Assembly (NCBI GenBank): GCA_036340075.1
Contig: JAYYZJ010000006.1
Span: 1-22,915, forward strand
Direction of reading: 5' to 3'
Length of the DNA: 22,915 nt
Source: Thermodesulfobacteriota bacterium
GTDB taxonomy: Bacteria > Desulfobacterota_D > UBA1144
Shown here piece after piece: positions 1-22,915 of the stretch (positions are counted from its first letter, which is position 1; each line of letters opens with the position of its first letter). Position numbers and translations under genes: made by a program. Below the pieces are notes generated by a model, which was given only the letters and a program-made list of their open reading frames with translations, was not told the DNA's origin and searched no databases.

Positions 1-19
1 AAATTTATGAAATCAATAA

Positions 20-481
20 TCAAGTACAGTCTTTTTCATAAAAAGAAAATCTCCATATAACTTCTCCTTTATCAAATTCGTAAATATAATCATATCTCAT
101 ATTACTAATAAAAAAGAAATTTTTCTTTGGATCACATGCAATTTGCATTACTGAACTTTTTGTTATGCCTGTTGCATTTGGCAATGCAAGAACAAGATCA
201 TCATAGGACATCTTATATTCTTGCATCAATTTGGAACTATTCAAACTTAGAACATTTGTTACTACAGTAGTGGACGTTGATACAGAAAAAGAAATAGACA
301 CCAAAGTTGTAAAATCATTTATAGTGAGAGGGAGTTTTTCGTTAAATTGTTTCAAAAACTTATTACATTTTTTTGTATCCCTGCGATGTGGGGAGTCGAG
401 AGGTGTAGGTATGTCAAAATAAAGAGAAAGAAATATCACCACAGCTCCAAAACATAAATATCTTAAAAAAGTCATCTTCAT
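20..481 (-). CDS. Hypothetical membrane-anchored/exported protein, possibly AspS/YghG/PA3611-like fold
   Basis: 153 aa ORF with a hydrophobic N-terminal segment (YLCFGAVVIFLSLYF). The pattern N..LP..I...T.L ... C ... Y.Y.Y ... DC at the C-terminus recalls pilotin-like AspS/PA3611 proteins (from memory). An extended -10 lies just upstream. Confidence 0.6.
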   Translation of the reverse strand: MKMTFLRYLCFGAVVIFLSLYFDIPTPLDSPHRRDTKKCNKFLKQFNEKLPLTINDFTTLVSISFSVSTSTTVVTNVLSLNSSKLMQEYKMSYDDLVLALPNATGITKSSVMQIACDPKKNFFFISNMRYDYIYEFDKGEVIWRFSFYEKDCT

Positions 482-487
482 ATTTAG

Positions 488-496
488 AGTTTATCA
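488..496 (-). promoter_or_regulatory. Putative extended -10 promoter (TGATAAACT) for the 20..481 gene, leaderless
   Basis: Minus strand reads TG-A-TAAACT-CTAAAT-ATG, 6 nt from -10 to start, with no SD. Confidence 0.4.
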
Positions 497-591
497 AATT
501 TCTAAAATTTACGCCATTTATATAAAGCAAAAACTGTAGCACCTGATTTTGAGTCTAATTGTGTTAGTGAAGAAAAAGGCCGAGTTTAGTT

Positions 592-668
<77 letters not shown>

Positions 669-673
669 TTTTT

Positions 674-701
674 ATATTATTTAAATTTTTCGTTAAGTCA
701 A
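674..701 (-). promoter_or_regulatory. Putative sigma70 promoter of tRNA-fMet
   Basis: Minus strand TTGACT (701-696), 16 nt spacer, TAATAT (679-674), then 5 nt before tRNA base 1. Confidence 0.55.
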
Positions 702-1582
702 ATTAAAGGTCTTAAAACTTCCATGATTTTTTTATAAGTAGAATCAATATCATTAAGGTTAACTTCCAAATGGTTTTTTATTGAGCCCTTCTTGCCTTTA
801 AGAAAATAATCCAAAATAACATTATCTTTGTCTATTCTCATACAAAAACCTACAGGAAAATCGCAGTCTAGATTTATATCTTTTAAAAATCTACTTTCAT
901 AATTTGCTACCAGAGAATCTCTTTCGGTAGAAAACTTTTGAAAATATTGGGATAAATCTTCGTTTTTTCTAGCTTCTACAGCTAAAAATCCTTGTAAAGG
1001 GGCTGGAACTATTTCTTCATAATCAAATATATAAGCAACATTTTCTTCTAACCCTAACCTTTTAATCCCAGCAAAAGCTAAAACTATTCCATCGTATTCA
1101 CCTTTTTTCATTTTCTCAATCCTAGTGTCAACATTACCTCTTATTGGTTTGACAACTATTTCTGGATTTAAAATCTTTATTTGTTCTGTTCTTCTAGGGC
1201 TTCCAGTTCCAATTTCTGAATCTTTAGCAAAGTCATTTAAGTTTTTATTTAATTCTGATATCAATACATCTCTAGAGTCTTCCCTGTTTGATACACCTAT
1301 TATTTCTAATTCATTAGGTAAAAAAGCTGGCAAATCTTTATAGCTATGAATAGCAATATCAATCTCTTTATTAATCAAGGAATCCTCAATTTCTTTAACA
1401 AAGATTCCTTTATTTAAATTGGTATCAGAAAATTCTTCTTGGTTTATATCACCTTCAGTTGTAATTGGTACAATAATTACATTTAAATCCGGATGATTAT
1501 TAATAAGATAATCTTTTACAAAATTGGCTTGCCAAAGTGCTAATTTGCTAGATCTAGTTCCTATTCTTAAGTTTCTTTTCAT
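698..1582 (-). CDS. hemC: Hydroxymethylbilane synthase (porphobilinogen deaminase)
   Basis: IGTRSSKLALWQA, KGIFVKEIE, AIHSYKDLP, GTGSPRR, IRGNVDTRIEK motifs; cofactor Cys retained in LDCDFPVG. Confidence 0.96.
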   Translation of the reverse strand: MKRNLRIGTRSSKLALWQANFVKDYLINNHPDLNVIIVPITTEGDINQEEFSDTNLNKGIFVKEIEDSLINKEIDIAIHSYKDLPAFLPNELEIIGVSNREDSRDVLISELNKNLNDFAKDSEIGTGSPRRTEQIKILNPEIVVKPIRGNVDTRIEKMKKGEYDGIVLAFAGIKRLGLEENVAYIFDYEEIVPAPLQGFLAVEARKNEDLSQYFQKFSTERDSLVANYESRFLKDINLDCDFPVGFCMRIDKDNVILDYFLKGKKGSIKNHLEVNLNDIDSTYKKIMEVLRPLI

Positions 1583-2837
1583 TTTCTAGATTAACAACAT
1601 TGTTTACTGATTGATCTAAATCAAAAATATCCGAAAGAACTTTTAAGTATAGATTCTCTTTGATGTTCGACTCAGTTTTTACTCTATTGATTGGTACATG
1701 TAATATTTTATTTGAAATTCTTTTAGACAATAACTCTAAGTCCTTTTTGTCTCCTGATTGTGAGAGTTCAGAATTTACAATATTAAAAACATGCTCACTT
1801 AATGCTTTTATTATTTCCTTAGAATCGTTTGTATTCTCCCAACTCAAATATAAATCAACAGATTCTTGTATTATTTTTGATGCTTCCTCTATACCTTTTT
1901 CATTTCCACCAAAATCCTTATGGATAATTGATTTTAAATCATCTAAGTCATACAAGAAACATTTATCTAAATCCCCTACTCTAGGATCTATATCTCTAGG
2001 TACCGCAATATCAACAATAAAAATATGTTTATCTCTTTTAAGATGTAGTACACTTTCCATTCTTTCTTTTGTAATTAAAAAATTATCAGATCCGCTTGCT
2101 GTAAAAACCATATCTACTTCTGATAAATATTTATCTATATTATCCAAAATCACTGGTTTGCATGAATTTCTATCAGAAAAAGTTATTGCATTTTTAACAT
2201 CTTTACTAGCAACAAATATTTTAGAGCACCCATTCTTTCTAAGGTAAGAAACAATTAATTGGGATATTTCACCAGTTCCTAAAACTAAAGCACTCTTACT
2301 TTTTAACTCATCAAATATTTTTTTGCTTAAATAAACAACTAATGAGCCTATAGAATCTCCCTTCTTTCCTACGGATGTTTCACTTCTGACCCTCTTTGCT
2401 GTAAAGAGAGATATATGAATAAGTTTATGCAAATATAATCCGATAGTGCCAATAGAATTGGCAGCATTATAACTTTGTTTAATTTGATTAATAATTTGGG
2501 GTTCTCCAAATACCATAGAATCAGTACCAGATGCGACTTTTATTAAATGATAAATTGCATCTTTTTCGTGAAAAAATTGGTACGTAATCGGTGATTTGTC
2601 CATTTTAAATTTATGAAATTCAGAGATAAATTGAATAATTTCTGATTCTATATTTTCAGATTTACTATAAACATATATTTCTACTCTATTACATGTTGAT
2701 AGAATGAAACATTCTTCTACAAAAGACTCTTTATTTAAAGAATTAAGTGCAAGCTCTAAATCATTCTTGCTAAAAGAAAAGTTTTCTAAGAATGAAATAT
2801 CTGAATTATTATGATTAATTGTTAATACTGATAACAT
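1554..2837 (-). CDS. hemA: Glutamyl-tRNA reductase
   Basis: LSTCNRVEIY catalytic Cys motif, SGTDSMVFGEPQI, GTGEIS Rossmann, DIAVPRDID. Start moved to ATG 2837 (MLSVLTINH) after a purine-rich SD-like run; the track's 2936 start lies deep inside the upstream gene. Confidence 0.95.
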   Translation of the reverse strand: MLSVLTINHNNSDISFLENFSFSKNDLELALNSLNKESFVEECFILSTCNRVEIYVYSKSENIESEIIQFISEFHKFKMDKSPITYQFFHEKDAIYHLIKVASGTDSMVFGEPQIINQIKQSYNAANSIGTIGLYLHKLIHISLFTAKRVRSETSVGKKGDSIGSLVVYLSKKIFDELKSKSALVLGTGEISQLIVSYLRKNGCSKIFVASKDVKNAITFSDRNSCKPVILDNIDKYLSEVDMVFTASGSDNFLITKERMESVLHLKRDKHIFIVDIAVPRDIDPRVGDLDKCFLYDLDDLKSIIHKDFGGNEKGIEEASKIIQESVDLYLSWENTNDSKEIIKALSEHVFNIVNSELSQSGDKKDLELLSKRISNKILHVPINRVKTESNIKENLYLKVLSDIFDLDQSVNNVVNLENEKKLKNRN

Positions 2838-3885
2838 CTTCTTCCCTTCCGTATTGATTCTCCCATGTTTTATATTCATCTGAAAAATATTTAAGTCTGG
2901 TTTTCTTATATTCTTTTGAACTATATAGAGCATCATACTCTTTGATACCAGTAATATCTGATAGTTTTTTGATTAAGGAATTGCAGTCTTTAGCTGAACG
3001 GCCATGAATCATAGTAAAGAGAGAATAAGGCCAATCTGGGTAAGTAGGTCTTCTATAACAATGACTTACGGATTTAAAGCTGGCCATTTTTGGTGCAATA
3101 GATTCAATCATATCTTCTGGGACTTTCCATACTCCCATTGCATTAGCTCTGAATCCTGCTTTTCTGTGATGTAAAATCGCTGCAACTCTTCTCATTATTC
3201 CTGCTTTGTTAAATATTTTTAAATTATCAATCACTTCTTCTGCACTGATATTAAGTTTTAATCCAATTTCTTTAAATGGATTAGGTGTTAAGGGTAAGTC
3301 CTCTTGAACTTCCTTTATTATATTGATATCTTTCTCATTGAATACGTAATCGGTAGAGATATTTTCCTCACCATAAAAGTTTTCATCTTTTGATGACAAA
3401 GAATCTTCTCCTGTCATATCCAACTTAACTCCTATTTTAAATAATTTTAGAGTAGGAAGAATCCTTGTTGATTTAGAATGAGATAGATTACTTAGCAAAT
3501 CAACAGTCTGTTCAAGTCCTAATTTACTATCTGGAGGCACAGCTAAAGTAAACCAAAGATTAAAAAAGTGGTTTCTCTTGTAGTTATGTGTTACACCAGG
3601 ATGAGAATTGATAACATGGGCAGCAGTATCAAGCTTTTCTTCATCAAAAGCCATCGCAACAAGAGTTGATTTATATTTCATGCTTCTAGTATCAAAAATA
3701 GCACTAATTTGTCTTATGTATTGAACCTCTTTCAACTTTTGAGTTCTTTCTATTACTTCTTCCTCTGTAATAGATAACAAGTCGCCCAAATCCTTGTAAG
3801 GAGAAGTAGTTAAAGGAAAATTGGATTGCAATAAATTTAACAATTTGTTATCAATTTCTTCAATATTCATTTCTTTTTTGCTCAT
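2815..3885 (-). CDS. ahbAB: Siroheme decarboxylase, fused AhbA-AhbB (NirDL-type, tandem Lrp/AsnC-like domains)
   Basis: Two repeats, each a wHTH (LLQSNFPLT..PY; VQEDLPLTPNPF) plus catalytic motifs VTHNYKRNH and VSHCYRRPTYPDWPYSLFTMIH; adjacent to hemA. Confidence 0.9.
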   Translation of the reverse strand: MSKKEMNIEEIDNKLLNLLQSNFPLTTSPYKDLGDLLSITEEEVIERTQKLKEVQYIRQISAIFDTRSMKYKSTLVAMAFDEEKLDTAAHVINSHPGVTHNYKRNHFFNLWFTLAVPPDSKLGLEQTVDLLSNLSHSKSTRILPTLKLFKIGVKLDMTGEDSLSSKDENFYGEENISTDYVFNEKDINIIKEVQEDLPLTPNPFKEIGLKLNISAEEVIDNLKIFNKAGIMRRVAAILHHRKAGFRANAMGVWKVPEDMIESIAPKMASFKSVSHCYRRPTYPDWPYSLFTMIHGRSAKDCNSLIKKLSDITGIKEYDALYSSKEYKKTRLKYFSDEYKTWENQYGREEDVISINN

Positions 3886-4589
3886 TACATTATACCACCA
3901 GGTGGCATTAGGAATATTTCATCAACATTAACAGATTTTTTATTTGTAATAGAATTGTATAGAACTTCAGCAACTTCCATATCTTGCATCATCCCAGAAC
4001 GATCCCAATTTCCCCCTAAATTATCCCAAATAGCTGTATCTGTTGCGCCAATTTCGGCATGAACAACTCTAATCTTTTTAGGTCTTACCTCTTCTCTTAA
4101 TGCTTCAGTAAAACCCTTGAGTCCATATTTTGAAGCACAATAAGCACCCCAGTTTGGAAAACCATTTCTTGAAGCTAAAGAGCCCATGTTTAATATAAGA
4201 GAATCTTTTTTTAGTAGTGGTAAGAAGGATTTTGTTAACAAAAAAGCACCAGTAAGATTTACATCGATTATATTTCTCCAATCATTCAGTTTTATTTTTT
4301 CTATAGGACTGAGGACATTCGTTCCTGAATTATTAATTAAATAATCAATTCTTTTAAATTTACTTTTTACACTTTTTGTAATACGTTTTACATCTTTTTC
4401 TTTGCTTACGTCTCCTTGATAACATATTAGATTCTTTTTGTACTCTTGAAAGTCTTTGAGCAAAAGGTTGATATTAGATTTTTTTCTTGAAAAAGTAACA
4501 ACTTTAATTCCATTTTTGATTAATAATAGAACTAGACTTTTTCCTATTCCACTTGTCCCACCGCTTATTACTGCTACTTTTTCACTCAT
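3885..4589 (-). CDS. SDR oxidoreductase, probable sepiapterin-reductase-type pterin reductase
   Basis: GGTSGIG, NNSG, YCASK. The C-terminal GATDTAIW..MM..VDEIFLMP pattern resembles bacterial sepiapterin reductases (Chlorobium type, from memory). Directly follows folE. Confidence 0.8.
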   Translation of the reverse strand: MSEKVAVISGGTSGIGKSLVLLLIKNGIKVVTFSRKKSNINLLLKDFQEYKKNLICYQGDVSKEKDVKRITKSVKSKFKRIDYLINNSGTNVLSPIEKIKLNDWRNIIDVNLTGAFLLTKSFLPLLKKDSLILNMGSLASRNGFPNWGAYCASKYGLKGFTEALREEVRPKKIRVVHAEIGATDTAIWDNLGGNWDRSGMMQDMEVAEVLYNSITNKKSVNVDEIFLMPPGGIM

Positions 4590-4593
4590 AAAT

Positions 4594-5451
4594 CTAGTTT
4601 CTATGATTCCCTATTAAATTTAAAAATTCTGCTCTTGTTCTTTCGTCAGTACGAAAATAACCAAGGAGCTTACTAGTAACCGTATGAGTATCAGATTTTT
4701 TTACTCCTCTCATTTCCATGCATAAATGTCTAGCCTTTAAAACTACTCCAACTCCCTTTGCTCCTAATTCAGATTCAAGGTAATCGGCAACCTGATTAGT
4801 TATTCTTTCTTGGTTTTGTAATCTTCTAGAAAATTTTTCTAAAGTTCTAGAAAGCTTACTAATTCCTACGATTTTCTTATTTGGTATATAAGCTATGTAT
4901 CCTTTTCCAAAAAAAGGTAAAAGGTGGTGTTCGCAAAATGAATAAAATGGAATATCGAGTTGCACAATCATCTCATCAGTTTTTTCTACATCAAAGGTAG
5001 TTATATTAAATTCTGGAGGGTTTAAAAATTCTGAAAAAGCATCTAAATATCTTTTTGGTGTATTTTTTAGTCCTTCCCTATTAGGGTCTTCACCGATAAT
5101 CTCTAAAAGTCTCACAACGGTTTCTTGTTGGTCTTCATCAACTTGTTTTTCAAATGGAAAGTTTACCCAATCAACATTCTTATCTTTGCTATAAAGCGCT
5201 ATAAATTTTTTCTTTGGATAAAGCTTCTTGTATTTTTTCTTAGTTCTACCAGAATCTATTATGTCGTCCAAAATAATATCAGCATCTTCAGGATTAGATA
5301 CATTCTTACAATCAAAGAACCCGGATAAAATCATTCCATTTTTTGGCACTCCATAAATCTTAGTTTTTGAAGTAATCGAATGCTTCTTTTTTGCTGACTT
5401 AATTTTCGCTAAAATTTCATCCCATGAAAGGTGAATTATCTTCTTTGTCAT
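4594..5451 (-). CDS. folE: GTP cyclohydrolase I with N-terminal phosphoribosyltransferase-like domain
   Basis: C-terminal ~180 aa: GEDPNREGLKNTPKR, SFCEHHLLPF, SKLSR...RRLQNQER, HLCMEMRG. N-terminal ~100 aa: LSW, IYGVPKNG, IILDDIIDSGRT, WVNFPFE. Confidence 0.93.
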   Translation of the reverse strand: MTKKIIHLSWDEILAKIKSAKKKHSITSKTKIYGVPKNGMILSGFFDCKNVSNPEDADIILDDIIDSGRTKKKYKKLYPKKKFIALYSKDKNVDWVNFPFEKQVDEDQQETVVRLLEIIGEDPNREGLKNTPKRYLDAFSEFLNPPEFNITTFDVEKTDEMIVQLDIPFYSFCEHHLLPFFGKGYIAYIPNKKIVGISKLSRTLEKFSRRLQNQERITNQVADYLESELGAKGVGVVLKARHLCMEMRGVKKSDTHTVTSKLLGYFRTDERTRAEFLNLIGNHRN

Positions 5452-5453
5452 CT

Positions 5454-5870
5454 CTATTCCTCGTAATCAAAATAATTTTCTGACGTTTCCCATAATCTAA
5501 TATGTGATAATTTACCAGGTGTTGGAATCTTGTCAGCTAAATTCTTCCACAAGTATTTTGCTATGTTTTCTCCTGATGCTCTTTCTTTTGTAAAATAATC
5601 TATTTCTATATCTAATCTCTTATGATCTAATTCATCTATAATGGAAGAAACAACTTGGTCTAAATCCTCAATATTCACAATCATTCCTGTATCTTCTGCT
5701 ATATCTCCCTTAACTGTTAACTCTAAGTAATAATCATGACCATGCCCTTGAGGATTATTGCATTTACCAAAAACTTCTTTGTTCTTCTCATCAGAAAAGT
5801 TTTCATTGTGAAGTCTATGGGCGGCGCTAAAAGAATATATCTTAGTTAATGTACATTTCTCTTTAATCAT
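5454..5870 (-). CDS. 6-pyruvoyl-tetrahydropterin synthase (COG0720, PTPS-II-type motif)
   Basis: FSAAHRL, KCNNPQGHGHDY (C-X5-HGH), TGMIVN, LDHK, GEN, LWET. Start placed at ATG 5870, forming an ATGA overlap with the upstream stop. Confidence 0.92.
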   Translation of the reverse strand: MIKEKCTLTKIYSFSAAHRLHNENFSDEKNKEVFGKCNNPQGHGHDYYLELTVKGDIAEDTGMIVNIEDLDQVVSSIIDELDHKRLDIEIDYFTKERASGENIAKYLWKNLADKIPTPGKLSHIRLWETSENYFDYEE

Positions 5871-6289
5871 TGTTCTTTCCAATATTCAACAAATAAATCT
5901 TTAGTTTCGTATAATCTCACTTTTCGTAATTTACAATCTGCACATTTTAGTTTCTCTGTTATACATTCATATAATATTTTTGCAAAATTTTCTGTGGTAG
6001 GAATTAGTTCTTCAAAATAATCAGTATCTTCATTAAGAAATTTATGATCAAATTCTTTCAAAACACTTTTAATCATGGGTTTTAATTGATAAATATTGAT
6101 AATCATCCCTGTTTCTGGATCAACTGGTCCCTCTATTGTTGTTTCAAGCACATAATTGTGTCCATGACCGTACTTACTGGTGCATTTTCCAAAAACTTCC
6201 AGATTTTTTTTCTCACTCCAATTATTATTCCAATACCTATGAGAGGCAGAAAATTCCATTCGTTTTGTTAAAGTTCTATATTCAATCAT
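5867..6289 (-). CDS. 6-pyruvoyl-tetrahydropterin synthase, second paralog (PTPS-II-type motif)
   Basis: FSASHRY, KCTSKYGHGHNY (C-X5-HGH), DPETGMIIN, FDHKFLN, PTTEN, LYET. Confidence 0.92.
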   Translation of the reverse strand: MIEYRTLTKRMEFSASHRYWNNNWSEKKNLEVFGKCTSKYGHGHNYVLETTIEGPVDPETGMIINIYQLKPMIKSVLKEFDHKFLNEDTDYFEELIPTTENFAKILYECITEKLKCADCKLRKVRLYETKDLFVEYWKEQ

Positions 6290-6323
6290 AAAGCCTTTAG
6301 GATACCATTATATAGAAAGAAAA

Positions 6324-7253
6324 TTAATCAATAACCTGAACGATATTCTCCATTATTTCTATAGGAGTCTGTTTTCCAACAGGATTAGGAGTTATGATTG
6401 CCATATCAACTCCTGCATCTTTCCACTTTGAAAGTGCTTCTTTGCATTGGCTTATTGGACCTACTAATCCTAACTGTGTAACAAGTTCATCAGTTAGTAC
6501 TTCTGCAGGCTTTTCTCCACCTTTAATTTTTTCTACTATATCTCCATACCCACCAAGCGTAAGCACTCTCTGGTAGAAAGGTAGCATGCAATACCCTGTA
6601 AGTCCTTTTTTTGCAGAAGCAATTGCTAAATCTAAATCTTCTGAAATAAAAGAAGGTAGACCAGCGGTCATTATCAAATCGGATTCAAGTGAAGATGACT
6701 CTCTCCCCTTTTTTCCGGCTTGAATCAATTTTTGTAAATGATCTGGGGTTGCTAGATACGGCATTAGTCCATCTGCTACTTCACCAGCTAATTCTGCTGT
6801 TCTCTCAGTAAGTCCAGCGATATAAATAGGAAATGGTTCAACTTGTCTTTTTAGTCTAGTTTGCTTAGACGAGCCATCTAAATGTTCCCGAATTTCGTTT
6901 ACATATGTTCTCATTGAACCAATAGGATCATTCATTTCAACACCAAGTGCAGCATTAACAGGAGCATGTGATACACCAAGACCTAAAAGCATTCTGTTTC
7001 CGCTTGCTTCTTGTATGGTCATAGCCTCAGCCGCACACATGACTGAATGTCTTAAATAAATATTTGAAATCCAAGTACCTATTTTTGTTTCTTTGGTATG
7101 ATTAGATAACAAATGAGCATTGGAAAGTCCGCTCCAAGGTGGAACTTCCGGTGATAAAATTGCATAAGTATTCGAATCTTCTGCTAGTCTGGCGATCCCA
7201 ACCAAATCATTTGCTGAGCATCCAAAGACAGGTGTTGTTACAGATATATCCAT
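6324..7253 (-). CDS. LLM-class (luciferase-like) flavin/F420-dependent oxidoreductase
   Basis: IGTWISNIYLRH, SGNRMLLGLGVSH, PIYIAG, AELAGEVADG. Start at ATG 7253 preceded by SD AGGGAGGG (7266-7259). Confidence 0.88.
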   Translation of the reverse strand: MDISVTTPVFGCSANDLVGIARLAEDSNTYAILSPEVPPWSGLSNAHLLSNHTKETKIGTWISNIYLRHSVMCAAEAMTIQEASGNRMLLGLGVSHAPVNAALGVEMNDPIGSMRTYVNEIREHLDGSSKQTRLKRQVEPFPIYIAGLTERTAELAGEVADGLMPYLATPDHLQKLIQAGKKGRESSSLESDLIMTAGLPSFISEDLDLAIASAKKGLTGYCMLPFYQRVLTLGGYGDIVEKIKGGEKPAEVLTDELVTQLGLVGPISQCKEALSKWKDAGVDMAIITPNPVGKQTPIEIMENIVQVID

Positions 7254-7336
7254 GATATCCCTCCCTATATACATATTATCTTACTGAATTAATTCGATAA
7301 TTGTAAGGGCTGATTAATTATAAAAATTATCTAAAA

Positions 7337-8227
7337 TCAATATTGATTCACTATATCTCTATAATATTCTGGCCTTAAATCTTCTTCTGATTTTTCTAGG
7401 ATAATTTTTTTTATTTTCTGAACTATTTCTGCTTTATCTTTGGGATAGATTGCTTTTATAGGTAAATAATTAGAAATATGGTTTGAAAAGAAATATCCGT
7501 TCGAAAGTTCTGTATTCTCAGCTATTATCTCCAGCTCTTTTAAAAGTTGGAATTTATCAGGAAGTTCAAAGTCTCCTTTCTTCCAAAGACTGTAAATTGG
7601 CGCATCAGGTCTTAACTGTAACGATAACAACCCAACATAATCAGGGTCTCCTTTCGTAAGCATATCAGCTGTTTCATAAGCATGAATAATACTTCTATCT
7701 TTTCCTCCTACACCCAAGAGAACCATACCGGATACTTTAATTCCAGCATTTTTTAACTTTATCATTGATTCGATAGTTTGCTCTTTATTAGCGCCCTTTT
7801 TAATCCTACTAAGAGTTATATCATCTCCACTTTCAAAACCTATATAGACCAAAGACAGACCAGCTTCAGCTAAAGCATTTAATTCTGCTTCTTTTTTTCT
7901 TAGTATATCTTTTACATTTCCATATAAAGAGACTCTTTCCATATTTGGATTAGATACTTTAATTTGCTTAATAACATCTACAAGCTTATTTGTAGGCATT
8001 ATAAGTGCATTACCATCCGCAATAAACGATCTACGAAAATCGGGAGATGAACGCTCCGAGATTATTTTAAAAATCTCTTCTTTGGATCTAATTTTAAACT
8101 TCTGATTCAGTTGTCTATACATTGCGCAATATGTACATTGATTGTGAGAACATCCAACAGTGGCTTGTATTAAAAGACTATTGGCTTCACTTGGTGGTCT
8201 AAACATTGGTTGTTCAAATTGAATCAT
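7337..8227 (-). CDS. Radical SAM protein of unknown function
   Basis: FRPPSEANSLLIQATVGCSHNQCTYC (CX3CX2C), YIGFESG; no SPASM cysteines. Start at ATG 8227 (MIQFEQP). Confidence 0.88.
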   Translation of the reverse strand: MIQFEQPMFRPPSEANSLLIQATVGCSHNQCTYCAMYRQLNQKFKIRSKEEIFKIISERSSPDFRRSFIADGNALIMPTNKLVDVIKQIKVSNPNMERVSLYGNVKDILRKKEAELNALAEAGLSLVYIGFESGDDITLSRIKKGANKEQTIESMIKLKNAGIKVSGMVLLGVGGKDRSIIHAYETADMLTKGDPDYVGLLSLQLRPDAPIYSLWKKGDFELPDKFQLLKELEIIAENTELSNGYFFSNHISNYLPIKAIYPKDKAEIVQKIKKIILEKSEEDLRPEYYRDIVNQY

Positions 8228-8231
8228 GATA

Positions 8232-8241
8232 TATAATAACA
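8232..8241. promoter_or_regulatory. Overlapping divergent -10 elements (radical SAM gene / small ORF)
   Basis: Minus strand TG-T-TATTAT (8241-8233) lies 5 nt before ATG 8227; plus strand TATAAT (8232-8237) lies 7 nt before GTG 8245. Confidence 0.4.
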
Positions 8242-8244
8242 TCT

Positions 8245-8385
8245 GTGATTAAGAAACTAAAAGAACTAATGGATACATACAAATTAGAAGAATACGAATT
8301 GGTTGCCGTTCCATACATAATTGGAATATTTATATTTATTTTTTCTATAGTTGGCCTTGTTTCTTTGAGTTACATATTATTTTAG
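8245..8385 (+). CDS. Small single-pass membrane protein (46 aa; not in ORF track)
   Basis: Hand translation MIKKLKELMDTYKLEEYELVAVPYIIGIFIFIFSIVGLVSLSYILF; GTG 8245 (alternative ATG 8269) to TAG 8385; fills an otherwise empty gap. Confidence 0.55.
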   Translation: MIKKLKELMDTYKLEEYELVAVPYIIGIFIFIFSIVGLVSLSYILF

Positions 8386-8709
8386 CCAACTGATTAAAGT
8401 CTGAATAAGATTTTCTTCACTTATCTTGTTTCCTGTATTGTCTAAAAGACAATTTTCTTCTTTGTCTAGAGTTAAAACAAGTAATTGCATCAATTTTCTT
8501 TTTTTGTCATTAATAACAGATCCAACAACTATAAAGTTATCTTCTTGCCTATAAACGAAAATCCCTTTATTGGAATGATTGAGGAACAATACAGAATCGG
8601 AACTTGTTTCAATATCAAAAGAATGAATAAAAACAGCTCTGCTAATTTCTTCAACAAATATATCTTCGTTCTTAGCTGACTTTTTTAAATTATCTACAAA
8701 ACTAACCAT
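8377..8709 (-). CDS. Hypothetical protein
   Basis: 110 aa ORF with ATG start, typical composition, no conflict with neighbours; no motif recognised. Confidence 0.65.
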   Translation of the reverse strand: MVSFVDNLKKSAKNEDIFVEEISRAVFIHSFDIETSSDSVLFLNHSNKGIFVYRQEDNFIVVGSVINDKKRKLMQLLVLTLDKEENCLLDNTGNKISEENLIQTLISWLK

Positions 8710-8753
8710 TTCTTAACGTTAAATACTTATAATGTTATATTATATATTAACGA

Positions 8754-9089
8754 ATGCTTTTAGATATAGAATCTCCTTCGACTTTCATTACTAATGTGTC
8801 CACTTTAAGTAGAGCTACAAACAAACTCAAAACTATTAAATTAAAGGTTGTTTATAAGGATGGCTTTATTTACTTAACTAGAAAGAATAGAGATGCGTAT
8901 TGGTACAAGAATTTACTAGAAAACAATTACGCTGAAATAGAAGTTAACAATCGAATTTTGTCTGCAAATGCATTTGAAATGCTGAATGAAGATGAAAAAA
9001 AAGAGGTGTCAGAAATCAAATATGATGACGAGAAGAGTATGGAGCAAAGATATGGATTCAAGTTAATAATTAAGGAGATAAGAAAATAA
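8754..9089 (+). CDS. Ddn-like nitroreductase/quinone reductase family protein (split beta-barrel, deazaflavin-dependent type)
   Basis: STLSRATNKLKTI resembles the T.GRKSG..R motif, and AYWYKNL resembles the WY.NL motif of Ddn/FDOR-A proteins; degenerate. Confidence 0.6.
   Translation: MLLDIESPSTFITNVSTLSRATNKLKTIKLKVVYKDGFIYLTRKNRDAYWYKNLLENNYAEIEVNNRILSANAFEMLNEDEKKEVSEIKYDDEKSMEQRYGFKLIIKEIRK
9072..9077 (+). promoter_or_regulatory. Shine-Dalgarno AAGGAG for hflX
   Basis: 8 nt upstream of the in-frame ATA at 9086. Confidence 0.65.
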
Positions 9090-10741
9090 GTACAATTTTT
9101 GGAAAAACACAAAATCTTAAAAATAGTGAAAAAAAACTTCTACAAAATCTACTAAGAAAAAGAATATCTCCAAATCTATTAATCAGTAAAGAATTCTTAA
9201 GATATCTAAATTCTGTTCATGAAACTATAGATAAAAATATAAATATTGTAATCAACAATAGAGGAAAGATTGATTTTGTATTCCTTGGAGAAATATGGGA
9301 GTTAGAAAATTATTTTAATCTTAAATTTAGGGATAAACTTGTTTCAAACAATAAGAGATTAGTTTCAATAACCAAAAGAAAAACTTGTTTCGAGAAAAGA
9401 GACAAGGTTGCTTTTATTAATTCGAAATTTAGGAACTTTATTCTTATAGGAAGAGATTCTAAAGAAAATATCTTGTTTTCTCTATGCACCAAAAATAATA
9501 ACAAAGAAAGTAATCTGTGGTTAACGAAAGACTTTAAAGACATAAACGAATTAAATGATGAAAATTTTTGGACAATAGAAGATAATAACGAATCTTCTCC
9601 GGACAAAGATAGTATTTCACATACTAAGAAAGAAAGAGTTTATCTTGCTATAGTTGAAAATAAATCTAAAAGAGATTTAGATAAATCTCTTGATCAATTA
9701 GAAGAGCTATGCAAATCATTAGGTAAACAAATAGTTGGCTACAAAACTCAACTAAGAAAAACCTTTGATTCTAGAACTCTTATTGGCAAAGGAGTATTAG
9801 ACGAAATTTTACTCGAATCAAAATATCATGACGCATCAAGCATAATATTTAATCATGAACTGTCACCGATTCAATCTAAAGAAATCTCAAAATTAACTAA
9901 TATTAAAATTAGCGATAGAACAGAATTAATATTGGAAATATTTGAAAAGAATGCGCAATCCAAAGAAGCACATACACAAATTGAGCTAGCTAGGCTTAAG
10001 TATGAATTACCGAGAATAACGGGTTTTGGATATGTAGGAACTTTCAAGAAAGACTTCTCTCAAATTGCCGGGGGTATTCGCTCGAAAGGACCAGGCGAAA
10101 AGAAGAGTGAGCAAAGAAAAAGATATATAAGAAAAAGAATTAATATATTAGAAAAACAAATTTCTGACCTCAGTAGGAGAAGATTTCAAACAAGGACAAA
10201 TAGGGAGAAAAATGAGCTTTTTTCAGCATCATTAATTGGATATACCTGTGCAGGAAAATCAACATTGTTTAACAAGCTAACTAAATCTAATGTAGTCGAA
10301 AGCACAAAGCCTTTTTCTACATTAAATCCAACTACTCGAAAAACATACCTCTCAAATAATTTGGAAATTCTATTGACTGATACTGTAGGATTTATAAGTG
10401 ATTTGCCTGATGACTTAATTTCATCATTTAGAGCGACTCTCGAAGAAATCAATGAATCTGACATTCTAATTCATATAGTTGACTCGTCAGAACCAGATTT
10501 AGATGAAAAAATATATTCTGTAGAAGAAACTTTATTAAAAACTAATTTGATAAAGCATCCAAGAATTATTGTTTTTAATAAAATAGATTTAATTTCGGAG
10601 GAAGAAATAGAATCGATTAAAACAAAATACTCCCAACCTGTAATTTCATCCTTAAAATCCGAAGGGATTACGGAATTAAGAAAATTTATCGAGGATTTTA
10701 TTAATTCAAACTCTAGAAAAAAAGAAGCTGTTAATATTTAA
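9086..10741 (+). CDS. hflX: Ribosome-splitting GTPase HflX, long N-terminal form, predicted ATA start (551 aa)
   Basis: IGKG, DRTELILEIF, QIELARLKYELPR, GPGEKK, G1 GYTCAGKST, G3 DTVGF, G4 NKID. The frame is open back to TAA at 9071-9073, and the upstream translation ISTIFGKTQNLK...NNRGKIDFVFLG matches the long HflX N-terminus. Confidence 0.9.
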   Translation: MSTIFGKTQNLKNSEKKLLQNLLRKRISPNLLISKEFLRYLNSVHETIDKNINIVINNRGKIDFVFLGEIWELENYFNLKFRDKLVSNNKRLVSITKRKTCFEKRDKVAFINSKFRNFILIGRDSKENILFSLCTKNNNKESNLWLTKDFKDINELNDENFWTIEDNNESSPDKDSISHTKKERVYLAIVENKSKRDLDKSLDQLEELCKSLGKQIVGYKTQLRKTFDSRTLIGKGVLDEILLESKYHDASSIIFNHELSPIQSKEISKLTNIKISDRTELILEIFEKNAQSKEAHTQIELARLKYELPRITGFGYVGTFKKDFSQIAGGIRSKGPGEKKSEQRKRYIRKRINILEKQISDLSRRRFQTRTNREKNELFSASLIGYTCAGKSTLFNKLTKSNVVESTKPFSTLNPTTRKTYLSNNLEILLTDTVGFISDLPDDLISSFRATLEEINESDILIHIVDSSEPDLDEKIYSVEETLLKTNLIKHPRIIVFNKIDLISEEEIESIKTKYSQPVISSLKSEGITELRKFIEDFINSNSRKKEAVNI

Positions 10742-11643
10742 AAACCAATATGTTGTTCGTTTTCAAATTTCAATCTACCGCTTTTTATAACTTTAGTAGC
10801 AGAGCCTGATCTATTAACATCAAACAAAATACAATTTTCTTCACTCTCACTACTCCACCCTTTAACTTCCAAATTGTCTCCTGGCCACACTGGGCTAGAA
10901 AATCTTAAACCGACTTCTTTAATAGTTCCAGGAAATCCACCTAAATGATTATCGGTTATTTGCTCGACTGTCATTGCCATTGTGCACAATCCATGAACTA
11001 TTACACCATCCAAACCAGCCTTTTTTGCATGTTCAGGATCAATATGTATTTTGTTATTATCTCCTGAAGCTTCAGCATATTTGTAAGTTATTCCTTCTGG
11101 TACATGAAAATCACTATTCATAATTATTTCTTTTGTTTCCTCTTTTACGATAGGTTTTTTCTTGGGTTTTGATTCTTTTTTTTCACTACTCTTTTCTAAT
11201 TTAGAATCTTCTGCTCTTATAAATAACGACCAAGTAGATGTTCCTGTTTCCTTTGAATTAGAATCTTCATGGATAGATTTTAATGTAACTATATAATTTC
11301 TACCTTTTTCTTGTATGTTCTCAATTATGGCATGTGTAGTAATTTCTTCGTCGATTTTTAGAAGACGATTGAATTTCATCTGTTGTTCTCCATGGACAAG
11401 CATCAGCACATTCCTTTCTACATCCTCCTGAGTTCCATGCATCTCTTCGAGACTCCAGAGCTCAGTAATATGAGAAATTTCTAAGGCTACGTTGAACATA
11501 GGTGGAGCGAATTTGTTTATATTGTAGAAATTCAAAGGATTTTTAGATTCAACTGCATCAAGATATCTGTCAACAGAACTACTTTCTATTTTTACTGTTT
11601 TCTTTTCTGTTTTGTATCCTACAACTTGTGTATTTAATCCCAT
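10738..11643 (-). CDS. Double hotdog MaoC-family (R)-specific enoyl-CoA hydratase/dehydratase
   Basis: N-terminal LVHGEQ domain; C-terminal YAEASGDNNKIH...VIVHGL and RFSSPVWPGD. SD GAGGTG at 11656-11651. Confidence 0.88.
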   Translation of the reverse strand: MGLNTQVVGYKTEKKTVKIESSSVDRYLDAVESKNPLNFYNINKFAPPMFNVALEISHITELWSLEEMHGTQEDVERNVLMLVHGEQQMKFNRLLKIDEEITTHAIIENIQEKGRNYIVTLKSIHEDSNSKETGTSTWSLFIRAEDSKLEKSSEKKESKPKKKPIVKEETKEIIMNSDFHVPEGITYKYAEASGDNNKIHIDPEHAKKAGLDGVIVHGLCTMAMTVEQITDNHLGGFPGTIKEVGLRFSSPVWPGDNLEVKGWSSESEENCILFDVNRSGSATKVIKSGRLKFENEQHIGF

Positions 11644-11669
11644 AAGTTTGCACCTCTAATTATAGATAA

Positions 11670-12374
11670 TTATAAAGATTTAATTATATCATTAATTCTT
11701 TTCTTTTTATCTGGTTCTTCCGTTAGAGTTCTACCAAGGACAATATAATCAGCTCCTTTGCTTAGTGCCTCTTTTGGAGTAATGATTCTTTTTTGATCAT
11801 CGTTTCTATTTTCCATTCTTACACCCGGAACTAAAATTTTTACAGAATCACCAAAGTTTCTTTTGATTAACTCTATCTCTTCACCAGAACAAACAACCCC
11901 GTCTACACCACTTTTAATAGATAATTCAACTAGTCTTAGAACATTTTCATCAATGTTTTCTTCTAAGCCAATGGATTTCAATTGGTTTTTATCAAAACTT
12001 GTTAAAATAGTTACCGCAAACATTTCTGGCTTTGGTATCCCTAATTCTTGTTCTAAAGTAAGTAGTTCTTCTGATACAGTCTTAATTGCTTCAGGGCCTG
12101 ACAGTGAGTGTATTGTAAAAATCTTGGTATTTATTTCAAATAAAAATCTTAAAGAATTTTTGATTGTATTTGGTATATCAAAGAATTTAAAATCAAACAT
12201 AACTGAAAGATTTTTTGAATGAATTATTTCAATTATTTTTTCTGAATTCGGAAGAAAAGCTATTGGTCCTATTTTTACAATGTTCAAGGGAGGGGAGACG
12301 TCATTAAGTATGGAGCTAATTTCTTCTATATCTGAAGTATCTAATGCTAATATTAATTTGTCTTTATTGTCCAT
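11670..12374 (-). CDS. pyrF: Orotidine 5'-phosphate decarboxylase
   Basis: LILALD, VKIG, DFKFFDIPNT, AVTILTS, VPGVR, DDQKR, ADYIVLGR. Confidence 0.96.
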   Translation of the reverse strand: MDNKDKLILALDTSDIEEISSILNDVSPPLNIVKIGPIAFLPNSEKIIEIIHSKNLSVMFDFKFFDIPNTIKNSLRFLFEINTKIFTIHSLSGPEAIKTVSEELLTLEQELGIPKPEMFAVTILTSFDKNQLKSIGLEENIDENVLRLVELSIKSGVDGVVCSGEEIELIKRNFGDSVKILVPGVRMENRNDDQKRIITPKEALSKGADYIVLGRTLTEEPDKKKRINDIIKSL

Positions 12375-14064
12375 TTATGCACTCGATTATTTTTTCAAAA
12401 TCATCTTTGTTAATTTTTTCGCTTTTATTGTTAATTCTATTTTTAAATTCTATAGAGTTATCAGCAAGTGATTTCGGTCCTATGACAAGTTGAAAAGGTA
12501 CCCCGATTAAATCGGCATCTTTGAATTTAAATCCTGGATTTTCGTCTCTGTCGTCAATAAGAACATCATAATTCTGATTTAACAAAAACTGATATAATTT
12601 TTCACTTAATTCTAGAACTTCTGAGTTTTTAGAATCGGTTGGTATGATTATCACTCGAAAAGGTGCTATTGCTGGTGGCAATTTAATACCATACTCATCG
12701 TAATTCTGTTCTATTGCTGCTGCAACAACCCGACCTACTCCTATCCCATAACACCCCATGAAATAGTTTTTCTCTTTACCATTTTTATCAACAAATTTTG
12801 CATCCATTGACTCACTATATTTTGTTCCTAATTTGAAAACATGGCCTACTTCAATTCCTCTTATTGATTTTAATTTTCCATTTTTACAATTAGGGCAGCA
12901 ATCTCCATCTTGTGCTTCCCTGAAATCTCCAAACCCTTTAATTTTGAAATCTCTATCGGGATTAACATTTATATAATGTTTGTCAGACTTGTTTGCACCA
13001 ACTACAAAATTGCTTATAAGTTGTATTGCATTATCAGAATAGATATCAATATTCAGTTCCAAAGGTCCTGAAAAACCCTTAACTGTATCTAATTTTTTCA
13101 TTTCTTCAGCACTTGCTAAATCAACAGTATTCAAATTTCTTATTTTCTTATATTTAGTCAAACTAAGCTCGTGATCTCCTCTTATCAAAACTGCCTCTAA
13201 TCCTTGATCTGTTGAAAGAATCATAGTTTTAACTACATTATCTTTTTTCCTTTTTAAAAACTTAGCAACATCATCTACTGTAATCATCCCAGGTGTTTCT
13301 ACCAGTTCATGTTGTAAATAGTCCTCTTTTTCTTCTATCTTATTTTGTTTAACAGATGCAGATTCAACATTAGCAGCAAATTCACACTTGTCACAAGAGA
13401 GAATCAAATCTTCTCCAGTTTCAGCTAGAACCATAAATTCATGAGATGAACTTCCTCCTATGTTGCCTGAATCTGCTTGTACGGCTTTAAATGTAAGACC
13501 ACATCTTTGAAAGATTTTTTTATATGCTTCAAACATTTCATTATATGACTTCTCTCCGGTTTTCTCGTCAATATCAAAACTATAAGCATCTTTCATAACA
13601 AATTCTCTTGCTCTCATTATTCCAAATCTTGGTCTAATTTCATCTCGAAATTTTGGCTGTATTTGATATACAGTAAGAGGGAGATTTTTATATGATTTAA
13701 CTTCCCTATTAACTAAATCTGTAACAACTTCTTCATGTGTTGGACCCAAACAGAAGTCTCTATCAGCCCTATCCTTAAATCGTAGCAACTCTTTTCCGTA
13801 TACATCCCATCTGCCGCTTTTTTCCCATAAATCTGAAGGTGTGACAAATGGCATCATTACTTCAATTGCATTCGCCCTATTCATCTCTTCTCTTATAATA
13901 TTTTCAACTTTTCTAAAAACTCTTAATCCAGTGGGTAAAAAATTATATATTCCGGCTGCGACTTTTCTAATCATCCCTGCTCTAATCATTAGCTTGTGAC
14001 TTTCAGTCTCAGCGTCTGCAGGAGCTTCTTTTAAGGTTGATAATAAAAAATTTGATAATCTCAA
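12364..14064 (-). CDS. proS: Prolyl-tRNA synthetase (with editing domain)
   Basis: TLKEAPADAE, LGPTHEE, KFRDEIRPRFGIMRAREF, GIEVGHVFKLG, MGCYGIG; TTG start. Confidence 0.98.
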   Translation of the reverse strand: MRLSNFLLSTLKEAPADAETESHKLMIRAGMIRKVAAGIYNFLPTGLRVFRKVENIIREEMNRANAIEVMMPFVTPSDLWEKSGRWDVYGKELLRFKDRADRDFCLGPTHEEVVTDLVNREVKSYKNLPLTVYQIQPKFRDEIRPRFGIMRAREFVMKDAYSFDIDEKTGEKSYNEMFEAYKKIFQRCGLTFKAVQADSGNIGGSSSHEFMVLAETGEDLILSCDKCEFAANVESASVKQNKIEEKEDYLQHELVETPGMITVDDVAKFLKRKKDNVVKTMILSTDQGLEAVLIRGDHELSLTKYKKIRNLNTVDLASAEEMKKLDTVKGFSGPLELNIDIYSDNAIQLISNFVVGANKSDKHYINVNPDRDFKIKGFGDFREAQDGDCCPNCKNGKLKSIRGIEVGHVFKLGTKYSESMDAKFVDKNGKEKNYFMGCYGIGVGRVVAAAIEQNYDEYGIKLPPAIAPFRVIIIPTDSKNSEVLELSEKLYQFLLNQNYDVLIDDRDENPGFKFKDADLIGVPFQLVIGPKSLADNSIEFKNRINNKSEKINKDDFEKIIECINGQ

Positions 14065-14078
14065 TTTTGTATATTAAA

Positions 14079-15137
14079 TCAATTTAGATTTTTGATCTCC
14101 TCAACTAATATATCAACTAATTCACTTTCGTTGCATGACTTAAAAAGTTTCCCATTCTTATAAATTTGTCCTTTTCCAAACCTACCTCCGGCAATTCCTA
14201 TATCTGCATCTGAAGCTTCACCTGGACCATTTACTACGCAACCAAGTATTGCTACTTTTAAAGACCTTTTTGGCTTAAGATTGACTATCCTCTCCTCGGT
14301 TTCCTTTACCAATTTCTGTAAATCAATTTCCAATCTACCACAACCAGGACATGAAATAAGCTCTATTCCATTTTTAAAATGTCCTAAAGATTTAAGTATG
14401 TTGTTTCCAAGGATCACTTCTTTGATAGGATCATCGGTCAAAGATACCCTGATTGTATCCCCAATCCCTTCAGAGAGAAGGCTACCTATTCCTATAGCAG
14501 ATTTTACTGAACCGACTTCAAAAGTTCCTGCCTCTGTAACTCCAAGATGTAAAGGTATGTCGGTTAACGCAGCCAATTTTCTATAAGATTCTTGCATTAT
14601 TTTTACACTAGTTGATTTTACTGAAACTTTAACATCTTTAAAATTTAATTCATCAAGAATAGCAACATGTCGCATTGCACTTTCTACTAAGGCGTCTGAT
14701 GTAGGAGAACCATGTTTTCTCAATATATCTTTTTCTAAAGAACCTGAATTAACTCCGATTCTAATTGGTATTCCCTCTACTTTCATAGCGCTTACAACCT
14801 TTTCTATATTCTTTCTGGAACCAATATTTCCTGGATTAATTCTTAAGGCTTTAACTCCTGACTTAATTGAATCTAACGCTAATCTATAACTAAAATGTAT
14901 ATCTGCAATTACAGGGATATTTACACCGGCAATAATTCTTTCTAAAGCCTTAGCTGCTTCTTCGTCCGGGACAGCACATCTAACAATTTGACATCCTGCT
15001 TTTTCAACTTCGTTTATTTGTTTGATTGTTGAATCGACATCTCTAGTGTCAGTTTTGGTCATGGTTTGCACTGGTATTGGATGACCAGAGCCAATCATTA
15101 CATCGCCTACTCTAATAGTTCTTGTTTCTCTTCTCAT
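14079..15137 (-). CDS. ispG: 4-hydroxy-3-methylbut-2-en-1-yl diphosphate synthase
   Basis: VQTMT, IADIHF, LRINPGNIG, IRIGVNSGSL, LHLGVTEAG, ISCPGCGR, GCVVNGPGE. Confidence 0.98.
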   Translation of the reverse strand: MRRETRTIRVGDVMIGSGHPIPVQTMTKTDTRDVDSTIKQINEVEKAGCQIVRCAVPDEEAAKALERIIAGVNIPVIADIHFSYRLALDSIKSGVKALRINPGNIGSRKNIEKVVSAMKVEGIPIRIGVNSGSLEKDILRKHGSPTSDALVESAMRHVAILDELNFKDVKVSVKSTSVKIMQESYRKLAALTDIPLHLGVTEAGTFEVGSVKSAIGIGSLLSEGIGDTIRVSLTDDPIKEVILGNNILKSLGHFKNGIELISCPGCGRLEIDLQKLVKETEERIVNLKPKRSLKVAILGCVVNGPGEASDADIGIAGGRFGKGQIYKNGKLFKSCNESELVDILVEEIKNLN

Positions 15138-15149
15138 ATTACACTAAGG

Positions 15150-15168
15150 TTATTTTATAATAAAATAA
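15150..15168. promoter_or_regulatory. Perfect 9-1-9 inverted repeat in the ispG/sufT divergent intergenic region; candidate operator
   Basis: TTATTTTAT-A-ATAAAATAA, overlapping a TATAAT at 15156-15161. Confidence 0.35.
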
Positions 15169-15228
15169 GTCTCAAACAATGTAAAAAAATATAAGATTTA
15201 TTATTTTTATGTATAATATGAAAGGGTT

Positions 15229-15633
15229 ATGAAAAAGATACTATTTAAGAAAAATATCAATGAAGATAAAGGTACTGATAATTCATCAAATATTAAGATG
15301 AAATCCTTTAAAAAGGACAAAAAGGAAAATCAGGATTTTTCTTTTGATGAAGAAAAAGTGATTGATGCACTTAAAAATGTCATGGATCCCGAGCTTCCTG
15401 TGAGCATTGTAGATTTAGGGCTTATATATAACGTAGATGTCGTTGACAACAATATCAAAATACAAATGACTCTAACCACGCCCGGTTGTTCAATGGGTAG
15501 CATGATATCTTCGCAAGTAGAAAATACTCTTTATGCTTTAGGGGCAAAGAATGTAATAGTTGAAGTCATATGGGATCCTCCATGGAATCCAAACATGATG
15601 AGTGAAGAAGCCAAAATCAAGCTTGGCATGTAG
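15229..15633 (+). CDS. Metal-sulfur cluster assembly factor (DUF59/SufT/PaaD family)
   Basis: DPELPVSIVDLGLIY, MTLTTPGC, WDPPWNPNMMSEEAK; exact start uncertain. Confidence 0.9.
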   Translation: MKKILFKKNINEDKGTDNSSNIKMKSFKKDKKENQDFSFDEEKVIDALKNVMDPELPVSIVDLGLIYNVDVVDNNIKIQMTLTTPGCSMGSMISSQVENTLYALGAKNVIVEVIWDPPWNPNMMSEEAKIKLGM

Positions 15634-15636
15634 TAT

Positions 15637-16680
15637 ATGGAAAAAAAAGATAAGATTGCGAACTTACTTAAGGAAGTAAACTATCCTGGCTTCTCAAGAG
15701 ATATTATATCTTTTGGAATAGTTAAGGATATAGACGATTCAGGTAAAGAAATTGTAATTTCTCTTGAGCTTCCAAAAGAAGACAATGAAATTGCAAAAAA
15801 GATTACACAAGATATTCATAATGCATTTTCCAGAGAAGGTTTGTCGTTTCCTCAATTAAAATTTTCAATTTATGAGCATAAACAAGAATCAAAAATAGGT
15901 GGGTCGGCAGATCAAATTGAAAAAAATCCTAAATTACCTAAAATTCAAAAATATATTGCTGTTGCTAGTGGAAAAGGTGGTGTAGGAAAATCGACTGTTT
16001 CAGTTAATTTAGCTTTAGCTTTTTCTTCTTTACTTAACAACGTTGGTTTGATGGATGCAGATATTTGGGGACCGAGTATCCCTATAATGTGCGGAATAGA
16101 ATCAAAACCAATGGCAACTAAAGATGAAAAAATACTTCCTATTGAAAAATTTAATATAAAAATGATGTCGATAGGATTTTTATTAGATGAGGAAGATACT
16201 GTTATATGGAGAGGGCCAATGATTCATGGCGCAATCAAACAATTTATCGAAGATGTTGAATGGGAGGGAGTTGAAAATTTAGTAATAGATTTACCACCAG
16301 GTACGGGAGATGCTCATTTGTCTCTAATTCAAACCGTCCCCTTAAGTGGAGGAATAATAGTTACGACTCCACAAGATGTCGCATTAATTGATGTTAAACG
16401 TGGTATTCAAATGTTTAGAAAATTAAATGTTCCTGTTTTAGGAATAATAGAAAATATGAGCTACTTGCAAAATGGTGATCAAATTATTGATATCTTTGGT
16501 CGCGGAGGTGGTAAGGCAATAGCTGAAAAATTCGATGTTCCATTTTTGGGTGAAATACCAATAGATCCTGAAATAAGAAAGGGTGGAGACAGCGGTAATC
16601 CAATAGTTTTCTCAAATCCAGATTCTTCTACTTCTAAAGCATTTCAAGATATAGCAGCAAAGCTGGTAGAAAAAATCTAA
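15637..16680 (+). CDS. mrp: Mrp/ApbC (NBP35-family) ATPase, Fe-S cluster carrier
   Basis: GKGGVGKST, DADIWGPS, WRGPM, DLPPGTGD, VTTPQ, ENMS; N-terminal DUF59-like domain. Confidence 0.93.
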   Translation: MEKKDKIANLLKEVNYPGFSRDIISFGIVKDIDDSGKEIVISLELPKEDNEIAKKITQDIHNAFSREGLSFPQLKFSIYEHKQESKIGGSADQIEKNPKLPKIQKYIAVASGKGGVGKSTVSVNLALAFSSLLNNVGLMDADIWGPSIPIMCGIESKPMATKDEKILPIEKFNIKMMSIGFLLDEEDTVIWRGPMIHGAIKQFIEDVEWEGVENLVIDLPPGTGDAHLSLIQTVPLSGGIIVTTPQDVALIDVKRGIQMFRKLNVPVLGIIENMSYLQNGDQIIDIFGRGGGKAIAEKFDVPFLGEIPIDPEIRKGGDSGNPIVFSNPDSSTSKAFQDIAAKLVEKI

Positions 16681-16700
16681 ATTCCTTATAATATTATCTT

Positions 16701-16979
16701 ATGAATAAAGATGAAATTTTGATGGATTTTTCTAATATTATTCTTTCTTATGGAATGAATGCGACTATCCATTTAGGACTAACACCGGATCCATCAACCG
16801 GTCAAATATCCAGAGATTTAAATCGTGCAAAAGATTTAATTGATATATTAGAAGTATTAAAAACAAAAACATCGGGGAATTTAGACAAGAACGAAGAGAA
16901 GATTCTCGATGAAACCCTTGCAAATCTAAAGCTTCTCTATGTTAAAGCTTTATCTTCTGACGAAGAGAAGAAAGAATAG
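16701..16979 (+). CDS. DUF1844 family protein
   Basis: HLG..PDP.TG, AKDLIDILEVLKTKTSGNL, LKLLYV pattern typical of DUF1844. Confidence 0.8.
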   Translation: MNKDEILMDFSNIILSYGMNATIHLGLTPDPSTGQISRDLNRAKDLIDILEVLKTKTSGNLDKNEEKILDETLANLKLLYVKALSSDEEKKE

Positions 16980-16985
16980 TTTCTG

Positions 16986-18710
16986 CTAATAATTAATTCC
17001 TTCAATAAGTTCGGAAGACGATAAAAGCCTTAATGTGCAAATTTTTTTAAAGACACATTTTTCTATTGGTATCTCTTTAAAATAAAGTTTTCCTGTAAAT
17101 CTTTTTTTTAAATCTAACCATAAATTCTCATCTCTAATTACATAAATAACTTCTTTGTTCAGCTGACCGGATTTCAAAATTGAATTGAGTTGGATTTTTT
17201 CATTTTGAAGTTGATCTCGGTTTATTCTTGCGAAATAGCCTGCATTAATTTTTAATTCATTTTTGGCAGCAAAATAAGTTAGTCTAAAAATATTTTCATC
17301 CGTAGGAATAACCTCGGGATAAATCATATTAATCTCTTTATAATTGTCAGCAATCTTTTTCCAAAAAATACTATATTCAGTCTTTTCTAAATCCAAATGC
17401 GCCCTATTGTAATTTGAACTTAATGCAAATCTTTCCTTAATCATATAAATATTTTCTTTTGTATCGTACAAATGAAAAGAAATGGCAAAAATTAGTAGTA
17501 ATATAGCAAATCTTCTAGGATAGAATTTAGCTATACCTAGGAATATAAAACAATAAATCAAATAGTAGTTTATCCAAAAGAATCTTCCAGATGCACGAAA
17601 ATTTGATAAATACGATGTAAGTTCTGAACTAATTCCAAAAAAATAAGCATTCTCTCCGACCCCTACATGATTGCTAATAGCCATCAAAGAGACCATTAAC
17701 ATCATAATCAATATTACAATCGTTTTTTTTCTATTTTCTTTAAGTAGAGAAATTAATTTGTCAATTTTAAATAGCGCAAAAGGAACAAGGATCAACAAGC
17801 CTAATCCTAAGTAATTAAAACCCTCGTAATCAGCATAAAATTTTTCAAGTGGTCTAGTGGGTAGATTTGGTAATATGCTTGACCACTCAGAGAAATGAAT
17901 TCCTGAGGGATTAATTAAAGAATTGAGATTCATTGAATAATATCCATATCCACCACTAATGCCCCCTGAATCAGCAGAAAAGTATCCTAGAACAAACATC
18001 AGAGCTAGCATTGAAAAGTAAACATAAAATATTTTAAAGCTATCCAAATTTAATTTAATTTTGTTTTTTATAATTAAGTCAGTACTAAACAAGATAAGGC
18101 TAAACATAAATAAATATCCATGAACCAATAACGAAAGCGCTAAATTAATCGACCAAACCTTATAACAAAAGTTTTTTCTCAATAAAAGATATATAGAAAA
18201 CAACAACAACCATTGTGCTAATAGACCAATATGTGGAATGTAGACTCTATGTAAAAATACTGGGCTTGTGACAAAAAGCACAGTCATGAGTGAAATAAGA
18301 ATCTTATCATTGGTAAAAATTTCCAAGATTTTCTTAGAAAAATAACAATGAAGAAAAATAGAAGAGTAAATCCATATACCATAGTATTGAAAATCGTATG
18401 GTAAATAATTAGAAAATGGTTTAAATATTAGTGCAAAAAGTGGTATTGATCCTGAGAATACGATATTGGACCCACCGTCAAGACCATAGCCAGGAGTGGA
18501 AAAAAAAGGAAGTTGAAAAAAAGGTGCGCTCTTAAAAAAGACCCAGCCTAGCCAAGTAAATGCAAGGTCAGAAATACCAGAAAAATCTAATATCCAATCT
18601 ACATTTAAAGGATTAACAATAGCTAATGGTGCTAGAATAAAAAAACCCAAAAAGCTAATCAACACGGTATCTATATTTGACTTAATAAAATTGACTAGAT
18701 CCTTGGACAT
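16986..18710 (-). CDS. Polytopic membrane protein, DUF6311-like, probable GT-C-fold glycosyltransferase
   Basis: Many TM segments; SIPLFALIFK, YEGFNYLGLG, FRASGRFFW, NAGYFAR motifs. Confidence 0.7.
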   Translation of the reverse strand: MSKDLVNFIKSNIDTVLISFLGFFILAPLAIVNPLNVDWILDFSGISDLAFTWLGWVFFKSAPFFQLPFFSTPGYGLDGGSNIVFSGSIPLFALIFKPFSNYLPYDFQYYGIWIYSSIFLHCYFSKKILEIFTNDKILISLMTVLFVTSPVFLHRVYIPHIGLLAQWLLLFSIYLLLRKNFCYKVWSINLALSLLVHGYLFMFSLILFSTDLIIKNKIKLNLDSFKIFYVYFSMLALMFVLGYFSADSGGISGGYGYYSMNLNSLINPSGIHFSEWSSILPNLPTRPLEKFYADYEGFNYLGLGLLILVPFALFKIDKLISLLKENRKKTIVILIMMLMVSLMAISNHVGVGENAYFFGISSELTSYLSNFRASGRFFWINYYLIYCFIFLGIAKFYPRRFAILLLIFAISFHLYDTKENIYMIKERFALSSNYNRAHLDLEKTEYSIFWKKIADNYKEINMIYPEVIPTDENIFRLTYFAAKNELKINAGYFARINRDQLQNEKIQLNSILKSGQLNKEVIYVIRDENLWLDLKKRFTGKLYFKEIPIEKCVFKKICTLRLLSSSELIEGINY

Positions 18711-18821
18711 AATAGCGAACTCTAATCAATAGTATAGTTCAACATTTATTGATTTAAACCATTATGTATATTTTAAGAAGACTTTAATTTATAATGAATC
18801 ATAAGATTCTGGGGCATTGAT

Positions 18822-19547
18822 TTGAAACCAAAAAAGCTACATTTTCAAGACACTTTTTATTCAAAAATCTATAAAGAATATCTTTATAAAGGAACAAGGG
18901 GCTTATTATTTGACATTAATCACAAGTTGATGGAGTACTCGGTAAAACCAAAAGAAAATGTAAATTCTTTAGATATTGGCGGTGGAGCGTTACAGCATTT
19001 CCCTTATATGAACAAAGATCAGATGAGAAACTACAGTGTCTATGATTATGAATATTTAAAAGAAGGATTCTTAAGCTCTGATTTAGTTAAAAACGAAAAC
19101 GATATACAATGTAATTTTTTTTCAATAGAGAATAATTCTGAGCTTCTTTCGAAAAAAGGAACATTTTCTCGAATAATTGCTTCCCATGTTTTAGAACATT
19201 TAGAAAAACCAGAAGAAGCAATAATTGAATGGGTAGAGCTTTTGTCAGATGATGGGATAATCTCAATCAGCATACCTGCGGATCCCGGATTGTTTTGGAA
19301 AATAGGTCAGCTAATTAGTTTTAATAAATTTTCGAAACTTAATAAGTGCGATTATGAGGAATTCGAAATGTGGAACGCTAGACAGCATATCAACTCAGGG
19401 CAAAGAATAACAAGGATAATTAACTACTATTTTTCGAAAAAGCAATCATACGGTTTCCCTGCAATTTATCCATCTTATAATTTTAATTTATTTCTCTTCT
19501 TTCAATTAAGGAAATCTGATTTTATTTATTCTAGGACGGAACAATAA
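18822..19547 (+). CDS. Class I SAM-dependent methyltransferase
   Basis: LDIGGG motif I, IIASHVLEHL, G...ISIPADPG; TTG start. Confidence 0.85.
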   Translation: MKPKKLHFQDTFYSKIYKEYLYKGTRGLLFDINHKLMEYSVKPKENVNSLDIGGGALQHFPYMNKDQMRNYSVYDYEYLKEGFLSSDLVKNENDIQCNFFSIENNSELLSKKGTFSRIIASHVLEHLEKPEEAIIEWVELLSDDGIISISIPADPGLFWKIGQLISFNKFSKLNKCDYEEFEMWNARQHINSGQRITRIINYYFSKKQSYGFPAIYPSYNFNLFLFFQLRKSDFIYSRTEQ

Positions 19548-19553
19548 TTAGTA

Positions 19554-20456
19554 CTATAATTTTGAAAGGTTTTTTAAGAATTTTATCCTAGAATTTAGTT
19601 CGCTTTTTCTAACAGTAAGCAATCTCTCAACACCAAATTTTTCTATAGTGAATGATGATAAAGCCGAAGCATAAACCATGCTCTCCAATATATGCTTTTG
19701 AGTAACAGTCTTTACATTATCTAAATAGCTAAAGAGTGCCCCGGCATAACTGTCTCCAGCTCCAGTTGGGTCAACAACATCACAAAAGGGATAGCTTGGA
19801 ATCCATTTGATAGTTTGATTAGAAAAAAGCATAGAGCCTGCACTTCCTCTTTTTATAATCAAAAACCTAATTTTATATTTTTTTCTTAATACTTTTAGGC
19901 AACCTTCTAATGAATTTTTCTTTCCAATTAATCTTAATTCTAATTCATTAATTGTTAGTATGTCTACGCGTTTTAGAATTTTATCCAATTCTCTTTTTTT
20001 AGAATTTATCCAGAAATTCATTGTATCCATTCCAACTATTCTTGGCTTAGGGTATAAATCGAGAACTTTGTTTTGTAATGATGGATCTATGTTGGCAAGA
20101 AAAAGTATGGATCCATTAGAGTATGATTTTGGTATTTCTGGAGCAAAATGTTCAAAAACATTTAATTTAGTAAATTTTGTTTCAGGATCTTCGGAGAATG
20201 TGTTATATACTCCACCCCAACTAAATGTATTGCCATTCTCTACTTTTAGTCCATCAGTGTTAATTTTTTTATTATTCAAAAGCTTTAATGTTCTTTTAGG
20301 GAAATCTCGACCAACAACAGAAATTATTTTTGTTTTTGATTTTAGACTAGCAGCAAGAGAAAAATATATACATGATCCGCCTATTATTTTTCTTCTAAAG
20401 CCTCTGGGCGTTCGTATGTCATCAAAAGCAGATGTCCCAACTACTATAATACTCAT
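19554..20456 (-). CDS. PfkB-family carbohydrate/nucleoside kinase
   Basis: IGGSCIY, FLANIDP, DTMNFWI, VVDPTGAGDSYAG; ATGA-type overlap with mtnP. Confidence 0.9.
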   Translation of the reverse strand: MSIIVVGTSAFDDIRTPRGFRRKIIGGSCIYFSLAASLKSKTKIISVVGRDFPKRTLKLLNNKKINTDGLKVENGNTFSWGGVYNTFSEDPETKFTKLNVFEHFAPEIPKSYSNGSILFLANIDPSLQNKVLDLYPKPRIVGMDTMNFWINSKKRELDKILKRVDILTINELELRLIGKKNSLEGCLKVLRKKYKIRFLIIKRGSAGSMLFSNQTIKWIPSYPFCDVVDPTGAGDSYAGALFSYLDNVKTVTQKHILESMVYASALSSFTIEKFGVERLLTVRKSELNSRIKFLKNLSKL

Positions 20457-21313
20457 GACAATAAATATCTCCTGATTATCGCTGACAGTTTTTCTTTTGA
20501 TTCTTCTGAAATTGAGTGAATAGAGCTAATAATTGATGATTTAAGAGCATTTGCAATATAATCGTCTTTCTCCCTAGGAATACTATTTAATGCTCTACTT
20601 ACCAGCAATCTGGCATTCGCTATATTCTCATTCATTGTTTTCACAACTTCTTCTACGGTTACAGATTCATGTTCTTTGTGCCAACAATCATAATCTGTAC
20701 TTAATGCAATTGTTGAATAGCACATTTCAGCCTCCCTTGCTAGTTTGGCCTCAGGCATATTGGTCATTCCAATCACATCAACTCCCATACTTCGGTATAA
20801 ATTACTTTCTGCCAAAGATGAAAACTGTGGACCCTCTATGCAAAGATAAGTCCCACCAAGCTGAACATTTAAATCTAACTCTTTGCAAGAATCATATAAA
20901 ACTTTTGATAGCTTTTCGCTAACTGGCTTTGCCATTGAAACGTGTGCCACAATTCCTTCATCAAAAAAAGTACTTTTTCTGTTTTTTGTAAAATCTATAA
21001 ATTGATCAGGTATTACAATCATCCCGGGTGGGATCTCTTCTTTCATGCTGCCTACTGCACTTACTGATATAATCCAATCAATTCCTAAAAACTTTAGCGC
21101 ATAAATATTAGCTCTGTAATTTATTTCGGATGGTCCAATTAAATGTCCTCTTCCATGGCGTGATAAAAAATATATTTCAACCTCTTCTTTTGTTACTTTT
21201 AATATTGAATCTGAAGTCGGACCCCACGGGGTTTCGATATTTAGCTCTTCATGCTCACTTGGATTTTCAACATCATAAAAACCACTTCCGCCTATAATTG
21301 CTACTTTAATCAC
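20453..21313 (-). CDS. mtnP: S-methyl-5'-thioadenosine phosphorylase
   Basis: IIGGSG, RHGRGH, NYRANI, SAVGS, EGPQFS, IGMTNMPEAKLAREAE, TDYDCWH; GTG start with SD GGAGG (21324-21320). Confidence 0.94.
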   Translation of the reverse strand: MIKVAIIGGSGFYDVENPSEHEELNIETPWGPTSDSILKVTKEEVEIYFLSRHGRGHLIGPSEINYRANIYALKFLGIDWIISVSAVGSMKEEIPPGMIVIPDQFIDFTKNRKSTFFDEGIVAHVSMAKPVSEKLSKVLYDSCKELDLNVQLGGTYLCIEGPQFSSLAESNLYRSMGVDVIGMTNMPEAKLAREAEMCYSTIALSTDYDCWHKEHESVTVEEVVKTMNENIANARLLVSRALNSIPREKDDYIANALKSSIISSIHSISEESKEKLSAIIRRYLLS

Positions 21314-21386
21314 TGAATTCCTCCACTACGATTTAATTGATTATTAATTATACTATGATATATTTTTGATTCTATTATTCACTAAC

Positions 21387-22253
21387 ATGAGCATTTTAGT
21401 AAACAACGACACCAAGCTTATAGTTCAAGGTATAACTGGGAGCCAAGGTCTCTTTCATGCTACTCAGTGTAGAGAGTATGGTACAAATGTTGTCGGAGGT
21501 GTTACTCCAGGGAAAGGAGGAACCCAAGTTGAAGGTTTTGATGTTTATGATTCTGTTTCTGAAGCTAGAAGCAAAACAAATGCTAATACTAGTTTAATTT
21601 TTGTTCCTGCTGCTTTTGCACCTGATGCAATACTTGAATCAGTAGATGCTGGGATAGAGCTTGTCATTTGCATAACTGAAGGAATACCTACAAATGACAT
21701 GATTAATGTTAAAAAAGTTGTTGATAATTCTAGCTCTGTGTTAATAGGTCCTAATTGTCCAGGAGTAATTACACCGGGCCAAGCAAAAGTTGGAATTATG
21801 CCAGGCTATATCCACAAAGAAGGAAGGATTGGAATAATATCTAAAAGTGGAACTCTGACTTATGAAGCTGTATGGCAACTAACTCAACTAGAAATAGGAC
21901 AATCTAGTTGCGTGGGTATTGGCGGAGATCCAATTATTGGTTCCTCATTTATTGATATTTTAAAACTTTTTGAAGAAGATAAAGATACAGATGGAGTAAT
22001 TATGATAGGGGAAATAGGTGGAACTGCGGAGCAGGATGCTGCCTTGTGGATTAAAGACAATTTTACAAAACCTGTAGCAGCATTTATTGCAGGAGCAACT
22101 GCTCCTAAGGGAAAAAGAATGGGACATGCTGGAGCTATTGTCTCTGGAAGTTCAGGATCTGCCGAAGAAAAAAAACAAGTCTTAGAATCTGTTGGTATTA
22201 AAGTGTCACCAAGCCCAGCTGAAATGGGTGAAACATTAGCTTCTCTGCTATAA
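21387..22253 (+). CDS. sucD: Succinyl-CoA synthetase alpha subunit
   Basis: [54 protein letters not shown] (phospho-His); start moved to ATG 21387. Confidence 0.97.
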
Positions 22254-22259
22254 AGATTT

Positions 22260-22915
22260 ATGTTTATTGATTGTCATCAAGACATAGCATACTCAATACT
22301 TTCAAACAAAAGGGATTTTGATACAAAAAATCAAAAGTATATGATTACTTTTGATAATTTAAAGAATTCAAATTTAGATATTATCTTTTCTACAATATTT
22401 GTTTCTCATAGAAGAAAAGAGAAACATAAAGAAGAAGCTAGTCTACAAATTGAAGAATACAATAAGATTTTTCAAAATTTTCCTAATGATTTTTATCATA
22501 TCAAAAATAAAGATGAATTAAGAAAACCAAAGGGAAAAATCGGTCTCATCTTTTTAATGGAGGGGGCAGAACCGATAAGTTCTTTGGAGGACATAGATTT
22601 GTTTTACGAACTAGGCTTAAGAATCTTAGGTCTTACTTGGAATAATGAAAACAAGTACGCTTTTGGCTCCGACAACGATGGTTCACTGAAAACCGATGGT
22701 TATGACTTAATTGAAAAAATGAATGAAAAAAATATAACATTAGATTTATCCCATTTGAGTGAAAAGAGTTTTTGGGATTCTATAGAGAAAACTAATTTGA
22801 TACCAATAGCCTCTCATTCTAATTCTTCAAAGATTAGAAAACATAAAAGGAATTTAAATGATAAGCAACTTGTAGCAATTTCTGATAAAGGAGGTATCAC
22901 TGGACTAGTCCTCTA
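22260..22915 (+). CDS. Membrane dipeptidase (peptidase M19), partial, runs off window end
   Basis: Hand translation MFIDCHQD...LMEGAEP...LGLTWN...LDLSHL...IASHSN...RNLND; no stop before the window end. Confidence 0.88.
   Translation, partial: MFIDCHQDIAYSILSNKRDFDTKNQKYMITFDNLKNSNLDIIFSTIFVSHRRKEKHKEEASLQIEEYNKIFQNFPNDFYHIKNKDELRKPKGKIGLIFLMEGAEPISSLEDIDLFYELGLRILGLTWNNENKYAFGSDNDGSLKTDGYDLIEKMNEKNITLDLSHLSEKSFWDSIEKTNLIPIASHSNSSKIRKHKRNLNDKQLVAISDKGGITGLVL

Follow-up and report, generated by a model that had tools for sequence, protein, structure and literature searches.

The pathways to folate, biopterin, queuosine and 7-deazaguanine DNA modifications, the last of which protect phages from restriction and CRISPR, all begin with GTP cyclohydrolase I (FolE, or GCH1). 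The mammalian enzyme is regulated in trans by GFRP, whilst an ordinary FolE bears a short N-terminal helix only. Several described systems bear comparison with the protein considered here, in which a phosphoribosyltransferase-like (PRT) module precedes FolE: Firstly, E. coli Gpt/XGPRT (152 aa; PDB 1a95, 1nul, 4jls) has the same fold as the module and is its best structural and profile match; in PRTs, the flexible loop is required for catalysis. Secondly, Queuovirinae and related phages encode FolE proteins of ~295–300 aa with an identical two-domain layout and a loop-less PRT module, at 43–45% identity to the protein described below. Thirdly, stand-alone phage PRTs (PHROG 8995; immuto_2-6A gp211, phiST CGPG_00045, CP220) are homologous to the module. 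These are separate genes of 131–142 aa with sequence of hood length in every case; where Gpt has its flexible loop, phiST carries an insert of full length, CP220 a short one and immuto none, and the PRT and folE of immuto_2-6A represent a split form of the fusion. Fourthly, TubE and ToyH, likened to the module by description only, are purine-type PRTs of 7-deazapurine nucleoside antibiotic pathways; in the available part of the source, TubE is encoded with a GTP cyclohydrolase I, a CPH4 synthase and a radical SAM enzyme, and uses PRPP and CDG (PMC6112128). A literature search found no paper describing a PRT–FolE module, and records since that of phage PaMx25 (JQ067084) label the whole fused phage gene merely 'GTP cyclohydrolase'.

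The window analysed here (the whole stretch of 22,915 nucleotides) belongs to a lineage of AT-rich MAGs, mostly labelled Thermodesulfobacteriota, and encodes a single polypeptide with two domains: PRT-homologous residues 1–103 and a zinc-type GTP cyclohydrolase I at residues ~108–285. The gene, its parts and its neighbours are as follows:

4594..5451, minus strand: whole gene, PRT module plus FolE, 285 aa, stop codon included (ORF list, translation)
5143..5451, minus strand: N-terminal loop-less PRT-fold module, residues 1–103 (hhalign, AF2, Foldseek)
5335..5352, minus strand: loop I, the PPi-loop equivalent, G34-V-P-K-N-G39 (alignment with E. coli Gpt S36-R37-G38-G39)
5242..5277, minus strand: PRPP / ribose-5-phosphate motif, I59-ILDDIIDSGRT70, with D62, D63, D66, S67, G68 and T70 (Gpt alignment)
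5149..5169, minus strand: W95-VNFPFE101, counterpart of Gpt W134-IEQPWD (conservation, alignment)
4612..5124, minus strand: FolE (GTP cyclohydrolase I) catalytic core, residues 110–280 (Pfam, TIGR00063, Foldseek)
5458..5462, minus strand: GAGGA resembling a Shine-Dalgarno site, 6 nt ahead of the ATG (sequence inspection)
3885..4589, minus strand: SDR, downstream neighbour, 4 nt past the FolE stop (Pfam adh_short, 6.4e-50; synteny)
5454..5882, minus strand: PTPS paralogue b, 142 aa, upstream neighbour (Pfam PTPS, 5e-32; syntenic in six MAG loci)
5867..6289, minus strand: PTPS paralogue a, 140 aa (Pfam PTPS, 1.9e-34; synteny)
6324..7274, minus strand: luciferase-like (F420-type LLM) oxidoreductase of the same gene string (Pfam Bac_luciferase, 2.6e-30)
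7337..8242, minus strand: radical SAM protein, head of the gene string (Pfam Radical_SAM, 2.6e-19)

The FolE core is intact, with every catalytic residue present. Residues 110–280 match Pfam GTP_cyclohydroI (PF01227) at E 2.9e-64 and 216.3 bits (cut-off 27), and the core exceeds the cut-offs of TIGR00063 (198.5 bits against 181.6) and NF006825 (206.7 against 174). C173, H175, H176, E215, H242 and C244, invariant across 23 homologues, correspond to E. coli FolE C111, H113, H114, E153, H180 and C182 (Met1 counted), which we take to be the zinc ligands and catalytic His/Glu. Foldseek matches of the core include the T-fold GTPCH-I enzymes of rat, human, Thermus and M. tuberculosis (1is7, 1wm9, 6z86, 9p8z; E 1e-22 to 1e-18; target TM 0.83–0.88). 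By HMM scores, zinc and catalytic residues and fold, the core is a full member of canonical FolE/GCH1; what sets the protein apart is the added PRT-fold domain, and the statement in the initial annotation that ordinary FolE has no such domain is borne out by E. coli FolE, with only 39 residues ahead of its core.

Positions 5146–5451 on the minus strand encode residues 1–102 of the 285-aa ORF, in whose translation are found HLSWDEI (residues 7–13), IYGVPKNG (32–39), IILDDIIDSGRT (59–70) and WVNFPFE (95–101), the last followed by LLEIIGEDPNREGL. Residues 1–102 have no Pfam match at E<=0.1, the gathering score of PF00156 not being reached; on relatives of the module this model scores 16–27 bits, against 26.3 needed, from the PRPP motif alone. 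The NCBIfam xanthine PRT model NF006613 matches residues 51–96 (E 2e-8), over profile positions 82–127 of 159 only and at 34 bits, short of its equivalog cut-off of 138. Six XGPRT sequences from the PDB match the module at E 0.002–0.003, and the phage PRT family PHROG 8995 does so at E 1.5e-7 (residues 58–93 on profile positions 83–117 of 148 only) and matches module relatives at up to E 4e-14. Alignment by hhalign of 18 N-terminal domains with five PRTs of full size (the phiST phage PRT, and Gpt homologues of canonical and H. pylori type) spanned residues 3–103 at a probability of 99.4% (E 9.6e-22). An AF2 model of the module (pLDDT 90.1, pTM 0.81) gave 37 Foldseek matches in the PDB at E<=1e-3, the best being E. 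coli XGPRT (E 1.7e-5, TM 0.69–0.71); all 19 distinct PDB entries among the matches listed at that threshold are purine PRTs, including 17 that act on 6-oxopurines, and a ppGpp-bound PRT-fold protein, 5vog, falls just beyond it (E 1.3e-3). The resemblance to PRTs is well above what chance would give, and residues 1–103 are therefore a type I PRT homologue of the Gpt/XGPRT branch, reduced to its nucleotide-binding core, and a fold assignment is gained for Pfam-negative N-termini of this kind.

It is extremely improbable that the N-terminal extension results from misannotation, with the real start lying near the FolE core. Such an artefact might be suspected because one NCBI MAG protein, 85% identical, is annotated core-only (P0071, 182 aa) and folE in the PaMx25 record is likewise given a late start. 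At M1, however, the Shine-Dalgarno-like site is accompanied by translational coupling, the TAG stop of the upstream PTPS (5454–5456) ending 2 nt before the ATG, whereas around the core the sole alternative start in frame is a GTG at V113 that has no SD-like sequence, and there is no ATG. At the protein level, 115 of the 120 homologues conserve the extension, even at identities as low as 53%, and the upstream 'hypothetical protein' of PaMx25 lies in a different frame, the folE frame being open for 297 aa. The PRT module is also under purifying selection, with dN/dS of 0.10–0.21 against 0.03–0.09 for the FolE core, values that are rough because dS is saturated. A core-proximal start, which the initial annotation had raised against its own proposal, is thus not credible; together with the hhalign and Foldseek results, the M1 start and dN/dS sustain its proposal that residues ~1–102 are a translated PRT-fold domain nearest to Gpt/XGPRT. 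Annotated folE starts are thereby corrected for PaMx25 and for one MAG at the least.

Which elements of the PRT pocket have been kept bears directly on what the module may do. Shared with Gpt are the N-terminal Trp, the loop I glycine, D88/D89/D92/T93/G94/T96, K115 and W134 of the W..PW(D/E) end. Across 48 sequences, G34 and G39 of loop I, W95 and E101 are invariant, F98 and P99 are almost so, and the residues of the PRPP motif (I59–T70) are fully or nearly invariant; within this motif D62, D63, D66, S67, G68 and T70 align with Gpt D88, D89, D92, T93, G94 and T96 (DDIIDSGRT on DDLVDTGGT, on a PRT core fold by Foldseek), D66 occupying what is presumably the catalytic-base position of 6-oxopurine PRTs. 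Gpt G39, D88, D89, D92, G94 and W134 show no variation among the aligned mini-PRTs, and the conserved Lys after strand 4, K89, is the counterpart of Gpt K115. Loop I reads RGG in 61, KNG in 52 and RNG in two of 115 homologues. Set against these likenesses, Gpt is a free enzyme where the module is a domain of a FolE, and two stretches of Gpt have gone: the flexible catalytic loop (loop II, between strands 2 and 3; Gpt ~55–80) has no counterpart in any mini-PRT aligned, and residues 117–131 of the hood that covers the purine are deleted in the window clade, with W95, the counterpart of the stacking Trp, kept. Fused phage modules retain R-G-G and a few hood residues more than the window module. 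Loop I and the PRPP motif are 25 residues apart in the window module and 20–39 apart in all 118 measurable family members, compared with 51 in E. coli Gpt (R37 to D88, read off the alignment). On these alignments, the module is an incomplete Gpt from which a flexible-loop hairpin of ~25 residues and, in the window lineage, ~15 hood residues have been lost. Of the Gpt-like layout put forward in the initial annotation, the PRPP motif and W..FP(F)E end stand, but K-N-G replaces R-G-G, and with both stretches missing, the idea of a compact yet complete PRT has to be given up.

Catalysis by the module is doubtful because of these same losses and the K-N-G of loop I. Our overall account, to which we assign a probability of roughly 0.45, is of a two-domain protein carrying a ligand-binding module on FolE, drawn from a phage-centred family and inherited vertically in the window lineage. 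The chief rival holds that the module is still an active 6-oxopurine PRT that turns guanine and PRPP into GMP and refills the pool drained by FolE; in a phage or Q-tRNA setting, it would recycle guanine freed by DpdA/TGT base exchange. XGPRTs are indeed the nearest relatives by both sequence and fold; the acidic pair, D66, the 5'-phosphate loop, K89 and W95 are kept over 48 diverse sequences; all 115 homologues scored carry a positive charge (R or K) in loop I; dpdA or tgt co-occurs in phage clusters; and selection on the module is purifying. We nevertheless regard continued activity as unlikely: the flexible-loop hairpin is missing from every family member, in the window clade the hood is mostly gone, in the window module R-G-G has become K-N-G, at ~100 residues the module is one third below the smallest PRTs matched (131–152 residues), and neither dpdA nor tgt is present in the window. 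Furthermore, GMP is two kinase steps from the FolE substrate, so no channelling would be gained by fusion. Conservation in itself cannot separate binding from catalysis, since an active enzyme would keep the acidic pair and D66 too.

The fusion is not unique to this lineage. A search for the PRT–FolE architecture found loop I, the PRPP motif, W..FPWE and the CEHH of FolE all together in 115 of the 120 best full-length homologues (coverage of the 285-aa protein being >=95% in 116 of 120), and 35 cultured-phage records hold a fused folE inside queE-queC-queD-folE-dpdA clusters, lying beside DNA polymerase; carriers include Pseudomonas phages PaMx25, NP1 and JG054, Vibrio phage VpKK5 and Stenotrophomonas phage vB_SM_ytsc_ply2008005c. 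The ESM-Atlas clusters nearest to the protein are 67–100% viral, and a marine fused group of metagenomic homologues at 53–60% identity, on contigs of about 36 kb or less, has two named sources, P0074 'Prokaryotic dsDNA virus sp.' and P0117 'Winogradskyella sp.'. This phage link is detectable only when the full-length protein or phage-type modules serve as query, tblastn of window residues 1–102 against phages giving no match at E<=1e-3. In Smithella the fused gene adjoins QueC and QueF, and in Gallionella QueD and QueE; the module is thus tied to FolE itself, whichever pathway, deazaguanine cluster or pterin operon, lies downstream.

Beyond the fusions, the FolE core is absent from 108 of 150 representatives of the module family. 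In Flavobacterium phage immuto_2-6A the PRT has a gene of its own, which lies 70 nt upstream of folE, and 18 phage records contain stand-alone relatives (Cellulophaga phiST group, five; Flavobacterium immuto group, four; Campylobacter CP220 group, nine). In the parts of the sources available, these phage groups are reported to have 7-deazaguanines in their DNA, the canonical dG peak being absent or substitution being complete, and two of them are without a clear DpdA (PMC10516641, PMC10484667). The family is probably centred on phages, where its members are either joined to folE or encoded beside it in clusters for 7-deazaguanine modification of DNA. In one relative the fusion partner is not FolE but a MazG-like pyrophosphatase (PHROG E 3e-28), which is also an enzyme acting on nucleoside triphosphates. 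Two further candidates were set aside: a hypothetical gene between queC and queD of Microcystis phage Me-ZS1, checked as a split PRT, is not one, and P0224, considered as a PRT–DpdA fusion, is a lead only (PHROG 887 E 7e-11, but no Pfam match and E 0.024 by BLAST against phage DpdA).

Such settings raise the alternative that the module, in the manner of TubE, phosphoribosylates a product of the pathway: a 7-deazaguanine base (CDG, preQ0, ADG or DG), which in phages would open a nucleotide-level route to modified DNA, or a pterin or related base in this bacterium. TubE joins CDG to PRPP in the part of PMC6112128 available, the 18 stand-alone records come from phages whose DNA carries 7-deazaguanine as far as those partial sources extend, and the phiST PRT is the best viral structural match. 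TubE, so far as its source extends, is a free enzyme of 194 aa from Streptomyces clusters. Against this alternative, the window operon, where the fused gene keeps cellular pterin-type company, has neither QueE nor QueC. Both of its PTPS show C-x5-HGH spacing, unlike the CxxxHGH given for QueD, and no deazaguanine base is therefore expected there. At the site of the Gpt flexible loop phiST has a loop-sized insert that the window module lacks; the fused forms occur in DpdA-bearing phages, in which, on the partial sources, the base is inserted after replication; and the enzyme to which the module is fused opens the pathway rather than completing it. We judge this alternative improbable. Against a purely binding module, on the other hand, stand-alone relatives from phages whose DNA is fully substituted are a better fit to a catalytic role.

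In the window lineage, the gene order radical SAM, LLM, two PTPS, PRT–FolE and SDR is syntenic across six MAG species. The neighbourhood is of housekeeping type, with GC uniform at 28–36%. The protein encoded at 6324..7274 falls under the cut-offs of the NCBIfam F420 LLM families, no QueE model supports the radical SAM protein among the best 25 of 27 NCBIfam matches, and neither dpdA nor tgt lies within the window. No riboswitch turned up when the window was scanned with Rfam, which gave a single tRNA, and a promoter and terminator scan yielded nothing beyond chance (30 promoter-like sites, where 31.7 would be expected). The fused gene is, on synteny, probably a vertically inherited part of a pterin-type operon. 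The uniform GC and housekeeping synteny in six MAG species indicate that any phage origin is old: the phage link of the initial annotation has a basis in the 35 cultured-phage records and the viral ESM-Atlas clusters, but a recent insertion is contradicted by that synteny.

In a FolE tree that holds just one unambiguously cellular unfused FolE, unfused proteins nest among fused ones, with 10 state changes, at least three of them forced by well-supported branches, and the PRT domain is thus readily gained or lost. This lability, and evolution 2–3 times faster than that of the FolE core, are what might be expected if the module were an inert passenger or structural appendage (an oligomerisation or solubility tag) brought in with a phage-type folE and devoid of ligand function. 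Yet the residues invariant over 31–72% identity are exactly the PRT ligand-contacting motifs, dN/dS is at or below ~0.2, and both free-standing family members and other fusion partners exist, so that an inert module is a distinctly long shot.

We therefore return to the ligand-binding module as the preferred reading, and propose, tentatively and at somewhat less than even odds for these steps taken jointly, that the module would no longer be a stand-alone salvage enzyme, that its retained pocket would bind a guanine nucleotide (of GMP, GDP, GTP or ppGpp type) or PRPP, and that the bound ligand would tune or feed the attached FolE. It may be a sensor of purine status built into the enzyme, or a domain that captures substrate, on the outer side of the FolE oligomer. 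The full-length model (pTM 0.55) does not pack the module confidently against the core, and a complex prediction of core (108–285) with module (1–104), with a score of 0.00 and a mark of 0.32, was counted neither for nor against.

For the wider family, it is possible, if against the odds, that loop-less PRT modules are an unrecognised part of 7-deazaguanine and pterin pathways, as either minimal active PRTs that make a nucleotide from guanine or a 7-deazaguanine base, or guanine-nucleotide/(p)ppGpp sensors. The module is in any event a candidate for feeding or regulating GTP cyclohydrolase I pathways. As an active PRT or a sensor, it would be the smallest known functional PRT-fold unit. A catalytic module may explain the complete replacement of G in some phages, and would supply the missing pre-replicative route in those reported to replace all G without a clear DpdA; a sensor would constitute a new wiring of purine status to pterin or deazapurine output, gating the entry of GTP. 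If so, the module would be a new component in the hypermodification of phage DNA, which a marine bacterial lineage later recruited to pterin synthesis.

The fused gene lies on the minus strand, with the module at its 5' end and the cyclohydrolase core behind it.

The fused gene in the window
4594-5451, minus strand: PRT-FolE ORF, translating to 285 aa
5146-5451, minus strand: residues 1-102, which the initial annotation read as a purine phosphoribosyltransferase (PRT)-like domain
Residues 110-280, minus strand: GTP_cyclohydroI domain (Pfam E 2.9e-64)

All four sequence strings quoted in support of that domain are present in the translation: LSWDEI at residues 8-13, IYGVPKNG at 32-39, IILDDIIDSGRT at 59-70 and WVNFPFE at 95-101. 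That translation might instead begin near the FolE core has next to no probability: GAGGA stands 6 nt ahead of the ATG at 5451; the upstream PTPS gene has its TAG stop 2 nt before that ATG, pointing to coupling; and the single alternative in-frame start close to the core, a GTG at V113, has no Shine-Dalgarno-like sequence. Among the 120 top homologues in the database (53-100% identical), 116 span 95% or more of the query, and 115 combine loop I with the PRPP motif, W..FPWE and the CEHH string of FolE; the five without the full set comprise two core-only proteins, one that is N-terminally short and two whose motifs vary. In comparisons of six related genomes that allowed a dN/dS estimate, residues 1-103 gave 0.10-0.21 and the core 0.03-0.09, values that are rough as dS is saturated. 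In our view the extension genuinely belongs to the protein and is under selection; an inert passenger is unlikely.

Residues 1-102 return no Pfam match, and the module lies below both Pfam and Gpt equivalog thresholds. Among family models, the NCBIfam xanthine PRT NF006613 matches residues 51-96 (E 2e-8), scoring 34 bits where the cut-off is 138, and PHROG 8995, 'phosphoribosyl transferase', matches part of the module (E 1.5e-7); six PDB XGPRT sequences match residues 55-90 (E 0.002-0.003). Profile-profile comparison of 18 modules with five full-size PRTs (E. coli Gpt, a Sneathiella MAG Gpt, two Campylobacterota proteins and the phiST phage PRT) aligned residues 3-103 with Gpt 2-142 at 99.4% probability (E 9.6e-22). 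An AlphaFold model of residues 1-110, built on a 48-row alignment (pLDDT 90.1, pTM 0.81), gave 37 Foldseek matches in the PDB at E<=1e-3. The top one is E. coli XGPRT 4jls (E 1.7e-5, TM 0.69-0.71), and purine PRTs from Yersinia, Helicobacter, Pyrococcus and Sulfolobus rank below it; the ppGpp-bound PRT-fold protein 5vog ranks after these (E 1.3e-3), and the full-length model matches GTP cyclohydrolases only. The profile-profile and Foldseek results thus bear out the PRT fold.

The more specific proposal of a Gpt-type layout holds for the PRPP motif, the loop I glycine and W95, and fails for two missing Gpt segments and a K-N-G loop I. Against the E. coli K-12 Gpt record, invariant columns pair Gpt G39, D88, D89, D92, G94 and W134 with window G39, D62, D63, D66, G68 and W95, and Gpt K115 and T96 align with K89 and T70. 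The window module has nothing that matches Gpt residues ~55-80, which form the hairpin bearing the flexible catalytic loop of type I PRTs, or hood residues 117-131. The missing hairpin is, on sequence comparison, a family-wide trait, since loop I and the PRPP motif stand 20-39 residues apart in all 118 measurable representatives compared with 51 in E. coli Gpt (R37 to D88). The hood gap is variable: complete in the window clade, partial in Queuovirinae phages, and absent from some fused (Gallionella, Smithella and Abditibacteriota MAGs) and free forms (two MAGs, an immuto phage). Loop I reads R-G-G in 61 of 115 homologues and R-N-G in two; the other 52, the window's clade, have K-N-G. With its pocket columns invariant and two Gpt segments absent, the module is a Gpt homologue pared to the ribose-phosphate/base pocket; it is not classed as Gpt and is without one of the structural elements that define active type I PRTs.

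The FolE half is ordinary and intact. Three NCBIfam FolE models scored above cut-off, and the zinc and catalytic residues of E. coli FolE, C111, H113, H114, E153, H180 and C182 (Met1 counted), correspond to window C173, H175, H176, E215, H242 and C244, all six invariant in 23 homologues. Its surroundings are as follows.

Genes around PRT-FolE in the window
7337-8242, minus strand: radical SAM protein
6324-7274, minus strand: LLM oxidoreductase, F420-type
5867-6289 and 5454-5882, minus strand: two PTPS paralogues, 41-46% identical to each other
3885-4589, minus strand: SDR, downstream of PRT-FolE
2815-3885, minus strand: fused AhbA/B-like siroheme decarboxylase
1554-2936, minus strand: hemA ORF as listed
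After hemA in gene order, minus strand: hemC
595-668, minus strand: tRNA gene, the sole Rfam match within the window

The string from radical SAM to hemA/hemC has gaps of -16 to 62 nt. With two AsnC-type ligand-binding and two HTH modules, the 2815-3885 protein is an AhbA-AhbB-type fusion; its gene shares 122 nt with the hemA ORF as listed, so hemA probably starts further downstream. The operon looks like a pterin pathway (FolE, PTPS and reductase) and not a deazaguanine one, because it contains no QueC, its radical SAM protein has no QueE model among the best 25 of 27 NCBIfam matches, and both PTPS carry C-x5-HGH, which we take to mark the 6-pyruvoyl-tetrahydropterin synthase type, as against the CxxxHGH reported for QueD. 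From radical SAM to SDR (3885-8242, minus strand) the string, which adjoins the Ahb-type heme genes, resembles the gene set of a biopterin-like pathway, or of one to another modified pterin, that would include radical SAM and LLM steps.

A scan of species-representative genomes confirmed at least 25 loci. A 284-285-aa orthologue occurs in at least six MAGs, titled Thermodesulfobacteriota (three), 'bacterium' (two) and Spirochaetales (one). The six MAG loci share the window's gene order and have proS, pyrF, a MaoC-type dehydratase and hflX as flanking genes; one of them has no radical-SAM match. Identities across them are 45-77% for housekeeping proteins and 73-86% for FolE. Given this synteny, a uniform GC (28-36%) and no phage genes near PRT-FolE in the window, the fused gene is an old, vertically inherited resident of the lineage. 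Remoter fused forms, among the loci listed, come from Omnitrophota, Gammaproteobacteria, Dehalococcoidia (four), Smithella, Gallionella and Abditibacteriota MAGs, some on short phage-like contigs; that of Smithella adjoins QueC/QueF, that of Gallionella QueD/QueE. The Dehalococcoidia genes sit on MAG chromosomes of 67-68% GC, on a branch of 2.5 changes per site, in non-phage, non-Que surroundings (CoA-transferases, Fic); as CEHH is absent from three of the four, their FolE half may have changed function.

In a maximum-likelihood tree of the FolE core (102 hand-picked rows: 60 fused, 41 unfused that are mostly nearest matches, with E. coli FolE serving as outgroup), the 12 rows of the window clade, all fused, group together with 98% support and nest among a wider set of marine sequences, some fused and some not. 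The two forms are mixed across the tree, with 10 changes of state of which at least three are forced by well-supported branches, and this shows that the module was repeatedly gained or lost. The tree holds one unambiguously cellular unfused FolE and so does not give the direction of transfer; passage from phage to cell, as first suggested, is plausible because the family is concentrated in phages.

Tblastn with the whole protein matched 405 of 50,697 phage records, 31 over at least 80% of its length, and a phage-type module alone matched 35, all at folE, from phages of Pseudomonas (19), Vibrio (seven), Stenotrophomonas (three), Xanthomonas, Variovorax and Sphingomonas (two each); these phage genes belong to queE-queC-queD-folE-dpdA clusters. 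PaMx25 folE (NC_041953.1, locus L001 5862-6792) is annotated as 191 aa from a late start and is likely mis-annotated: the folE frame runs without a stop for 297 aa and takes in the module, and the 124-aa 'hypothetical protein' gp38 overlaps it in a different frame. An NCBI MAG protein (P0071, 182 aa) likewise has its annotated start at the FolE core.

The stand-alone relative P0144 matched 53 phage records: 34 folE, one unannotated and 18 separate 'phosphoribosyl transferase' genes, in the Campylobacter CP220 (nine), Cellulophaga phiST (five) and Flavobacterium immuto (four) groups. The immuto_2-6A PRT gene stops 70 nt ahead of folE, within queD-queE-PRT-folE-dpdA-dpdN-queF, and is with it a split form of the fusion; the phiST gene lies near ribonucleotide reductase and that of CP220, whose record already bears an automatic 'PRTase-like' note, near a radical SAM gene. 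In the ESM Atlas, the clusters closest to the module contain 'phosphoribosyl transferase domain' proteins of 98-127 aa, and of their members with an assigned taxon 67-100% are viral; the top BFVD structure is the phiST PRT. A search with the module in a 1.84-billion-protein representative library yielded 314 proteins at E<=1e-3; the best 150 comprise 23 with a full FolE core, 19 with a partial one (mostly truncated) and 108 with none, counts that are not frequencies, since grouping the library at 50% identity is likely to conceal many fused forms. Two PRT-FolE proteins (P0203, 582 aa; P0241, 422 aa) carry inteins inside the core, one with an HNH endonuclease. Elsewhere the module is fused to a MazG-like pyrophosphatase (P0212, 217 aa; PHROG 5658 and 3301, E 3e-28), to a common C-terminal region without family match (P0234 and P0267, 216 and 243 aa) and possibly, on weak support, to a TGT-like piece. 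Eight free-standing members of 132-165 aa, P0144 included, continue after W..FPWE into a helix like the first of FolE (D-x-E-D-x-hydrophobic-hydrophobic-R) and end in a short helical tail without the catalytic core; they may be truncated fusion derivatives or trans-acting FolE partners.

Full-text searches of open-access main texts yielded no paper on the PRT-FolE fusion and none that discusses the phage PRT genes. Passages of the deazaguanine literature treat FolE as a plain GTP cyclohydrolase, and the word 'phosphoribosyl' is absent from PMC10516641, PMC10484667 and PMC7472734. The folds are known and the sequences were already public; we rate the architecture with its minimised PRT as unrecognised and uncharacterised.

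According to PMC10516641, phiST DNA contains 7-deazaguanine and immuto_2-6A DNA formylamino-methyl-7-deazaguanine, with dA, dC and dT the only canonical nucleosides reported for either; Firehammervirus phages have dG wholly replaced by dADG, with no DpdA identified, according to PMC10484667. A TubE-like phosphoribosylation of a deazaguanine base, with biochemical precedent in PMC6112128, would fit phages with full substitution but not the window's operon; it has a slim chance for the window protein and a better one for free phage forms. FolE is the constant partner whilst the genes that follow vary, being preQ0/DpdA in phages, QueC/QueF in the Smithella fusion and PTPS/SDR in the window; this suggests that the module acts on FolE's input, guanine nucleotides, rather than on an end product. 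Active guanine salvage, for which the same conserved pocket residues and the guanine set free in DpdA/TGT reactions speak, is conceivable though doubtful. We favour, at a probability of about 0.4-0.45, a ligand-binding role, suggested by pocket residues that are conserved, a lid that is lost and a PPi loop altered in the window's clade: the module would sense or capture a guanine nucleotide or PRPP and so modulate FolE.
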